Below, one piece after another: positions 1 to 64,000 of a stretch of 64,000 nucleotides of DNA; positions within the stretch are counted from its first letter, which is position 1; the number at the start of each line of letters is the position of its first letter. The notes below the pieces were generated by a model, which had not been told where the DNA came from, made no database searches, and worked only from the letters and a program-made list of their open reading frames with translations. Position numbers and translations under genes: made by a program. The DNA is from an uncultured Candidatus Saccharibacteria bacterium. Lineage in GTDB: Bacteria; Patescibacteriota; Saccharimonadia; Saccharimonadales; JAGQNJ01. The stretch lies in contig CAZRVM010000001.1 of NCBI GenBank assembly GCA_964603625.1, positions 1,949-65,948 on the forward strand. The letters are read 5' to 3'.

Positions 1-2
1 CA

Positions 3-380
3 ATTGAATACGGAATGATGGAGAGCTTAGCAGAAGGCTACAGAGTGCTAAAAGATGGACCAATTAAAAATATTGATTTAGGTGCCGTTGGTGATATATG
101 GCAAAAAGCCAGTATAATTTCTAGTGATTTAAACGGGTTAGTTGCGCAAATAATGCATGAAAATCCAAATCTGGATGGCATAAATGGTTATGTGGCTGAA
201 TCTGGAGAAGCTCGCTGGACACTAGAAGTTGCAAAAGAAAATAACATAATAATACCAGCAATCAACGAGGCTTTTGAGGTTCGATTACAAAGCCAGCAAG
301 GAAATGTTAATTTTGCAACTAAAACTTTAGCAGCACTACGCAACAAATTTGGCGGACATAAAATTAACAAAACAAATTAA
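3..380 (+). CDS. gnd: 6-phosphogluconate dehydrogenase (decarboxylating), C-terminal part; 5' end lies outside the window
   Basis: The frame is open from the window start. The C-terminal region (GYVAESGEARWTLEVAKENNIIIPAINEAF) resembles the 6PGDH C-terminal region. zwf follows immediately downstream. Confidence 0.7.
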   Translation: MEYGMMESLAEGYRVLKDGPIKNIDLGAVGDIWQKASIISSDLNGLVAQIMHENPNLDGINGYVAESGEARWTLEVAKENNIIIPAINEAFEVRLQSQQGNVNFATKTLAALRNKFGGHKINKTN

Positions 381-388
381 ACTACAAA

Positions 389-1834
389 ATGCTAAGTAAA
401 CTACGAATTAAAGATTGGCGTCAAGAAAAACTAAGCCCAACTATAATTGTTATATTTGGGATTACAGGAGATTTAAGTCAGCGTAAGCTCCTACCGGCGC
501 TATATTACCTAATTAAAAATGATTTATTACCTCCAAGAACAAAGATTATTGGTGTGAGCCGGCACGATGTAGACATAAACAATTTAATGTTATCCGTTAG
601 AAAAACATTAAAAGACAGTCATCAAGATTGTAGCGAATCCACAATTACAAAATTTAGTGAAATGTTAAGTATGCAAAAGTTGAACCTTACTTCAAAAGAT
701 GATTATGTAATCTTAAAAACAAGTTTAGATAAAATTGAAGAAGGTCTTGGAGTGTGTTTGAATAGGCTTTTCTACCTTGCAATTCCTCCAACAGTTCTCT
801 CGCATATAGTTGAAAATCTTGGAGAGTCAGGCCTTGCAAATGGTTGTCAGCACGGCAAGGCAAATAGTCGCCTTTTGCTTGAGAAACCTTTTGGCTATGA
901 CACAATTTCAGCAAAGGAATTAATCTCAACAAATGCTAAATATTTTAATGAAGAACAGATATTTAGAATAGACCATTATGTTGCCAAAGAAACCGTACAA
1001 AATATTCTTAGTTTCAGATTTCAAAACCCTATTTTTGAAAGTATTTGGAATGCAAATCATATTAGCTTCATTGAAATCATCGCCTATGAGAAAATAGACA
1101 TAGAAAACAGAGCTATATTTTATGAGCAAACTGGTGCTTTAAGAGACTTAGCACAAAGCCATTTACTGCAACTGCTTGCAATCGTTGCAATGGAGGAACC
1201 ATCTAGTCTGAGTTCCGAGCATATTCACCTGTCTAAACAAAATTTGCTAAAAAGTGTAACACCAATACCTCAAGATAACCTAGAACAACAGGCAGTCAGG
1301 GGTCAATATTCTGGTTATAAAAAGGAAGTTAATAATTCAAAAACTTTTGTAGAAACCTATGCCGGATTAAAGTTATACATTGGTACTGCTCGCTGGCGTA
1401 ATGTTCCTTTTTTTATAAAAACTGGGAAAGCACTACATGAAAAAAAGACTCAAGTTAGGGTACACTTCAAACCAAAAAATCTTAAAATCAACACTGCAAA
1501 TGATTTATGTATAAACATACAACCAAATGAAGGTATAGAGCTAAAGTTGTGGGCAAAAAAACCCGGATTTGAGACTCAACTAAATAAAGTAAATATGAGT
1601 TTTTTGTATCAACAAGCTTTTGATGAGTATGGCCATCCCAATGCATACGAACGAGTTTTAGTTGACGCAATCAAAGGAGATCAATCCTTATTTGCATCGA
1701 GTGAGGAAGTATTGGCATCTTGGCATATTCTAGAACCAGTAATAAACAAGTGGGATTCTATAAGCGATGGACTACAGATTTATGAAAAAGGCTCAAACGG
1801 CCCTAAATTACCAAAAACATGGCCTGTTTTTTAG
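389..1834 (+). CDS. zwf: glucose-6-phosphate 1-dehydrogenase
   Basis: N-terminal NADP-binding motif IIVIFGITGDLSQRKLLPALYYL (GxxGDLAxRKLxPAL) and the active-site motif RIDHYVAKE. Length 481 aa. Confidence 0.93.
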   Translation: MLSKLRIKDWRQEKLSPTIIVIFGITGDLSQRKLLPALYYLIKNDLLPPRTKIIGVSRHDVDINNLMLSVRKTLKDSHQDCSESTITKFSEMLSMQKLNLTSKDDYVILKTSLDKIEEGLGVCLNRLFYLAIPPTVLSHIVENLGESGLANGCQHGKANSRLLLEKPFGYDTISAKELISTNAKYFNEEQIFRIDHYVAKETVQNILSFRFQNPIFESIWNANHISFIEIIAYEKIDIENRAIFYEQTGALRDLAQSHLLQLLAIVAMEEPSSLSSEHIHLSKQNLLKSVTPIPQDNLEQQAVRGQYSGYKKEVNNSKTFVETYAGLKLYIGTARWRNVPFFIKTGKALHEKKTQVRVHFKPKNLKINTANDLCINIQPNEGIELKLWAKKPGFETQLNKVNMSFLYQQAFDEYGHPNAYERVLVDAIKGDQSLFASSEEVLASWHILEPVINKWDSISDGLQIYEKGSNGPKLPKTWPVF

Positions 1835-1865
1835 TCCATAAATTATGAAAATCTAATATAAATAA

Positions 1866-1901
1866 AAATACATCAGAGGTGTGAGACCAGCTGATGTATT
1901 T
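1866..1901. terminator. inverted repeat between convergent zwf and the rpf-like gene; possible bidirectional terminator
   Basis: 11-bp stem aaatacatcag / ctgatgtattt with a 14-nt loop, flanked by A/T runs. Confidence 0.4.
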
Positions 1902-1919
1902 AAAAATTATATAATTAGG

Positions 1920-2573
1920 TTATCTTAAACCGAGCTTTCTAGTACAGGCTGGCCATTGCCCCCATCCACTTCTAGCCTGAAGTATTTGGCCGCGCATAAT
2001 TTGCTCTTCTCTACTGGCTTGATGCGGTAATCCACTTCCACCAACAGACTTCCATGTAGAAGCTGTAAACTGCAGGCCACCGTAATATCCATTTCCAGTA
2101 TTTATTGCCCAATTACCGCCAGACTCGCAACGAGCTAATGAATCCCAAACATCTCCTTCTGCTACTTTAACATTACTTGTAGTTTCAGATTTTTGCTTCT
2201 TGATATTTTTTGAATTCTTAGTAGCTTTATTCTGATGTTTAACAGCAGGCTTTACTGACTCTGATTTTGGCGTATCTGCCGGCAAGTTTCGACTAGGTAT
2301 TTGCTCATCAGCATTTGGAATTCGTACTTTTTCGCCCGGATGAATTACATCTGGATCTTGAATAAAAGTATTCGCGTCAAACAATCTTACATATGTTGTT
2401 TGGTGTTTGCTCGCAATTTTACTTAAACTATCGTTTTGTATTACTTCAACCATAACAGGTTGTGGTATGTTTGTATTTGGTTGAGCAATTTCTTCTGCTC
2501 GTACGGATGTAGTTGATGCAAAGGCTAAAAAGCCCGCAACAAACAGACCCGCAATTATAGCGGTTTTTCGCAT
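1920..2573 (-). CDS. secreted LysM-domain protein with a C-terminal Rpf-type (resuscitation-promoting factor) transglycosylase-like domain
   Basis: Signal peptide (MRKTAIIAGLFVAGFLAFAST). LysM-like segment (DSLSKIASKHQTTYVRLFDANTFI...GEKVRIP). The C-terminus (WDSLARCESGGNWAINTGNGYYGGLQFTASTWKSVGG...REEQIMRGQILQARSGWGQWPACTRKLG) matches the Rpf catalytic-domain signature. Strong SD (AAGGAGG) before the ATG. Confidence 0.85.
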   Translation of the reverse strand: MRKTAIIAGLFVAGFLAFASTTSVRAEEIAQPNTNIPQPVMVEVIQNDSLSKIASKHQTTYVRLFDANTFIQDPDVIHPGEKVRIPNADEQIPSRNLPADTPKSESVKPAVKHQNKATKNSKNIKKQKSETTSNVKVAEGDVWDSLARCESGGNWAINTGNGYYGGLQFTASTWKSVGGSGLPHQASREEQIMRGQILQARSGWGQWPACTRKLGLR

Positions 2574-2689
2574 AATTTAGTTTCCTCCTTATACCCTATT
2601 CATCCCTCGTATGATCACTAATAATATTTTTCGTCATTTGGGGTTGATGATAGGTTGTGTACTCTCCTCACAAAAAAGACACAATGACC

Positions 2690-2717
2690 ATCATACCTGA
2701 TTGATTTTAAATGTCAA
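2690..2717 (-). promoter_or_regulatory. sigma70-type promoter (TTGACA-N16-TATGAT) for the rpf-like gene, giving a leader of about 107 nt
   Basis: On the minus strand, TTGACA (2712-2717) and TATGAT (2690-2695) are separated by 16 nt, upstream of the ATG at 2573. Confidence 0.5.
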
Positions 2718-2828
2718 ATTAACCTCAAGAAGTTATGTGTTGTAATAAATACTGTTGTAAACTAATAAGTATTTGAAATAATAAATTTTCGAAAAGTCAT
2801 ATTAGTATTTTAAAAGACTATGCAATAA

Positions 2829-3035
2829 TTATCTTTTTTTGGCTTTAACTTCGTTTCTTCCTAAACTCTTTTTTGTTTCAACAAACAAAACATGTTTTCT
2901 AAGCTTTGGGTCATACTTTCTAAGCTCTAATTTATCAGGTGTATTTTGATGATTCTTTACGGTATAGTAGTTTCGATTACCAGATTCTTCTGAAACCATA
3001 CCAAGAATTTTTCGTTTTGCAGATTTTTTAGCCAT
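2829..3035 (-). CDS. rpmG: 50S ribosomal protein L33 (cysteine-less form)
   Basis: MAKKSAKR...GNRNYYTVKNHQNTPDKLELRKYDPKLRKHVLFVETK matches the L33 pattern (GxRNYxTxKNxRNxPxxLELxKYxPxxRKHxLxKExK). The Zn-ribbon cysteines are absent. Confidence 0.85.
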   Translation of the reverse strand: MAKKSAKRKILGMVSEESGNRNYYTVKNHQNTPDKLELRKYDPKLRKHVLFVETKKSLGRNEVKAKKR

Positions 3036-3238
3036 TATTTTTTAACCTCACTTTTAGTTGGCATTATTATAGCAAGAACAATATATGCAATTATGCCAGG
3101 AATAAAAGCTGATATTATAGTAATTAATGCGTATCCAGCCCGAATTAAAGTTGGGTCAACATCAAAATATTCAGCAATCCCCGCACAGACTCCATCTAGT
3201 TTTTTATCTGTTTCAGATTTATAAAGTTTTTTACTCAT
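3035..3238 (-). CDS. PspC-domain small membrane protein
   Basis: LYKSETDKKLDGVCAGIAEYFDVDPTLIRAGYALITIISAFIPGIIAYIVLAIIMP fits the PspC domain consensus plus one transmembrane helix. It overlaps the rpmG start by 1 nt. Confidence 0.75.
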   Translation of the reverse strand: MSKKLYKSETDKKLDGVCAGIAEYFDVDPTLIRAGYALITIISAFIPGIIAYIVLAIIMPTKSEVKK

Positions 3239-3392
3239 TTTGTTATTTTAACAGATAAAACATTTTAATACAACATTGATACTAGTTAATTTTACATACC
3301 AAAAATTTAAAAATTTCAAAGAATTGAACTTATAGTAAAAATATATCTGAGAGATGATATATGTTGTGATTGTTCAAGCATAAATCACATTC

Positions 3393-3467
<75 letters not shown>

Positions 3468-3518
3468 ACAATATAACTATATTTTAACAAATAACATAAA
3501 TTGGTACGAATGTTGTTA

Positions 3519-3890
3519 TTATTTTTCGAAACTTTCAATTAACGAAAGCAAACTAAGTTGGTTTTCATTTACAATAACTTCGTTAACTACAGGTTCAAAA
3601 TTAGTTTCTAAAACCGATCTTTTATCTTGAATTAGCCTGATGGGCTGAACATTAGTTTTTTGTTGAATTTTAGAGTACATATCGGAATCAGATTGATCAA
3701 GCATAACACCCCATAAACCGTGAGGAAACATCATTTCAGGATCTAAACCTAAAAAAGTATTTTGATTACAGTAGTTTATAACACTGCTAAATGCTTCCTC
3801 TTCTGATAGTGCAGGTGCAATAAATTCTGCATCAGAATCAACAAAAACTTTATACCAATTATTTTCTTGGTTATATTTAAACATAAGCAA
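3519..3890 (-). CDS. hypothetical protein (123 aa) embedded within the tRNA cluster
   Basis: ORF only; no recognisable motif. Confidence 0.4.
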   Translation of the reverse strand: MLMFKYNQENNWYKVFVDSDAEFIAPALSEEEAFSSVINYCNQNTFLGLDPEMMFPHGLWGVMLDQSDSDMYSKIQQKTNVQPIRLIQDKRSVLETNFEPVVNEVIVNENQLSLLSLIESFEK

Positions 3891-4036
3891 CGCTTGTTAG
3901 TATAAACTGCTTTTTACCTATGCTTCAAATTAAATAAAAAACTACAACAACATTTAATTTTAAGTAAACTTTAATGCGATCTTATAAGAATTTACCAATA
4001 AAAAAGAATTTTCTTGCTCTTTTTAAAGTCCATTAC

Positions 4037-4122
4037 TGGTGCAGGGTGTAGGATTCGAACCTACGAAGGCATAAGCCAGCAGATTTACAGTCTGCCGTGT
4101 TTGACCGCTTCACTAACCCTGC
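4037..4122 (-). tRNA. tRNA-Tyr (anticodon GTA) with long variable arm
   Basis: Reverse-complement GCAGGGT...CAGACTGTAAATCTG...GTAGGTTCGAATCCTACACCCTGCACCA. Anticodon loop CTGTAAA. Long variable arm as in bacterial tRNA-Tyr. Confidence 0.88.
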
Positions 4123-4198
4123 AGAAGTAGCCAAAGTTGACTACCAACACATCCCTGACAATCCTCAGGTAATTAGGTATTCTCGCATTATACCTAAA

Positions 4199-4275
4199 TG
4201 GAGCTGGCAGAGGGATTCGAACCCACGACCTACGGTTTACAAAACCGTCGCTCTAACCAACTGAGCTATGCCAGC
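4199..4275 (-). tRNA. tRNA-Thr (anticodon TGT)
   Basis: Reverse-complement GCTGGCATAGCTCAGTTGGTTAGAGCGACGGTTTTGTAAACCGTAGGTCGTGGGTTCGAATCCCTCTGCCAGCTCCA. Anticodon loop TTTGTAA. Confidence 0.88.
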
Positions 4276-4357
4276 AAAAATTCTTTGCTTTTTAAAATTT
4301 TTAAATTTTATATAAAGTGCTCCTAAAAGCACTTGGAGAATTTTAACAGGTTGTGGG

Positions 4358-5014
4358 CTAAATTACAACTCTACGCTTATGCCTGATAATTCGTTTAGGT
4401 TTGCCACTAGGCACAACTAGTTTTGCAATTTGCTTTTCAATTTGTTCAGCTTCTTCTGGCATATTAAAAGACTCATAAGCTTTTTGTAACAAACTCAAGG
4501 ATTCTTTATTTGGCTCTAGTTCTACTGCTTTTTGAAGTTCTTGGAACATTAATTTTTCATTACCAAGCTTTTCCTGAACTTTTGCATATGCGATATGCCT
4601 AGCGGCTAGTGTGTCTTCTAATTTTAAAGCTTGCTCAAATGCAGTGGCAGCTTTATCATAATTTTCGGTTTCATAGTAAATTAAGCCCAAATTATGCAGG
4701 CTAGACGGGGTTGTTTCAATACTAGAGGCAATCTCGAAACAATCGATCGCATCTTTATATTCTTTCTGTTTAGCATAAAGAATACCTAAACGATTATAGG
4801 CAGCGGCATTTTTTTCATCGATTTTTAAAATTGTTAGAAGTGCTTTTTCAGCACGCAAAAATCTATTCTCGCGCATACCTTGATGGGCTATATCCCAAAG
4901 CTTAGCTAATTTGCCAGATATCTTACTTGGTAATTGAGTAAAATCGTCATCTAATTGATTTGCGCTTAAAATTGTAATAATTCCAAGAACAAAGAATAGT
5001 GAAAGTGCCAACAT
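4358..5014 (-). CDS. membrane-anchored tetratricopeptide (TPR) repeat protein
   Basis: N-terminal hydrophobic anchor followed by several TPR-like repeats (AYNRLGILYAKQKEYKDAIDCFE; HNLGLIYYETENYDKAATAFEQALKL). Confidence 0.7.
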   Translation of the reverse strand: MLALSLFFVLGIITILSANQLDDDFTQLPSKISGKLAKLWDIAHQGMRENRFLRAEKALLTILKIDEKNAAAYNRLGILYAKQKEYKDAIDCFEIASSIETTPSSLHNLGLIYYETENYDKAATAFEQALKLEDTLAARHIAYAKVQEKLGNEKLMFQELQKAVELEPNKESLSLLQKAYESFNMPEEAEQIEKQIAKLVVPSGKPKRIIRHKRRVVI

Positions 5015-5027
5015 AATACAACTATTA

Positions 5028-5876
5028 TTATATACTTAAAACAAGTTTAGTTAAAATCAATTTATTATTACCTTTAAGCTGAGATTCTTTTTTAGCTAAA
5101 TATGTTGCTTTTTTTAATTTATGCCAGAAAATCACCTGTTTTTGATCTGACATTACAGAATTTTTAAAACCTGAATCGGCAACAATATATAATGCATCTA
5201 AAAAACTTGTAACATCACTTTTAGCCAGATTGTTAATCATTGAAGTTTTTTGAAACTTATTTAACTTAATGAATTGCTTTACTGAATCAATTTGTTCTAA
5301 TAGAGGATGCTCCTGGTTTGAAAGTAAAGACCAAAGCATGCCAAGCTTGCCTTGTGAAATAAGTATACTTTTTGATAATTTAACTTCCTCAAAGTCATCT
5401 TTGAAAAATTGTTTTATTTCTTTACTTGTTGGGGGAATTAAATTTAGTATTTTAATTCTCGATTGAATTGTTGGCAATAAACTCTGCACGGAACTGGCGC
5501 ATAAGATAAATAAAACATCTCGTGGTGGCTCTTCTAATGGTTTTAGAAGAAGGTTTTGGCATTCTTTTGTTAAGACTTCAGCGTTTTTTATAATGATAAC
5601 CCTTGGTGTCTCTAAAGCGGAAGTAGCTTTTAACTTAATGAATGAATTAATTTGCCTAATTTCGTCTATTAAAATATTGCCTTTTTCATCTGGCTTGATT
5701 ACTAATAAATTTGGATTGTCATTCAGCTGATCTGTGTTTAGAAATTTGCTTGCAATAAATTTGGCGATTGTAAATTTACCAAAGCCATTTGGCGCAATTA
5801 GGCTCAAGCATTGACCTTTCTGGTTGATAAAATCATCTATTGATTTCTTCGATGAACTGCTGAGAAGTACTCTCAT
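5028..5876 (-). CDS. holB: DNA polymerase III delta-prime subunit (clamp-loader AAA+ fold)
   Basis: Walker-A-like APNGFGK, and the motifs LLKPLEEPP and LLPTIQSR typical of delta-prime and gamma/tau clamp-loader subunits. Confidence 0.7.
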   Translation of the reverse strand: MRVLLSSSSKKSIDDFINQKGQCLSLIAPNGFGKFTIAKFIASKFLNTDQLNDNPNLLVIKPDEKGNILIDEIRQINSFIKLKATSALETPRVIIIKNAEVLTKECQNLLLKPLEEPPRDVLFILCASSVQSLLPTIQSRIKILNLIPPTSKEIKQFFKDDFEEVKLSKSILISQGKLGMLWSLLSNQEHPLLEQIDSVKQFIKLNKFQKTSMINNLAKSDVTSFLDALYIVADSGFKNSVMSDQKQVIFWHKLKKATYLAKKESQLKGNNKLILTKLVLSI

Positions 5877-6736
5877 TACTTTACCATTTCATTAAAAGCA
5901 ACTGGAAATTTAGAAATAAAGACTTGCCTAGTTTTGTTAGGTAGGGTTATTTCTAGTAAATATGCATGAAGAAACAATCTACTGGCTGGTTCGCCATTAT
6001 AGATTAAATCGCCAACTATTGGGTGTTTTACTTGGTTTAAATGAACTCTAAGTTGGTGAGTACGGCCAGTTTGAGGAGTCAATTCTACTAAACTGTAATT
6101 TTTGTTGCTTTTGATGATTTTATACTTTGTAATTGCTGGTTTTCCATTAACGCCAACCATAAATTGTTTTGGTTTTTTGGAGTTCCGCTGTATTGGCATA
6201 TCGATTATTGCTTCGCTTGGCGACAGACCAACTTTGATAATAGCGTAGTAGGTTTTTTTAACTTTTCGGTTTGCAAATTGTTTTTGAAGCCATTTTAATG
6301 ATTCTAAATTTTTAGCACAAATAATAATACCAGAGGTTGCGCGGTCTAACCGATGAACGATTCCAGCACGGTTGCCTGTTAAGTTTCTTGTTTTTGGCAA
6401 AATAAAACTAGCCACAGTTGCTTCGACATTTAAAGTTCCCTTACTGTGAGTTAAAAGACCTATTGGTTTATCAATAACTATGCAATCATCATCTTCATAG
6501 ATGATAGGTAGGTCTAGTGCGGTTTCAATGTTCTCACTATTTTCATCATAGTCTATTGTAATTACATCGTATTCTTTAAGTTTGTATCCAGCTTTTTGAA
6601 GCTTATTATTAACTAGAATTTTGCCTTGTTCAATTAGCCCGCGTATTGAAGTACGGCTTATGCCTGGCAAGTGCCTGCCAACAACAATATCAAGTCTTTG
6701 CTTAGTATTAATTTGATCTACTTTAATTTTTTGCAT
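5876..6736 (-). CDS. rluD: RluA-family 23S rRNA pseudouridine synthase (RluD-like) with N-terminal S4 domain
   Basis: S4-like N-terminus (RLDIVV...SRTSIRGLIEQGKILVNNK). Catalytic motif HRLDRATSGIIICAKN. Confidence 0.85.
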   Translation of the reverse strand: MQKIKVDQINTKQRLDIVVGRHLPGISRTSIRGLIEQGKILVNNKLQKAGYKLKEYDVITIDYDENSENIETALDLPIIYEDDDCIVIDKPIGLLTHSKGTLNVEATVASFILPKTRNLTGNRAGIVHRLDRATSGIIICAKNLESLKWLQKQFANRKVKKTYYAIIKVGLSPSEAIIDMPIQRNSKKPKQFMVGVNGKPAITKYKIIKSNKNYSLVELTPQTGRTHQLRVHLNQVKHPIVGDLIYNGEPASRLFLHAYLLEITLPNKTRQVFISKFPVAFNEMVK

Positions 6737-6775
6737 TGCTTCTTAGTCTCCATCCATTGTGAGCGTAACTCCAAA

Positions 6776-6913
6776 TCAATAGGCGGGGAGTAATTGATCC
6801 TCCAGCTTCTGTTTAACAGCTCTGGGCATACCTCTGATTGCAATCGTTTCTGGATTTAGCTTTGTTATGTCTATTTCAGTATAGTTGTCTGCGTTTTCGC
6901 TAATATGTTCCAT
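6776..6913 (-). CDS. possible 45-aa small ORF translationally coupled to the trpS stop (TAATG)
   Basis: The ATG overlaps the trpS stop codon by 1 nt. Product MEHISENADNYTEIDITKLNPETIAIRGMPRAVKQKLEDQLLPAY; the IRGMPRAVKQKL segment resembles a ribbon-helix-helix strand-helix. Below the ORF-track length cutoff. Confidence 0.3.
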   Translation of the reverse strand: MEHISENADNYTEIDITKLNPETIAIRGMPRAVKQKLEDQLLPAY

Positions 6914-7938
6914 TAAGGTCTGATCCCAACAGCCTTTTGTACTTTGCTTAAAGTTTTGACAGCCTGTTCATTCATAGTTTTTTCAGAAAGCTCCAATTTT
7001 GCTTGTAGAGCAGATTCATTTACGCTAGAAAGCTTTTTTTGAAAGCTTTGCAAAAAAGATTTTACAGTTTCAGCAAGAGCATTTTTTAAAGAACCGTATT
7101 GTTGTTGGCCACCATAAACACTTAATAATTCATCTATTGACTGATTAGACAGTGCGGCAAGAATATCTAATAAATTACTTATACCGGGCTGGTCCGTGAA
7201 GTTATAGGCAATTTTGCCAATGCTGTCTGTCGTAGCTGACATAATCTTTTTATATGCTAGGTCTGGGCTATCATTTAAAAATATTACACCCTTACCGCTA
7301 ACATCAGACTTGCTCATTTTTTTAGTTGGATCCATTAAATCGCGAATTCGCAACCTATGTTGCTGATCAGAAAATTCTATTTGTTTATTTTCTGATTCAG
7401 GCAAATCAAAAAGTTCACCAAATTTATTATTCATTCTAATTGCAATGTCACGTGCTAATTCAACATGCTGAGTTTGATCAGCCCCTACTGGAACATACTT
7501 AGCTCCATAAAGCAAAATATCTGACGCCATTAACACTGGATAATCAAACAAACCAACACTTACATTAGCTTTACCTTCTCCTTTTTCTTTAAACTGCGTC
7601 ATCCGAGACAATTCTCCCATATACGCAAAACTGTTTAAGATAACAGTTAATTCGCTATGAGCTGGAATAAAACTTTGCCGATAAATAAAAGTATTTGGAT
7701 TATTTAAATCCAGCCCACTAGCAACAAATAGTTTTAAGTTATCCATTGTTTGCTTATACAACTTGCTATGATCAATAGGAGTAGTGAAACTATGCAGGTC
7801 TGGAACAAACAAATTAATTTGAAACTCTTTAGCATATTTTTTTTGCAAGTTTACTATTGGAAGTAATGCACCTAAATAATTGCCTAAGTGTAGTTGATTA
7901 TTTGACCTCAGACCTGTCAGTATTACTGGTTCACTCAT
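6913..7938 (-). CDS. trpS: tryptophan--tRNA ligase
   Basis: Class I HIGH region (TGLRSNNQLHLGNYLGAL) and a KMSKS motif. 341 aa. Confidence 0.9.
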   Translation of the reverse strand: MSEPVILTGLRSNNQLHLGNYLGALLPIVNLQKKYAKEFQINLFVPDLHSFTTPIDHSKLYKQTMDNLKLFVASGLDLNNPNTFIYRQSFIPAHSELTVILNSFAYMGELSRMTQFKEKGEGKANVSVGLFDYPVLMASDILLYGAKYVPVGADQTQHVELARDIAIRMNNKFGELFDLPESENKQIEFSDQQHRLRIRDLMDPTKKMSKSDVSGKGVIFLNDSPDLAYKKIMSATTDSIGKIAYNFTDQPGISNLLDILAALSNQSIDELLSVYGGQQQYGSLKNALAETVKSFLQSFQKKLSSVNESALQAKLELSEKTMNEQAVKTLSKVQKAVGIRP

Positions 7939-7972
7939 ATTCTATATTATAACTTAATCTTAAATATTTTTG

Positions 7973-8146
7973 TTAAAGTAAGTCCGAGTTTACTACCACT
8001 TCATTTGCATTATTCGATCGATCAACTGCATCGATATAAAATAATAACTCAGTTATGTATTGTTCTGGTGTGCGTTTGTCATCTACTGATAACTCAATAT
8101 GATTTTCTATCATTATTTTGTTTGCGACTGATCTTGAGATCTCCAT
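7973..8146 (-). CDS. possible 57-aa small protein between rpsI and trpS
   Basis: GGGAG SD 5 nt upstream of the ATG. Product MEISRSVANKIMIENHIELSVDDKRTPEQYITELLFYIDAVDRSNNANEVVVNSDLL. Below the ORF-track length cutoff. Confidence 0.3.
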   Translation of the reverse strand: MEISRSVANKIMIENHIELSVDDKRTPEQYITELLFYIDAVDRSNNANEVVVNSDLL

Positions 8147-8326
8147 TTTACTCCCTTCAATTAAAAAATCGCCTGGTTTGGCGATAATATTTTGTTAATT
8201 TAAAAGCTATCACCAATTAGGTGTTTTCATTAAACCAAAAGTAAAAATTGTTTAAATAGCTCACAACTTAGAGATTACTATCTAAAATAAGATATGTCAA
8301 GAAAATATAGTTTATTAACCCGAGAT

Positions 8327-8725
8327 TTAGCGTTTAGTAAATTGCCTTTGTTTACGAGCTCCTTTAAGGCCAAATTTCTTTCTTTCTCGCTCGCGAGGAT
8401 CACGGCCAAGTAAGTCTGCTCTTTTAAGCGTACTTTTAAGGTCGGGATTGCTCAACGCTAATGCTCTAGATATTCCAAGTTTGATAGCTTCAGCTTGCCC
8501 AGAATGCCCACCACCACTAACTCTAACGCTAATATCATATTTATTAACATAATCTAGCTTAGAAAAAGGTATCTGAAGTTTGCCTAATAAAACCTTGCTA
8601 TTATCAAAATATTCTTCAGCTGAGATATTGTTTATTATAATATTCCCCTTACCCGGCTGAAGCCTAACGCTTGCTGATGAACTTTTTCGCCTACCAAGTG
8701 CGTAAAAATAACTATCTTTAACCAT
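8327..8725 (-). CDS. rpsI: 30S ribosomal protein S9
   Basis: YFYALGRRKSSSASVRLQPGKG and the C-terminal ...ARKQRQFTKR end are typical of S9. Confidence 0.95.
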   Translation of the reverse strand: MVKDSYFYALGRRKSSSASVRLQPGKGNIIINNISAEEYFDNSKVLLGKLQIPFSKLDYVNKYDISVRVSGGGHSGQAEAIKLGISRALALSNPDLKSTLKRADLLGRDPRERERKKFGLKGARKQRQFTKR

Positions 8726-8726
8726 C

Positions 8727-9167
8727 TTATTTTGCTTCCTTTACTTTAATTTGCTGAGGGTTTTGAGCAGAATGATTATGATCTGAATCTTTATAAATTT
8801 TAAGACGCGCCAGCCTTCCGTCTCTAAGTTTATTAACTGGCAGCATACCTCTAACCGCTTTAAAAATTACATCTGTAGAATCTGAATTCATTTTAGATTT
8901 AAGATTAGTTTGTTTAATGCCTCCAGGGTACCCAGTATGGCGATAGTATATTTTTGTTTCCATTTTGTTACCGGTAACCTGTAGTTGATCACTGTTTGTA
9001 ACTACAACATAATCCCCACAATCAATATGATGCGTAAATTGAGTTTTGTTTTTACCCATTAGTATTTCTGCAATTTGGGTTGCTAATCTTCCCAGGTTTG
9101 CCTGGCTTGCATCTATAACATACCATTGCTTTGTTACATCCGTTGGTTTTGCGCTATATGTTTTCAT
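8727..9167 (-). CDS. rplM: 50S ribosomal protein L13
   Basis: KTYSAKPTDVTKQWYVIDASQANLGRLATQIA; adjacent to rpsI as in the conserved rplM-rpsI operon. Confidence 0.95.
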   Translation of the reverse strand: MKTYSAKPTDVTKQWYVIDASQANLGRLATQIAEILMGKNKTQFTHHIDCGDYVVVTNSDQLQVTGNKMETKIYYRHTGYPGGIKQTNLKSKMNSDSTDVIFKAVRGMLPVNKLRDGRLARLKIYKDSDHNHSAQNPQQIKVKEAK

Positions 9168-9168
9168 C

Positions 9169-9621
9169 TTACTTGCTTACTTTCTTTGCTTTAATTTTTT
9201 CGGTTTGGCTAGTAGACGCCGATGAACTTTCTTTGCCTTCTAAAGCAGAATCGTCTACTGAAATTTTGTCTACAAAACTAATTCGAGCTAGTTCGGCATT
9301 ATCACCACGCCTATTCCTAGTTGCTTCTATTCGTAAATAACCGCTTGACCTGCCCGTTAACTTCGGAGCAATTTCATCGAATAATTTATTTGCCGAACTT
9401 ATGGTTTGTAAACTGGTAATTACTTGGCGCCGATTGTGCAAATCACCCTTTTTTGCTTTAGTAATTAACTTTTCAACATAAGGTAAAACATCTTTTGCTT
9501 TAGGCAGAGTAGTTTCAATAGACTCATGAATAATTAAAGATTCCGCTAAACTGACAATCATAGCATTTCTTTGATCTTTCTGACGACCAAATTTTCGACC
9601 TTTATAACCGTGGCGATGCAT
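9169..9621 (-). CDS. rplQ: 50S ribosomal protein L17 (with Ser/acidic C-terminal extension)
   Basis: MHRHGYKGRKFGRQKDQRNAMIVSLAESLIIHESIETTLPKAKD; follows rpoA. Confidence 0.93.
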   Translation of the reverse strand: MHRHGYKGRKFGRQKDQRNAMIVSLAESLIIHESIETTLPKAKDVLPYVEKLITKAKKGDLHNRRQVITSLQTISSANKLFDEIAPKLTGRSSGYLRIEATRNRRGDNAELARISFVDKISVDDSALEGKESSSASTSQTEKIKAKKVSK

Positions 9622-10551
9622 TTATAACTCCAGCTCCGCTAATTTATCTTTTACTTCATCTAACGCTTTAGTACCAAAGCCTTTTAATTCTCTTAGTTCC
9701 GTATCTGTTAAATCAAACAAATCTTTCAATGTGTGAATTTCGTTATTGACTAATGCGTTAGTTGTTCTAGCTGAGAAATTAAGATCCTCAATAGACATTA
9801 AAAGTTCAGCGTTGTCATCATTAGTCTCTTCTTGGCTTTCTGTTACGCTTGGAGTCGGCGCTACCCTCGTTTGACCAGCTAAAGCGTTATATTGATTCAT
9901 AAGTATTGCAGCAGCTTCCTCAAAAGCATCTTTAGGAGTTATACTTCCGTCTGTATTGATTACAATAATTAGCTTGTCTAAATCTGTCATTTGGCCAACA
10001 CGAGTATTCTCTACCTTATATCTTACCCTTTGAACAGGGCTAAATATTGCATCGACTGCAATCATATCGTTTGATTTACTATGTTGAGTAACATCAACAG
10101 GGCGATACCCTCTACCTACTTCAACTATAAACTCAATGTTCAATGAATCTTTATCATTATCTATTGTTGCAATATAATGATCTTTGTTAACAACTTCAAC
10201 ATCGGCATTAGAAGTAATATCTGCTGCTGTAACCTTGCCTTTGCCCTTTTTGTTTATTTGCAATGTTTGAGGCTCTTGTGAAAATACTTTAAATCTAATA
10301 CCTTTTAAAGCTAGCATTATATCAACGACATCTTCTTTTATGCCTGGAACAGTAGTGAATTCGTGAGTTGCTCCTTCTATTCTGAAAGAAGTAATTGCAG
10401 AACCAGCTATGCTAGATAGCAAAACACGCCTCAAACTATTACCTAAAGTCATCCCATAACCAGTGTGAAGTGGTTCTATTGCAAAAGTTGCGCTATTGTT
10501 TGAATGTTCTTCAACTGTTACGACTCCTGGTGTATATATATTTTTTGACAT
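9622..10551 (-). CDS. rpoA: DNA-directed RNA polymerase subunit alpha
   Basis: TLGNSLRRVLLSSIAGSAITS and a C-terminal alpha-CTD. Start placed at the ATG at 10551, which is preceded by AGGAGG; the track's upstream start would overlap rpsD. Confidence 0.93.
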   Translation of the reverse strand: MSKNIYTPGVVTVEEHSNNSATFAIEPLHTGYGMTLGNSLRRVLLSSIAGSAITSFRIEGATHEFTTVPGIKEDVVDIMLALKGIRFKVFSQEPQTLQINKKGKGKVTAADITSNADVEVVNKDHYIATIDNDKDSLNIEFIVEVGRGYRPVDVTQHSKSNDMIAVDAIFSPVQRVRYKVENTRVGQMTDLDKLIIVINTDGSITPKDAFEEAAAILMNQYNALAGQTRVAPTPSVTESQEETNDDNAELLMSIEDLNFSARTTNALVNNEIHTLKDLFDLTDTELRELKGFGTKALDEVKDKLAELEL

Positions 10552-10561
10552 TATTTCCTCC

Positions 10562-11179
10562 TTAGCGTGAGTAATACTCAACTATTAATTGCTCGTTTAT
10601 ATCTGGTTCAACATTTTCTCTTAATGGAAGCCCTACAACTGAAATTTCAAATTTCTTACGATCAACCTTTAGCCAAGTTGCTTCATTTTCTTGACCCGAA
10701 GGGCTAACATCATCAATTTGTTTAAAATACTCTTTACTCTTACTGCGTTCCCTTAATTTTATCTTATCGCCTAGTTTTACTCTAATTGAAGGAATATCGA
10801 CTCTTCTGTCATTTAGTTCAAAATGCCCATGACTAACAAGTTGCCGTGCCGCCTGTCGACTAACAGCTAAGCCACTTCTATAAATTACATTATCAAGTCT
10901 TTGCTCTAAAAATAATAGTAGCTGTTCGCCAGATCGGCTTTTTGATCGAACTGCCTCATCCATTAATTTTCTAAATTGTCTCTCTAGTAATCCGTATAAG
11001 CGTTTTACCTTTTGCTTTTCTCGTAATTGAATAGCGTACTGACTAGGCTTGTTCCGGCTATTTTTGCCACCAGGACTTGCTGGAACGGCTCGTTTCACTA
11101 ATGCTTTATGTGCTTTAGGATGCAAAGCATAGCCTTCTCGACGACTCATTTTTACAACTGGTTGTAGTTCTCTTGCCAT
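10562..11179 (-). CDS. rpsD: 30S ribosomal protein S4
   Basis: MARELQPVVKMSRREG...; start refined to the ATG at 11179, which has an AGGAG SD. Confidence 0.93.
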   Translation of the reverse strand: MARELQPVVKMSRREGYALHPKAHKALVKRAVPASPGGKNSRNKPSQYAIQLREKQKVKRLYGLLERQFRKLMDEAVRSKSRSGEQLLLFLEQRLDNVIYRSGLAVSRQAARQLVSHGHFELNDRRVDIPSIRVKLGDKIKLRERSKSKEYFKQIDDVSPSGQENEATWLKVDRKKFEISVVGLPLRENVEPDINEQLIVEYYSR

Positions 11180-11186
11180 ATTACTC

Positions 11187-11585
11187 CTAAACTCTCCTAG
11201 CTTTCTTCGGTCTAACTCCACCATGTGGAGCACTAGTTACGTCTGTTATTTTTTCAACTTTAATATCATTCGCGCTCAACACCTTAACAGCAGAATCACG
11301 CCCAAGACCTATGCCTTTAATAAAAAGATCTACTTTTACCATACCAAAAGTTTGCTTTGCAATTTGTGAAGCTTTTTCAGCTGCAACTTGAGCTGCATAA
11401 GCTGTACCTTTTTTTGAACCTCTAAAACCACAGCCTCCAGCACTTGCAGAAACCAACGCATCACCTTTGCTGTCTGTGAAAGTAATTATTGTATTATTAA
11501 AGGTAGCCAATACATGAAGTTGCCCATATGGGATACTTCGTTTAATTTTCTTCTTCTTTGGTGTAGTTGTAACAGTTTCAGTCAT
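11187..11585 (-). CDS. rpsK: 30S ribosomal protein S11
   Basis: HVLATFNNTIITFTDSKGDALVSASAGGCGFRGSKKGTAYAAQ. Confidence 0.95.
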   Translation of the reverse strand: MTETVTTTPKKKKIKRSIPYGQLHVLATFNNTIITFTDSKGDALVSASAGGCGFRGSKKGTAYAAQVAAEKASQIAKQTFGMVKVDLFIKGIGLGRDSAVKVLSANDIKVEKITDVTSAPHGGVRPKKARRV

Positions 11586-11596
11586 CTATCATCTCC

Positions 11597-11983
11597 TTAA
11601 GTTTTAGCTGGTGCCTTTTTCTTAGTGCCACCTACAGTTGATTTTTTGCCTCGTCTGGTTCTTGCATTGGTTCGAGTTCTTTGACCACGAGACGGAAGAT
11701 TTGATTTATGTCTCTGTCCGCGATAAGAATTTATATCTTTAAGTCTTTTGATGTTCGAAGTAACAATTCTTTGAAGTTCACCCTCAACGGTATAATTATT
11801 ATTAATAACCTCCTGAATTTTTGATATTTCACTATCAGTTAAATTTTTAACTCGAGTTGTTGGATCAATCTTAACAGATTTTAAGATGTCTTGCGAAGTC
11901 TTTAAACCAATCCCATATACATAAGTCAAGCCATATTCTATTAATTTATCATTTGGTAAAGTTACACCAGAAATTCTCGCCAT
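11597..11983 (-). CDS. rpsM: 30S ribosomal protein S13
   Basis: [26 protein letters not shown]. Confidence 0.95.
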
Positions 11984-12100
11984 TTAACCCTGCCTCTGCT
12001 TATGCTTAGGTTTATTCTTATTAATAACATATAACTTGCCCTTACGTCTGACAATTTTGTCGTCTGGGCTTATCTTTTTTACACTTGCACGCACTTTCAT
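11984..12100 (-). CDS. rpmJ: 50S ribosomal protein L36 (38 aa; below the ORF-track cutoff)
   Basis: Hand translation gives [38 protein letters not shown]. It sits between infA and rpsM as expected. The Zn-binding cysteines are absent. Confidence 0.85.
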
Positions 12101-12178
12101 CCTAAGTTATTTCTCCTTTACTGGACGATTTATTCTGCGGATTGTAGTTTCTTGCTACAACACACTGCTAATTGATAA

Positions 12179-12400
12179 TTAATTCTTGCGATAGGTGATT
12201 CTGCCCTTAGTAAGATCGTAAGGGGTCAACTCGACCGTAACGCTATCACCTGGAACAATCCGAATATAATGTTTTCGCATTTTTCCGGCAACATGAGCTA
12301 TAATTTGATGACCATTTTCAAGCTCTACTTTAAACTGAGTCCCGGGTAGGGTTTCTACAATCGTTCCGTTCAGCTCAATTACTTCCTTACTGTTGGCCAT
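12179..12400 (-). CDS. infA: translation initiation factor IF-1
   Basis: [43 protein letters not shown]. Confidence 0.95.
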
Positions 12401-12451
12401 AAATATATAACAAGTTATAATTGTATCAGAGCCACAATACTTTGTAAACAG

Positions 12452-13966
12452 TTATTTATCATTTTTTGGCTTTTTGTTAAATTTTGGAAGTTTTTTATTA
12501 AATATTAATTTTCTACCACCGCTTGCCGCCTCAGCAGGAGTAGTTGCTTGATACAAAAAGTCTGGTTGCTCATATTTATCATAAGTAAGCATTAAGGCTT
12601 GAGATTCTAACATTCTTAAGGTTTCTAATGCTACTGCAACCAAAATCAATATACTAGTTCCACCAATTGTAATATTGGTTTTCAAAAAGGCCTGGCCAAT
12701 TATAGGTAACACTGCGAGCAGTCCCAAAGCTGTGGCTCCGAACAAAGTCAACCTATTAACTACTTTATTTAGATACTTCTCGGTTTGCTTACCCGACCTA
12801 ATGCCCTCTAAGAAACCACCCTGCTGTTGAAGATTTTCAGCAATTTCTGATGAATTAAAGGCAATGCTAGTATAAAAGAAAGTAAATATAAACACTAGTA
12901 AGAAGTAGACAATTGGGTATATATATGGCTCAATTCCGCCAGCGCTAAAAGATTGAGATGTAGGAGTTTGAAACCAGGTAACAAGCTTGGTGCCAATTTC
13001 TTGAAGCCTATCACTATTAGACCCAACAAAAATTTGCCCCAAGAAACTTGGAACACTTAAAAATGCAACAGCAAAAATAATTGGAATTACGCCTGCAGTT
13101 ATTAACTTAACCGGGAGAACAGTAGTGACTCCACCATATAATCTATTTCCCTGTACTCTTTTAGCATAATTTACGGTTAAGTTTCTAGAGGCTTCGTTAA
13201 GTTTTACAACTAATATTGTGGTTACAATAACTATCACAATAATCAACAAAGATAACCAAAAAGCATTTTCATCGATAGGTAGTTGTTTATTTAAGATAGT
13301 CCACTTTTTGTCTGGGCTCACAACGCTACTAATTAAACTTCCAGCCATTTGTGGTAATTGACTAACAATTCCAACAGTAATTATTAAAGATATTCCATTT
13401 CCAATATTTTGCTCAGTTATTAACTCGCCTAACCACATCAATAACATAGATCCACCGGTAAGTGCTGATACCATTAACACCCACTGAGCGATTGATGCAT
13501 TTGCGGTTATATCTCCCAACCCCCCGATACTAGTAGCCGTCTGCCTAACTAGATATATCGAGCCAATAGATTGAATAATGGCAAGCGGAAAAGATAATAT
13601 TCGTGTATACTGGTTAATTTTCTTACGGCCGTATTCACCCTCTTTATTTAAAGCCTCCAGTTTTGGAATGGCGCGTGTTAACAATTGCAGAATAATTGAA
13701 GCATTAATGTATGGGCCTAGACCTACTAACATTATCGAAAAATTAGCTAAAGCTCCACCAGATAAAACATCGATAAAACTCAAGAGCTGAGAAGTCTTTG
13801 ATGATGTAAATAAAGTATCTAAAATTTGCTTTAATGTTTCGCCACTAGCGATTGGTATTGGTAAATGAGCCAACAATCTAAAGATAATAATCATACCAAA
13901 AACTGCAAAAACTTTTTTGCGCATATCGGCGTTTTTAAGTGATTTTAATATGATTTTCCAGTTCAT
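12452..13966 (-). CDS. secY: preprotein translocase subunit SecY (504 aa, longer than usual at the C-terminus)
   Basis: Ten predicted transmembrane segments, SecY plug and hinge-like regions, and a position downstream of rplO. Confidence 0.93.
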   Translation of the reverse strand: MNWKIILKSLKNADMRKKVFAVFGMIIIFRLLAHLPIPIASGETLKQILDTLFTSSKTSQLLSFIDVLSGGALANFSIMLVGLGPYINASIILQLLTRAIPKLEALNKEGEYGRKKINQYTRILSFPLAIIQSIGSIYLVRQTATSIGGLGDITANASIAQWVLMVSALTGGSMLLMWLGELITEQNIGNGISLIITVGIVSQLPQMAGSLISSVVSPDKKWTILNKQLPIDENAFWLSLLIIVIVIVTTILVVKLNEASRNLTVNYAKRVQGNRLYGGVTTVLPVKLITAGVIPIIFAVAFLSVPSFLGQIFVGSNSDRLQEIGTKLVTWFQTPTSQSFSAGGIEPYIYPIVYFLLVFIFTFFYTSIAFNSSEIAENLQQQGGFLEGIRSGKQTEKYLNKVVNRLTLFGATALGLLAVLPIIGQAFLKTNITIGGTSILILVAVALETLRMLESQALMLTYDKYEQPDFLYQATTPAEAASGGRKLIFNKKLPKFNKKPKNDK

Positions 13967-14020
13967 TATTATACAACCCTCTCGTACTCTATCTAACTTA
14001 TAATATCAAAATTAAATTTA

Positions 14021-14488
14021 TTAGTCTGTTGTTTTTTCTTTAGCATTTCTTTGAAGCCTACTAATAAGTTTAACTTCGCCACCAGCTTTTTCAACAGCCT
14101 CTTTAGCGGTTTTACTAATTGCTTGAATTGTAATTTTATGTTTTTTAGTTACTTCGCCCTTGCTAATTAACTTTACTTTTATAAATGCACTAGATACCAA
14201 ACCAGCATCAGCTAAAACCTGATTATTGATTTCTCCTTTAAGAGAATCAAGTTGGCCGGTATAAATATTTTCTGTCTTAGGCCTTTTAGATTTAAAGCCT
14301 GGCAATTTTGGAAGTCTTTGAGCAAGTGGGTTCTGACCACCCTCAAAACCCGGCCTAACACCTCCACCAGTTCTAGAATTTTGACCCTTTGTTCCGCGCC
14401 CAGCTGTTTTACCTTTACCGGCTGATATACCACGTCCTACCCGAGTCGATTTTTTATGACTTTTAATGTTAAGTTTATGATATTGCAT
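14021..14488 (-). CDS. rplO: 50S ribosomal protein L15
   Basis: RVGRGISAGKGKTAGRGTKGQ. It directly follows rpsE, so L30 is absent. Confidence 0.95.
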   Translation of the reverse strand: MQYHKLNIKSHKKSTRVGRGISAGKGKTAGRGTKGQNSRTGGGVRPGFEGGQNPLAQRLPKLPGFKSKRPKTENIYTGQLDSLKGEINNQVLADAGLVSSAFIKVKLISKGEVTKKHKITIQAISKTAKEAVEKAGGEVKLISRLQRNAKEKTTD

Positions 14489-15036
14489 TATTTTGCCTCA
14501 ACTTTCTTAACTGGTTTAGACTTAACGGCTTTAGTTTTAACCGCAACCCATTCACTAGCAGGTTTGATGCTCATAAGAGTTTCAACGGTAGCGTAGGCAG
14601 AATTGATTTTATTAGATGATCCGAGCGATTTTGATAATGCATTTTTAATACCTGCAACCTCTAAAACGGTTCTCACTACGCCACCGGCAATCAAGCCAGT
14701 ACCAGCACTAGCTGGTTTTAAAAGAATATGAGAACCAGAAACTCGCCCTTCAGCTTCATGCGGAATTGTGTCTTTATATAATGCAATTTTAACAAGATTT
14801 TTTTTAGCTACTTCTGTTGCTTTGGTAACAGCCGTCGTAACATCTTGTCCTTTAGATACACCAACGCCAACACTACCTTTGTGATCTCCAACAACTACTA
14901 ATGCTCTGAATCTAAATCGTCGGCCACCTTTTACAACACGAGCTACTCTATCGATGTGTACCATTCTTTCATCGTATTGACTTTCTGGCTTATCAGTAAT
15001 TTTAGACTTACTTTTTAAATCTATTGGTTTGACCAT
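14488..15036 (-). CDS. rpsE: 30S ribosomal protein S5
   Basis: VHIDRVARVVKGGRRFRFRALVVVGD. Confidence 0.95.
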   Translation of the reverse strand: MVKPIDLKSKSKITDKPESQYDERMVHIDRVARVVKGGRRFRFRALVVVGDHKGSVGVGVSKGQDVTTAVTKATEVAKKNLVKIALYKDTIPHEAEGRVSGSHILLKPASAGTGLIAGGVVRTVLEVAGIKNALSKSLGSSNKINSAYATVETLMSIKPASEWVAVKTKAVKSKPVKKVEAK

Positions 15037-15393
15037 TTAAAACTCCAATCCGCCTTCTCGGGCTTTTTCTGCAAGTGCCTTAATTCTACCATGATACAAT
15101 CGGCCATTTCGGTCAAAAACGACTTGTTTAATTTTCTTAGCCTTGGCAACTTTAGCAATTTCTTCTCCAATCCACTCCGCCTTTGAGGTCATTGTCATTT
15201 TGTGCAGCTTGACTCCCACTGTAGTAGCCGAAACAATAGTTGCATGCTTTTGGTCGTTTATTATCTGTGCAAAAATATGTAAATTACTAATATGAACAGA
15301 TAACCTTGGCCGTTCACTAGTACCAACAACTGTTTTTCTGATACGATTTTTTCTCCGCAATTGATTATGTCTGGTTTTCTGTAGCTGATTCAT
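15037..15393 (-). CDS. rplR: 50S ribosomal protein L18
   Basis: RPRLSVHISNLHIFAQIINDQ; spc operon order. Confidence 0.93.
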   Translation of the reverse strand: MNQLQKTRHNQLRRKNRIRKTVVGTSERPRLSVHISNLHIFAQIINDQKHATIVSATTVGVKLHKMTMTSKAEWIGEEIAKVAKAKKIKQVVFDRNGRLYHGRIKALAEKAREGGLEF

Positions 15394-15932
15394 TATTTAT
15401 CCTTTCCTGATTTTCCGCTCTTACGAATAATCTGTTCGCCAACATATCTTATGCCTTTGCCTTTATATGGTTCTGGCTTTCTTAAAGCTCTTATTTCTGC
15501 TGAAACCTGCCCCACGCTCTGTTTTGAAATTCCTGATATAGTTATTATGTTCTGTTCAACTTTAGCTTCAATTCCTTGTGGCAAATTATACACAACTTCA
15601 TGAGAGTATCCTAAGTTCATTTTTAATTGATTGCCGGCTAGTGCAACTCTAAAACCTACACCTTGAATTTCTAGTTGCTTTGAAAAACCATCAGTTACAC
15701 CAATTACCATATTATTAATAAGCGACCTCATAAGGCCATGCTTAGCCCGATTTTCTGCCGAATCATCAACTCTCTTAACTAGTAACTCTTGATCATTTTG
15801 AGATATCTTTATTCCAGATAAATTTAATTGCTTAAGTTCACCTTTGTTGCCCTTAACAACAATGTAATCTTCGTCAATAGTGATTGTCACACCAGCTGGA
15901 ATTGTAATTGGCAGTTTTCCTATACGACTCAT
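15393..15932 (-). CDS. rplF: 50S ribosomal protein L6
   Basis: MSRIGKLPITIPAGVTIT... Confidence 0.95.
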   Translation of the reverse strand: MSRIGKLPITIPAGVTITIDEDYIVVKGNKGELKQLNLSGIKISQNDQELLVKRVDDSAENRAKHGLMRSLINNMVIGVTDGFSKQLEIQGVGFRVALAGNQLKMNLGYSHEVVYNLPQGIEAKVEQNIITISGISKQSVGQVSAEIRALRKPEPYKGKGIRYVGEQIIRKSGKSGKDK

Positions 15933-15945
15933 TTCATTTCCTTTC

Positions 15946-16347
15946 TTAATAAACCTTGCAAATTAGCTCGCCACCAAGTTTTTGCTGTTTTGCGTCTTGA
16001 CCTTTCATTAAACCTTTTGAAGTTGATATAATTACCAATCCTCGTCCTTGTTTAATTGTTGGAATATCTCTTACATTAACATATTGCCTTCGACCAGGCT
16101 TGCTAACTCTTTCGATACAAGAGATGTTTGCATTTGTTTGATCGGTATTCAAAATTAATGTTAAACTTTTGTCTATTCCATCGCCAACAGTCGAATATCC
16201 AATTAAATAATGGTTTTCTTTTAAAATTTGCACAATCGATTCTTTAATTTTAGAATACGGAACAGCTACTTCGTTTTTGCCAACTAAAATAGCATTCCTT
16301 ATTCTAGTTAACATATCTGCAATTGGGTCTGTACTTACCATATTCAC
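15946..16347 (-). CDS. rpsH: 30S ribosomal protein S8
   Basis: DPIADMLTRIRNA. Confidence 0.95.
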   Translation of the reverse strand: MNMVSTDPIADMLTRIRNAILVGKNEVAVPYSKIKESIVQILKENHYLIGYSTVGDGIDKSLTLILNTDQTNANISCIERVSKPGRRQYVNVRDIPTIKQGRGLVIISTSKGLMKGQDAKQQKLGGELICKVY

Positions 16348-16350
16348 TCC

Positions 16351-16620
16351 TTACCAACTAGCCTTTGTAACGCCTGGGATTTCACCCTTACTGGCATGTT
16401 CACGAAAAGTAATTCTACTTAACCCAAACGTTCTCATATAGCCCCTGGGACGACCAGTCTGACCACAACGATTTTTCCATCTTGTTGGCGATGAATTTCT
16501 GGGCATAAGATGTAATGCATCGAAATCTCCATCAACTTTTAGTTGATGACGCTTGTCTGAATACTTCTTAATCATTTGCTGTCGTTTTTTGTCTCTTGCA
16601 ATTATAGATTTTTTAGCCAT
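16351..16620 (-). CDS. rpsN: 30S ribosomal protein S14 (89 aa)
   Basis: [14 protein letters not shown]...[13 protein letters not shown]; only a single Cys is present. Confidence 0.92.
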
Positions 16621-17207
16621 TACTTATTCTCCTCTTTAGTCTTTTCAAACGGCATTCCAAATTTAATTAATAATGCTTTGGAATGACTTATATCTAATGC
16701 TTTAATTCTGAAATTTATTTGTAGCCCATGTAAAATAGATGAATCTTCAAATGTAATTTCTGGAAAAATAGTCTGCTCATTTAGACCAATACTATAATTC
16801 CCTTGTTTATCGAAAGCTTTGTTGCTCAAACCATGAAAATCACGCAATCTTGGTAAAACGATATTAACCAAACGATCTAAAAACTCGTACATTTGGTCAT
16901 TCCGAAGCGTAACCTTTAGCCCAATTTTATTTCCTTCGCGAAGTTTAAAACTTGCGATTGATTTTTTAGCAGTAGTTAAAATAGGTTGCTGACCAGTAAT
17001 TTTTACCAAAGTATTTGTAGCAATTTCAATAAGCCGCTTATCGTCCTTACCTCTTCCCAGACCAATGTTTACTACTATTTTTTCGAGCTTTGGAACTTGG
17101 TTAATGTTTGCAAGCTCTAATTCTGATTTCAATTCACTAGCAAACTTATTGTAGTAATCTGCTTTAAGCCTTGCGGTATATATCTTTAATTCAGTCTTGG
17201 TAGCCAT
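16620..17207 (-). CDS. rplE: 50S ribosomal protein L5
   Basis: [14 protein letters not shown]... Confidence 0.95.
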
Positions 17208-17537
17208 TTATTTAATCTCCTTGCCAGTTTTTTTGTAAATTCGTACAAATTTTCCACCTGTAACTGGTTTACTAGCAATTTTGGTAGGTTTTTTACTAAT
17301 TGGCTCAACAATCGCTACTTTTGAAACATAAATTGGCATGGTCTTATCAATTACACCACCTTGAGGGTGTTTCTTATTTGGTTTTAAATGTTTCTTAACA
17401 ACATTAACTCCCTCTACAGTTACTTTATTGGTTTGAAAATGCCTGGCTATAACTTTCCCAGTTACTCCTTTGTCCTTGCCGCTAATTACAACAACTGTAT
17501 CACCTTTTTTTAACTTAATTTTATAATTTTTAATCAC
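17208..17537 (-). CDS. rplX: 50S ribosomal protein L24
   Basis: KLKKGDTVVVISGKDKGVTGKV (KOW motif). Confidence 0.93.
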   Translation of the reverse strand: MIKNYKIKLKKGDTVVVISGKDKGVTGKVIARHFQTNKVTVEGVNVVKKHLKPNKKHPQGGVIDKTMPIYVSKVAIVEPISKKPTKIASKPVTGGKFVRIYKKTGKEIK

Positions 17538-17905
17538 TAAAGTACCTCCGGGGCAAGACTGATAATCTTGGCGTAACCCATTTCTCTTAATTCTCTTGGG
17601 ACCGGTCCAAATATTCTGGTTGCTTTTGGCAACTTATCTTCTCCAATAATTACTGCTGCATTATCATCAAACTTAATTGTTGAACCATCTTTCCGATTAA
17701 TTGAATACCTAGTTCTTACTATCACAGCTTTAACTACTGATTTCTTTTTCACATTTCCAGTTGGACTAGCATCTTTAACAGTTGCAACGATAACATCGCC
17801 GACTCTTGCATACCTACGCCTAGTACCACCCAAAACTCTAATACATAGAATTTCGCGTGCTCCACTATTATCGCAAACTTTTAACCTAGATTCTTGCTGA
17901 ATCAT
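17537..17905 (-). CDS. rplN: 50S ribosomal protein L14
   Basis: [27 protein letters not shown]. Confidence 0.96.
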
Positions 17906-18189
17906 TTTTGAGTCTCCGTTTCTTGCGAACTAGATATTTTTTCATTAATAACAGGCCTTTCTACTATTTCTAAAAGCCTAAAGTGCTTATTGGCACTTAT
18001 TGGTTTGGTTTCAATAATAGTAACTTTATCGCCTACTTTTGCTTGATTGGTTTCATCGTGTGCCATTATCTTTTTAGACGAAATGTACCTCTTTTTATAA
18101 AGAGGATGACTTTTATGCGTAACAACAGTCACTACAATTGTCTTATTGGGGCGGTCAGATGAAACTGTACCTTGTAATACCTTTGCCAT
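17902..18189 (-). CDS. rpsQ: 30S ribosomal protein S17
   Basis: [30 protein letters not shown]. Confidence 0.93.
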
Positions 18190-18389
18190 TATTTGGTCTC
18201 CTTTTCAAGTTGCTCACCAAGTACTGTTAAAATTCTTGCTAAATCTCTTCTTTTGTTACGAATAATTCTTGAATTTGTAGTTTCACCGACGATAATTTGC
18301 CTTCTCAGCTCTGCAATTTCTTCTCTAATTTTGGTGCTTTGCGTTGCAAGTTCAGCAGTAGATAATTTACGGATCTCTAAAATATTCAT
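18189..18389 (-). CDS. rpmC: 50S ribosomal protein L29
   Basis: 66-aa helical protein ([19 protein letters not shown]) between rplP and rpsQ. Confidence 0.9.
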
Positions 18390-18803
18390 CTAGTTATCCT
18401 CCCGAACTAAAAACTTAGTTTTAATAGGTAGTTTGTGCGAAGCCAATCTCATTGCTTCTCGCGCAATTTCTTCACTAACGCCCTGCATTTCAAACATAAT
18501 AGTTCCTGGTCTAACTTTAGCTACAAAAAAATCTGGGCTACCCTTACCTTGTCCCATTTTGGTACCGACAGCTTTACGAGTTACGGGTGTATGGGGAAAT
18601 ATCCGAATCCAAATTTTTCCACCTCTTTTAATATAACGAGTCATTGCTTGACGAGCTGCTTCTATCTGCCTAGAAGTTATCCTATCCATGCCTTGAGACT
18701 GCAAGGCAAACTGGCCAAAAGCAATAGTATTAGCACTGGTTGCAACGCCTTTCATCCTGCCAACTCTCACTCTACGGTATTTAGTTCTTTTAGGAATTAA
18801 CAT
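18390..18803 (-). CDS. rplP: 50S ribosomal protein L16
   Basis: [19 protein letters not shown]. Confidence 0.96.
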
Positions 18804-18804
18804 T

Positions 18805-19434
18805 TTAATTCACCTCGCCTTTATATATCCATACCTTTACACCAATAATCCCGGCAGGGGTATGAGCTGGCACAAAAGCATAATCGATATTTGCTCTAAG
18901 TGTGTGCAGTGGAACGCTACCAATAATTTCTTTTTCTCGTCTTGCCATTTCAGCTCCATTTAGCCTTCCCGAAACTTCAATTCTAATTCCTTTGGCGCCA
19001 CTACGAATAGTTGCCGCTGAAGCAGATTTAATAGCTCTTCTGAATGAAATTCTCCTTTGTAATTGAAATGCAATATTTTCGGCTACTAATTTTGCATATA
19101 GTTCTGGTTTCTTCACTTCTTCGATATTTACTCGAACTGGGGTTTTATAAATTAGTTCAATCGCATTCTTTAGTTCTGCAACCCCAGAACCACCTCGGCC
19201 AATCACGACACCAGCTTTTGCGGTTGATAATGTAACGGTAACTAAGTTTGGCGATCTTTCAATATCGACTTTATTAATTGATGCACGGCTACCTAACTTA
19301 CTGTTAATCAATTTTCTTACTTCAAGATCTTGAGTTAGATATTTAGCATATTCTTTTCTACTTACAAACCATTTACTGCGCCAATCTTTATTTACCTGCA
19401 AACGCATTGAGATTGGATTTACTTTTTGTCCCAT
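18805..19434 (-). CDS. rpsC: 30S ribosomal protein S3
   Basis: [23 protein letters not shown] (KH domain N-terminus). Confidence 0.96.
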
Positions 19435-19823
19435 TACTTTGCCTCCTTTTTGGTGGTAACTGTTTTTTTAGAAGGCTTTTTAACTTCTCTAATTTCGCCA
19501 TCAACCTTAACTCTAATATGAGAAGATTTTCTCTGAAAGCGTAAAGCACTACCACGAGCAGCTGGTCTAATTCTTTTAAGCCTAGGACCAGGCGTTACAG
19601 TAATTTCAGTTATTCGCAGAGTATTAGGTTTATAGTTGTGATTGTGAAGTGCATTTGCCTCTGCAGATTTTATAACTCTCGCCACAACATCAGCGCTTCG
19701 TCTAGGTGTGTTTTCCAAAATAATTAATGCGTCAGCCACACTTCGTCCTCTAACTAAATTAGCAACTACTCCAGTTTTACGAGGACTCATTCTAACACCT
19801 TTAGCTAATGCTTGAACAGACAT
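19434..19823 (-). CDS. rplV: 50S ribosomal protein L22
   Basis: RMSPRKTGVVANLVRGRSVADALIILE. Confidence 0.94.
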   Translation of the reverse strand: MSVQALAKGVRMSPRKTGVVANLVRGRSVADALIILENTPRRSADVVARVIKSAEANALHNHNYKPNTLRITEITVTPGPRLKRIRPAARGSALRFQRKSSHIRVKVDGEIREVKKPSKKTVTTKKEAK

Positions 19824-20098
19824 TATTTTTGTCCTTTCGCAAGTTTGCCACCATGACTTCTAAATTTTCTAGTAGGCGAAAACTCTCCTAGTTTATGCCC
19901 GACCATATTCTCAGATATAAAAACAGGAACATGAACTTTGCCATTGTGTACAGCAATTGTTTTACCAACAAATTCAGGAGAGATTGTAGAAGCCCTTGCC
20001 CAAGTTTTAATTATTGTTCGATCATCTTTGCTTAAAGCATTTATTTTTTTAGCTAATTTTGGATCTACAAAAGGTCCTTTTTTAAGTGAACGGCTCAT
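19823..20098 (-). CDS. rpsS: 30S ribosomal protein S19
   Basis: [15 protein letters not shown]...[26 protein letters not shown]. Confidence 0.96.
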
Positions 20099-20106
20099 AT
20101 TTACCT

Positions 20107-20967
20107 CTACCTTCTCTTACTTTCGTGTCTGGAACGAATTATAAATTTATTGCTAGTTTTGCGCCTGCGTGTCTTATAGCCTAAGGTTTTTTGGCCCCAA
20201 GGTGTCTTAGGGGCAGCTCCGTGATTCTTACCTCCACCAATACCATGCCTTCCGCCATCGCCACCACCATGCGGGTGATCTACTGCGTTCATAACTACTC
20301 CACGAACAGTCGGGCGTATTCCCATATTTCGCTTTCGGCCAGCAGAACCATACTTAATATTTTTATGCTGTTCATTACCAACTACACCTAGGCTAGCCCA
20401 ACAATTTATATTTACCATTCTAATTTCACCACTTGGTAATTTAACTTGAGCATAATTGCCTTCTTTAGCAGTTAGTTGAGCGCTAGTTCCAGCGCTTCTA
20501 ACCATTTGAGCACCACTTCCTAGTTTCATTTCTATGGCATGAATTGTGCTACCAACCGGAATCTGAGTAAGTGGCAATCTATTACCAATCTCTATTGGGC
20601 ATTCAGTATTTGCTTCAATTGTTTGACCAACTTTCATGCCATTTACTGCTAATATATAGTGGTATTTATTGTTATTATCTTTTATGCGAGCAATATTTGC
20701 CGATCTATTTGGGTCATACTCAATAGCTTCAATAACTGCCGATGTGCCAATACTTAAATTGAAATTAACTATTCTATAAAACCGCTTAGCTCCACCACCT
20801 CTGTGTCTTACAGTAATTCTACCCTGATTATTTCGGCCACTATTTTGTTTTTTAGCAATTGTTAAAGACTTTAGGGGCCTTTGTTTTTTGGCTGTAATTT
20901 CATCAAAATCACGACTCGTCATACCACGACGCGCAGGCGTTGTTGGCTTATAAACTTTAATGGCCAT
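20107..20967 (-). CDS. rplB: 50S ribosomal protein L2
   Basis: [15 protein letters not shown]...[10 protein letters not shown]. Confidence 0.96.
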
Positions 20968-21326
20968 TACTTAGACTCCTTAGATTTTGAATTTAAATCT
21001 TTCTTTGTAGATTTTTTATTAGATTTCTCTTCTTCGCCAAATATATTAATAGAATCGCCTTCTTTTAATCTAACATAGGCTTTTTTAATGTCTACTCTTT
21101 TTCCGGAAACTGGTTGGGTACGTTTTTGATACGATTTTTTTACTTTTCCTTTGACTATAACCAATCTTACATCTTTAACCGTAACAGAAAACTGACTTGA
21201 AACTGATTGACTAACCAACTGTTTATTAGAAGAAAAAGGCACATTAAATACATAGGTATTCATATCAATACTTTGCTTATAGGCTTTTTCACTCATAATT
21301 GGTTTTAGTATTAAAGATTTAGACAT
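20967..21326 (-). CDS. rplW: 50S ribosomal protein L23 (with Lys/Ser-rich C-terminal extension)
   Basis: Position between rplD and rplB; MSEKAYKQSIDMNTYVFNV. Confidence 0.9.
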   Translation of the reverse strand: MSKSLILKPIMSEKAYKQSIDMNTYVFNVPFSSNKQLVSQSVSSQFSVTVKDVRLVIVKGKVKKSYQKRTQPVSGKRVDIKKAYVRLKEGDSINIFGEEEKSNKKSTKKDLNSKSKESK

Positions 21327-21957
21327 TTTCCACGTCCCCCAACCATTGGTTTATAATTGCTAATGCTTTATTACTTATAATAATATGATTGGCATTTAAA
21401 ATATTATAAACATTTAAATACTTAGCTTGAGTTAATATTAAATACGGCAAATTATTAGTAGCTCTCTCTTTCAAGTTATTCTTTTCGGAGGTCACTAACA
21501 AAACATTTCTATCTGCATCTAACTTATTCAATAATTTAGTAGCAGAGCTTACTTTGCCATCGGCAAAATCAATTGTTTCAATAACTTTAATTTGTTTTGC
21601 TTTTAGGCTCAAAGCTTGTTTTATAGCCAATCTTTTGCTTTCAGAATTTAGTCTTTTAGTAAAATTCTCGTGTCCAGTTGGGCCGAAGACAATACCACCA
21701 CCACGCCAAATTGGGTTTCTGATAGATCCAAATCTGGCTCTACCAGTACCTTTTTGGCGCCAAGGTTTACGGCCACCACCTCGTACCAATCCTCTAGTCT
21801 TAACAATAGCCAAATTAGAGCGTCCTTGTGCTAAATAGCTGATGTAAGCCTGTTTTAGGAGTTCATTATTTTTAACATCGACTTCAAAAACCTCTTTAGG
21901 TAATTTTGCAGAAGTACTTGCTTTAGAGCCACTTTTAGTAAAAGTTGGAGCATTCAT
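21319..21957 (-). CDS. rplD: 50S ribosomal protein L4
   Basis: KPWRQKGTGRARFGSIRNPIWRGGG. Confidence 0.95.
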   Translation of the reverse strand: MNAPTFTKSGSKASTSAKLPKEVFEVDVKNNELLKQAYISYLAQGRSNLAIVKTRGLVRGGGRKPWRQKGTGRARFGSIRNPIWRGGGIVFGPTGHENFTKRLNSESKRLAIKQALSLKAKQIKVIETIDFADGKVSSATKLLNKLDADRNVLLVTSEKNNLKERATNNLPYLILTQAKYLNVYNILNANHIIISNKALAIINQWLGDVENV

Positions 21958-22568
21958 TAGTTTACACCCTTTAGCATGACGATACCTTTACTCGGTCCGG
22001 GCACTGAGCCTATTACACCAATTATATTGTGCTCAGTATCAACCATTGCAACTTTGATATTCTTAGTGGTTACTCTTTCAGATCCCATTTGGCCAGCCAT
22101 TTTCTTACCTTTAAATATTTTTTGCGGATACATAGAACCTATTGAACCCGGTCGACGATAACTTCTACCGCCATGAGTTTTACGGCCTCTATGAAAGTTA
22201 TGTCTTTTAATAGTTCCGGCAAAACCCTTTCCTTTGCTTACACCTGTAACATCTACTAAATCTCCAACAACAAAAATATCGGCCGAAAGTTTTTGGCCGA
22301 CAGTCATTTGTTCAGTGATTTCATTTACTTTAAATTCCTTAATGATCCTTGAGTTTGCTTTTGCTTTCTTAATATGCCCCGCAAGAGGTTTGTTAGTTTT
22401 TGCAGTCTCTTCAAAGCCAAGTTGGATTGCACTATAGCCATCTACTTCATTATTTTTTACTTGCAAAATCGTGTTTGGAGTAGCACTAAGTAAAGTAACA
22501 GCTAATACTGTACCATCTTTATCGATCGTACTAGTCATGCCTACTTTTCTAGTGATTATTGCTTTCAT
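21957..22568 (-). CDS. rplC: 50S ribosomal protein L3
   Basis: MKAIITRKVGMTS...; start placed at the ATG at 22568 with an AGGAG SD. The track ORF extends further 5'. Confidence 0.93.
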   Translation of the reverse strand: MKAIITRKVGMTSTIDKDGTVLAVTLLSATPNTILQVKNNEVDGYSAIQLGFEETAKTNKPLAGHIKKAKANSRIIKEFKVNEITEQMTVGQKLSADIFVVGDLVDVTGVSKGKGFAGTIKRHNFHRGRKTHGGRSYRRPGSIGSMYPQKIFKGKKMAGQMGSERVTTKNIKVAMVDTEHNIIGVIGSVPGPSKGIVMLKGVN

Positions 22569-22737
22569 TCTACTCCTACTTATATTTTTGCATAAAAATT
22601 CTTGGTATATAGCAGTTTTCGATATCTTATTGAACTTGCTTGTATACACCAAGAAAACAATATACCAATATATACTAACATTTTCTCATTTTATCTGTCA
22701 ACCTGTTGTTTATTTTACGCTAACTAAAAAACACTTT

Positions 22738-23070
22738 TTACATTTTAATTTCGGCATCACAACCAGCCGGTAAAGATAAGTTCATTAAATTCTCAATGGT
22801 TTTTGGGCTTGGATCTAGAACATCTATCAATCTTTTATGTATTCTCATCTCAAATTGCTCCCGACCCTTTTTGAATACATGGGGGCTTTTTACCACCGTG
22901 TATGATGTCCTATCCGTTGGAAGTGGTACTGGACCGGCAATAGTAGCTCCAGTTCTAAGTGCCGTTTCTACAATTTTTTTGGCTGATTGGTCAATTATTT
23001 TATGATCATAGGCCTTTAAACGAATTCTTATTCTTGCTTTGCTACTTTCTGACTTTTTAGCTTCTGCCAT
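22738..23070 (-). CDS. rpsJ: 30S ribosomal protein S10
   Basis: [40 protein letters not shown]. Confidence 0.96.
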
Positions 23071-23420
23071 TTATGCTATCTCCTTTTGTTGTGATGTAAC
23101 ATCTTTGCAAAGTAATTTAACATTTGTAACGAGTTTTAATCATCACGATTATTTTGTACCCATACATATTACAACATATTTAATACTTATTCAAATCATT
23201 ATTAGAAACTGCCAGCCAAAAATTTCTGATTTTTTGTATTTATATTGTTTTTGAAGAATTACATTAGCATTGAAATAAGCAATAAGGAAAGTTTTGACTG
23301 CAAGTTTAGATGCCGTACATATATATATGATAGCAATTCCTACCACAATTTTTTTAGATACAGAGATAAATAGGATCTATATTTGAGTTTTAAAATGTTT
23401 GTATCCAGACTTTAAACTGC

Positions 23421-23462
23421 TTTTAATAAAAATTAAGACTCGAAATATATTTGAGTCTTAAT
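23421..23462 (-). terminator. rho-independent terminator downstream of tuf
   Basis: 10-bp stem attaagactc / gagtcttaat with an 11-nt loop, followed on the minus strand by TTTTTATT. It lies 20 nt after the tuf stop. Confidence 0.6.
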
Positions 23463-23483
23463 TTCATTTGTCTGCAAGAAAGA

Positions 23484-24665
23484 TTATTTATTTATCTTGG
23501 TTACAACTCCAGCTCCAACCGTACGGCCACCTTCACGAATAGCAAAGCGCTGTCCTTGATCCATAGCAATAGGCTGAATCAGTTTAACTTTAAAAGTTAC
23601 TGTGTCGCCCGGCATCACCATTTCTTTATCTGCAGGAAGTTCTACTTCTCCAGTTACATCAGTAGTCCTAAAGTAGAATTGTGGTTTATAACCCTTAAAG
23701 AATGGAGTATGGCGACCACCCTCTTCTTTAGTTAAAACATAAACTTCGGCATCAAACTCAGTATGAGGATTAATTGTACCTGGTTTTGCTAAAACTTGAC
23801 CGCGTTCAATATCATCGCGTTCAACACCGCGAAGTAAGATTCCAACATTATCACCAGCTTGGCCTTGGTCAAGGTTCTTCTTAAACATTTCTACGCCAGT
23901 AACAACACTTTTCTTAGTGTCTCTAATTCCAACTATTTCTACTTCATCGTTAATTTTAACGATACCCTGTTCTATACGACCAGTAGCAACCGTACCTCGC
24001 CCCTTAATAGAAAAGACATCTTCAATTGCCATCATAAATGGTTTGTCTAGATCTCTCTTTGGCTCAGGGATGAAATCGTCCATTGCCTTAACTAGATCCA
24101 TAACAGCATCCATATCTGACTCCGAGCCTTCTAATGCTTTTGTTGCGGAACCTTTGATAATAGGTGCGTCTTCGTCAAACCCATTCTTAGCAAGTAGTTC
24201 ACGAACGTCCATTTCTACAAGTTCAACAAGTTCTGGATCAGCTAGGTCCATTTTATTTAAAAACACAACTATTTTTGGAACACCAACTTGACGAGCAAGC
24301 AAAACATGTTCTCTGGTTTGAGGCATAGGGCCATCTGCTGCTGAAACTACTAAAACAGCTCCATCTACTTGGGCTGCACCAGTAATCATATTCTTAATAT
24401 AGTCGGCGTGACCTGGCATATCAACATGAGCGTAATGCCTTTTATCTGTCTCATATTCTTGGTGAGACACAGCAATAGTTATGCCTCTCTGCTTTTCTTC
24501 AGGCGCATTATCAATTTGATCATAATTGATAGGTTTATTTATTTCACTTGGAAGTCGTTTAGACAGCGTGTGCGTAATTGCAGCCGTTAGAGTTGTTTTG
24601 CCATGGTCAACATGACCCATTGTACCTACATTTACATGAGGTTTGCTTCTATCGAAGTCAGCCAT
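23484..24665 (-). CDS. tuf: elongation factor Tu
   Basis: [15 protein letters not shown] and [18 protein letters not shown]. 393 aa. Confidence 0.98.
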
Positions 24666-24777
24666 TATTTTAGCTCCTTTATTAAATTAATTTTATCTTG
24701 TAAATCTATATAATACTCACAAGAGATACTTATTAATATTATCTGAAAATAACTATTTTGTAAAGCAAATTGAAGCA

Positions 24778-24981
24778 TTAAATTTCATCTGAGTTTTCTA
24801 TCTTTTCTATTATAGGTTCGTCTACTCCAATGCTAACACTAAGTTGGGTAAATGTATCGCTAATTTGGGCAACATGTTTAGTTAAAAGTTGCCCTATTCT
24901 TTTACTAAAACTTACCATAATTGATGAGTGCTGTTCTCTTATTTCAGACAATGGAACAATTGATTCTCTTTTACTACTCAT
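24778..24981 (-). CDS. hypothetical small protein (about 67 aa) between fusA and tuf
   Basis: The ORF fills the fusA-tuf spacer. The track ORF begins at a TTG (25014) that overlaps the fusA end; the first ATG is at 24981. No recognisable motif. Confidence 0.35.
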   Translation of the reverse strand: MSSKRESIVPLSEIREQHSSIMVSFSKRIGQLLTKHVAQISDTFTQLSVSIGVDEPIIEKIENSDEI

Positions 24982-24991
24982 AAAACTTAGC

Positions 24992-27079
24992 TTATTTAGA
25001 ATTCTTTGCAACAATTGCCTCTGTTACATGATTTGGCACATCTGCATAATGGTCTAATTCCATGCTAGAACCAGCTCGACCTTGTGTCATAGATCTTAAG
25101 TTTGTTGTATAACCAAACATTTCTCCAAGAGGTACAAAAGCCGTAATTTCTTTAACACCAGCTGAAAGATCTTCCATTGATTCAACTCGTCCTCGTTTGC
25201 TATTTAAATCACCAATGACATCGCCCATAAAGTTCTCTGGTGTTACAACCACGACCTTCATTATTGGCTCAAGTAAAACAGGGTTAGATCTTTTAACGCC
25301 CTCTTGCAAAGCCATACTTCCGGCAATTTTAAAAGCCATTTCACTAGAATCTACATCATGATAACTTCCGTCATAAAGTTCAGCTTTGATATCTACTACC
25401 GGATAGCCTGCTAAAACACCATTAGCCATAGACTCCTCAATTCCTGCTTTTACTGGATTAATATACTCAGCAGGCACCACTCCACCTTTGATTGAGTTGA
25501 TGAATTCAAAACCTTTTCCTGCTTCATTTTGCGAAAGTCTTAACCAAACATGTCCATACTGGCCTCTACCGCCAGATTGTCGAATAAATTTACCTTCAAC
25601 TTCGGTATTATCTTTTCTGATAGTTTCACGATAAGCAACTTGAGGCTGACCTATATTAGCTTCAACATTGAACTCTCGCTTCATTCTGTCTACTAAAATT
25701 TCAAGGTGTAATTCTCCCATCCCAGATATAATGGTTTGCCCTGTTTCCTCGTCTACTTTAATTCTGAAAGTTGGGTCTTCTTCAGCAAGTCTCTGTAGTG
25801 CTAAACTCATTTTTTCTTGATCGGCCTTAGTTTTTGGCTCAATAGCAATACTTACGGGTGGCTCTGGAAAGGTAATACTTTCAAGTACTATCGGATTATT
25901 TTGATCACACAATGTATTACCAGTAGTTGTGCCTTTTAAGCCAACAATGGCAGCAATATCACCAGCCTCAACTTCTGTTACATCGTCTCGTTTATCTGCA
26001 TGCAGGCGCACAATTCGACCAACTCGTTCTTTTTCTCCCGTGCTACTATTAAAAATATAAGATCCGGCTAAAATTTTTCCAGAATAAACTCTAAAATATG
26101 CTAATTTACCCACAAAAGGGTCAGATGTTATCTTAAAAGCTAATGCTGAAAACGGCTCAGTAATGCTTGGTTTGCGTTCAATTTCTTCATCTGTTTTAGG
26201 ATGCTTACCCCAAGTTGAGCCTACATCTAATGGACTTGGTAAAAAATCATTAACCATATCTAATACTTTTTCAACAATTACACCTCGACCATCGCCACCT
26301 GTTACCGGAAAGAATTTGCCTGTTAAAGTTGCTGTTCTTATAGCTTGCTTAACTTCTTCTTCGGTCAAGCCTTCTTCGCCTACTTCAAAATACTTTTCAA
26401 GCATTGTTTCGTCTTCAGCAACAGCATTTTCAATTAACAAGCTACGATATTTTTTAGCTTTTTCTAGCATATCTGCAGGGATTTCTCCTTCAACAAGTTC
26501 TTTATCGGAGAATTCTTTGTATGTATAGGATTTCATATTGATTAAATCCACTACGCCATTGATAGACTGTTCAAAACCGATTGGCAAGTGAACTGGAAAA
26601 GCATGCTTGTTAAGTCTGTTATGAATAGAATCTAACGATTTATAGAAATCACCACCCGTTTGATTAATCTTATTAATAAAGCAAATTCGTGGCACGCCGT
26701 ATTTATCTGCCTGACGCCAAACTGTTTCACTTTGCGATTCAACACCCATTTTGCCATCAAAAACTACGCATGCTCCGTCTAGCACTCGCAAGGATCTTTC
26801 AACTTCAACTGTAAAATCAATATGCCCTGGTGTATCAATAATATTAATTTGGTGATTTTTCCAAAAACAAGTTACCGATGCAGCCACTATTGTAATACCA
26901 CGCTCGCGTTCTTGTGCCATCCAGTCGGTAGTTGTTTCTCCCTCATGTACAGCACCAATTTTATGATTTAAACCAGTTCGGTACAGAATACCTTCAGTTG
27001 TGGTTGTTTTACCTGCATCAATATGGGCAATGATGCCCAAGTTGCGTATGTCTTTCATTTCTACTTTTTTATCTGCCAT
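24992..27079 (-). CDS. fusA: elongation factor G
   Basis: [20 protein letters not shown]. 695 aa. Confidence 0.98.
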
Positions 27080-27094
27080 GTTTTTCCTTTCTGT

Positions 27095-27433
27095 TTACTG
27101 ATTGTTCCATTTATTTACAAATTGTTCTTTGTCTGAAATTCCACCAAGTATTGAAAGCATTAGATTTGTTGCATCTAGAACTATTACTAAATTTTCTTCA
27201 GGGCTACTTTTATCACCCCTAATCTCTTCATTAAAAACAATCGCTGTACAATTTTTATCTGTAAATTCATGTTCGTACTTTAGCCCGCGATCAGTAATTG
27301 TAGAAAGTAAGCTTTCCGAATGTTCAAAAGGTGGCTCAATCCGAATATAGCCATAATCAAATGTTTTTTCACAACCAACAACAGCGGTGTATTCACCATG
27401 TTCTAATTTGTGATCAATTTCAATAAGTGGCAT
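27095..27433 (-). CDS. hypothetical acidic protein (112 aa) inserted between rpsG and fusA
   Basis: Exactly fills the rpsG-fusA gap (8 nt and 15 nt spacers). No confident family assignment. Confidence 0.55.
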   Translation of the reverse strand: MPLIEIDHKLEHGEYTAVVGCEKTFDYGYIRIEPPFEHSESLLSTITDRGLKYEHEFTDKNCTAIVFNEEIRGDKSSPEENLVIVLDATNLMLSILGGISDKEQFVNKWNNQ

Positions 27434-27441
27434 TATTCTAA

Positions 27442-27918
27442 TTACCTGGCAAAGTGGGCAAAAGCTCGGTTGGCTTCAGCCATCTTATGAGTATCTTCAC
27501 GCTTTTTAACTGCAATACCGGTGTTATTGTAAGCATCTGTAAGTTCTTGGGCAATCCTATCAACCATACTCATACCTTTATGACTTCTAGCCGATTGGAC
27601 AAACCACATAATAGTTAAATGCTGTTGACGCTGACCTTTAACTTCAAAAGGAATCTGATAGTTAGCACCACCAACTCTCCGTGAGCGCGTTTCGAGTTGT
27701 GGCTGGATATTTTTCATTGCTTGTTCAAAGATATCTAAAGGATTTTTGACTTTTAGTTTATCGGCAGATTTTTGCATTCCATCATACACTAATCTTTCGG
27801 CAAGTTGTTTTTTGCCATTAAGCATTACTCTATTGATAACCTTTTGAACCTGCACACTATTATAGATTCTATCTGGTTGAATATCTCTAATTAAAGACTT
27901 AGTTTTTTTTCTAGGCAT
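27442..27918 (-). CDS. rpsG: 30S ribosomal protein S7
   Basis: MPRKKTKSLIRDIQPDRIYNS... Confidence 0.96.
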   Translation of the reverse strand: MPRKKTKSLIRDIQPDRIYNSVQVQKVINRVMLNGKKQLAERLVYDGMQKSADKLKVKNPLDIFEQAMKNIQPQLETRSRRVGGANYQIPFEVKGQRQQHLTIMWFVQSARSHKGMSMVDRIAQELTDAYNNTGIAVKKREDTHKMAEANRAFAHFAR

Positions 27919-28162
27919 TTTTGCCTCCTACTTTCTTTATATAAGAAAAATAATCATTATATTCATTGTCTTCCTTAGCAATAGCTTGAACCGCTAAAGA
28001 TGCAAGCCCACATTGCAAACTAGGAATTGCTTCACATATATTATGACATTCAGACTTAAACGATCTTCCTGTAATTTCCACATATTGTTGATTATAATCA
28101 CACTCACCACAATCAGGTAAAGTTACATTATAATCTTCGGTTATTGGATAAAATTCAACCAT
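27911..28162 (-). CDS. hypothetical Cys-rich small protein (83 aa) inserted between rpsL and rpsG
   Basis: Its start overlaps the rpsL stop (TAATG) and its stop overlaps the rpsG start by 8 nt. Cysteines occur as CGEC...ECHNIC...C (C18, C21, C39, C43, C51). Confidence 0.55.
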   Translation of the reverse strand: MVEFYPITEDYNVTLPDCGECDYNQQYVEITGRSFKSECHNICEAIPSLQCGLASLAVQAIAKEDNEYNDYFSYIKKVGGKNA

Positions 28163-28575
28163 TATTTACCTGCCTTTTTTGTGCCATATTTAGAACGGCC
28201 TTGTTTTCGATTTTCAACACCCTGCAAATCTAAAGCTCCACGAACAATATGATAGCGCACACCGGGCAAGTCTTTTACTCGGCCACCACGGATCATTACA
28301 ACTGCGTGTTCTTGTAAGTTATGACCTTCTCCACCAATATAAGCCCATACTTCGTGGCCATTTTGCAACCTTACACGAGCTACTTTTCTAAGTGCCGAGT
28401 TAGGTTTCTTAGGTGTTTTAGTTGTTACCTTAACGCAAACGCCTCTTTTAAATGGTGATGGCTTTTCATAGTTTTTAGTTTTCAAACTATTCACCACCCG
28501 GTGTAAAGCCGGTGATTTAGATTTTTTAATTGTTTTAGTTCTAGGTTTTCGAACTAATTGATTGATAGTTGGCAC
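28162..28575 (-). CDS. rpsL: 30S ribosomal protein S12
   Basis: [12 protein letters not shown]... Confidence 0.97.
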
Positions 28576-28671
28576 TTGTTCTCCTTTTAAAGTTTGTAAT
28601 CTACTGCAACATTTGCAAATGCCGCTGCAATGGCTCGGACTACTTAATTTAACATATTGATTCTAACAGAT

Positions 28672-31600
28672 TTAAATATCTGTTGCAACCTCTGCTTCAG
28701 TTTCTTGTTGAGTATAGGCATTAAAACCTGTACCAACCGGAATTTTCCTACCCAAAATAACATTCTCTTTTAAGCCAAATAAACGATCTACTTTACCACT
28801 TGTTGCGGCTGATATCAAAACTCTAGTAGTATCCTGAAAACTTGCAGCACTAAGGAAAGATTCTGTAGATAATGACGCCTTAGTTATGCCTAAAAGCAAC
28901 TGATTAAAGACAGCCGGAGCTTTATTTTCAGATTGCAATTTGTCATTTTCGGCCTGAACTGAGATTTTGCTAACAATATCACCAGTTACAAAATCACTAT
29001 CTCCAGCATCTTCAATTTGCACTCGGCTAAACATCTGTCTTACGATTATTTCTAAGTGCTTTTCAGCAATATTTTGACCTTGAGAAGCAAAAATCATTAG
29101 CACTTCGTTCATTATATAACGCTGTGTAGCTTCTACGCCCTGAAGATTAATTAATTCATGCAAGTTGATTGATCCATTAGTTAGCCTTTCACCAGCAACA
29201 ACTTCTTGACCATCCTTAACAAGTAATTGCTTGTTGCCTGGTATCTCATATTTTACTGATTTAGTTATATTTGGCTTTATTTGGATGCTCTTTTTTGTTA
29301 CTTTAGCTATTCCTGCCACAGAAGCTATCAATGGATTCGCACCTTTTTCTTCTGATGCAATTACATCGCCGATATTCACTAAACTACCAGATTCAATATT
29401 TGCTGTTCTTTGTTCTAAAGCCAACTTAGTAGTTTCTGCTTCTTTGGCATTAATTTCAACAACATAATGATCTCCATCTTCAGAAACTTTTACAACACCA
29501 GAAATATCTGTTAAATAAGCTTGACCTTTCGGTGTTCGAACTTCCAACAACTCTTCTACACGAGGTAAACCTTGAGTAATATCATCTGCTGCTGCCGATC
29601 CACCACCGTGGTACGCCCTAAGTGTTAGCTGAGTTCCAGGCTCACCAATACTCTGAGCTGCTATTACGCCAATAGGATGGTGATTCTCAACTAAACGACC
29701 CGTAGCTGGATCTATGCCATAGCTTTTACGGCTGACCCCTCTAACATTTTCACAACTTAAGGCACTCATTATTTTCACACCATCAATATTACCGTCAGCT
29801 TCTATTTTGTTAGCAATTTCAGTGGTAATTAATGAACCTTTTTCAACCAACTTTCCAACATTTTCAGCTGCATATCTACCAGCCAGTCGAGATCCATAGC
29901 TAACACCAATCTCTTCAGCATCTTTCCTATAAATTGCAAAACCTGGATCATCTTCGTCTTCGTCAATCGTAAATACGTCTTGACTAACATCTACCAAACG
30001 CCTTGTTAAATAGCCAGAGTCAGCAGTTTTTAAGGCTGTATCGATCATGGTTTTTCTAGTTCCTCTGGTAGATGTGAAATATTCTAGCGAAGTTAAACCA
30101 GCTTTGTAAGCAGATTTGATTGGAAGCTCAATAGCTCTACCGGTTGTGTCCATTGATACACCTAAAATACCGACCACCATTTTTACCTGGCCAATATTAC
30201 CTCTAGCACCCGAAACAACCGCAATAGACATAGCGCCATCATCTTTGGCGAATTGATCACTTAATGTTTGTTGCACATCGGCATCAATTTGTAGCCAATT
30301 CTCAACTGTTAATCGGTATCTCTCTTCTTCGGTAATGAATCCTTGATCATGTTGATCGCTAATTTGTGATGAATTCTGCTCTCCCTTTGCTATTATTGTA
30401 TCCAACCCTTTAATTTCACTAAAGTCGTCCATACCAAGACTTAAACCTGACTTGGTCGCATATTTAAAGCCTAAATCTTTTAATTTGTCGGCAATTTCAG
30501 CCGTAATTTCTTGACCATACATCTCATATGCTAAAGCCATAGCACTAGCTAATTTTTTCTTTGTCATTGCTTCATCTTGGAATGGGAAATCTTCTGGAAA
30601 TATTTCATTGAACAAAATTCTACCTAAAGTTGTAGTTAAATTCTGACCTCTAAAGTTAATACTTACAAATGACTGAAGTCTAATTTGGCTTGCATCAAGT
30701 TTCATTAAAGCTTCATCAAGGCTTGATAGTTTTTGTACGTCACTAGCTTTAATATCATTACGCTCATAAGTTAGGTAGTAACAACCCAAAACTATATCTT
30801 GTTCAATATGAAGAATTGGCGAACCATCAGCCGGTTTAAGCAGATTCTTGTTAGCAGCCATAATATCTTTAGCCTCTTTTTGCGCTAACTCAGTAAGCGG
30901 TAAATGGACCGCCATTTGATCACCGTCGAAATCGGCATTAAATCCTTTACACACCAATGGATGCAGTTGTATTGCCATACCCTCAATTAAGATTGGCTTA
31001 AAAGCCTGGACACTTAGTCTATGCAAAGATGGCGCTCTGTTAAGTAGTACATATTTACCACTAATAGCTTCGTCAAGTGCATCCCAAACAGGAGTTTCGC
31101 CCGCTTCAATCATTCTGGTAGCTGACCTTATATTATGTGCATATTCCTTTTCAATCAAACTACCAATAACAAATGGCTTAAATAGCTCGAGTGCCATCAT
31201 TTTTGGCAATCCACACTGATCCATAGTTAGCTCTGGGCCTGCAACTATTACTGAACGACCAGAATAGTCAACTCTTTTACCAAGTAGATTCTGACGAAAA
31301 CGGCCTTGCTTGCCTTTAAGCATATCACTTAAAGATTTTAGCCTTCGGCGTTGGCCAGTTGCGGCAACCGCTCTACCAGACCGAGCATTACCATTATCTA
31401 TCAAAGCATCAACTGCCTCTTGAAGCATTCTTTGTTCATTACGCCGAATAACTTCTGGAGCATTTAGTTCTATCAATTTCTTTAATCGATTATTGCGGTT
31501 GATAACTCGCCGATACAAATCATTTAAATCACTCGTTGCAAATCTTCCACCGGCTAGTTGTACCATCGGTCTCAAATCTGGAGGAATAACGGGCAGAACA

Positions 31601-32487
31601 CTTACACACATTGAACTAGGTTTAATATCTGCACGATCCATACTTTCAAGCAATTTAAGTCTTTTTAGTAGCTTCTTTTTTCGTTGACCTTTTGCATCTT
31701 CTGCTTCTTCACTCAGACTAGCTATTAAATCTTTCAGATTAATCTCATCTAGCAATTCTTTTAGCGCAGCTCCACCCATCCCAACTTCTATTAAATCTAC
31801 CAAATCGTCATCTAAATCATAGTAATCATTTTCATTAATTAAATTAAGCTTAACTAAGGATTCTGCCTGAGCTTTAAATGCTTCAAAACTTTGTTTTACT
31901 TCATCTAACTCTTTAGTTTGCATCTGCGCCAAAGCTTTTAAGTTAGCGTCTTCTTTTTTAGCTTCTTCTTCATATCTTGCTTTGATTGCTTCACAAGAAG
32001 CGTTAAATTGTGCTTCTTTATCTGCAAGAATTTGATCTCTTTTCGCCTCGTCAACTGATTTTATAATGTAATTAGCAAAATAAGTTACTTTTTCTAAACT
32101 TTTAACAGTTAATCCGAGTAGTAAACCAATGGCACTGGGAGCACCTCTAAGAAACCAAATATGTGCAACGGGTGCAGCCAAATTAATATGCCCCATCCGT
32201 TCTCGTCTTACGATACTTCTAGTTACAATCTCACCGTTTTTATCAACAGCAGCTTCTCTAGATCTCACGCCTTTGTACTTAGAGTCATAAGGATTTATAT
32301 CTTTAACCGGTCCAAAAATTCGTTCACAAAATAAGCCATCGCGTTCTGGTTTTTGAGTCCTATAATTGATTGTTTCTGGTTTAGTAACTTCCCCGTATGA
32401 CCAATCAAGTATGTCATCGGAACTAGCCACAGCAAGCCTAACAGCATCAAAATCTGAAATAGTTGGCCCATTATGATAATGTCTCAT
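28672..32487 (-). CDS. rpoC: DNA-directed RNA polymerase subunit beta-prime
   Basis: 1271 aa. [12 protein letters not shown] catalytic motif. N-terminal Zn-finger region. Confidence 0.98.
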
Positions 32488-35400
32488 TATTTATCCTCGC
32501 TTTCTTCATCAATGGTAATATTTTGGCCTGTATCTTTTACAGCTAAAACTTCAGCCGGTAAATGATCGTCTACTTCGATTAAGTCAAACTCATCCACACT
32601 AGAATCTGCAGACATATCAATCTCAGAATATTCTGGCGCAGGTACATCAATACTTGCTTGAGTTCTTGCTTCATCATTAATATTCACTGCCACAATTTCT
32701 TCTGCATCAATAAGCTTTTCAGACATCATTAAGTCTACTTTAAGCCCAAGTCCTTGTAATTCTTTTACTAATACATTAAAGCTTTCTGGAACCTTTGGCC
32801 CTACTATTGGAGTTTTTTTGATGATTGATTCATAAGCTTTAGACCGACCGTAAACATCATCTGATTTGATTGTTAACATTTCTTGCAAAGTGTTAGCAGC
32901 CCCGTAAGCTTCTAATGACCAAACTTCCATTTCGCCAAATCGTTGACCACCATTTTGAGCCTTACCACCTAGTGGTTGTTGTGTGACCATTGTGTAAGGG
33001 CCAGTCGATCGTGCGTGAATTTTATCGACAATCATGTGATCTAGTTTGATCATATACATACTACCGACTGTTGTTGTTTCAGAAAATGGTTCGCCCGTTC
33101 TTCCATCATAAAGCTGTTGTTTTCCGTTTCTTGGCAAACCAGCCTCAGCTAACAAATCTTGAATCTTATCAATCGACACTCCGTTAAAAGATGGCGAAGC
33201 AACCTTAAAACCTAAAGCTCTGGCAGCCATACCTAAATGAGCCTCAAAAAGCTGACCAACATTCATTCTACTTGGAACACCCAAAGGATTTAAAATTATG
33301 TCGATTGGCGTACCGTCAGCCATAAATGGCATATCTTCTACCGGCAAAACCCTAGCAATTACACCTTTATTTCCATATCGTCCACCAAGTTTATCGCCAA
33401 CTGCAATTTTCCGCATTTGTGCAACATAAACTTTAATTTGTTTTATTACACCAGCCTTTAACTCGTGACCATTTTCTTTAGAGAATATTTTTACACCAAC
33501 AACTTTACCATGTTTACCATTACTCATTCTTTGAGAGGTGTCACGAACATCTTTAGCTTTTTCGCCAAAGATAGCCCGCAAAAGCCTTTCTTCACTCGAA
33601 AGTTCTTGTTCGCCTTTTGGAGTAATCTTTCCAACTAAAATATCGCCAGGATGCACATCTGCCCCAATATGAACAATTCCATCTTCATCTAAATGCCTAA
33701 GTGACTCTTCTGAGACATTTGGGATATCTCTAGTTACAAGCTCAGGTCCAAGCTTAGTTTCTCGAACTTCTGTCATGTAATCTACAATATGTACCGATGA
33801 CAAAGTATCATCTTCAACAAGCTTGCGAGAAATAATAATAGCATCTTCAAAATTGTATCCAGACCAAGGCATGAAAGCTGCAATCAAATCTTTACCTAAT
33901 GCTAGTTCACCACCCTCAATAGACATACCTTCAATCAAGGAATCACCAGATTTGACTTTTTCGCCACTACTTACAACAACCTTTTGATTAATTGATGTTC
34001 CGTCATTACTTCTAGCAAAATGCTGTGGTTTGTAGCTAACTTTGCCAGCTTTTTTATAATCAATAATCACTTCATCAGCATCGGCCTTTAAAACTTGACC
34101 ATCTTCAATTGCTTGAAATATTTGACCAGTATTGCTAGCAACAACTCCCTCTAAGCCAGTACCGACTATTGGGCTTTGGGGCTTCACAAGGGGAACTGCC
34201 TGTCGTTGCTGATTACTCCCCATTAAACTTCGATACACATAGTTTTTCTCAATAAAAGGAATCAAACCAGCACTCGAACCAATTATTTGCCTTTTTGAAG
34301 CATCCATATGAGTAACTTCATCGGCATCAACATCACCCGAGACTAAACGATTTCGCGCTGAAACCCTTGAATTTACGAAATGCCCATTTTCATCAATTTT
34401 TTCATTTGACCCTGCTATTACGGCTTTTTCTTCATCGGATGCATCTAAATAAACAATATCTTTCGTAACAACAGCCTTGACTGGCCAAGTTGCCCTATTT
34501 TTAACATTTGATAGCTTTTTTGCATCACTTGCTGTAATTTTTTTACCAGCTTTTACAATTACTTTACCATCATTATCTTCTAAGTCTAAACTTGCTGTGT
34601 AGCCAACTGCATCCTTTGCCGTTACCGAATTAATAACTTTTACATAAGGTGTTTCAATAAAACCATATTCATTTATTCGAGCATATAAACTTAAATTCAA
34701 AACAAGACCAATATTTGCACCTTCTGGTGTTTCTACCGGACATATTCTTCCGTAGTGAGTCGCGTGAGCGTCTCTAACCTCAAAACCTGCTCTTTCTCGG
34801 TTCAACCCACCAGGCCCCATTGAACTTAATCGGCGTTTGTGAGCCAATTCACTCAAAGGGTTAGCTTGATCCATAAATTGAGATAGTTGTGAACTTGCAA
34901 AGAATTCACGAACTGCAGCAACGATTGGTCGAGCATTGATTAGCTGTCCAGGAGTAACTGTTTCAATATCACTCATACTCATTCGATCTTTAGTGTTTCT
35001 CTCCATTCTAAGCAAACCAATTCTAAATTGCCTTTGTACTAACTCGCCAACCAATTTAACGCGCCGATTAGCCAATGAATCGATGTCATCGGCTGGCTCT
35101 TGAGTATTATTAAGACGAATAATTTCTGCGACTATGGCCAGTAAATCTTCTATCCGCATTACTCTATTTTCAGTAGTGTTTGGAACATCTAAATTTAACC
35201 TTGAGTTAATTTTGTAGCGTCCAACTCTACTAAAATCAAATCTCTTAAAGTTGAAGAACATATTTTTAATCAGATCTCGGGCATTTTCAACAGTTGCTAA
35301 ATCACCGGGACGTAACCTTCGATAAACTTCAATCAAAGCTTCGTTTGAACCTTTAGCTGGATCTTTTTCTAATGTTGCGCTTGTGTAATTCAGCTTACCT

Positions 35401-36038
35401 TGATCAACATGAGATAGTTCTTGTTTGATTTGGCTTTCACTTAATCCAAGTGCTTTTAGAAGGGTAGTTACGGGAATTTTGCGCTTGCGATCAATCTTTA
35501 CATAAATTGCTCCACCAGCGCTTGTCTCAAACTCCAACCATGCTCCGCGACCTGGAATTACTTTAGCTCCATATAGTCTACTGCTTGTATGCTGTTCTGA
35601 AGTAAAGAAAACACCTGCCGAACGAATCAACTGGCTAACAACAACCCTTTCAGTACCATTAACAATAAATGTTCCACGACTAGTCATCCAAGGGTAATCA
35701 CCCAAGTAGATCTCTTGTTCTTTTACTTCACCTGTAATTTTATTTGTCAAAACTACTGTAGCTTTTAATGGTGCTTCAAACGAAATATTGTCATCCTTAG
35801 CTTCAGCTTCGGTAGTTTTAGGCTCTTCAAATTTATAATCTTTAAAACTAAGTGATAATTTTGTGCCTGTATAATCATCTATTGGACTAATTTCGGCTAG
35901 AAGTTCTCCCAACCCTTCATTTACAAACCAATAAAATGAATCATTTTGATGATCTACTAAGTTTGGTAAATCAAGAATCTCATCTGTTTGTGTAAAGTAC
36001 TTGCGCTTTGACGGCGCAATGCTAGTCGTTTTTGCCAT
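32487..36038 (-). CDS. rpoB: DNA-directed RNA polymerase subunit beta
   Basis: 1183 aa with conserved rpoB blocks; overlaps rpoC by 1 nt. Confidence 0.98.
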   Translation of the reverse strand: MAKTTSIAPSKRKYFTQTDEILDLPNLVDHQNDSFYWFVNEGLGELLAEISPIDDYTGTKLSLSFKDYKFEEPKTTEAEAKDDNISFEAPLKATVVLTNKITGEVKEQEIYLGDYPWMTSRGTFIVNGTERVVVSQLIRSAGVFFTSEQHTSSRLYGAKVIPGRGAWLEFETSAGGAIYVKIDRKRKIPVTTLLKALGLSESQIKQELSHVDQGKLNYTSATLEKDPAKGSNEALIEVYRRLRPGDLATVENARDLIKNMFFNFKRFDFSRVGRYKINSRLNLDVPNTTENRVMRIEDLLAIVAEIIRLNNTQEPADDIDSLANRRVKLVGELVQRQFRIGLLRMERNTKDRMSMSDIETVTPGQLINARPIVAAVREFFASSQLSQFMDQANPLSELAHKRRLSSMGPGGLNRERAGFEVRDAHATHYGRICPVETPEGANIGLVLNLSLYARINEYGFIETPYVKVINSVTAKDAVGYTASLDLEDNDGKVIVKAGKKITASDAKKLSNVKNRATWPVKAVVTKDIVYLDASDEEKAVIAGSNEKIDENGHFVNSRVSARNRLVSGDVDADEVTHMDASKRQIIGSSAGLIPFIEKNYVYRSLMGSNQQRQAVPLVKPQSPIVGTGLEGVVASNTGQIFQAIEDGQVLKADADEVIIDYKKAGKVSYKPQHFARSNDGTSINQKVVVSSGEKVKSGDSLIEGMSIEGGELALGKDLIAAFMPWSGYNFEDAIIISRKLVEDDTLSSVHIVDYMTEVRETKLGPELVTRDIPNVSEESLRHLDEDGIVHIGADVHPGDILVGKITPKGEQELSSEERLLRAIFGEKAKDVRDTSQRMSNGKHGKVVGVKIFSKENGHELKAGVIKQIKVYVAQMRKIAVGDKLGGRYGNKGVIARVLPVEDMPFMADGTPIDIILNPLGVPSRMNVGQLFEAHLGMAARALGFKVASPSFNGVSIDKIQDLLAEAGLPRNGKQQLYDGRTGEPFSETTTVGSMYMIKLDHMIVDKIHARSTGPYTMVTQQPLGGKAQNGGQRFGEMEVWSLEAYGAANTLQEMLTIKSDDVYGRSKAYESIIKKTPIVGPKVPESFNVLVKELQGLGLKVDLMMSEKLIDAEEIVAVNINDEARTQASIDVPAPEYSEIDMSADSSVDEFDLIEVDDHLPAEVLAVKDTGQNITIDEESEDK

Positions 36039-36261
36039 AACGAACTTATTTTCTCCTTGCTATATCAACTTTAAAAGTACCTATTACATGCATTTAAATA
36101 AGTACTAAAAACTAAGTTGAGTTTAAATTGATGATAAAATACGCCGAAGATCCTAAGCACTTTTTAGTTTACTACTAGGGTAAAAATAGTAAACTTTAGC
36201 TTACCCTACTTCTTAACAATAAATAATAACATACAATCCGAACAAATTACAAATTTAAAAT

Positions 36262-36849
36262 TTAAAGGACTTTATCTACCAATCCATATTCACAAGCTTC
36301 TGTTGCTGATAACCATTTATCTCGCTCCATATCTTCTTGGATCTTTTTAATTTTTTGCCCAGTATTTTTTGCCATAATTTCATTAAGCAGTTGTTTTAAC
36401 CTTAGACCTTCTTTTAAGTCTATCTCCATATCGGTTACTTTGCCTCTTGTTCCAGCAGAAGGTTGGTGAATCATAACTGTTGCATGAGGTAAAATAAATC
36501 GCTTACCCTTTGTTCCAGAGCTGAGTAAAAAAGCTGCTGCACTAGCTTGCACTCCAATACCAACAGTTTGAATATCACATTTTACATATTGCATAGTGTC
36601 ATAAATTGCAAAAGCATCGTAGACACTACCGCCAGGGCTATTTATGTAAAATTTAATATCTTTTTTAGGATCTTCATTTTCTAAAAATAAAATTTGAGCA
36701 ACGACTAAATTTGCTGTATGTTCATTTACATCACTTCCCAAGAAAATAATTCTATCTTTAAGTAGCCTAGAGTAAATATCAAAAGCCCGCTCTACTCGAC
36801 CATCTGTCTCTATAACGGTTGGAACTAATATTGAATCATTCATTTTCAT
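36262..36849 (-). CDS. clpP: ATP-dependent Clp protease proteolytic subunit
   Basis: [25 protein letters not shown]...[20 protein letters not shown]...[13 protein letters not shown]... (Ser-His-Asp triad context). Confidence 0.95.
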
Positions 36850-36873
36850 AATAATTTCATTTTATATAAATAA

Positions 36874-36900
36874 TTAGCACTCGTCAAGTAAGAGTGCTAA
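36874..36900. promoter_or_regulatory. CIRCE element (HrcA operator), 25 nt upstream of the clpP start codon
   Basis: ttagcactc-gtcaagtaa-gagtgctaa is a perfect match to the CIRCE consensus TTAGCACTC-N9-GAGTGCTAA. Confidence 0.8.
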
Positions 36901-36912
36901 ATTAGGTAAAGA

Positions 36913-38199
36913 TTATTTTTTTGTTACTACACTTACTAATTTAGCGATAGTTTTTTGAGTAATTAGCCGGCTAGCAATTTCTTGGCGAGCCTCTGGTTTA
37001 TTTAACTCTTCCTGCATTTGCTGATCTTGATATTGATCTTTAAGTAACCGCATTTGTGTATCAAGTTCCTCTGCAGTAACTTGAACTTTTTCGATATTTG
37101 AAATCTCGGCTAAAATTAAGCCGGTTTTTACTCTTGTTTTTGCTTCAGGCAATAATTGGGTCTTAACATATTCATCTTCTGTTAACTTTAAAGTATCTAG
37201 CATTTCTTGCCATGTTTGGCCACGATAAGTTAAACTTTGGCGAACTTCTGTTTTAAGTCTTTCAACTTGTTCGTCTACTAAACTTTTGGGTAAATCAAGT
37301 TCACTTTTAGTTACGATTTGATTAATTAATTCACTCTCAAATTTTGTATTCTCTTGTTTTTGTTTTTCTAATAATAACTGTTTTTTAATATCGGCCTTTA
37401 AATCATCTAAGGTTTTGAACTGTCCAACTTTTTCTGCAAATTTATCATCGAGCTTTGGCTTAACTAACAAATTAACTTGTTTTACTTCTACTTTAAAAGT
37501 TACTTTTTCACCAGCTAATGCTTTTACCCCGTAATCTTTTGGAAAGGTTAATTTAAACTCTTTTTTAGCTTCTTTTTTGAGCCCAACTAAATTTTTTTCA
37601 AAACCAGGAATAAAATTATCACTTCCAAGTATTAATGGATAGTCTTTTCCATCAGCACCTTTTATGGCCTGTTTTTTAGAATCGACACCACTAAAATCTA
37701 TAACAACTTCATCGCCCAATTTTGAAGGACGATCTACACTCTCCCGCGTTGCGTACTTATCACTCAAACTAACTAAAACTTCATTGATATCGGTATTATT
37801 TACCTTTGCTACTACTTTAGTTTTCTTAATCGACTTATAATCAGATAGCTTGATTTTACCTAAAATATCTACATCTGCTTGAAATTCTAAAGTTGTAAAG
37901 GGCACAAATTTTGATAATGAAATATTTGGGCTACCTATGACTTTTATCGATTCCTTAGATACAGCTTGTGCGTAAAGTAAGTTTATAGCTTCATCTAAAA
38001 ACCTAGACTGTAAAGTGTTTTGATCAAGATTTTTTTCAATTAAATGTATTGGCGCTTTGCCCGCTCTAAAGCCAGCAACTTTTAAATCAGCACCCAACTC
38101 TTTGAGAACTTTATGTTTAATTTGATCAAGTTCGCTATCGTCTGCTTTAATTGTTAATAAGCAATGTGTTTTTGAACTATCTTGTCGTTGTACCTGCAT
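36913..38199 (-). CDS. tig: trigger factor
   Basis: 428 aa with a central FKBP-type PPIase region (GFEKNLVGLK...EFKLTFP); located upstream of clpP as in many bacteria. Confidence 0.85.
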   Translation of the reverse strand: MQVQRQDSSKTHCLLTIKADDSELDQIKHKVLKELGADLKVAGFRAGKAPIHLIEKNLDQNTLQSRFLDEAINLLYAQAVSKESIKVIGSPNISLSKFVPFTTLEFQADVDILGKIKLSDYKSIKKTKVVAKVNNTDINEVLVSLSDKYATRESVDRPSKLGDEVVIDFSGVDSKKQAIKGADGKDYPLILGSDNFIPGFEKNLVGLKKEAKKEFKLTFPKDYGVKALAGEKVTFKVEVKQVNLLVKPKLDDKFAEKVGQFKTLDDLKADIKKQLLLEKQKQENTKFESELINQIVTKSELDLPKSLVDEQVERLKTEVRQSLTYRGQTWQEMLDTLKLTEDEYVKTQLLPEAKTRVKTGLILAEISNIEKVQVTAEELDTQMRLLKDQYQDQQMQEELNKPEARQEIASRLITQKTIAKLVSVVTKK

Positions 38200-38284
38200 A
38201 GAGTATTACTTTAGCAACTTTTATAAGATTCGTCTAGCATGTAGTGTTTTTAGTATTTTATGATTTTTTGCAAAATACTTTTTG

Positions 38285-39592
38285 TTACTTCTTGCGATAA
38301 TCTTTTACAATGCTTGCAATTCGCTCTAAGCTATGAGTTTCCTCTTCGCCAGTGTTTAAATCTTTCAATTTAAATTGCTCTGTTGCAAGTTCTTGATCGC
38401 CAATAAAAATTGCATATCTAATCCCTTGCTTAACGGCTGTTTTAATCTGTTTATCTAGCTTTCTACCAGTACTATCAACCGCAACATTTAGTTCCATCTC
38501 ACGAAGTAAGCTAATTGGCTTAATAGCTTGCTCATAAACATTACCTAACAAAATTACATAAACATCAATATCATTTTTAAGTTTTGGCATTAGCTCATGA
38601 AGTATTAAAAAATTATAAAGCGTTGCGTCACCCATTCCAAAACCCACTGTAGCTATTGGATCAACCCCAAACTTACCTACAAGCCCGTCATATCTTCCTC
38701 CTCCAAACATAGCCCTGTTATTTTCAGGATGCTTATCAAACACTTCAAAAACGATATCTGTATAATAGTCAAAACCTCTCATTAGCGTAATATCAAACAC
38801 AATGTTGCCAATCCCGGACTGCTTAGCTAGTTCGATTAAATTACCAAGTTGTGTTGTAAATTCTTGCTTCAAAACATCTTGCGGTAAATCACTAATTAGC
38901 TTAGCTTTTAAAATCTCGCTCAACTTGCCTTCGGTGCCATCTTCTCTCTGAGAAGCAGTTAGTACTGCATCTAACTTAGCGCTAAATTCAGATTGAGGAA
39001 TTTTATGCATCTTATCAACCAACTTAATAATTGTATCTGTTTGTACATCGTTTAATTTTAAATAATCATTAAGAAGATAGTTGACCAACTTTCTGCTATT
39101 TACTTTTATTTCAAACATTCTTGATTTTGCGCCAAACGATCTCATAATTGCATCACTAATTTGAATCATCTCAAAATCTGCCGATAAATTACTAATTCCA
39201 AATAAATCTACATTTAATTGCCAAAATTCTCTTAATCTACCTCGTTGTGGCCTTTCATATCGCCATAAATTTGGTATAGAAAACCATCTTATTGGATAAG
39301 GTAATTCTTGGCGCCTAGCAGCAACCATTCTGCTGACCGATGGTGTCATTTCGGTTCGAATAGTTACTTCTCGGCCACCTCTATCAACGAAACTATATGT
39401 TTGCTCGTTTACAATTTCATCACTGGTTTTTGTAGCGTAAAGTGTGGTCGGCTCTAAAAGTGGCGCATCGTATTCTTGATAGCCGAAACTTCTAGCAACT
39501 TGACGCCATTTACCAAACATCCACTGTTGTAAGCGTTTGTCTTCTGGGTAAAAATCCCTAGCTCCTTTATAGGCTTGAGTGCTAATACTCAT
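38285..39592 (-). CDS. hisS: histidine--tRNA ligase
   Basis: Class II motifs (YKGARDFYPED; FRYERPQRGRLREFWQ; MFGGGRYDGL). 435 aa. Confidence 0.9.
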   Translation of the reverse strand: MSISTQAYKGARDFYPEDKRLQQWMFGKWRQVARSFGYQEYDAPLLEPTTLYATKTSDEIVNEQTYSFVDRGGREVTIRTEMTPSVSRMVAARRQELPYPIRWFSIPNLWRYERPQRGRLREFWQLNVDLFGISNLSADFEMIQISDAIMRSFGAKSRMFEIKVNSRKLVNYLLNDYLKLNDVQTDTIIKLVDKMHKIPQSEFSAKLDAVLTASQREDGTEGKLSEILKAKLISDLPQDVLKQEFTTQLGNLIELAKQSGIGNIVFDITLMRGFDYYTDIVFEVFDKHPENNRAMFGGGRYDGLVGKFGVDPIATVGFGMGDATLYNFLILHELMPKLKNDIDVYVILLGNVYEQAIKPISLLREMELNVAVDSTGRKLDKQIKTAVKQGIRYAIFIGDQELATEQFKLKDLNTGEEETHSLERIASIVKDYRKK

Positions 39593-39678
39593 ATTACTAA
39601 CAATTGTAATATACCTGTTTAAATTTATGAAATTCTAACTTTAAATATCAAAATAATAAATAAGATTAGCTTTCAAGT

Positions 39679-40362
39679 TTAGTTTTTTTTATCTTTTAAT
39701 CTACTCATTATCTTTGGTAAACAAAACATCAAAGAACCCCCAGCAATAGCAGGAAATGTACCGTTACGAATTAATAAGTCGGTAGTTCTTGAGGCACCTT
39801 TTTGCATATACCAATTAGAAAGTTTCATACTTCTTTCCATAACTCTTTCATTCCAATCACCATCTAAATGACGATACATAGCCGATAGGCTAAATAATGA
39901 CGGCCTCAACAAAAATGCTTTTTCAGACCACTCTTGATAAAGTTCTAGGTTAGTATTTTTCATTTGGGTGTGCACCTCAGGCATCATTGGCCTATCATAA
40001 CCATCTAAATCCATTCTACCGTCAACAACCAATTCTAGTTGTAATAATTCATCAATATGGGTATAGCGCAAAATTTTTGAGATTCCTTTAGCTCGATCAT
40101 CAGACCTACCTTGAATAATAGTTTGATCTTCATGGCATATGGCTATAGTTCTTATTTTTGGTACATCAATTAACTCTCCATATTGACCAATCCGTTGTTG
40201 AACAAAAATAACATCATCTGTCTGTAGGCAATCCTCGGTTAAAGCCAGTGCTTTATTAACTAAAGGTTTAGTTAATGTCTGCAAATAGCTAGCAATTTCT
40301 TGTTGCCGTTCTTGACGAATCGGGCTCAGTAAATATTCCATTGTATCTAAGTTTCTTTGCAT
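39679..40362 (-). CDS. hypothetical protein (227 aa)
   Basis: ORF only; no recognisable motif. Confidence 0.5.
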   Translation of the reverse strand: MQRNLDTMEYLLSPIRQERQQEIASYLQTLTKPLVNKALALTEDCLQTDDVIFVQQRIGQYGELIDVPKIRTIAICHEDQTIIQGRSDDRAKGISKILRYTHIDELLQLELVVDGRMDLDGYDRPMMPEVHTQMKNTNLELYQEWSEKAFLLRPSLFSLSAMYRHLDGDWNERVMERSMKLSNWYMQKGASRTTDLLIRNGTFPAIAGGSLMFCLPKIMSRLKDKKN

Positions 40363-40726
40363 AAAAATACCATTACAAACTTTGTAAAAATTATCTAAAT
40401 TTTTATAAATTTATTATTAGTTATTATTCAGTTTTGATTTTTTAGAAAAATCTCAAAATCAATTTAATATAATATATCATTATACCGGTTATGTCAATAC
40501 ATAAAATCTACCAGATTTTCTTCTTGTGGGAGAATAAAAATACTAAATAAAAACTCCGTGTCATGGTGAGATTTTGCACCTACTCTAGAACTCATTTTTA
40601 AGAAATTTGTAAATAACAAGCAAAATAATGTCGAAGGAGCCCAGCTTTTATTCATGCACACGGAATACTCCGAATATTAGGTTAGAAGATTTTAGACTTC
40701 TATTGATTATGTAAAATAGACTCTTA

Positions 40727-41557
40727 TCAGGATTGACTTGGCGTATTCGGAGGCATTTGTGTTGGAGTAACATGTTGCTGTGTATTGTCACCGCCAACAG
40801 CACTTTCAATAGTAGATACTGCACCTCCATTACCATTGAAAAAGGTTTTCTTGAACTCTTGCTGAATTTGCGAAATTTGCGATCCAATATTACCGCTGTT
40901 GGGCAACGTCTTTGCTAAATTACGGCCATGTCTCAATAGTTTCCAGCCAAAGATAATGCTTAGCAATCTAATCGTAAAAGTCACAAGAGATACAAGTAAA
41001 ATAAAAAGTCCTATAAATGGTAAGAATTTCTTAATAGTATTTATTGTATTAACCGTTCCGGCAGTGTCATAATCAGAAGGGTTGTTGGGGTTATATTTTA
41101 TAGCTACGTTTGAACCAACAGTAGCGTTACAGTTATCACTAGACGCGCTTTTAGTTGGTTGTGAATATTCTTTTTCACCCACCGTATACTGAACATTTAA
41201 GCTACAGGATGTACTTGTTGACTTATTGCCATTGTTATCTGTGCTTATGTGAGTTTGGGGTGCGCCAATGGATGTAACATGCCCTGTAGTATCAGCAGTC
41301 AAGTCTTTTGTGCCAAAAAGGTTAAAAAACGAGCCACCAAACAATAAAATTATTGTACCAAGTATTACACCAATTAATGCTCCAAAAATACCAGAACGCT
41401 TTTTACCACCAAAAGGGTTATCTATTCCTACTATTCCATCCAATATTAACAAACCACCAACAGCCTGTTCCGCAGCAGCTAGTAATGTTGGGTCTTTTTG
41501 TTCATAGTTACCTAAAAAACTGGATGCTTTATTTTTGATCTCATTTAATTTAAACAT
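40727..41557 (-). CDS. DUF3592-like membrane protein (TM helix, beta-rich loop, TM helix)
   Basis: Two hydrophobic helices flank TGHVTSIG...SCSLNVQYTVGEKEYS...NATVGSNVAIKYNPNNPSDYD, a pattern typical of DUF3592. Confidence 0.6.
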   Translation of the reverse strand: MFKLNEIKNKASSFLGNYEQKDPTLLAAAEQAVGGLLILDGIVGIDNPFGGKKRSGIFGALIGVILGTIILLFGGSFFNLFGTKDLTADTTGHVTSIGAPQTHISTDNNGNKSTSTSCSLNVQYTVGEKEYSQPTKSASSDNCNATVGSNVAIKYNPNNPSDYDTAGTVNTINTIKKFLPFIGLFILLVSLVTFTIRLLSIIFGWKLLRHGRNLAKTLPNSGNIGSQISQIQQEFKKTFFNGNGGAVSTIESAVGGDNTQQHVTPTQMPPNTPSQS

Positions 41558-41772
41558 AAACTATTTTTAAGTTTACAACCATTTTAATAATTTTGGAATC
41601 ATTAATTCAATTCATCACATTAGTTATGCAACTTCCCTAGAAGTCTATGAAAAAAACAAAATCTTAAGGAGAAGATCGGCAGGTAAGATTGTACACAACA
41701 TCAAAATACAAGAATAATTAGAAAGCTTGCTCTATTATTATAAAATTCACTAAGAAAACATGAAATCTAATC

Positions 41773-41856
41773 TGGTGGGCGAGAAAGGACTTGAACCTTC
41801 ACGTCTTGCGACACTAGTTCCTAAGACTAGCGTGTCTACCATTCCACCACTCGCCC
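41773..41856 (-). tRNA. tRNA-Leu (anticodon TAG) with long variable arm
   Basis: Reverse-complement GGGCGAGTGGTGGAATGGTAGACACGCTAGTCTTAGGAACTAGTGTCGCAAGACGTGAAGGTTCAAGTCCTTTCTCGCCCACCA. Anticodon loop CTTAGGA. Confidence 0.88.
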
Positions 41857-41887
41857 ATACTTTAAACTTAAAAGTGCTTTAAATATT

Positions 41888-42421
41888 TTAACCTAACCGT
41901 CTAAAAAAAACTAGGCAAGAATCACCGTAGCTTTTAATTTCTATCATCTGACAATTTTCTATTTCTATTTTTGAATATTCTGGCGCTAAAGATAAAACTA
42001 AGATCCCGCCCATTCTTAAAACTAAACTTAATTTATTTAGATGTTTTAGATTTATTTTTTCATAAGGCGGATCGGCTATAATAATATCGAACTGCTGATT
42101 TAGATTATTGTCTATCCATGTACTAATGTTTGCTTGCGTTGCTTTTACTGGAACATCTAAAGAACTTATGTTATTCCTTATAGTCTCAATAGCTTTTTTG
42201 TCTGTTTCTATCGCGATTACAGATTTTGCCTTACGACTTATTGCTTCTAATGCGATAGCCCCACTCCCACTATAAGCATCTAGCACATCCAGCCCCTCAA
42301 TATTACCCAAAATATTAAAAATTGCACCTCTCATTTTTTCACTCATTGGATGAGTTTTATTACCGGGAGGAGAATTAATTAACCGCCCTCCAAGCGACCC
42401 AGAAATTACCCTTAATTTCAT
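41888..42421 (-). CDS. rsmD: 16S rRNA (guanine966-N2)-methyltransferase RsmD-like
   Basis: DAYSGSGAIALEAISRKA (SAM-binding) and the IIADPPY motif. Confidence 0.8.
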   Translation of the reverse strand: MKLRVISGSLGGRLINSPPGNKTHPMSEKMRGAIFNILGNIEGLDVLDAYSGSGAIALEAISRKAKSVIAIETDKKAIETIRNNISSLDVPVKATQANISTWIDNNLNQQFDIIIADPPYEKINLKHLNKLSLVLRMGGILVLSLAPEYSKIEIENCQMIEIKSYGDSCLVFFRRLG

Positions 42422-43245
42422 TTTAATTCTGAGTAGTTAATCTTGCCAGCTTCTACCAAAGATAAATACCAAATCAACATTACGGTTTTTGTTATAGCTG
42501 GCGCCAATTTATTCCTAACATCAATAATTAGTTTAGTAGACCATCCTCGTTTTCTAAACCTTTCATACATATCTAAGATTGCAATTTCTTTAGCGGTTCT
42601 TTTAAATAATTCAATCGGCCCAATCTCTAGAGCTGTTTCTATTTCTTTTCTAGATGGGTAAGCATTTGCAATACTCAAGGGAGCAATTATTGAAGCGATG
42701 CCAACCTCAAACAAACCATGTGTTGTCAACAGACCTTTTGGACCCCACACTTTCCAATTTTTCTTAATTTGATCTCGCCGATTTTCACCACCAATTATTA
42801 TCTTTTTTTTAACCGTATCTCTCGTTTCAATACCTTCGCCTCGGAGTTCACTAAGCTTTTGCTCATAAGGGTAATGGTGAGCTGGCGTTAAACCATCTAC
42901 AATTGCGTGAGCCAACCAGGCACTTTCAAAAGAAATTCGTTCTCGATTATTCTTTTTAAGTTCTTTTACAAGTTGCTGATAGTGATCATTTATAAGTTCC
43001 AAAAGTTGCGAGTCATCTTCATCAAAAGGGCTATAATAATGCCAAGGTTCGTCTTTAGCGGGGCTTTTTCTTTTTATTGCATCCGGGCCATTTTTGCCTT
43101 CGAAATGTAAAATTTTTCGGGACGAAGGAAAAACTTTGTTATCTGGTAGTAACTTAGCTAGCTGTTTTCGTGCAACTCTATCAAACTTTTGATGCGCTCC
43201 TAATAATCTCCCCGACAGAGGAGTTAAAGTTGTTCCAGAATACAT
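42418..43245 (-). CDS. hypothetical protein, possibly a zinc-dependent phospholipase C / P1-nuclease-like metallohydrolase
   Basis: The AWLAHAIVDGLTPAHH segment resembles the H-x3-D-x3-P-x-H zinc-binding segment of PLC-type enzymes. Overlaps rsmD by 4 nt. Confidence 0.35.
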   Translation of the reverse strand: MYSGTTLTPLSGRLLGAHQKFDRVARKQLAKLLPDNKVFPSSRKILHFEGKNGPDAIKRKSPAKDEPWHYYSPFDEDDSQLLELINDHYQQLVKELKKNNRERISFESAWLAHAIVDGLTPAHHYPYEQKLSELRGEGIETRDTVKKKIIIGGENRRDQIKKNWKVWGPKGLLTTHGLFEVGIASIIAPLSIANAYPSRKEIETALEIGPIELFKRTAKEIAILDMYERFRKRGWSTKLIIDVRNKLAPAITKTVMLIWYLSLVEAGKINYSELK

Positions 43246-43310
43246 CTATTTTATGCCCCAGTTATTACTATTTACTCTAAAATCTTTTATATTAATAATT
43301 TTACTCATAT

Positions 43311-45350
43311 TTAGTTTAAATGCACCACAGATTGTAGCTCTGCTATTCTTTGCTTTATACTTGGGTATTGTAACAAATTATTAGGGTTTTTCAAAAACTC
43401 TAATGCAGACATTCTGGCTCTTGTAATTAATTTTATATCTGTAAAGTCGGCAATTTTTAAATCGTGAATCCCGTGTTGAGAAGTACCATAAAGTGACCCG
43501 GCGCCTCGTAGCTTTAAATCTAGTTCTGCAAGCTTAAAACCGTCGTTAGTAGATTCTAAGGCTCTTAGTCTGGAATTAACATTATTGCCGTCGCTAGACA
43601 TTAAGAAGCAATATCCTTGAGCAGAGCCACGACCAATTCTACCTCTCAGTTGGTGAAGCTGTGCTAAACCGAATCTTTCTGGTGATTCAATTAACATTAC
43701 AGTTGCATTGGGTACATCTACGCCAACTTCAATCATAGTGGTGGCAACTAAGATATCGATTTTACCGATGATAAAGTCTTGCATAATAGCTTGATTTTCT
43801 AAATCATTCTGTTTTCCATGCAGTAATTTAACCTTAAAATCTTTAAAATTTTTAGAAATTTCATTAAAAGTTTGTTTGGCAGATTTAAGTTTCAAAAATT
43901 CAGAATCATTTATTATTGGACAAACTACAAATGCTTGAAAGCCAGTTTTTAATTGATTCTCTACAAAATCATAAATTTTAAGTCTTCCGCTAGGTTGTAC
44001 TATTTTTGTTTCTATTGGAGTTTGGTGTTTGGGTTTTTCGCTTAACAAACTAATGTCTAATTCTCCAAAAACTGTCAACGCTAAACTTCTAGGTATGGGA
44101 GTGGCTGTTAAACTTAACATATGTGGCATATTATTAGTTGTTTTTAATAATTTTTGCCTTTGAGCTACACCAAACCGATGTTGTTCATCTACAATAATTA
44201 AAGCCAAATTAGTAAAATTTATATGTTCTTGAATAAGCGAATGAGTGCCGATTATAAGCATTGGCTTAGACTCCGACATAATTGCTTGGACTTGCTTTTT
44301 CTGGGAATGCTTCATACTACCAACTAATAAATGAACAGCGTCCACAAAGCCATTTTTAGTAAGAATTTTATTAATAGACTCTGCATGCTGACGAGCCAAT
44401 ATTTCTGTTGGCACCATTAAAGCTACTTGAAATGAATTTTTAAGCACCATTAAAGCCGACATTACGGCTACCATAGTTTTTCCACTACCTACATCACCTT
44501 CTAATAGTCTATTCATAATTTTGCCAGATTCTAGATCCTGGTAAATTTGCCATACAGCCTGCTTTTGTGAACTTGTTAAGCTAAAATCCAAATTTTTAAC
44601 AAACTTCTTAGCTATTTTTTGATCGAAATTAATTTTAATACCACTGTTTTGATTTAGCTCAGATTTAGCATGTTGCGATGCCAAGATTAATTCGAATAAT
44701 TCTTCAAACCCAAGCCTCTCGTTGGCTTTATTTAAGTCTTCGTTTGAGGCTGGAAAATGTTTAATTTTAATAGCTTGACTACGACTAATCAAATTCTGCG
44801 ACTCTATAATTTCTGTTGGTAAGCTTTCATTTATTTTTGCTAAATTGCCCAATGCTACTTTAATAATTTTTCTGATTTGTCTAGACTTCAATCCTTTGGT
44901 TTCAGGGTAAATCGGTATAATTCTAGCAGTATTAATTGGCAGGTCACTCTCTAATTCGATACTTGGATTACTTAAGTACAATCTTCCGTTTTTGAATTCA
45001 TAATTTCCAGAAATCAAATAGTTTTCAAACTGTTTAATGGAATTTTTACGATAAGGTTGATTAAACCAAACCAGCTTTACAGAACCCGAATCATCACTCG
45101 CAATAGCTTCTGTTATATGTAAACCACCTCTTACATACCTACCACTCATCTGTCGAATTTTTGCCTTTACCGTCACTAGTCCTGGTTTAATTTGATCGAT
45201 TGTTACAATTTTAGAATAATCTTCGTACTTTCTTGGGTAAAATTCTAATACATCTCCAACAGTGAACAATCCTAGCTTATGTAATAAATTATTAGTAGCA
45301 CTACCAATCCCATTTAAATTACTTAAGGGATCGTTCCATGAAACAGTCAT
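43311..45350 (-). CDS. recG: ATP-dependent DNA helicase RecG
   Basis: Walker A GDVGSGKT, the DEQHRFGV motif, and an N-terminal wedge-like domain. 679 aa. Confidence 0.9.
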   Translation of the reverse strand: MTVSWNDPLSNLNGIGSATNNLLHKLGLFTVGDVLEFYPRKYEDYSKIVTIDQIKPGLVTVKAKIRQMSGRYVRGGLHITEAIASDDSGSVKLVWFNQPYRKNSIKQFENYLISGNYEFKNGRLYLSNPSIELESDLPINTARIIPIYPETKGLKSRQIRKIIKVALGNLAKINESLPTEIIESQNLISRSQAIKIKHFPASNEDLNKANERLGFEELFELILASQHAKSELNQNSGIKINFDQKIAKKFVKNLDFSLTSSQKQAVWQIYQDLESGKIMNRLLEGDVGSGKTMVAVMSALMVLKNSFQVALMVPTEILARQHAESINKILTKNGFVDAVHLLVGSMKHSQKKQVQAIMSESKPMLIIGTHSLIQEHINFTNLALIIVDEQHRFGVAQRQKLLKTTNNMPHMLSLTATPIPRSLALTVFGELDISLLSEKPKHQTPIETKIVQPSGRLKIYDFVENQLKTGFQAFVVCPIINDSEFLKLKSAKQTFNEISKNFKDFKVKLLHGKQNDLENQAIMQDFIIGKIDILVATTMIEVGVDVPNATVMLIESPERFGLAQLHQLRGRIGRGSAQGYCFLMSSDGNNVNSRLRALESTNDGFKLAELDLKLRGAGSLYGTSQHGIHDLKIADFTDIKLITRARMSALEFLKNPNNLLQYPSIKQRIAELQSVVHLN

Positions 45351-45361
45351 CTTTAATCAAG

Positions 45362-46189
45362 CTAAGAAGCTTTTTTAACAAGAAAAAATACACTCGGCCC
45401 AAAATATGTTTTTGCGAGTGCCGATTGTAAAAAAGTTTCTAAAGACAGCATAACACTCTGGGGTACATATTTTTTTAGAGTTACAGACCTCAAGTTTGAA
45501 ACTGATAAAACTTTATCTACTTTCAAACCTGCATGGGCCAATTGTTTAATCACCGTTTTAGGATTATGATTTACAAAAGCCACTTCTTCTTTTCGGCGAT
45601 TTTTAGGGCTCCGTATATCAACAGGCTCAACCGGTAACTTTTTAAACTTAAAAGCGTGCTTTAGCCTATTTCGGCCATGAGCATAATTAGCCATCTCAAG
45701 TATTAGAATTCCATCATCAGATAAAACTCTAGCAATTTCTGCAAATTCGGCAGATGGATCTGGTAAATGGTGCATCACCCTAACCATCGTCACTAAATCT
45801 AAACTAGCTGTTTTAAATTTGAGGTCATCAGCCTGTGTTTTAACTCGTTTTACTTCTGGATAATCTTTTAAAAATTCTTTAGCAATATTAAGTTGTTGCT
45901 GACTAGGCTCAGCTAATGCAACATTTTGAGCATATTGCAATAATAAAATACATAACCTACCGTAACCTCCACCAATATCTGCGGCATTTTTGAAATGCTT
46001 GCCACTGAGTAAGCGTTTTATAGCAATTTCTTCTGATGCGTGTTCATAATCACGACCATTCCAATATTCTAAATAATTATAATTATCATTATCGTATTGA
46101 TCGGCAGTTTTTAAGTTTGATTTTGAGATCTTCTGATTGTTACTTTGTTTAGAAAGTTTGGAACCTGATTTTGCACTTTTTTTTGTCAT
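45362..46189 (-). CDS. class I SAM-dependent methyltransferase with Lys/Ser/Asn-rich N-terminus
   Basis: Motif I DIGGGYGRL; post-I acidic residue present. Confidence 0.65.
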   Translation of the reverse strand: MTKKSAKSGSKLSKQSNNQKISKSNLKTADQYDNDNYNYLEYWNGRDYEHASEEIAIKRLLSGKHFKNAADIGGGYGRLCILLLQYAQNVALAEPSQQQLNIAKEFLKDYPEVKRVKTQADDLKFKTASLDLVTMVRVMHHLPDPSAEFAEIARVLSDDGILILEMANYAHGRNRLKHAFKFKKLPVEPVDIRSPKNRRKEEVAFVNHNPKTVIKQLAHAGLKVDKVLSVSNLRSVTLKKYVPQSVMLSLETFLQSALAKTYFGPSVFFLVKKAS

Positions 46190-46206
46190 AATTATTATTA
46201 TAACAG

Positions 46207-47457
46207 TTAACCATTGTTAAATTGAATTATTGCGTTGTGGTTCTTACCAATTCTAACAATAATATGGATATCATCTATTGTGTCTGCTTTTTGCCAAATT
46301 CTATCTGAAGTTAATTTTTGACCGTTAAGATAAACTGCTCCCTGCATTATTTTACGACGCGCTTCCGACTTTGACTCTATCAATTTAGATCCTACTAGAG
46401 TATCAATAATTGAGTGGTTTAAATCTGTAGTGACAAGTGGAAGATCATTTTTTAAAAGATCAAAATCTAGTTTATTTAATTTTTGAAAATTTTGATTACC
46501 AAATAATATTTCACTTGATTTTTGAACAGATTCAGCCGAAGTAATACCATGCACAATTTTGGTCACTTCAAACGCTAATGTTTTTTGGGCAATTCTCTCA
46601 GATTTATTGGAATTAAATTGTTGCATCACAGACTCAACTTGATGTTTATCTAATTCTGTAAATATCTTTAAATAATATTCAACACTTTCATCCGGAATAT
46701 TCAGCCAGAACTGATAAAATTTGAACACCGATGTTAAGTTAGAGTCCAACCAAATTGCACCTTCTTCACTCTTTCCAAATTTTTTACCAGTTGCTTTATT
46801 TATAATCAGCGGACAAGTTAAAACATTTACAGTTTTAGATTCTACCCTTCTTATTAAGTCAATGCCAGATAATGAGTTACCCCATTGATCACTACCTGCA
46901 ATTTGTAAAACTACTCCATACTTTCTAAAAAGATACAAAAAATCATAACCCTGTAATAAAGTATAGCTAAATTCGGCATAAGTAATGCCCTTGCCATCCT
47001 CTCCTAACCTTTTAGCAACATAATCACGCTGAACAAGTGGCGTCATACTAAAATGTTTGCCAACATCACGTAAGAAATTCAAGACATTCATATTCTGGTA
47101 CCAATCTAAGTTGTTCACAAAAGTTGCCTGAGAACCAATGAGTAATTCAATCTGCTTGCTAACAGAAGCGACATTCTGATTTATTTGTTCTATTGCTTGA
47201 AGTTGTCTTTCGCTTTCCTTTCCGCCAGGGTCTCCAATTAAACTTGTTGCTCCACCAGATAAAATTACAGGTTTCCAGCCATGCTTTATAAAAATTTTGT
47301 CAAGCATAATAGCGGCTAAATTTCCAATTGTTAAAGAGTTGGCAGAAGCATCATAACCATGATAAAAACTCAGCTTATTCTCATCTAAATAAGCTAGATT
47401 CTCTATAGTGGTTTGATTTATAAAGCCCCGCCATTTTAATTCTTCCGACAATTTCAT
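46207..47457 (-). CDS. tyrS: tyrosine--tRNA ligase
   Basis: HGYDASANSLTIGNL (HIGH-like), KFGKSE (KMSKS-like), and a C-terminal S4 domain. 416 aa. Confidence 0.9.
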   Translation of the reverse strand: MKLSEELKWRGFINQTTIENLAYLDENKLSFYHGYDASANSLTIGNLAAIMLDKIFIKHGWKPVILSGGATSLIGDPGGKESERQLQAIEQINQNVASVSKQIELLIGSQATFVNNLDWYQNMNVLNFLRDVGKHFSMTPLVQRDYVAKRLGEDGKGITYAEFSYTLLQGYDFLYLFRKYGVVLQIAGSDQWGNSLSGIDLIRRVESKTVNVLTCPLIINKATGKKFGKSEEGAIWLDSNLTSVFKFYQFWLNIPDESVEYYLKIFTELDKHQVESVMQQFNSNKSERIAQKTLAFEVTKIVHGITSAESVQKSSEILFGNQNFQKLNKLDFDLLKNDLPLVTTDLNHSIIDTLVGSKLIESKSEARRKIMQGAVYLNGQKLTSDRIWQKADTIDDIHIIVRIGKNHNAIIQFNNG

Positions 47458-47545
47458 TGCTCTTTATTATGCTGAATAAGTTAACAAACGGCAAGTTATT
47501 TTTGATGTTGCAGGCATAAAAACTTTCACTTTAATTTTAAAATTT

Positions 47546-47554
47546 TGTTATAAT
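47546..47554 (+). promoter_or_regulatory. putative extended -10 promoter (TGTTATAAT) for the PBP gene
   Basis: TGnTATAAT lies 35 nt upstream of the ATG at 47589; GGAG at 47570. Confidence 0.35.
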
Positions 47555-47588
47555 AGATATCATAGATATGGAGATTATTAAAAAATAA

Positions 47589-50396
47589 ATGAATACTTCT
47601 AAGCGTAATGGGCGCGTTCATAAAAATATTTTTACCACTAAATCTGGTAAAAATATCAAGATAAATCGTAGTTTATCAGCACGCATAAAAGCCAACAAGG
47701 AAAATCAATCTATGAAAAAAGCTCAAAGGTTGAGTGCAATGCCCAAATCTCGATTTAAACGCTTTTTCTATAGGCTCCACCCAAAACGATTAGCAGCTTA
47801 TTGGTTTAGTCGAGAAGGCGGAATTATGGCACTTAAGCTAATGGGTGCCGGTTTTATTGGTGGATTTGTACTATTAGCTGGACTGTTTGCTTACTTTAGA
47901 AAAGACTTGCCAAATTTACGAGATATTTCAGGCAACAACATTGGTGGAAGTATAAGATATTATGATAAAACTGGCCAAGTTTTATTGTTCGAAGATTACG
48001 ATGCAGTTAAAAGAGTGCCAGTTGGAGAAAACGGCATTAGTCAAGTCATGAAAGATGCCACAGTTGCCATTGAAGATAAAGATTTCTATAAACACGGTGG
48101 TTTTGATGTTCGCGGGATAATGCGTGCAGGTATAAATAATGTTTTTGGCTTATCTGACGGTCAGCAAGGCGGTTCTACGATTACCCAACAACTCGTAAAA
48201 CTTTCTCAAGATTGGACAAAAGACCAAACCTATACTCGTAAAGTTAAAGAGCTGATTATGTCTGTTGAACTAGAACGAGAATATTCTAAACCACAAATTC
48301 TAGCAGGTTATTTAGATACAGCGCCTTATGGAGGAATTGAATATGGCGTAGAAGCAGCCGCACGAGATTATTTTAATAAATCCGCTAAAGATCTAACCTT
48401 AGATGAGGCAGCTATGTTTGCTTCAATCCCTAAATCACCAACTTATTATTCTCCTTATAGTGGTAGTTTTAACAAAGAAGCATTTATTGGAAGGCAACAT
48501 TATGTACTAGACCAAATGGCAGATCAAGGAATGATTACTACTCAGCAACGTGATGAAGCTAAAAAAATTGATACATTGGCTAAAGTTCAACCTCGTAAAC
48601 CAAAATATGATGGTATTAAATCGCCTTGGTTTGTACTTGCCGCTAAAGAGCAATTAGAAGAAACTAGAGGACAAGATGTGATGAGAAGTGGCTGGAAAGT
48701 AACTACCACTCTAGATATGGACCTTCAAGCAAAAGCTGAATCTGCCGTTAGTAAAGGCATGGCCCAAGTTCGTCGACAAGGTGGTGATGTTGCAGCTTTT
48801 GTTGCTGAAGATGTAAAAACTGGTCAAGTGGTTGCTTTGGTAGGTGGTACAGATTTTAGTAATCCTGAGTATGGCCAAAATAATTATGCCCGTTTAAGAT
48901 TACCTCCTGGTTCTAGTTTTAAGCCTTACGATTACACAGCTTTAATAGAAAATACAGAAAATTCTGGTGCCGGTTCGGTACTTTATGATAGTCAAGGTCC
49001 ATTAGAGGGCTACCCTTGCACCAAAAAACAACCACCAAAAAGTGGCGGAAATTGTTTATGGGACTATGATTTAAAATATCCAGGCCCAACCACACTGCGT
49101 TATGCACTTGCAGGTTCTCGAAATGTTCCAGCCGTTAAAGCAATGTTAATTGCTGGCGTAGACAAAACAATCCAAACCGCTGAAAAACTTGGTGTAAAAA
49201 GTGGTTATAAATGCTATGAAGACGATAACTTAACCAAAGAATCACAATGTTATGCTTCTTCGGCTATTGGCGATGGAGCCTATTTAAAACTTGACGAACA
49301 TGTTCACGGCTACAGTTCATTATCAAGAAATGGACTTAATATACCTCAAACTTATATACTAAAAATTGAAGATGCCAATAATAAAGTTGTCAGTGAGTGG
49401 AAGCCAAGTAAGGGCGAACAAGTTGTAAGGCCAGAATCTGCATATATTGTTTCTGATATCTTATCCGATCCTAATGCCAGCTATCTTTCTAGAAAAATTC
49501 AAAACTATAAGGGTCACAAATTTTCTGTTAAAACTGGAACAACTAACGACTCTAAAGATGGTTGGATGATGGGCTTTTCAACACAGTATGCAGCAGGTGT
49601 TTGGGTAGGTTATCATTCTCGACAAAAACAACTGACTGGCTTTATGGAAACTATGACATCACCAATATGGACCAATTGGATGGATTCAGTTCATGATAAT
49701 CTTAAACCAGAAGAAAGAGCTAAGCCTGCAGGTATAATTACAGCCGATGCTTTTGTGCAACGAACTAGCCCTGGTGCAGGCGCAAGAGTTCCCGGACCTA
49801 GTAAAGATATCTTCCCAGCGTGGTACAAAAATACACGCCGAGCCGAAAATGTAAAACGCATTATGGATCAAGTATCTGAAAAGTTAGCAACAGACTGTAC
49901 TCCAGCTAGAGCTAAACAAGAAACATCTGATGCCGGTGCCGAAGCTTTCTCGAGCGATAAATTCTATGGCGCAAATAACGCCAACGGAAGCACTGAAGAT
50001 AAAGACGACATCCATAAATGCGAAGATATCAAACCAAGTATTACGCTAAGTGTCCAAGCTACCGGTGATAGCTATTCTCTGATTGCAACAGTAGTACAGG
50101 GTACCCATCCATTATCTTCAGATAAATTTAAAGGTAATGTAACTTTAACTGCCGATGGGCAACCGTTAGCTGGCGGAAGCTACCAAATTGATAGTTCCGG
50201 CTCGGTTATTTACCAAAATTACAAACCAACTGCAACTGTAACAATTACCGCCACCGTAACAGATAGCGTACTTTATGATGCAACAGATAGTAAAACTATA
50301 ACTTTTAACACAACGCCTCCATCACAAGGTAATGGCAATAATTCTAACAACCCCTTTGGCAACAGGAACAACCCTGGAAACCGAAACGACGATTAA
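47589..50396 (+). CDS. class A penicillin-binding protein (glycosyltransferase + transpeptidase) with a roughly 200-aa C-terminal extension
   Basis: N-terminal TM anchor. GT51 motifs (AIEDKDFYKHGGFD, GGSTITQQLVK). Transpeptidase SSFKP (SxxK) and KTGTT. A Thr/Ser-rich beta-like C-terminal region and an N/G/P/R-rich tail. Confidence 0.9.
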   Translation: MNTSKRNGRVHKNIFTTKSGKNIKINRSLSARIKANKENQSMKKAQRLSAMPKSRFKRFFYRLHPKRLAAYWFSREGGIMALKLMGAGFIGGFVLLAGLFAYFRKDLPNLRDISGNNIGGSIRYYDKTGQVLLFEDYDAVKRVPVGENGISQVMKDATVAIEDKDFYKHGGFDVRGIMRAGINNVFGLSDGQQGGSTITQQLVKLSQDWTKDQTYTRKVKELIMSVELEREYSKPQILAGYLDTAPYGGIEYGVEAAARDYFNKSAKDLTLDEAAMFASIPKSPTYYSPYSGSFNKEAFIGRQHYVLDQMADQGMITTQQRDEAKKIDTLAKVQPRKPKYDGIKSPWFVLAAKEQLEETRGQDVMRSGWKVTTTLDMDLQAKAESAVSKGMAQVRRQGGDVAAFVAEDVKTGQVVALVGGTDFSNPEYGQNNYARLRLPPGSSFKPYDYTALIENTENSGAGSVLYDSQGPLEGYPCTKKQPPKSGGNCLWDYDLKYPGPTTLRYALAGSRNVPAVKAMLIAGVDKTIQTAEKLGVKSGYKCYEDDNLTKESQCYASSAIGDGAYLKLDEHVHGYSSLSRNGLNIPQTYILKIEDANNKVVSEWKPSKGEQVVRPESAYIVSDILSDPNASYLSRKIQNYKGHKFSVKTGTTNDSKDGWMMGFSTQYAAGVWVGYHSRQKQLTGFMETMTSPIWTNWMDSVHDNLKPEERAKPAGIITADAFVQRTSPGAGARVPGPSKDIFPAWYKNTRRAENVKRIMDQVSEKLATDCTPARAKQETSDAGAEAFSSDKFYGANNANGSTEDKDDIHKCEDIKPSITLSVQATGDSYSLIATVVQGTHPLSSDKFKGNVTLTADGQPLAGGSYQIDSSGSVIYQNYKPTATVTITATVTDSVLYDATDSKTITFNTTPPSQGNGNNSNNPFGNRNNPGNRNDD

Positions 50397-50411
50397 CATT
50401 AGCCAAAAAAC

Positions 50412-51752
50412 TTATTGTCTTAAGTAGTCATTTAAAGTATGTTTTACATCTTTAACCGTATGATGAAAGCTATCTTCACTTTTTCCCGCACCAATACTTG
50501 CTTTAAAGCCTAGTTTTTTAGCTTCATTTATTCGTTTGTCTATAAAAGGCACATGTCTAACTTCACCCGCTAAACCTACTTCACCAAATACCACAGCATC
50601 TTGGGATAATTTCAACCCTTTAGTTGCAGACCCAATCGCCATACATATAGCTAAATCAGCGGCTGGTTCGGCAATTTTAATACCTCCAACAATGTTAATA
50701 AATATATCTTTATCACTTAAATTTAACTTAGTCCTTTTTTCTAATACCGCGACCAATAAATTTAATCTATTAAGTTCAATTCCACTAGCTGTTCTTTTAG
50801 GATAGCCAAAATTAGTTTTATTAACCAAAGCTTGAACTTCAACTAATACCGGCCTGGACCCTTCAATTGTTGCTAAAACAATAGATCCATCGGTTGCCTG
50901 CCTTTCTGCAAGTAGTGCTTTTGAAGGGTTATCTACTGGCTCCAACCCAATATCTTTCATTGTAAAAAGAGCCGACTCATTGGTTGATCCGTAACGATTT
51001 TTTATACTTCTAAGTAGTTTAAAACCACCATATCTATCACCCTCAAGCTGAAAAACAGCATCAACAATGTGCTCTAATACTTTTGGTCCGGCAATAGAAC
51101 CTTCTTTATTAACATGGCCAACAATAATAATACTAGTGTCAGTTTGTTTGGCAAAAGACATCAAAAGATTTGTACTGCTACTTATTTGATTAATACTACC
51201 GGCGTTGGAGGAAATTCCCTCAACCTGTAAAGTCTGAATGGAGTCAACAATCACCAAATCATATTTTGATTTTAATATTGTTGCCACTATCTCATCTGTA
51301 ATATTACTAGTTGCAAGTTCAATATTTTCACTAGTAACTCCAAGTCGTTTTGCTCGCATTCCAATTTGAAAGGCTGATTCTTCTCCACTTATATATAATA
51401 TTTTTTTATTAGATTGTGCCAACTTATTTGCAATTTGCATAAGGAGAGTGCTTTTACCAATACCGGGCTCGCCTGCAAACAACATAACTGCACCTTTAAC
51501 AATTCCACCACCTAAAACTCTGTCTACTTCACCATAATTTACTTTAGACCTGCTATGATCTTGCGATGAAACTTTAATTAACGGACTAGGATTAAGTGCT
51601 TTTGATTTTACAGAATGTTTTGAGTCAGAAACATTAACTTTAACTGTCTCTTCTAAGGTATTCCAAAGCCCACAACTATAACATTTTCCGGCCCAAACAG
51701 AAGATTGGGCCCCACAATTATTGCAAATATAGTATTTCCCATTTTTAGACAT
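50412..51752 (-). CDS. radA: DNA repair protein RadA (Sms)
   Basis: N-terminal C4 zinc finger (CNNCGAQSSVWAGKCYSCG), Walker A GEPGIGKST, and a Lon-like C-terminal domain. Confidence 0.9.
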   Translation of the reverse strand: MSKNGKYYICNNCGAQSSVWAGKCYSCGLWNTLEETVKVNVSDSKHSVKSKALNPSPLIKVSSQDHSRSKVNYGEVDRVLGGGIVKGAVMLFAGEPGIGKSTLLMQIANKLAQSNKKILYISGEESAFQIGMRAKRLGVTSENIELATSNITDEIVATILKSKYDLVIVDSIQTLQVEGISSNAGSINQISSSTNLLMSFAKQTDTSIIIVGHVNKEGSIAGPKVLEHIVDAVFQLEGDRYGGFKLLRSIKNRYGSTNESALFTMKDIGLEPVDNPSKALLAERQATDGSIVLATIEGSRPVLVEVQALVNKTNFGYPKRTASGIELNRLNLLVAVLEKRTKLNLSDKDIFINIVGGIKIAEPAADLAICMAIGSATKGLKLSQDAVVFGEVGLAGEVRHVPFIDKRINEAKKLGFKASIGAGKSEDSFHHTVKDVKHTLNDYLRQ

Positions 51753-51936
51753 ATTTATAGTTTAACAAAAATTTATAAGACTTTTGACTTTTAACTTCCT
51801 ATTAGTAAACAGTTTCATAAAATAAAACTTATAATTTCTTTTTTAGCAAAATATAATAAAGGTGCTATTGAGAAAAAAATATAATTTTTACCACTGTAAA
51901 GGTTTTTGATATTTGATAAAAAATCGATAAAACTAT

Positions 51937-52896
51937 TTAAAAACTTTGCGGTCGACTATCTATTGATTGAGCCAAATCTTTTACTTCAACGCTCACTTTA
52001 TTGCGCTCTGTAACAATTTCATTATATTGATTTATCTGCGAATCTACTTGCTTAACCAATTCGTTATACTGATTAACTTTAAAATTAAAACTCGGAACAC
52101 CCTGATTGTACTGTGCAATTTGATTTTTCGAAAGAAGCATATCCAAACCCGATTTTTCAGACATTAAATCTTTATATTTATTTGCTAAGTCTGATTTACT
52201 ACTATCAATTGTGGCTTTCAATTCATCTAATTGCTTATCGTAATCTGCAACTTTTTGTTGACGAGAACTAAATTCTGCCTGATAACGATCTGAAAATGCC
52301 ACAATTGCACTTCTATTTTTAAAATACTTCTTATAATACTCCTCGAGTTTTGGGGGCAAGTTGGATGCCTCAGTAGCCAGTATTGAATGAAGTTCATTAG
52401 GTACTACGCTAGGGTCTTGCTTACGATATTCCTCAACATTTTCCTTAATGTGAACTTTAGCAACATTCTTGTAAGCTTGTTCTGTTAAAGCATCAATTTC
52501 AGTTCTTTGTTTTTCTGACAGCCTAAAATAAGCGGCATGAAGCATTTCATGAGCTGCGGTAACTTCTTTAATGCCATCTAGCCTCTGGTCTGTAACATTA
52601 TAAATAAAAATTCCAGCGTCTGGTGTGTAGCATCCTAAAACTATTGAACTTTCATGGCCACATTCACTATTAATAGTACCAGCAGGAGCAATATATGGAT
52701 GGTTTACATAAAATATTCTTCTTCCATATTCCGTCATTGTTGTTTGATTCGCTAAAGTAACAACTTCAGCTGGTGGCGAGTAATTACGCAGATAATACCA
52801 ATCAACAACTTCTTGGCGTCCAAGCCACAGAAACACTATACCTGCTATAAGTGAAAGAGATAAAATTATCCCTAGCAGTTTTTTTATATATTTCAT
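51937..52896 (-). CDS. membrane-anchored hypothetical protein with an HExxH motif and a coiled-coil C-terminus
   Basis: N-terminal TM (LLGIILSLSLIAGIVFLWL). AAHEMLHAAY. C-terminal heptad-rich region. Confidence 0.5.
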   Translation of the reverse strand: MKYIKKLLGIILSLSLIAGIVFLWLGRQEVVDWYYLRNYSPPAEVVTLANQTTMTEYGRRIFYVNHPYIAPAGTINSECGHESSIVLGCYTPDAGIFIYNVTDQRLDGIKEVTAAHEMLHAAYFRLSEKQRTEIDALTEQAYKNVAKVHIKENVEEYRKQDPSVVPNELHSILATEASNLPPKLEEYYKKYFKNRSAIVAFSDRYQAEFSSRQQKVADYDKQLDELKATIDSSKSDLANKYKDLMSEKSGLDMLLSKNQIAQYNQGVPSFNFKVNQYNELVKQVDSQINQYNEIVTERNKVSVEVKDLAQSIDSRPQSF

Positions 52897-52932
52897 ATCT
52901 ATTTAATTATAAGCTAAACCAGCTTAAAAGTA

Positions 52933-55410
52933 CTACTCTTCAATAATTGAATATGACAATTTTTTATTTTTAATACTAACTTCAACAATTGTACCTTTTT
53001 GGTATGTGCCTTCTATTAATTTACTTGCAATATGATCTTCTAGAGTGTCTTGAATTAAGCGCCTCATTGGCCTTACACCATTTAAGACATCATAACCTTT
53101 ATCAAGCAAATAATTTTTAGCTTGAGGAGTCAATTTAATACTTATGCCTTGTTTATTTAACCTTGTTTTAAGCTCCATTATCTGAAGATCAAGTATTTTA
53201 AGAATATTTAGTTTGGTTAAAGCCTTAAATACAATTGTTTTATCAATCCTATTGAAAAATTCAGGGCGCAACATTTTCTTTAATTGTTCTAGCACTTTAT
53301 CTTTATTAGATTTATGGAGATTCTCAAGATTTTCAAAATCTAGCTTATCATCTGCGCCAAATCCAAGTGTTACTTCTTTTTGTAGTTTTTCGGCACCAAT
53401 ATTACTTGTCATTATTACAATTGTATTTGTAAAATCAATTTTTCTTCCCTTTGCATCCGTAAGAATCCCATCTTCCAGAATTTGAAGCATCATATTGAAA
53501 ACATCTGGGTGAGCTTTTTCTATTTCATCAAATAAAACCACACTATATGGTTGTCTGCGAATTTTATCTGTTAACTGCCCCCCATCATCATAGCCGACAT
53601 AACCAGCAGGCGATCCAACAAGTCTAGATACATTATGATGTTCGCCAAATTCGCTCATATCTATTTTCACCAAGGCCTGGTCTGATCCAAAAAATTCTCT
53701 TGCTAAAACTCTAGCTAATTCTGTTTTACCAACACCAGTTGGGCCCAAGAAAATAAATGAACCAATTGGTCTTTTGCCGCTACTAATTCCAGAACGACTC
53801 CTTCTAACAGCTTTAGAAACTACCTTAACGGCCTGATCTTGACCAATAATAAATTTACTAAGATTTTTCTCTAAATTAAGTAAATATTTAGCTTCAGACC
53901 TAATGACACGCTTTACCGGCACACCTGTAGATCGAGAAACAATTTCGGCAACATCATCGCTGGTCATTACAATTTCTTTAGTTACCTTTACTTTTTTTTG
54001 AACTTTTTTTATCTCGGCATTAATTTGACTTGCTCGTTGCTTATGTTTGGCTGCAGACTCATAATCTTCATTATCTACGGCATCTTCTATTTTAGCATTA
54101 ATCAATTTAAGCTCTTTTCTAAGCATTCTTAATTCTGGCGGTGTTCGGCCTTTATCTATTTTTAAATGAGCCGATGTTTCATCAAGCAAATCTATTGCTT
54201 TATCTGGCATAAATCTATCGTTAATGTATCTATCTGCTAAATTTACGATATCTTCAATTACTTCATCAGATACAGTCACGCCATGAAAAGCTTCAAAATG
54301 CTTTCTTAAACCTTTCAAAATAGCAACAGTTTCAGTAATTGTTGTTTCAGGTACTTGAATTGGCTGAAAGCGTCTTTCAAGTGCGCTATCTTTTTCTATG
54401 TACTTTGTATACTCGGTAGTAGTGGTGGCACCAATTACTTGAATTTTTCCTCTTGATAGGGCTGGTTTCAAAATGTTTCCAGCATCTAAAGCCCCTTCAG
54501 CAGCGCCTGCCCCAACAATTAAATGAAGCTCATCAATAAAAATAATTGTATTTTTATCGTTTTCTAATTCTTGCATTACTTTTTTTAATCGTTCTTCAAA
54601 TTCTCCCCGATATTTTGTACCGGCAATCATCCCAGTTAAATCCAACATAACTACTCGTTTATCAACTAAACTATCTGGTACATCTTCACTAATTATTCGT
54701 TGTGCCAAGCCTTCGACGATTGCGGTTTTGCCAACTCCCGGCTCACCAATTAGTACCGGGTTATTCTTGGTACGCCTATTTAAAACTGTAATCACTCGAT
54801 TAATTTGTGATTCTCGTCCTACCACAGGGTCTAATTTGCCAGCTCTTGCTTGAGCAGTTAAATCAGTTCCAAAAAAATCTAAGGCCGATTTACGACGCTG
54901 TTTTGTTCTTATCCTTCCTTGCCCGTCTGGAGACTGCTCTTCATATTGTTGTCTATTTAAAAATTGTTCTATGCCAGTAATTAAACCCGTAACATTAACA
55001 TTCATATCTCTAAGCAAAACGGTTGCTCGGGCATTTTTTTGGCTCAAAATGCTGTAAAGTATATGCTCCGTACCACACATATCTTGGTTGTAGTCTTGAG
55101 CAACATCATAGGCCATTTTCAGTGTTAATTTTGCGGTCTCGCTCAACCCTTTAGCACCCATACTGGTTATTGTAGTCTTGGGCGATAACTTTAAAGCCAT
55201 ACTCGCTTTATTAAGGGTAATACCAGCGTCATTCAAGATTTTTGCTCCTATTGAACTATCTTGAGCTAAAACTCCTAGTAACAAGTGCTCTGTGCCTACA
55301 TACGAACTACCAGAAGCCCTCGAGATACCATCGGCATGTTGTAAACTTCTTAAAGCGTTCTCTGTTAGGTGGTTTAAAAATTCTTGAAATTCAGCAGAGT
55401 TTGGTGGCAT
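52933..55410 (-). CDS. clpC: ATP-dependent Clp protease ATP-binding subunit ClpC
   Basis: Two Clp_N repeats, two AAA+ modules ([18 protein letters not shown]; [15 protein letters not shown]), and a UVR-like motif ([19 protein letters not shown]). 825 aa. Confidence 0.92.
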
Positions 55411-55508
55411 AATCCCTCCTTTTAGTTTTATCGTAGTTTAATTGGATATTTCTTATCGATTTATTCATAATTTTTGCGAACTTAATCGCTAATTCCAGTA
55501 TATTAAAA

Positions 55509-55535
55509 TTAGCACTCATATGTCAAGAGTGCTAA
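55509..55535. promoter_or_regulatory. CIRCE element (HrcA operator) upstream of clpC
   Basis: ttagcactc-atatgtcaa-gagtgctaa is a perfect 9-N9-9 CIRCE consensus, 98 nt upstream of the clpC ATG and 22 nt downstream of the nusA stop. Confidence 0.8.
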
Positions 55536-55556
55536 TTTATTATCTTGAAACTTTTT

Positions 55557-56729
55557 CTATTCGCCGTGTTCTTCAATAGCTTCTAGTAAACTACTCTCAA
55601 GCTCACTTTTTTTCTTTATTGGTGTTGCAATTTTTGGTTCAGAACTTTGTTCTTTTGGCTCTTTTGTACTCTCATCAGATATGGGCTTAGATTTATCACC
55701 GATAATATCTATTTCATATTCGGTTAACTTACTAGCTAACCTAACATTCTGACCAGATTTACCAATAGCAATACTCAACTGATCTTCTGGTACATGTACA
55801 ATTGCCTTTTTAGATTTTTCATCTATTTCAACTTTAGAAACTGTTGTGGGGCTTAAAGCATTAATAACAAATTCTTTTGAGTTTGCGCTCCAAACTATGA
55901 TATCTATCTTCTCTTGCTCACCTATTTCACTCATCACTGCATTAACTCGAATGCCATGCCCTCCAACAAAGGTACCCACTGGGTCAACACCCTGAACATT
56001 GCTAACAACAGCAATTTTACTCCTAACTCCAGCTTCTCTAGCGATTGATTTTATGGCAACCGCACCATTTTCCATTTCTGGTACCTCAGCTCTAAATAGC
56101 CATTCAATAAATTGTGTACTTCCTCTAGATAATACTAACTGTGGCCCTCTTGGACCTTTTTCGACATCCTTTAAAAATACCTTCAGGCGTTGACCTGAAT
56201 AATAATGTTCTCCCTGAATTTGTTCGCTTGCAGGCAATATTCCTTGCACTTTGCCTAAATCAACCCTAACTACATTTCCGTCTACTCTAGCAACAATTCC
56301 GTTAAGGATTGTGTTAATTTTATCTTGATACTCATCTACTATAATTTCGCGCTCGGCTTCTCGTAATTTCTGAAGGATTACCTGCTTTGCAGTTTGTGCA
56401 GCCACTCGCCCAAAACTAGAAACATCCTGATGCAAAACTAAAACTTCGCCAATTTCAGCATTTTTCTTAATTACTTGAGCGTCCGACAGACTGATTTGTG
56501 TTTGAGGATCTTCAACAGGCTCACTAACAGTTTTCGAAATATAGGCATCAACATCACCAGTATGCAAATTTACACTAACACTTACTTCTTGCTCTCTATC
56601 GCCATAATCTTTTTTATAGGCAGCTGCTAAGGCCTGCTCAACTATATCTTGAACAGTTTCTTCGGGTAAATTTTTTTCTTCAGCTATAGCTCTTAATGCT
56701 ACTGTTAGTTGTTTAATATCTAAATCCAT
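55557..56729 (-). CDS. nusA: transcription termination/antitermination protein NusA
   Basis: N-terminal domain, S1, and two KH domains. Start placed at the ATG at 56729 (MDLDIKQLTVALRAIAEEKNL). Confidence 0.88.
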   Translation of the reverse strand: MDLDIKQLTVALRAIAEEKNLPEETVQDIVEQALAAAYKKDYGDREQEVSVSVNLHTGDVDAYISKTVSEPVEDPQTQISLSDAQVIKKNAEIGEVLVLHQDVSSFGRVAAQTAKQVILQKLREAEREIIVDEYQDKINTILNGIVARVDGNVVRVDLGKVQGILPASEQIQGEHYYSGQRLKVFLKDVEKGPRGPQLVLSRGSTQFIEWLFRAEVPEMENGAVAIKSIAREAGVRSKIAVVSNVQGVDPVGTFVGGHGIRVNAVMSEIGEQEKIDIIVWSANSKEFVINALSPTTVSKVEIDEKSKKAIVHVPEDQLSIAIGKSGQNVRLASKLTEYEIDIIGDKSKPISDESTKEPKEQSSEPKIATPIKKKSELESSLLEAIEEHGE

Positions 56730-56865
56730 TAATTTCCTTTCTTTTTTAGTAAAGTCATTACTAGTAAAAAAATCGACCATTCCGGCCGACCTTATCTCTA
56801 ACAATCAAATTATATCACAAATTCTTAACAATCAAAAAAATTTAAATTTGCTTTCTTTAAAAAAA

Positions 56866-58557
56866 CTAATCTTGGCAAGAATACGAACCATCACTTAGTT
56901 TAGCTCTCATAGCAAATAAGTGGGTTTGTTCATTAGCCACAAATTCACCGTTAGAACAAGAAACTTTAATTTTATATTGAACTTCGCCATCTTTAGGAGT
57001 CTCATCTGTAATTATAAGTTGCTGATAATAAAAATCATTGGAGCCAGATTGAACAGATTGCTCCAAAATTTCATTCACTGCTTCGGCATTTGGAGGTATA
57101 GCACCATTGTTATCATTGGAAAATTCATAGATAGAAGCCATATATGAAGAAATTGCGTTTTTAATCATAGTATCTTTGGCGGATGTAGGCTGACTATTAG
57201 CACTAGTAATACCATTACCAAATAACGATTCTATTTCCGATTTCAAATCTTTAATATTCATAGAATCAGCCGGAGCTTCAATTTTAAGGCTTTTATCATT
57301 AATTTTAATTGTGCTAACAAATTCCATAGTAATAGTCTCTTCACTTGTAGTAACTTTAAGCTTGGTTGGTAAACGAGTTTTGCTACCTACCCAAAGTTCA
57401 ACAACTGGTTTGATTTCATCGGCTTCCTTGTCTGCATTATTTTTGAGGTCCTCAAGCTGTTTATCATATTTTTCATCTTTAAGTTCACAATCAGATTTGA
57501 GAGTTTTATAAGATTCTAGCTCTAACATTGACTTCATGAATGTAATTGACTTTTGCTCATTAAAATCAAGTTTGTAATGATAACTAGACTCATTTTCAAT
57601 CTTTTCTTTTGGTAGTTTTTCTACAGCAAATGCAAACTGATTTTCTAAAAATAACTTCTTTATTTGTTTTTGATCTTTTTTAGATATTCGTAAATTTTTT
57701 AAAGCGTTGGAGCATTTATCTACTTCTTCTTCAGAATTAGCAAAACCAAGATCCACCAAACTCTGTTTATCAATTTTTATCCATTTATTATCGATTTTAT
57801 CTACTAGCGGTTTATAGACATCCACAACTGATGCGAGATCTGTGCTATTTTTAGATACTTGATCAACCGTCTGGCGAAGATCAGCGAATTTCACATAAAT
57901 CTCATCAGAACCAAGCATAATTACTGCGCCCTTAACTGTTACATCCACATTTTCATATTTTAAGTTTAAGCTAGCTTCTTGTTGAAAGTTGTTATCTGCA
58001 GTTTTAGAACTGAATTCAATTGTTGCATTGCCTTTCTTGGAGCCTTTAAATTCATATTTAACAGAACCTATTGCAGAAGAAGGTTTTCTATCTAGTAAGT
58101 CTTTCAAGGAGTTTCCTAGTGCGTCAGCCAATACTTTTTCGGGTTTGTTATTCATAATCGTGTAATAAGCATAGCCACCACCTCCACCAAGTATCAGCAA
58201 AAACACTAAAGCAATAATAATAATTTTTAAAAATCGTTTCTTTTTTTGTTTAGATTCAGAATCTACAATACTAGAAGCTGCCTGGCCTGGTGGGCTAAAC
58301 TGAAACGGCTGTTTAGTTGTGTTAGCCGGAGTGCTCTGGCTCTCAACAATAACATTTGGCTGATTAGAAACACTAACATTATCTTCAGGTCTTAACATTT
58401 GAGGATTACTTGCGGTTGGGGTATTTGATAATTGGCTAGGCGCAGGCTCAACTGGTTGAGCTTGAGATTCTAATGGGATAGGATTGTTTATACTTGAATT
58501 AGCTAACTCGTTGTTTACATCTTGCTTTTTTTCTGGATTGAATTGATTGTTTTCCAT
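56866..58557 (-). CDS. hypothetical membrane-anchored protein (563 aa) with a low-complexity N-terminus and a large extracytoplasmic domain
   Basis: Pro/Ser/Gln/Asn-rich N-terminal 110 aa. Single TM (IIIIALVFLLILGGGGGYAYYTI). C-terminal Cys pair (CSNG...SYSC). Confidence 0.5.
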   Translation of the reverse strand: MENNQFNPEKKQDVNNELANSSINNPIPLESQAQPVEPAPSQLSNTPTASNPQMLRPEDNVSVSNQPNVIVESQSTPANTTKQPFQFSPPGQAASSIVDSESKQKKKRFLKIIIIALVFLLILGGGGGYAYYTIMNNKPEKVLADALGNSLKDLLDRKPSSAIGSVKYEFKGSKKGNATIEFSSKTADNNFQQEASLNLKYENVDVTVKGAVIMLGSDEIYVKFADLRQTVDQVSKNSTDLASVVDVYKPLVDKIDNKWIKIDKQSLVDLGFANSEEEVDKCSNALKNLRISKKDQKQIKKLFLENQFAFAVEKLPKEKIENESSYHYKLDFNEQKSITFMKSMLELESYKTLKSDCELKDEKYDKQLEDLKNNADKEADEIKPVVELWVGSKTRLPTKLKVTTSEETITMEFVSTIKINDKSLKIEAPADSMNIKDLKSEIESLFGNGITSANSQPTSAKDTMIKNAISSYMASIYEFSNDNNGAIPPNAEAVNEILEQSVQSGSNDFYYQQLIITDETPKDGEVQYKIKVSCSNGEFVANEQTHLFAMRAKLSDGSYSCQD

Positions 58558-58717
58558 ATTTCAATTTCTTTTTTTTAATTATGTTAGTGATTATATTTAT
58601 TATGTTTATTAAAGTCAAAACAAATTGGTAGTCTCGTATACGAAATGAATGGTAGTTTCATTTTAAGCAAATTCTATTTTAATTATAAAACTAAATAATA
58701 TCTGTTATTCTATATAA

Positions 58718-61294
58718 GTGAGCAAAAAAACCAAGCACTTATATTCTCAGTTTCAACCTACTAACTACCAACTCAATCTTGCTATTGATAAAGATACACT
58801 GTCTTTTAAAGGCAAAGTTTTAATTGCCGGGCAAAAAGTTGGCAGACCAGCTCAGCGCATTAGCCTACATCAACGCGATTTAAAAATTACATCCGCTAAA
58901 TTGGTTAGAGTAGAAAAAACATCAAAAATACCAATATCAATTAGTAAAACTTACAGTCATAAAGCTTATGACGAACTACGAATTCACTCTAACCAAATTC
59001 TTAAATCTGGCGATTATGAAATTGAAATTGAATTTAACGGCAAGATTACTGAGCATATGCTTGGTATTTACCCATCATATTTCACTCACAAAGATAAAAA
59101 GGAAGTTATTATTGCTACCCAATTTGAAAGTCATTATGCAAGAGAAGCTTTTCCATGCATTGACGAACCTATTGCCAAAGCTACTTTTGACCTAACACTT
59201 ACAACCAAACAAGGTGATGAAGTTATTGCAAATACTCCAACAAAATCTCAATCTAATAAAAATGGCCTTGTTACCACCGTATTTGAAACAACTCCTAAAA
59301 TGTCTACTTACTTGCTTGCTTTTGTGACTGGGCCTCTGCATTCTGTAGAACGAAAAACTAAAACTGGCACAATTGTTAGAAGCTGGTCTGCAATCTCAAG
59401 ACCTAAAAGCCAACTAAAGTATTCTGTATATGAAGCTGTGAAAATCCTAGAATTCTTTACAGATTATTTTGGCGTAGATTATCCACTTACAAAGTGTGAC
59501 CAAGTTGCTTTGCCAGATTTTGATGCTGGGGCTATGGAAAATTGGGGTTTAATTACCTATCGTGAAGTAGCCCTACTTAGCGACCCAGACAATCCATCAA
59601 TTTCAAGTGATCAATACATATCATTAGTGATTGCCCATGAGCTTTCACATCAATGGTTTGGAAATCTCGTTACCATGAAATGGTGGGACGATTTATGGCT
59701 AAATGAGAGTTTTGCAAGTCTTATGGAGCATGTCGCTTTGGATGCAATTCATCCAAATTGGTTCCAGTGGGAATGCTATACTGCAACCGATGTGCTAACT
59801 ACAACTTCTAGAGATATTTTTCAAGACATACAACCCGTAGGAGTCAAAGTAAAAGATCCAGTGCTTATTGATACACTCTTTGATCCAGGAATTGTGTACG
59901 CTAAGGGTGGCCGTTTACTAAAAATGCTCCACGACTACATTGGCGATAGAGCCTTCAGGCATGGGCTTCAAATCTATTTTAAAAAGCATGCTTATAGTAA
60001 TACTAGCCGAAATGACCTTTGGTTAGCAATGACCGAAGCTAGTGGAAAAGATATCTCTTCTTTAATGACGCCCTGGATAGAAAAACCAGGCATGCCACTA
60101 ATTAGCATTAACCAAAACAAAAAACAGTTAATTTGTGTACAGCAAAGATTCTTACTAGATGGCAAAAATCATAAATCTAATTGGCCAATTCCATTGCTTG
60201 CAAACCAAAAACTTTCAAAAGATATTCTTACCAAACACCGTGCCGGCTTTAGTTTAGTTAGTGAAGAGCTAATAATAATTAATCTATTTGGGAGTGGCCA
60301 TTATTTTACTCACTACGAAGACTTAGATCACAAGAAATTCCTTGCTAAACAAATCACAGACCGCTCGGTGCCTACCGAAACTCGCATTAATCTTTTAAAC
60401 GACAGCTATATGCTAGCCAGAGGTGCCAAAAGCTCATTAGTGGATTCGCTAGAACTAATTGCAAATTGTTCAACTGAAGATCGCGATAATGTTTGGACTT
60501 TAATCTGCCGAATAATTGCTTCTGCTAGTCTATTGACTGAAGGTAATAAGCAAACCGAAAAAGCTATTAATTCTTTTAAAATTAAATTAGCGAAATATTG
60601 GTATGATCAATACGGCTGGACACACAAGCAAAATGATGATCCAAATACCAAACAGCTTCGCCATACCGCAATTGCCCTGATGATTGGTGGTGAAGACAAG
60701 ACAGCTATTAACCAAGCAATTAAAATTTATAAACAAGCCAAAAACTTAGATGAAATAGACGCTGAAATGAGAGCTAGTATTTTAAGTGCGGTCATCAGAC
60801 ACAACAATTCAAAAAGTGATATTAATAAATTTATTAAACTCTACCCTAATGTTTCTTCAGACATACAATCAGATTTAACCTCTGCACTTTCTAAAGTTAA
60901 AAATGAAGAAACCGCTCAATTTATTCTTAATTTGGCTTTGGGCGAATCTGGTTTTGTACGATCTCAAGATGTAATTCGGTGGCTCAATATGTTCTTACAT
61001 AACAAAAATACCAAAGAAGTTACCTGGAACTTCATAACTGAACAATGGGATTGGTTAGAGAGTATTTTCTCTAAAAGTAAAAGTTTTGACTACATTCCAA
61101 CGATTACAGCAAGCGTAATGAATACAAAAGTTCTACAAAATAAATATATTAAATTTTTTGAACCCAAGCTATCAGATAAAACACTTTCTCAAAATATAAA
61201 TATTGGTTTTTCAAATATCTCGGCATTACTAAAATGGCGTAAGCGTGATGAAGAAAAGATTATTAATTTCTTTAAATCTCAGCCAAAAAATTAG
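58718..61294 (+). CDS. pepN: aminopeptidase N (M1 family)
   Basis: GAMEN motif (FDAGAMENWGLITYRE) and HELSHQWFGNLVTMKWWDDLWLNESFAS (HExxH-x18-E). 858 aa. Confidence 0.93.
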   Translation: MSKKTKHLYSQFQPTNYQLNLAIDKDTLSFKGKVLIAGQKVGRPAQRISLHQRDLKITSAKLVRVEKTSKIPISISKTYSHKAYDELRIHSNQILKSGDYEIEIEFNGKITEHMLGIYPSYFTHKDKKEVIIATQFESHYAREAFPCIDEPIAKATFDLTLTTKQGDEVIANTPTKSQSNKNGLVTTVFETTPKMSTYLLAFVTGPLHSVERKTKTGTIVRSWSAISRPKSQLKYSVYEAVKILEFFTDYFGVDYPLTKCDQVALPDFDAGAMENWGLITYREVALLSDPDNPSISSDQYISLVIAHELSHQWFGNLVTMKWWDDLWLNESFASLMEHVALDAIHPNWFQWECYTATDVLTTTSRDIFQDIQPVGVKVKDPVLIDTLFDPGIVYAKGGRLLKMLHDYIGDRAFRHGLQIYFKKHAYSNTSRNDLWLAMTEASGKDISSLMTPWIEKPGMPLISINQNKKQLICVQQRFLLDGKNHKSNWPIPLLANQKLSKDILTKHRAGFSLVSEELIIINLFGSGHYFTHYEDLDHKKFLAKQITDRSVPTETRINLLNDSYMLARGAKSSLVDSLELIANCSTEDRDNVWTLICRIIASASLLTEGNKQTEKAINSFKIKLAKYWYDQYGWTHKQNDDPNTKQLRHTAIALMIGGEDKTAINQAIKIYKQAKNLDEIDAEMRASILSAVIRHNNSKSDINKFIKLYPNVSSDIQSDLTSALSKVKNEETAQFILNLALGESGFVRSQDVIRWLNMFLHNKNTKEVTWNFITEQWDWLESIFSKSKSFDYIPTITASVMNTKVLQNKYIKFFEPKLSDKTLSQNINIGFSNISALLKWRKRDEEKIINFFKSQPKN

Positions 61295-61613
61295 TAATCT
61301 TAAAACTTAAACCACTAACTTCAATAGCTGAAATTGAATAATCTCCTTGCCATTTGTTAGCAAGAACCCATAATTCACCGGCAAATTTCATCTGTTTAAC
61401 TTTTTTAGGAGTTATATAATCTAATCCACTTCCCCAATCTGTAGATTTACGAAATTTAACTTCTACAAAATATATTGTTTGATTCTTTTTAGCTATAATG
61501 TCTATTTCGCAATATCGAGTACGCCAGTTTTGTTCTAAAACTTGGTATCCTTTATCTTTTAAAAAACTACATGCCGAATTTTCAGCCTGTCTACCAATAC
61601 TAGTTGTTGTCAT
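61272..61613 (-). CDS. yraN: YraN-family (UPF0102) putative endonuclease
   Basis: GRQAENSACSFLKDKGYQVLEQNWRTRYCEIDIIAKK...YFVEVKFRKS. The convergent 3' end overlaps pepN by 23 nt. Confidence 0.8.
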   Translation of the reverse strand: MTTTSIGRQAENSACSFLKDKGYQVLEQNWRTRYCEIDIIAKKNQTIYFVEVKFRKSTDWGSGLDYITPKKVKQMKFAGELWVLANKWQGDYSISAIEVSGLSFKITNFLAEI

Positions 61614-62164
61614 AAAAATGCCTTTATTGGCTTAAAGCTTTGCCTGTGAATCTTAGAAATTCCAAATTTTTCCAACATCTGCCGATGTTTTAATGTGCCA
61701 TATCCAACATTTTTTTCAAAATTATAATGTGGGTACTCCAATGCTTTTTTTGCCATTATTTCATCTCTTGTAACTTTAGCAAATATACTAGCGGCACTTA
61801 CAATAGGATAATTTGCGTCAGCCCGAATTATACACTTAACATTTTGAAATTTTGACTGACAATAATTAATATTACCGTCCATAATTATTTCTTCGTTAGG
61901 TAGCGCATTTATTTCAGATAAGGCTCTTTTTACAGCTAAGCGCATCGCATTAGTTAACCCTAAATTATCAATCTCTTCAGAAGTAACCCAGCCACAACCA
62001 ATTTCACAACTTGCTTTTATGCTTTTAATTAAATTCAATCGCTTAATTCTACTTAGCTTTTTAGAATCACCAAGACCTTCTGGTAATTTTGTAATTTGCC
62101 GTACGGCTACAACTAACAACGGGCCAGCCCATGCACCCCTTCCAACCTCATCAACCCCAATCAT
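61610..62164 (-). CDS. rnhB: ribonuclease HII
   Basis: MIGVDEVGRGAWAGPLLVVAV (DEVGRG catalytic motif). Confidence 0.9.
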   Translation of the reverse strand: MIGVDEVGRGAWAGPLLVVAVRQITKLPEGLGDSKKLSRIKRLNLIKSIKASCEIGCGWVTSEEIDNLGLTNAMRLAVKRALSEINALPNEEIIMDGNINYCQSKFQNVKCIIRADANYPIVSAASIFAKVTRDEIMAKKALEYPHYNFEKNVGYGTLKHRQMLEKFGISKIHRQSFKPIKAFL

Positions 62165-62260
62165 AAATCCAATTATACATACAGAAAAAGTTTTATCTAC
62201 ACTAAAAACTTGACTATATTATTACTTTATTTAACCAATTTTATAGTTTTAACTTTGGTT

Positions 62261-62698
62261 TTAAGCTTTTGACTCTTCTGCTTTATCTTCAGTTTCTGTT
62301 TTTGGTGGTTCTGCTGGCTTTTCTTCAATTTTGTTAACTGCTTCTTTATCAAAAGACACCCCTGCAAGCCTTGCTGATTTGCCGGTTAGCTGGCGCATAT
62401 AACTCAAATAATTTCGCCTTACTTTACTTCTTTTAACAATTTCAATCTTAACCACTAATGGCGAATGCATTAAATAGCTCTTTTCAACACCTAGTCCACC
62501 GGTATTACGCCGCACAGTTAGTCGTGCCGTATGGCTATTTTTACGATCAACCCTTATAACCAAACCTTCAAAAATCTGAATTCGCTCTTTGTTACCTTCT
62601 TTAATTTTTTGATGAACTTTAACAGTATCACCTGAGCGAACATCAACAACTTGATGTTTTTTATACTTTGCTTCAATTTCTTTAACTGCTGAGCTCAT
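62261..62698 (-). CDS. rplS: 50S ribosomal protein L19 (with acidic/Lys-rich C-terminal extension)
   Basis: IQIFEGLVIRVDRKNSHTARLTVRRNTGGLGVEKSYLMHSP. Confidence 0.93.
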   Translation of the reverse strand: MSSAVKEIEAKYKKHQVVDVRSGDTVKVHQKIKEGNKERIQIFEGLVIRVDRKNSHTARLTVRRNTGGLGVEKSYLMHSPLVVKIEIVKRSKVRRNYLSYMRQLTGKSARLAGVSFDKEAVNKIEEKPAEPPKTETEDKAEESKA

Positions 62699-62779
62699 AG
62701 ACCAATCAATATTACACTGTTATTCAAGTTTTTGCAATACTATTAAACTTAAATATTACCCTGAATCTTTTAAATTTAG

Positions 62780-62785
62780 TATAAT
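62780..62785 (+). promoter_or_regulatory. TATAAT -10 hexamer 6 nt upstream of the ATG at 62792 (possible leaderless transcript)
   Basis: gTATAATaccctt-ATG. An in-frame stop (TAG at 62777) precludes an upstream start, and there is no SD. Confidence 0.3.
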
Positions 62786-62791
62786 ACCCTT

Positions 62792-64000
62792 ATGCCTAAC
62801 CATGGTGAGAGATTTCTACATAATCAAGACGATAGCTTACATACTAGTGAACCCGTTGAACACGAACAAGCTCGTAGAGCTATTGCTAGTTTGCATGATA
62901 CCACTAATCAAGTAGAGCCAATTGATTCAGAAATTAGTCATAATTTAGGAGATGAAGTACATACTAAACCAGCAGATAAAATAGCTGATTTCTTAAGAGT
63001 ACTAGAACATAATCATACTAGCCATAGTGATGACCCAAGAGTACTAGATCGTATTAAAGCCAGCTACCATAAAACCCATGTTATTAAGCCAGAGGATGTA
63101 CCAGAGTCTGTCTTCAAGCTAGAACAACAAATAGCTCGTAATATGGGTCATGGCGACATTCCAATAACTGAAGAGTTCCGTAAAGCCAAAACAGAACAAA
63201 TCATTAGTACTCAAGAACATAGCCTAGATAAATGGGTAGACTACCTAACTAGTAGTGATGCTACCTACCCAATGTGGGCTAAGTACTGGGCATTTACAGC
63301 TATTACTAAAATGGGCAAATTAGAGAAGTCTGTTACAACAGACGAGTCAGGCAACGAACATGAATCAATTCGGTTTGCTAGAAGAACCGAAGATACTGTT
63401 GCTCCCTTTCCACCACTCAACCCCAGAGCCTTAGCTTTAACTATTGGAGTAGTAGATGAACACCTTAGCCAAAAAGGTTTACCTAAATTAGAACGAACAC
63501 CAGTTGTTAACCAATCTACCAAGCTAAACGATGAAGACTTTAGAGAGCTAATTATTAGTGAAAGCTTTAGCAGGATATATAGCCAGTTCTTATTAGAACT
63601 ACCCCAGTACTCCATAGAAGGCCTTAAAGAAACCAGAGGCGAGTGGAAGAAGTATCCTCAAGGTTCAGATCAGGATGAACTAGTAGATTCACTAGATGGC
63701 TACCCACTAGAGTGGTGTACTGCCGACCCAGAAACTGCTAGAGGGCAACTAGCCGGTGGCGACTTTTATGTCTACTATTCTATAGATCAAGATGGTAACC
63801 CAGTTATACCTAGAGTAGCCATTAGAATGCAAGGTAATCAAATTGCAGAAGTTAGAGGTATCGCTCCAGACCAAAATACCGATCCTTTCATTGCTCCGGT
63901 AATTGAAGCCAAGATGGAAGACTTCCTAGATGGTAAAGCTTACCAAAAACGCAGTCAAGATATGGCCAGACTTACAAACATAACGCAAAGAGCCGAAACT
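62792..64000 (+). CDS. hypothetical protein; 3' end lies outside the window (at least 403 aa); His/acidic-rich N-terminus; compositionally atypical
   Basis: Hand translation from the ATG at 62792 runs to the window end with no stop (MPNHGERFLHNQDD...WAKYWAFTAITKMGK...GDFYVYYSIDQDGNPVIPRVAIRMQGNQIAEVRG...). It is absent from the ORF track only because it lacks a stop. It has about 15 CTAG sites in 1.2 kb. Confidence 0.6.
   Translation, partial: MPNHGERFLHNQDDSLHTSEPVEHEQARRAIASLHDTTNQVEPIDSEISHNLGDEVHTKPADKIADFLRVLEHNHTSHSDDPRVLDRIKASYHKTHVIKPEDVPESVFKLEQQIARNMGHGDIPITEEFRKAKTEQIISTQEHSLDKWVDYLTSSDATYPMWAKYWAFTAITKMGKLEKSVTTDESGNEHESIRFARRTEDTVAPFPPLNPRALALTIGVVDEHLSQKGLPKLERTPVVNQSTKLNDEDFRELIISESFSRIYSQFLLELPQYSIEGLKETRGEWKKYPQGSDQDELVDSLDGYPLEWCTADPETARGQLAGGDFYVYYSIDQDGNPVIPRVAIRMQGNQIAEVRGIAPDQNTDPFIAPVIEAKMEDFLDGKAYQKRSQDMARLTNITQRAET

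Follow-up and report, generated by a model that had tools for sequence, protein, structure and literature searches.

What is a small acidic gene doing inside the str operon, which is among the most conserved bacterial gene arrangements? The question is raised by a Saccharibacterium in which the genes for ribosomal protein S7 (rpsG) and elongation factor EF-G (fusA) are separated by a 112-codon ORF, here called ORF112. The window (the whole 64-kb stretch of DNA that was analysed) represents the rpoBC–str–S10–spc ribosomal super-operon of this organism, at 35% GC (Table 1). The initial annotation of the locus had described an acidic 112-aa ORF between rpsG and fusA, set off by spacers of 8 and 15 nt, and this description held in full: the ORF list and the raw sequence place the ORF at that junction, its product is strongly acidic (D+E = 21 vs K+R = 10; pI 4.62) and both spacer lengths are exact. 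There is no hydrophobic N-terminus in the predicted product, and no further copy of the gene was found within the window. As set out below, the str operon here hosts a family without detectable sequence relatives or significant structural neighbours, in a slot whose occupants differ between close relatives.

Short length and missing annotation are all that speaks for reading ORF112 as a chance ORF, or as a non-coding spacer with a function at the RNA level. The chance of 112 open codons, calculated from 35% GC, is ~3 × 10−4 per frame. Codon comparisons gave dN/dS values of 0.225 against a 68% identical relative and 0.147 against a 71% identical relative, at dS of 0.9–1.3, and the same comparison gave 0.03–0.05 for rpsG. 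Together, dN/dS of 0.15–0.23 at dS ~1, amino-acid conservation over 24 sequences, a confident AlphaFold2 (AF2) fold and Rfam and tRNA scans that returned nothing for the ORF112 region refute the chance-ORF and spacer readings, which we regard as practically eliminated. ORF112 is a genuine gene under purifying selection.

To place this gene among known proteins, we combined searches of different depth. Among 5.8 billion proteins, a word-indexed search returned three relatives (98, 71 and 68% identity), and an exhaustive phmmer search of 1.84 billion cluster representatives returned 18 matches at E ≤ 1 × 10−3, 15 of which are 111–119 aa long and aligned essentially over their full length; a further match is short (98 aa) and divergent in its final ~18 residues, and two are unconvincing, one being a repeat protein of 354 aa that we judge spurious and the other a fragment of 66 aa. 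With five sequences added by a profile search, the family comprises about 24 proteins, nearly all of 110–119 aa. It is unnamed, and the sources that name its members call them 'hypothetical protein'. All members are cytoplasmic, and all 24 are acidic (pI 4.07–5.11). M1, A17, G28, P34 and P35 are invariant in the 24-sequence alignment, throughout which the 'MP.FE' N-terminus is kept; G13, R31, T63, L93, L96 and F105 are found in at least 90% of members, as is W109 in a 20-sequence alignment, and the family signature reads MP.FE...EHGPY.A.IG......G.IRIEPPF.PGE......LL..LG......F..YW. (the best-conserved part is listed in Table 1). The alignment lacks an invariant residue set of catalytic type: conservation among polar positions is essentially limited to R31 and T63, and E33 is common. 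A metagenome scan with GxIRIEPPF gave 59 pattern matches, about the number expected by chance, and none was confirmed. Literature searches gave no published account of ORF112, nor of inserts in the str operon of Saccharibacteria.

The synteny comparison proposed in the initial annotation found the ORF conserved in the same slot, contrary to the lack of conservation in relatives that the annotation had named as refuting. Gene neighbourhoods were read for the window and for P0001, P0002, P0003, P0009, P0022, P0023, P0025, P0024, P0019 and P0014, which include ten distinct family members (P0001 is almost identical to the window protein). All ten lie directly 3′ of rpsG in Saccharibacteria str operons, down to 25–28% identity, and no copy outside the rpsG slot was seen in these neighbourhoods. 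The geometry of the junction is likewise retained, with 0–30 nt between the rpsG stop and the family ATG and, in all cases but one, 9–21 nt between the family stop and fusA, which retains a Shine–Dalgarno-like AAGG or GGAG of its own. Spacers this short argue against a promoter or terminator belonging to ORF112 itself, and promoter and terminator consensus sites were no commoner in our scan than in shuffled sequence. From the 0–30-nt spacing we infer co-transcription with the str operon, as the initial annotation had proposed, and translation coupled to rpsG termination; ORF112 would thus lack its own promoter, and its translation would proceed on the str mRNA through coupling to, or re-initiation after, rpsG.

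The 3′ end of rpsG (27442–27450 in the window) also varies at this junction. S7 ends in ...AHFAR (158 aa) in six of the seven carriers compared. One further residue (159 aa) follows ...AHFAR in the carrier L012 and in all but one of the non-carriers examined (10 of 11), L020 being the exception; S7 is likewise 159 aa long in the carriers L095, L096 and L099, and the length of S7 is not a strict marker of carriers. The codon for the final S7 arginine is usually AGG and could act in a Shine–Dalgarno-like manner for the next gene.

Table 1. Features of the str region in the window and of the insertion scar in locus L099 (positions are those of the window unless a locus is named).
Feature	Position	Strand	Description
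rpoB	32487–36038	minus	
rpoC	28672–32487	minus	
rpsL (S12)	28162–28575	minus	pI 11.2
ORF83	27911–28162	minus	Cys-rich; between rpsL and rpsG
rpsG (ribosomal protein S7)	27442–27918	minus	158 aa; pI 10.3; directly upstream in every family context read
rpsG–ORF112 junction	27434–27447	minus	last rpsG codon AGG, stop TAA, 8-nt spacer TTAGAATA (27434–27441), then ATG
ORF112	27095–27433	minus	112 aa; ATG start; pI 4.62; family otherwise unnamed (ORF list and raw sequence)
G.IRIEPPF motif of ORF112	27335–27352 (codons 28–33, G-Y-I-R-I-E)	minus	residues 28–36; best-conserved family motif; strand b3 and following loop
ORF112–fusA spacer	27080–27094	minus	ACAGAAAGGAAAAAC, 15 nt; Shine–Dalgarno-like AAGGA (in AAAGGA) for fusA
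fusA (EF-G)	24992–27079	minus	695 aa; downstream neighbour of ORF112
Small post-fusA ORF	24778–24981	minus	67 aa from ATG at 24981, 10 nt past the fusA stop
tuf	23484–24665	minus	
rpsJ	22738–23070	minus	
Chimeric mini-ORF of L099	L099:1287–1352		MAEKKYPLDQI/NRALAHFARF, then stop; in frame between ORF114 and orf154

We then compared the rpsG–fusA junction across the GTDB species representatives closest to the window by S7 (Saccharibacteria/Saccharimonadales metagenome-assembled genomes with S7 58–84% identical; loci numbered L). An hmmsearch of all six-frame ORFs did not find the family in L013–L092, and it is thus absent even from L013–L021, in which S7 is 68–84% identical to that of the window. 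Within Saccharibacteria the ORF112 family is restricted to a single sub-clade, where its distribution is patchy. Among the loci closest to the window, the rpsG–fusA gap was empty in L014 (2 nt), L017 (15 nt) and L020 (60 nt), held a single ORF in L015 (75 aa in 250 nt), L019 (110 aa in 361 nt) and L018 (125 aa in 391 nt), and held two ORFs in L013 (90 and 116 aa in 660 nt) and L021 (164 and 117 aa in 863 nt). These alternative ORFs were considered as diverged members of the family, an idea rejected on an hmmsearch with filters off (0.9 bits or less) and an all-against-all BLASTP (nothing); they are related neither to ORF112 nor to one another. A shared property is their charge: 11 of 11 unrelated small ORFs that relatives carry at their str junctions are acidic (pI 4.4–5.3), compared with pI < 5.4 in 12% of the genes of the window, a background that is rich in ribosomal proteins and does not stand for a whole proteome.

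More distant Saccharibacteria fill the same junction differently. In Nanosynbacter/Minimicrobia-like members the slot is taken by DUF520/YajQ (PF04461), alone or with more genes, ~80–120 nt 3′ of rpsG in L029, L030 and L034 and ~2.6 kb downstream in L028. This protein shares the junction with ORF112 but is 164 aa long, has a pI of 6.4 and belongs to an unrelated family: PF04461 matched neither ORF112 nor 20 family members, and matched the L029 slot ORF, used as a control, at 3.2 × 10−49. The DUF520/YajQ gene of L034 seems to be split by a frameshift. There was no fusA within 3.5 kb of rpsG in L022 and L025–L027. The initial annotation had taken rpsG and fusA to be normally contiguous, which fits the other phyla (more than 50 loci, with gaps mostly of ~10–110 nt and at most 274 nt) but not the Saccharibacteria. 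In the latter, the rpsG–fusA junction acts as a gene-cassette slot, a property that the initial annotation had not foreseen. In a neighbour-joining tree of EF-G, which is not a robust phylogeny, carriers and non-carriers of the family were interleaved. Carriers interleave with lineages that have an empty slot or an unrelated acidic ORF, and this comparison shows ORF112 to be dispensable and replaceable over evolutionary time.

Rates, composition and one rearranged locus bear on how such cassettes are maintained and exchanged. Identity within the ORF112 family (28–71%) is far below that of S12 (87–96%), S7 (81–90%) and EF-G (83–93%). GC3 of the family gene was lower than that of both neighbours in seven of seven loci (for example, 0.32 vs 0.53–0.58 in L009), which suggests that translational selection acts on it less strongly than on S7 and EF-G. 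In L099, the gene order is S12, orf73, S7, ORF114 (the family member P0014), orf154 (154 aa, unrelated to the ORF112 family) and fusA, with a chimeric mini-ORF between ORF114 and orf154 (Table 1). The first part of this chimera resembles the beginning of fusA, matching the true start of that gene at 30 of 39 nt, and its second part corresponds to the ten terminal rpsG codons, matching the true end of that gene at 28 of 33 nt. This arrangement could have arisen by Campbell-type insertion of a circularised fragment, 'rpsG-3′ – orf154 – fusA-5′', with crossover at the 5′ end of fusA. The apparent scar was read from one metagenomic contig, and the order of genes in L099 recurs on a second contig (sample 3300067032). 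It indicates that cassettes can enter by recombination through conserved gene ends, and it was the only fusA-5′/rpsG-3′ scar among the loci examined.

The predicted structure offers a second view of the family. With 24 sequences, AF2 modelled ORF112 with confidence (pLDDT 89.5, pTM 0.82), compared with a pLDDT of only 61 with four sequences. The confident model is a compact alpha/beta domain in which a five-stranded antiparallel sheet is combined with three helices, in the order b(3–5) b(16–21) b(27–33) a(40–47) b(52–58) b(63–68) a(78–100) a(102–110). Consistent with the initial annotation, which could name no motif, sequence searches were negative: ORF112 alone matched nothing in Pfam and NCBIfam at E ≤ 10, 20 family members gave no consistent Pfam match at E ≤ 1, and among PDB sequences the best match of ORF112 was AVR-Pia at E = 0.83 (noise), with no match for the family profile. 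Foldseek with the confident model found nothing at E ≤ 1 × 10−3 in the PDB or BFVD. The family is thus without a significant sequence relative or structural neighbour. The best Foldseek matches in the PDB were YbjN (6vu7), ExsC (3kxy) and SchA (4g6t), at E of 0.05–0.1 and TM of 0.34–0.40, followed by Rpb11-like subunits; ExsC had also come first when the earlier model, of low confidence, was searched. Like ORF112, YbjN, ExsC and SchA are acidic, cytoplasmic alpha/beta proteins of 110–140 aa with the order b-b-b-a-b-b-a; unlike them, ORF112 lacks an N-terminal helix, has an extra C-terminal helix and shows no sequence relation. Alignment of the family against Escherichia coli YbjN with hhalign gave a probability of 1.6%, on which homology to YbjN was rejected, and therefore just a weak fold resemblance is left; Pfam models of YbjN or chaperones did not match any of 20 members at E ≤ 1. 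On the predicted model, the YbjN-type resemblance may serve as a lead and does not amount to membership. An origin in defence systems or phages was rejected as well: PADLOC and PHROGs recovered no consistent family among 24 members (best E of 0.0024 and 6.4 × 10−4, respectively, each from single-member matches), IMG/VR viral contigs held no motif matches and BFVD was negative.

Taken together, we favour, with a probability of roughly 0.4 that includes the cassette framing, the reading that ORF112 is a lineage-restricted accessory gene in an exchangeable rpsG–fusA slot and that its product is an acidic binder of a translation component. Coupled translation from the str mRNA would yield the product together with S7 and EF-G; the product would act as a small acidic protein-binding module with a basic partner (the weakest step of the proposal); and that partner would most plausibly be a translation component encoded by the same mRNA, namely S7, S12 or EF-G. 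Its role would then be that of an escort or modulator, neither enzymatic nor that of a ribosomal protein that binds rRNA, the acidic composition arguing against rRNA binding. The fold neighbours YbjN, ExsC and SchA, recurrent but weak, are acidic peptide-binding adaptors, which favours an acidic binder, and the acidity of all slot ORFs, set against the 12% background of the window, hints at selection for acidity in slots. In Patescibacteria, three conserved proteins are missing from the ribosome and the rRNA is altered, and these bacteria rely unusually on translation regulators (PMC11665869). The sole link between ORF112 and translation is gene position, and position may mark only a permissive, well-expressed site, because the junction also takes genes without an obvious role in translation and is broken entirely in some Saccharibacteria. 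Across all loci, no residue of S7, S12 or EF-G separated carriers from non-carriers, which gives no sign of co-adaptation, at low power; four EF-G columns had separated a partial set, of which three N-terminal columns and column 664 failed once all loci were included.

A different account of the same slot, which we consider possible but on the unlikely side, is that the junction is simply a permissive landing site with strong, constitutive expression for small acidic proteins engaged in conflict or host interaction and without a role in translation, such as immunity-like or antitoxin-like proteins that bind basic toxins, or nucleic-acid mimics. Known immunity proteins and DNA mimics are acidic, as is every slot ORF, and Saccharibacteria are naturally competent, so that conserved flanks could be used as recombination arms, in keeping with the scar in L099. 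The account would also explain the turnover between close relatives (unrelated ORFs, DUF520 and multi-gene inserts), the fast evolution of the ORF112 family with GC3 under that of its flanks, the lack of carrier-specific residues in S7, S12 and EF-G, and the variable small ORFs that the S12–S7 and fusA–tuf junctions likewise hold. It is harder to reconcile with the negative PADLOC, PHROGs and viral-contig searches, with the lack of an adjacent toxin gene and with the fidelity of the family to one slot through divergence to 25–28% identity.

Three further proposals assign the product a more definite biochemical identity. That it is a dimeric adaptor of the secretion-chaperone (YbjN/CesT) type, serving one particular secreted or assembled client protein and unrelated to the ribosome, draws on its small size and acidity and on the Foldseek list of the confident model, led by YbjN, ExsC and SchA (ExsC also led with the low-confidence model), and the predicted order of its elements, b-b-b-a-b-b-a, corresponds to that of the YbjN/chaperone fold (a-b-b-b-a-b-b-a) minus the N-terminal helix; we nevertheless judge it improbable, given E of 0.05 and TM of 0.34–0.40 (insignificant), the lack of a Pfam match, the hhalign probability and the lack of any client or secretion gene near the family loci read. 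A new lineage-specific structural ribosomal protein, compensating for the reduced Patescibacteria ribosome with its altered rRNA (PMC11665869), would fit a gene inside the str operon and coupled to S7, but the family pI of 4.07–5.11, against 9.5–11.7 for the small ribosomal-protein genes of the window, its loss or replacement in close relatives (S7 81–84% identical) and an evolution far faster than that of S7 and EF-G make this very unlikely. Finally, the initial annotation had seen in the C-terminus a faint resemblance to the ribosome silencing factor RsfS/Iojap. Size (RsfS/Iojap has ~105–115 aa), a possible translation link through the operon context and that perceived C-terminal pattern are all that favours it. 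PF02410 matched neither ORF112 at E ≤ 10 nor any of 20 members at E ≤ 1, a comparison of E. coli RsfS with the profile of 24 sequences in hhalign gave a probability of 0.05% over 7 aligned columns, and no RsfS chain was among the best 50 Foldseek PDB matches of the pLDDT 89.5 model. RsfS is, to our knowledge, near-universal in bacteria, whereas the ORF112 family, which lacks sequence, profile and fold similarity to it, occupies one patchy sub-clade. Homology to RsfS is refuted by these searches, and an RsfS/Iojap-like silencing role is highly improbable.

The favoured reading, an acidic binder of a translation component, has partial parallels elsewhere. YbxF, an L7Ae-like protein encoded in the rpoC–rpsL region of Bacillus subtilis, is small, dispensable, ribosome-associated and located within the str cluster; it is basic, RNA-binding and from a known family, whereas ORF112 is acidic and without a family. 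The eukaryotic escorts Yar1 (for uS3) and Tsr2 (for eS26) are small and acidic and protect very basic ribosomal proteins until assembly, and the escort mode proposed here would be a functional analogy to them, with no homology implied; we know of no established dedicated escort of a ribosomal protein in bacteria. Should ORF112 bind one of S7, S12 and EF-G, bacteria would offer a rare instance of a core translation component with its own lineage-specific, dedicated partner, and this in a phylum already known for atypical ribosomes. Should it bind none of them, the locus would still show how ultra-small, competent episymbionts turn conserved core genes into recombination arms for trading accessory genes that are highly expressed. 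In either case, with 112 aa and a confident predicted model, the family offers a compact experimental target.

Variable small ORFs are common at the str junctions of Saccharibacteria, including S12–S7 and fusA–tuf, and this bears on a further claim of the initial annotation, that two unknown genes are embedded in this operon. Both are indeed embedded, and ORF83 is an orphan: the word-indexed search gave a single homologue, 99% identical, among 5.8 billion proteins, and L001 and L002 (the 68–71% relatives) lack ORF83, with rpsL abutting rpsG. The pair is less special than it might seem, in that Saccharibacteria junctions often hold variable small ORFs. A broader proposal, which we offer as doubtful, is that the S12–S7, S7–EF-G and EF-G–EF-Tu junctions form a cassette-exchange hotspot, with recombination running through the conserved ends of the neighbouring genes, and that the small acidic proteins swapped there are a new class of accessory factors binding the translation machinery, the ORF112 family being the oldest and most widespread among them, and with a role in escort, modulation or toxin protection tuned to epibiotic life.

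Several further features of these operons were recorded. Elsewhere in the window, two small minus-strand ORFs have no Pfam match, one at 3519–3890 (123 aa, pI 4.27) and one at 63265–63615 (116 aa, pI 9.5). The S12–S7 slot of L016 and L099 holds acidic Cys-rich ORFs (78 and 73 aa, respectively) that have the common motif 'C.VTNK[DE]C' and are 24–29% identical to ORF83. The small post-fusA ORF of the window belongs to a weakly conserved family of 65–70 aa, that follows fusA in just five loci (the window, L001, L002, L003 and L008); it was considered as a partner of ORF112 and rejected, since it always occurs with ORF112 but L005, L009 and L012 have ORF112 alone. Interruptions also occur at further junctions of the super-operon in relatives. 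In L001 (L001:12828–14214), the tuf call is only 140 aa and is followed by ~1 kb without a called gene, and a 926-aa NHL-repeat protein lies between rpsJ and rplC. The fusA–tuf interval of L009 (8493–11556) and L010 holds a glycosyltransferase on the opposite strand and a glycoside-hydrolase-like gene, and in L012 (L012:10002–11393) ORFs of 109 and 97 aa are located around rpsJ.

Follow-up and report, generated by a model that had tools for sequence, protein, structure and literature searches.

The clpP gene of an uncultured Candidatus Saccharibacteria bacterium is preceded by a perfect CIRCE element, the inverted repeat that serves as the operator of the heat shock repressor HrcA. We analyzed this locus within a 64-kb stretch of one contig (64,000 nucleotides in total, hereafter the window), which has about 35% G+C and carries nearly all of its genes on one strand. 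A second CIRCE precedes clpC, which lies 18 kb away from clpP. The features at the two loci are as follows.

36262 to 36849, minus strand: clpP, proteolytic subunit of the ATP-dependent Clp protease, 195 aa (NF001368, PF00574)
36859 to 36864, minus strand: TAAAAT, -10 hexamer of the predicted clpP promoter (promoter scan)
36874 to 36900, no strand assigned: CIRCE-1, putative HrcA operator of clpP, TTAGCACTC-N9-GAGTGCTAA, 0 mismatches
36882 to 36887, minus strand: TTGACG, -35 hexamer of the predicted clpP promoter, at offset 4 of the CIRCE-1 spacer and running into the proximal arm
36913 to 38199, minus strand: tig, trigger factor, the gene upstream of clpP (TIGR00115, 336 bits)
52933 to 55410, minus strand: clpC-type AAA+ unfoldase, 825 aa (domain profiles; homologs named ClpC by JGI)
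55497 to 55502, minus strand: TATACT, -10 hexamer of the predicted clpC promoter (promoter scan)
55509 to 55535, no strand assigned: CIRCE-2, putative HrcA operator of clpC, a perfect copy in the nusA-clpC gap that is kept in relatives
55521 to 55526, minus strand: TTGACA, -35 hexamer of the predicted clpC promoter, inside the CIRCE-2 spacer at offset 0
55557 to 56804, minus strand: nusA, the gene upstream of clpC (profile match; same order in related loci)

The clpP reading frame scores 295 bits against the NCBIfam ClpP model NF001368 (cutoff, 249), and metagenome contigs from several samples carry an identical ClpP gene. Although tig-clpP-clpX is a common gene order elsewhere, clpP is followed directly by rpoB and rpoC in the window, with no adjoining clpX (36038 to 36262). 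The tig-clpP-rpoB order is kept in most of the 80 related loci described below, with tig upstream in 76 and rpoB downstream in 77. The 825-aa protein encoded at the second locus contains a pair of Clp_N repeats and a pair of AAA modules, along with a short middle domain of the UVR-like kind, and has an LGF tripeptide where the ClpP-docking loop sits. These features identify it as a ClpC, the type that partners ClpP, and not as ClpB. Its start codon is preceded by GGAGGG.

Other reading frames in the window are harder to name. A 319-aa open reading frame (ORF) between clpC and radA (51937 to 52896, minus strand) has no Pfam match and draws only weak, sub-threshold SMC-like matches from NCBIfam; its position is kept in related loci (L095, L178, L187, L206, and L224 to L227). 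Between pepN and nusA lies a 563-aa ORF (56866 to 58557, minus strand) with no Pfam or NCBIfam match. Because pepN directly adjoins nusA in four relatives (L224 to L227), this ORF seems to have been inserted recently in this species. The str operon holds two small ORFs without a Pfam match, one of 83 aa between rpsL and rpsG (27911 to 28162, minus strand) and one of 112 aa between rpsG and fusA (27095 to 27433, minus strand), and both were called as genes on matching metagenome contigs too.

CIRCE elements and CtsR boxes in the window

The sequence TTAGCACTCGTCAAGTAAGAGTGCTAA at positions 36874 to 36900 matches the CIRCE consensus with 0 mismatches and reads TTAGCACTC-TTACTTGAC-GAGTGCTAA on the coding (minus) strand. 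The tig stop codon lies 12 nt away on its upstream side, and the clpP ATG lies 24 nt away on the other. The first-pass annotation had reported a perfect CIRCE directly upstream of clpP at a distance of 25 nt from the ATG; the element and its upstream position hold, while the measured spacing is 1 nt shorter. The identical-stem copy that it had placed before clpC is likewise present as CIRCE-2, whose arms extend to 12 nt (AAATTAGCACTC and GAGTGCTAATTT). These two elements are the only matches in the 64-kb window even when up to three mismatches are allowed. In dinucleotide-preserving shuffles of the window, chance matches averaged 0.01, and none of 100 shuffles reached two.

Another perfect inverted repeat, of 10 nt, lies close by: GCTAAATTAG and CTAATTTAGC, at 36896 to 36905 and 36936 to 36945, are 30 nt apart and overlap the distal arm of CIRCE-1 and the 3' end of tig. 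This repeat may have arisen by chance.

Clp genes fall under CtsR in Bacillota, and we searched the window for its operator as well. The CtsR box RGTCADNNANRGTCADN has no match in the intergenic region of either clpP or clpC, and the search of the whole window returned a single match with one mismatch, located inside an ORF (57536 to 57551), where 1.75 would be expected by chance. Upstream of clpC, neither the window nor 12 related loci contain ctsR, mcsA, or mcsB, and nusA stands there instead. Both results agree with the first-pass annotation, which had seen no CtsR-type heptad repeats and had proposed checking for the absence of ctsR. CtsR control of clpP and clpC is rejected, since the box search was negative at both genes.

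Conservation and promoter geometry

To assess conservation, we scanned one genome per GTDB species with the ClpP sequence of the window and obtained 80 clpP loci, nearly all of them titled as Candidatus Saccharibacteria or Saccharimonadales MAGs and together spanning 1,298,837 nt (about 16 kb each). Their ClpP proteins are 75 to 87% identical to that of the window, so the loci are not near-duplicates. A search that tolerated up to three mismatches found exactly 80 CIRCE matches, one per locus and each immediately upstream of clpP: 41 are perfect, 24 have one mismatch, 13 have two, and 2 have three. Of the 18 arm positions, 13 are invariant in all 80 loci, among them the inner CTC and GAG triplets. 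The variable arm positions are the outermost and the third from each outer end, where 64 to 77 of the 80 sequences agree; at positions further upstream, agreement drops to only 25 to 37.

The operator at clpC is conserved as well. The motif-based metagenome scan described below recovered the order nusA-CIRCE-clpC-ORF-radA in at least eight loci. Because a motif scan yields a biased sample, four more relatives (L224 to L227) were fetched by protein similarity alone (75 to 85% identity), blind to the motif. All four carry a CIRCE between nusA and clpC with zero or one mismatch, and in each the spacer holds TTGAC at offset 0, followed by a -10 box. The probable link between HrcA and the Clp genes is thus ancient and shared across the lineage, not a peculiarity of this genome.

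The CIRCE elements coincide with predicted promoters. The promoter scan predicts TTGACG-17-TAAAAT for clpP (10 of 12 consensus matches) and TTGACA-18-TATACT for clpC (11 of 12), with the -35 hexamer beginning inside the CIRCE spacer in both cases. In 77 of the 80 clpP relatives, TTGAC lies within the 9-nt spacer and adopts only two registers, either offset 0, right after the left arm, or offset 4, right before the right arm; in the remaining three, the first register is occupied by TTGCA or TTGAT. A -10 hexamer of the type TAnnnT follows 16 to 18 nt later and moves along with the register. In a random 9-mer, TTGAC would be found at any one offset in about 0.1% of cases, which indicates that the overlap is by design, and its combination with a -10 box 16 to 18 nt further on means that the operator encloses the predicted -35 element. 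This pattern defines a sigma-70-type promoter for Saccharibacteria (-35 TTGAC, -10 TAnnnT) as a well-marked, consensus-based prediction.

The promoter geometry also bears on the start of the clpP message. In the window, the -10 hexamer ends 9 nt before the clpP ATG with no Shine-Dalgarno sequence in between (36847 to 36864, minus strand), and the clpP mRNA is therefore predicted to be leaderless or nearly so. About three-quarters of the 80 species (L011 to L090) likewise have an in-frame clpP ATG 6 to 10 nt past the predicted -10 without a Shine-Dalgarno sequence, and in about one-quarter the leader is longer and contains a Shine-Dalgarno motif of the GGAGG type. The CIRCE of Bacillus subtilis is located downstream of the -10 element and the transcription start. 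A leaderless message leaves no room for an operator downstream of the start site, which may explain its upstream placement at clpP. The same operator design recurs at clpC, however, even though the leader predicted there is about 80 nt long and includes a strong ribosome-binding site.

We considered whether the inverted repeat acts mainly as an RNA element, either a terminator or attenuator hairpin of tig or a determinant of mRNA stability. Its position would suit such a role, since CIRCE-1 lies 12 nt past the tig stop codon and tig is upstream of clpP in 76 of 80 relatives, and so would its fold: a 9-bp stem with a 9-nt loop is followed by the U-rich UUAUUUAUAU, and the 73-nt region folds at -13.1 kcal/mol (z-score, -3.7). 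However, a selected hairpin should show compensatory changes, and the core arm bases are instead invariant in 80 species. The arms also match the CIRCE consensus of unrelated phyla, and the same sequence recurs next to other upstream genes, being present downstream of nusA and in front of groES, dnaK, and hrcA. The terminator scan, which accepts loops of 3 to 8 nt, called nothing at the site with its loop of 9 nt, and Rfam at the gathering threshold yielded only four tRNAs in the window; a known RNA family is rejected because none matches the site. An invariant, specific sequence without covariation fits a protein-binding site under purifying selection, and we regard a primary function in RNA as very unlikely. 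CIRCE-1 could still form an extra hairpin on tig read-through transcripts, a role that would be secondary at most given that its conservation takes the form of invariance.

The HrcA repressor and the wider set of CIRCE loci

We scanned metagenome contigs with the pattern TTAGCACTC-N(0-4)-TTGAC-N(0-4)-GAGTGCTAA, which requires perfect arms and a TTGAC in the spacer and is by construction uninformative about the frequency of an embedded -35 among all CIRCE sites. At least 120 loci matched, and the spacer is exactly 9 nt in all of those listed, although 5 to 13 nt was allowed. Among the matches listed, the first downstream gene encodes Hsp20 (29 loci), HrcA (19), ClpB or ClpC (16), DnaK (8), GroES (8), ClpP (4), RpoH (3), GroEL (2), or DnaJ (1), with a few that are unclassifiable; almost all of these genes thus belong to proteostasis, as chaperones or proteases.

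Taxa were taken from cluster names for a subset of the metagenome loci, and a comparison with the clpP-neighborhood loci resolved no taxon for the hrcA, groES, and dnaK loci. Exact protein look-ups did place two of them: the GroEL of a groES-groEL locus (L196) and the DnaK of a dnaK locus (L172), both of which carry CIRCE, are named Candidatus Saccharibacteria bacterium by NCBI. The hrcA-grpE-dnaK loci L211 to L217 carry CIRCE too. The copies that the first-pass annotation had expected at groES and dnaK are thus found in other contigs of the Saccharibacteria, and the evidence for groESL and dnaK applies at the level of the lineage. Within the 64-kb window, Pfam and NCBIfam scans of the non-ribosomal ORFs detected no hrcA, groEL, or dnaK, and an extension of about 4 to 10 kb at each end contained no further CIRCE target genes.

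Some promoters carry two elements. Tandem CIRCEs occur at hrcA operons of Saccharibacteria (L211, 9924 to 9997; L214, 9923 to 9999) and at dnaK loci including one of Saccharibacteria (L172), with L093 and L154 as further examples. The first CIRCE of the pair encloses the -35 element with its TTGAC, and a more degenerate copy follows the -10, close to the start codon of the gene.

The scan also reached beyond Saccharibacteria. A CIRCE with a spacer TTGAC precedes hsp20 genes of Agathobacter rectalis (hsp20 loci L092, L117, L126, and L168) and clpB of Roseburia faecis (clpB loci L139, L140, and L176). These hsp20 and clpB loci belong to Lachnospiraceae, and the embedded -35 design is therefore not unique to Saccharibacteria. 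On high-G+C contigs, the same arrangement precedes rpoH (L128, L130, and L209) and a small FmdB-type zinc-ribbon gene (L104, L108, and L185).

HrcA itself is abundant in the lineage. A search with one of the short HrcA-like proteins gave at least 8,000 candidates, of which the best 120 are mostly 232 to 257 aa long and match PF01628, often together with PF03444; members P0014, P0049, and P0078 match PF01628/PF03444 and are named Candidatus Saccharibacteria bacterium by NCBI. The genes head hrcA-grpE-dnaK-...-dnaJ operons with the same CIRCE upstream, and HrcA-like proteins on low-G+C contigs (L186, L182, L098, L103, and others) range from 217 to 245 aa, the form typical of the lineage being about 235 aa, compared with 340 aa for canonical HrcA. 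A short HrcA occurs in other CPR groups as well, for example, as a Candidatus Falkowbacteria protein annotated as hypothetical.

Aligned with one canonical HrcA of 353 aa, the short protein shows a single clean internal gap of about 100 residues. Residues 2 to 76 of P0049 align to residues 16 to 92 of the Thermotoga maritima structure 1STZ, which form the winged-helix region (E = 5e-19), and invariant residues in this region comprise P22, V23, G24, S25, S35, S36, A37, T38, R40, P55, T57, S58, G60, R61, P63, and T64. An AlphaFold model of the short HrcA (mean pLDDT, 78) matches 1STZ_A with a TM-score of 0.77 normalized to the 235-residue query and 0.58 normalized to the target, over 331 alignment columns. 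According to this model, the lineage HrcA keeps the DNA-binding and C-terminal domains and is devoid of the inserted domain of about 100 residues. Canonical HrcA, as in T. maritima 1STZ, consists of a winged helix, a GAF-like domain, and a dimerizing domain inserted within the C-terminal domain; the N-terminal winged helix is shared with the short protein, and the inserted domain is not. We take the missing block to be the domain that mediates dimerization in the 1STZ structure; the paper describing that structure reportedly calls it the inserted dimerizing domain. The short HrcA raises a testable question as to which parts of the repressor serve dimerization and stress sensing.

Pfam and NCBIfam scans and exact-protein look-ups detected no hrcA in the window or in about 4 to 10 kb past each end, and genomes of Saccharibacteria are strongly reduced. 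Both observations would fit relic operators, in which hrcA has been lost, the sites persist by chance or because the loss is recent, and clpP is constitutive. Against this stand two copies that each match all 18 specified bases, which would not be expected to survive for long without selection in a genome of 35% G+C, as well as the conservation of the site in 80 of 80 relatives and the abundance of HrcA in the lineage. We consider such a relic highly improbable, and the combination of HrcA in the lineage with two perfect operators here leads us to infer that this genome encodes hrcA. Least probable of all, to the point of being hardly tenable, is a reading that has nothing to do with heat shock, with the element as a generic repeat between genes or as the target of some other DNA-binding protein, such as a regulator particular to the lineage that took over the CIRCE sequence. 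Nothing supports this reading directly, and only the atypical shortness of the HrcA-like protein leaves some doubt about what binds the site; the repeat is rejected on copy number (two in 64 kb and one per relative locus in 1.3 Mb, always at clpP, which rules out a generic element), the downstream genes among the metagenome matches listed are almost exclusively chaperones and proteases, and the short protein keeps the winged-helix region of HrcA with its conserved motifs (E = 5e-19 against 1STZ).

Proposed regulation and comparison with known systems

On sequence grounds, the element upstream of clpP is very probably a working CIRCE through which HrcA acts on the clpP promoter itself. From this arrangement we infer that HrcA binds the site and represses the gene, that heat induces it, and where its transcription starts. 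An HrcA dimer bound to both arms would mask the -35 element and deny RNA polymerase access, which makes polymerase exclusion the most likely mechanism. As unfolded proteins accumulate, HrcA would lose activity and clpP would be transcribed; in other bacteria, the activity of HrcA depends on GroEL. The same operator-on-promoter design would control clpC and, in Saccharibacteria generally, groES-groEL, dnaK, and hrcA-grpE-dnaK. The first-pass annotation had suggested that the HrcA regulon was extended to the Clp system, and this proposal is sustained by the sites at all 80 clpP loci, their overlap with the promoter, the sites at all four clpC relatives, and the presence of HrcA in the lineage.

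Judged from its predicted operators, a single repressor seems to govern both the chaperones and the ClpCP protease of these reduced genomes, which suggests that it replaces the pair of HrcA and CtsR found in Bacillota. A broader reading is that a single minimal HrcA runs the whole proteostasis network (GroESL, DnaK/GrpE/DnaJ, and ClpCP) in Saccharibacteria and probably in many CPR/Patescibacteria, with an HrcA that has no inserted domain, a -35 element in the CIRCE spacer, and a clpP mRNA that is often leaderless. We see the chances of this broader reading as evenly balanced. If it holds, a repressor without the inserted domain must dimerize or sense stress differently, and it would offer a natural minimal HrcA for studying repressor function. 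It would also be the first time that a regulon and a promoter architecture are defined in this uncultivated phylum; to our knowledge, gene regulation in Saccharibacteria and other CPR bacteria of ultra-small size is almost entirely unexplored.

CIRCE provides a conserved and easily recognized operator for Saccharibacteria, and the predicted stress regulon joins chaperones with the ClpCP protease across the lineage. Genetic tools for Saccharibacteria are now under development, and the finding offers a candidate stress-inducible promoter for them. Our literature search turned up no publication that deals with HrcA in Saccharibacteria or Patescibacteria.

HrcA and CIRCE form the most widespread bacterial heat shock repressor system, whose regulon varies between lineages (PMC8762339, PMC545781). 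The classical class I regulon is that of the dnaK and groE operons of B. subtilis, and summaries of the CIRCE consensus and the mechanism are available (PMC3842655, PMC8762339). The 9-bp inverted repeat and 9-nt spacer of that class I regulon are identical here, and, as in B. subtilis, the CIRCE of Saccharibacteria precedes hrcA-grpE-dnaK and groES-groEL. With hrcA as the first gene of the dnaK operon, the repressor of Saccharibacteria is therefore expected to be autoregulated. Unlike the B. subtilis class I regulon, the set in Saccharibacteria also takes in clpP and clpC, its operator encloses the predicted -35 element, and its HrcA of about 235 aa has no inserted domain.

The CtsR class III regulon of Bacillota (ctsR-mcsA-mcsB-clpC, clpP, and clpE) shares the targets clpP and clpC with the system described here, along with radA downstream of clpC. 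The logic, repression relieved by stress, would also be the same, although for Saccharibacteria we deduce it from the operators. The two systems differ in that CtsR uses a heptad direct repeat and the operator here is CIRCE, and in that Bacillota have ctsR-mcsA-mcsB upstream of clpC, where Saccharibacteria have nusA.

Mollicutes resemble Saccharibacteria in having reduced genomes in which HrcA is among very few regulators and controls AAA+ chaperone or protease genes together with chaperones. We know of no ClpP in most Mollicutes. [quoted passage not shown] Tandem CIRCEs are thus common to some Mollicutes promoters and to the hrcA and dnaK promoters of Saccharibacteria. The targets differ, being clpB, lon, and clpL in Mollicutes and L. 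gasseri but clpP and clpC in Saccharibacteria, and a -35 element embedded in the spacer, present in Saccharibacteria, is not reported for Mollicutes or L. gasseri in the sources cited above.

A further precedent is clpP of Streptococcus salivarius, a member of a different phylum from Saccharibacteria (Patescibacteria/CPR). This gene is reportedly under dual control by CtsR and HrcA (Chastanet and Msadek 2003, J Bacteriol 185:683, cited in PMC3842655). By that account, a CIRCE lies upstream of clpP as it does here, a direct precedent for HrcA control of clpP, and CtsR co-regulates the gene, whereas no CtsR box or operon was seen at the clp loci studied here and HrcA is apparently the sole regulator. 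HrcA control of clp genes is therefore not a new circuit in bacteria. The variant features of the circuit in Saccharibacteria are the -35 element in the CIRCE spacer, the frequently predicted leaderless clpP message, and an HrcA without the inserted domain.

Follow-up and report, generated by a model that had tools for sequence, protein, structure and literature searches.

Genes and elements at the locus

The stretch of DNA analysed here (the window, 64,000 nucleotides long) carries on its minus strand, in this order, nusA, a CIRCE element, clpC, a conserved gene of unknown function and radA, and a second CIRCE precedes clpP on the same strand (Table 1). On the plus strand, positions 55509-55535 read TTAGCACTC-ATATGTCAA-GAGTGCTAA, whose arms around nine free positions make up a perfect CIRCE, the consensus being quoted as TTAGCACTC-N9-GAGTGCTAA (PMC7464140, PMC545781). 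The layout on the coding strand of clpC is TTAGCACTC-TTGACATAT-GAGTGCTAA-TTTTAA-TATACT; the 3′ end of the element lies 98 nt before the clpC ATG, and the element overlaps the best promoter match of the region.

Table 1. Positions of the genes, operators, promoter parts and hairpin discussed in the text
Feature	Position	Strand	Remarks
clpP	36262..36849	-	
clpP promoter TTGACG-17-TAAAAT	36859..36887	-	-35 in spacer positions 5-9 and the first base of the arm
Partner CIRCE upstream of clpP	36874..36900	-	coding strand TTAGCACTC-TTACTTGAC-GAGTGCTAA
Trigger factor gene	36913..38199	-	
radA	50412..51752	-	conserved position downstream of clpC
319-aa gene of unknown function, between clpC and radA	51937..52896	-	syntenic in relatives
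clpC (825 aa)	52933..55410	-	two Clp_N repeats, two AAA modules, LGF ClpP-docking loop
Shine-Dalgarno GGAGG	55415..55419	-	4 nt before the clpC ATG; read directly
Predicted transcription start	55489..55491	-	6-8 nt after the -10; deduced from the promoter match
-10 hexamer TATACT	55497..55502	-	spaced 18 nt from the -35 and 6 nt from the arm
Extended hairpin in nusA read-through RNA	55506..55538	-	12-bp stem (AAA + arm / arm + UUU), 9-nt loop
CIRCE operator	55509..55535	-	coding strand TTAGCACTC-TTGACATAT-GAGTGCTAA; 0 mismatches to the consensus
-35 hexamer TTGACA	55521..55526	-	spacer positions 1-6 of the CIRCE
nusA	55557..56804	-	TIGR01953, 373.7 bits, above cut-off; stop codon 21 nt upstream of the CIRCE

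An earlier, sequence-only reading of this DNA had described a perfect CIRCE between the nusA stop (55557) and the clpC start (55410), flanked by A/T runs on both sides and repeated with identical arms upstream of clpP. Direct reading of the arms and of the surroundings confirmed each of these points: both neighbouring genes are on the minus strand, and 36874-36900 is the sole other site in the window. With up to 3 mismatches allowed, the whole 64 kb yielded these two elements, both perfect, for a chance expectation of 0.01 matches (mean of shuffled sequences), and two sites were reached in none of 100 shuffles. The same reading had noticed the motif GTCAAG in both loops. The hexamer does occur in both copies, but in the clpC copy the final G already belongs to the arm, as its first base, and the spacer holds GTCAA only; what had been missed is that the shared motif is the reverse complement of CTTGAC, the core of a -35 hexamer on the coding strand. 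A mobile or otherwise repeated element was also considered and rejected, as there are only two copies, both at conserved orthologous promoter positions.

The ATPase downstream of the element is of the ClpC type. Its best solved relative is ClpC of S. aureus (793 bits, full length), further ones being B. subtilis ClpC/MecB and M. tuberculosis ClpC1, and ClpB aligns to it in two pieces only. Moreover, the LGF tripeptide can be read in its translation at the position of the ClpP-docking loop. The window is from a Saccharimonadales (Saccharibacteria) genome: all of the closest relatives of this protein (66-79% identity) belong to genomes of Candidatus Saccharibacteria / Saccharimonadales, and look-ups of exactly identical proteins placed genes of the window on ENA metagenome contigs where gene order and CIRCE are the same. 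The 319-aa gene keeps its syntenic position in nearly all related Saccharimonadales loci, at 36-59% identity; it has no Pfam match, and NCBIfam gives only weak, below-cut-off matches to SMC-like models. It probably belongs to the same operon as clpC and is co-transcribed with it.

Another palindrome of the window, at 23432-23462 just downstream of the tuf stop, has a 12-bp stem of about -12 kcal/mol and probably serves to terminate tuf. Its arms, TTAAGACTC and GAGTCTTAA, agree with those of the CIRCE at 7/9 positions.

A predicted promoter inside the operator

In a promoter scan the best match of the region was TTGACA-18-TATACT, with 11 of 12 consensus positions, whose -35 hexamer falls within the CIRCE and whose spacer is mostly made up of the right arm of the palindrome (55509-55517). 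The 400-nt region contains 3 promoter-like hexamers where 1.2 are expected; in AT-rich DNA such hexamers turn up often, so that conservation is the main ground for the promoter call. The features of a sigma-70 promoter are found here, with hexamers 16-18 nt apart at a conserved position. Transcription is predicted to begin ~18 nt past the palindrome, near 55490, and the CIRCE would therefore lie outside the clpC mRNA. The predicted 5′ UTR, as measured from the promoter position, would be about 80 nt long and end in the strong GGAGG.

No conserved structure came out of this leader, RNAalifold giving no pairs across 15 clpC leaders, and an Rfam search of region 50000-60000 returned one chance hit and no family match. 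By eye, a 5′-proximal AGCGA and a TCGCT before the Shine-Dalgarno sequence can be seen in the clpC leaders of four relatives (L002, L012, L018 and L023) and of the window (55405-55494); pairing between them was not substantiated, as RNAalifold found no consensus pairing in the 15 leaders.

At clpP the -35 hexamer sits at the other end of the spacer (Table 1), a layout repeated in two relatives, L205 and L207. Between the end of the -10 (TAAAAT) and the ATG at 36849 there are 9 nt, and a Shine-Dalgarno sequence is not visible for clpP in the window; from this arrangement, the clpP mRNA is probably leaderless. Similar short distances were observed in the upstream regions of L205, L207 and L330, with TAAAAT-6 nt-ATG for clpP and TATAAT-7 nt-ATG for hrcA, and many metagenomic hrcA genes start 8-21 nt past a CIRCE.

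Conservation of the element in Saccharimonadales

Among the 30 closest clpC loci, 27 have DNA upstream of the gene, and in all 27, from Saccharimonadales, a CIRCE is found 16-175 nt before clpC. Thirteen of these elements are perfect; the others depart from the consensus by one mismatch (12 loci), two (one locus) or three (one locus). The same scan, within about 6 kb, detected no CIRCE at any of 50 clpC loci from Firmicutes, Cyanobacteria and Planctomycetes, nor at a more distant locus of Patescibacteria (L030, 52% identity). The element keeps with clpC at loci, at least ten in number, where nusA is 0.7-4 kb away. Upstream of clpP, a CIRCE with at most 1 mismatch is present in 5/5 relatives, at 21-47 nt from the gene; these five ClpP homologues (82-92% identity) had been picked only by the length of their contigs.

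The conservation extends to the spacer. TTGAC begins at spacer position 1 in 25 of 28 clpC loci (window counted), and the best-scoring -35 begins at CIRCE position 10, followed by a -10, in 24 of the 28, loci that are orthologous and hence not statistically independent. When the loci were aligned by their palindromes, the information content was 1.4-1.8 bits at the five TTGAC positions and 0.14-0.47 bits at the remaining four of the spacer. In the relatives, a TAnnAT hexamer is found 16-18 nt past TTGAC. The three exceptions have a shifted -35, namely TCGACA (L002), TTGACG at the 3′ end of the spacer (L014) and TTGCAC (L018). For clpP, three of the five relatives have TTGAC at spacer position 1 and two at the 3′ end, the window resembling these two. 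As a baseline we took 58 distinct perfect CIRCEs from IMG/VR contigs, the spacer playing no part in their selection: TTGAC stood at spacer position 1 in none of them and at the 3′ end in three. Set against this baseline, the spacers of the relatives indicate that the embedded -35 is a design specific to the lineage and not a general property of CIRCE.

HrcA and its regulon in the lineage

The gene for the CIRCE-binding repressor, hrcA, was not found in the window nor in about 10 kb beyond either end, a reach obtained through the exact-protein look-ups, and hrcA, groEL and dnaK are all absent from the 27 annotated ORFs of the window. An end fragment of 239 residues, similar in size to HrcA, was rejected as a candidate, since its translation, judged by eye, is the C-terminus of a secretion ATPase. 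From three relatives (L008, L331 and L330) together with metagenome contigs, we infer that the genome of the window has the gene as well. In L008 and L331 the order is nusA, CIRCE, hrcA, grpE, CIRCE, clpC and radA, and in L330 it is CIRCE, hrcA, grpE, then CIRCE, dnaK and dnaJ. The L008 protein (239 aa) passed both Pfam models for HrcA (PF01628 with 66 bits, PF03444 with 27 bits), and its N-terminal winged helix matches that of Thermotoga maritima HrcA (1stz) with an E of 2e-17. All of the 120 homologues listed measure 234-246 aa; many are named heat-inducible transcriptional repressor (JGI), and two are assigned to Saccharimonadales (NCBI). To judge from these sequences, hrcA is a standard, well-conserved gene of the order, putatively autoregulated through the same fusion of operator and promoter.

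The repressor of this lineage, Saccharimonadales and related CPR contigs included, is short. The solved T. maritima HrcA has 338 aa and the proteins found here lack roughly 100 residues: against 1stz the N-terminal winged helix alone aligns, and of the Pfam C-terminal model only the part beyond profile position about 82-105 is matched. Loci coding for short HrcA proteins are L008:4582-5301, L330:5001-5711 and L331:5001-5720, as well as 22 metagenome loci among L081-L160. In some relatives the hrcA-grpE pair between nusA and clpC is flanked by two CIRCEs in direct orientation (L008, 4512-5825; L331, 4920-6330). Speculatively, the nusA-CIRCE-clpC order of the window could derive from such an arrangement, if the segment between the two repeats was lost or relocated.

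A broader view of the regulon was obtained from an exact-pattern scan of metagenomes for a CIRCE with TTGAC at the start of its spacer, which gave at least 120 stretches and, at 72 usable sites, a first downstream ORF. Among the Pfam matches listed for these 72 sites, the first ORF was HrcA in 22, Hsp70 in 14, Clp_N in 10, ClpP in 3 and GroES in 3, numbers that tell what the design controls and not how frequent it is, as the sample was preselected for the TTGAC spacer. The complete HrcA proteins of this sample have 217-275 aa, the Clp_N ORFs comprise both ClpC-like and ClpB proteins, and single cases of GroEL, Hsp20 and DnaJ were recognised by their N-terminal sequence. The regulon-mates hrcA, dnaK and groES (by Pfam) and groEL (by N-terminal sequence) are thus seen behind CIRCE plus TTGAC in the lineage, not in the genome of the window itself. 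In four unrelated high-GC contigs (L085, L088, L121 and L153), the first ORF after the CIRCE is a small zinc-ribbon gene of the FmdB type (PF09723).

Proposed mechanism of regulation

We consider it very likely, from the arrangement of these sequences, that an HrcA operator (CIRCE) is fused here with the clpC promoter in such a way that bound HrcA blocks the polymerase, that the clpP copy works alike and that the Clp genes of this bacterium belong to the HrcA regulon. The operator role that the sequence-only reading had proposed for the element, paired with the copy at clpP, is supported by the CIRCE found at all 27 clpC and all five clpP loci, and by an HrcA encoded in the lineage. The sequence, its conservation, the geometry of the promoter, the occurrence of HrcA in the lineage and the content of the regulon are observed; that HrcA binds, where transcription starts, that repression works by occlusion and that stress induces the genes are the parts of this model that we infer.

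In detail, the -35 TTGACA lies within the 9-bp spacer of the palindrome, the right arm serves as promoter spacer and the -10 TATACT follows 6 nt on. A dimer of HrcA sitting on both arms would cover the -35 and the spacer and exclude the sigma-70 RNA polymerase: since the arms recognised by HrcA flank the -35 and the right arm fills the gap between -35 and -10, exclusion by the bound repressor should be direct. GroEL modulation of HrcA is established for B. subtilis. Under stress, unfolded proteins would titrate GroEL, or heat would inactivate HrcA, and the repressor would leave; clpC would then be transcribed, probably along with the 319-aa gene and radA. The clpP copy would act in the same way, bringing both halves of the ClpCP protease into the HrcA chaperone regulon.

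The main rival to a pure operator is a dual role, in which the hairpin followed by UUUUAAUA would in addition terminate nusA transcription, as the sequence-only reading had suggested, or strongly attenuate it, and so insulate clpC from read-through. The nusA stop is so close to the CIRCE that no room is left for a separate terminator, and the hairpin is stable: the 9-bp stem, with 4 G-C pairs, a 9-nt loop and the tail TTTTAATA, has -11.7 kcal/mol, values reach -12.8 kcal/mol for a 9-10 bp stem, and in its 76-nt context the energy is -20.4 kcal/mol (z -4.95). The standard terminator scan made no call at the site, limited as it is to loops of 3-8 nt and thus blind to a loop of 9 nt; when loops up to 10 nt were allowed, the CIRCE hairpin was among the strongest hairpin-plus-T-tail sites of the window. 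On the other hand, the tail runs to just 4 U before AA, and base pairing between the A and T runs on either side of the element consumes the U-tract. At least 5 T in the 8-nt tail were found at just 10 of 28 loci, and most loci read [A/G]TGCTAnnAT there, an extended -10. Even where nusA ends within about 20 nt of the CIRCE, three of seven such loci (L011, L012 and L021) have 2-4 T in the tail, and where nusA and clpC are apart the element goes with clpC. The suggestion of a nusA terminator therefore survives only in part: the stable hairpin plus UUUUAAUA looks weakly terminator-like in this AT-rich genome, but the T-rich tail is missing from most relatives and the CIRCE follows clpC. What has been conserved is not termination; locally there may be a weak effect, or a roadblock by bound HrcA, and we regard the dual role as unlikely.

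Far less probable still is that the palindrome acts mainly as RNA, as a stability or processing hairpin of a nusA-clpC co-transcript, and not primarily as a DNA operator. Such a function has been reported for the CIRCE RNA in the groE leader of B. subtilis, and the hairpin here is stable as RNA and would be present in any read-through transcript. However, the conserved promoter, if real, starts the clpC mRNA downstream of the palindrome, the arms are kept as the exact CIRCE sequence and not through compensatory changes, and the same element stands before genes with quite different upstream neighbours. Binding by another regulator, such as a CtsR-like class III repressor with GTCAAG as part of its operator, is the least credible reading: the motif resembles one CtsR heptad (GGTCAAA), and clpC and clpP are classical CtsR targets (PMC3472708). 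Against it, both arms agree exactly with CIRCE, an element that in this lineage also stands before hrcA, dnaK and groES, and the tandem heptad is absent, a search for RGTCAAANANRGTCAAA (RGTCAAA-NAN-RGTCAAA) having given 13 matches versus 13.9 expected, each with 3 mismatches and not one of them close to clpC or clpP.

Returning to the fusion of HrcA operator and promoter, we lean, with less assurance than for the clpC locus itself, towards its extension to a whole network. In Saccharimonadales, and probably in many other Patescibacteria (CPR), the entire proteostasis network (hrcA-grpE, dnaK-dnaJ, groES/EL, clpC, clpP, clpB and hsp20) may run on one circuit made of a short HrcA (~235-245 aa) and a CIRCE whose spacer holds the -35. 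Repressor and sigma factor would compete for the same 27 bp, often for transcripts that lack a leader, and HrcA would have assumed the class III (CtsR) role towards the Clp protease.

Comparison with known systems

The element itself is a canonical CIRCE; unlike the textbook case, it has clpC and clpP as targets, a -35 in its spacer, order-wide use and a short HrcA. With the HrcA/CIRCE system of the B. subtilis type, known from the groESL and hrcA-grpE-dnaK-dnaJ operons, it shares identical 9-bp arms and the 9-bp spacing, and in both cases HrcA is autoregulated through its own CIRCE, in the lineage as judged from the sequences above, with dnaK and groES in the same regulon. In Bacillus, CIRCE lies between the start site and the ribosome-binding site, whereas here the operator spans the -35 and the promoter spacer and would be outside the regulated mRNA. 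Moreover, the targets clpC and clpP are in Bacillus members of the CtsR regulon, the spacer is constrained in sequence (TTGAC) and the HrcA protein is about 100 residues shorter.

The same genes are regulated in the CtsR regulon of Firmicutes (the clpC operon and clpP), and the linkage of clpC with radA is also found in the Firmicutes clpC operon. In contrast, the tandem heptad operator of that regulon is absent here, and upstream of the clpC of the window there is nusA and no ctsR, mcsA or mcsB.

Operators interlocked with a core promoter have been described elsewhere. At the clpB promoter of Mycoplasma gallisepticum the CIRCE abuts or interlocks with an extended -10 (PMC5282649). The Mollicutes regulon thus resembles the present one in its reduced genome, in placing a Clp/Hsp100 ATPase under HrcA and in the interlocking of operator and core promoter; it differs in that clpB is the target and the overlap is on the -10 side, while here the targets are clpC and clpP and the -35 is inside the spacer of the palindrome. 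In Campylobacter jejuni and Helicobacter pylori, HrcA recognises a single inverted repeat in the core promoter, and repression is thought to occur by steric exclusion of the polymerase (PMC7464140), in line with the mechanism proposed here. Those sites, however, are degenerate CIRCE-like repeats centred on the transcription start, at the groESL and hrcA promoters and acting together with HspR, with no clp genes and no embedded -35. That HrcA can take over the gene of a Clp ATPase has a precedent in clpL of Lactobacillus gasseri (cited in PMC3192767), a single gene in a lineage that also keeps CtsR, unlike the order-wide control of clpC and clpP. Clp genes outside this lineage appear in the HrcA regulon only sporadically, L. 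gasseri clpL and Mollicutes clpB being examples. Our literature search, which was poor in subscription journals, found no paper tying HrcA/CIRCE to Saccharibacteria or the candidate phyla radiation and, among the top matches for Patescibacteria, no such link; nor did it find a description of a -35 within a CIRCE spacer, an absence that in such a search is weak evidence.

How Saccharibacteria and other CPR bacteria regulate their genes has hardly been explored, and the locus offers a clean, testable module, with a perfect operator and a predicted promoter of fixed geometry. The regulon unites chaperones and the ClpCP protease under one repressor, which suggests a way in which the class I and class III heat-shock responses are merged when a genome is reduced. 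With its arms given over to the repressor and its spacer to sigma, the element is convenient for studies of the competition between repressor and polymerase, and it is a candidate stress-inducible promoter for the few cultivable TM7 strains. The type of element is well known, so that the gain is incremental and not fundamental.

Perfect CIRCEs were also observed as arrays in IMG/VR contigs classed as viral. Three copies 49 nt apart occur in one of them (L266, 5424-5548) and a pair 37 nt apart in another (L289, 7037-7100), and a 13-kb contig of the same class (L225) has a perfect CIRCE at each end (19-45 and 13001-13027).
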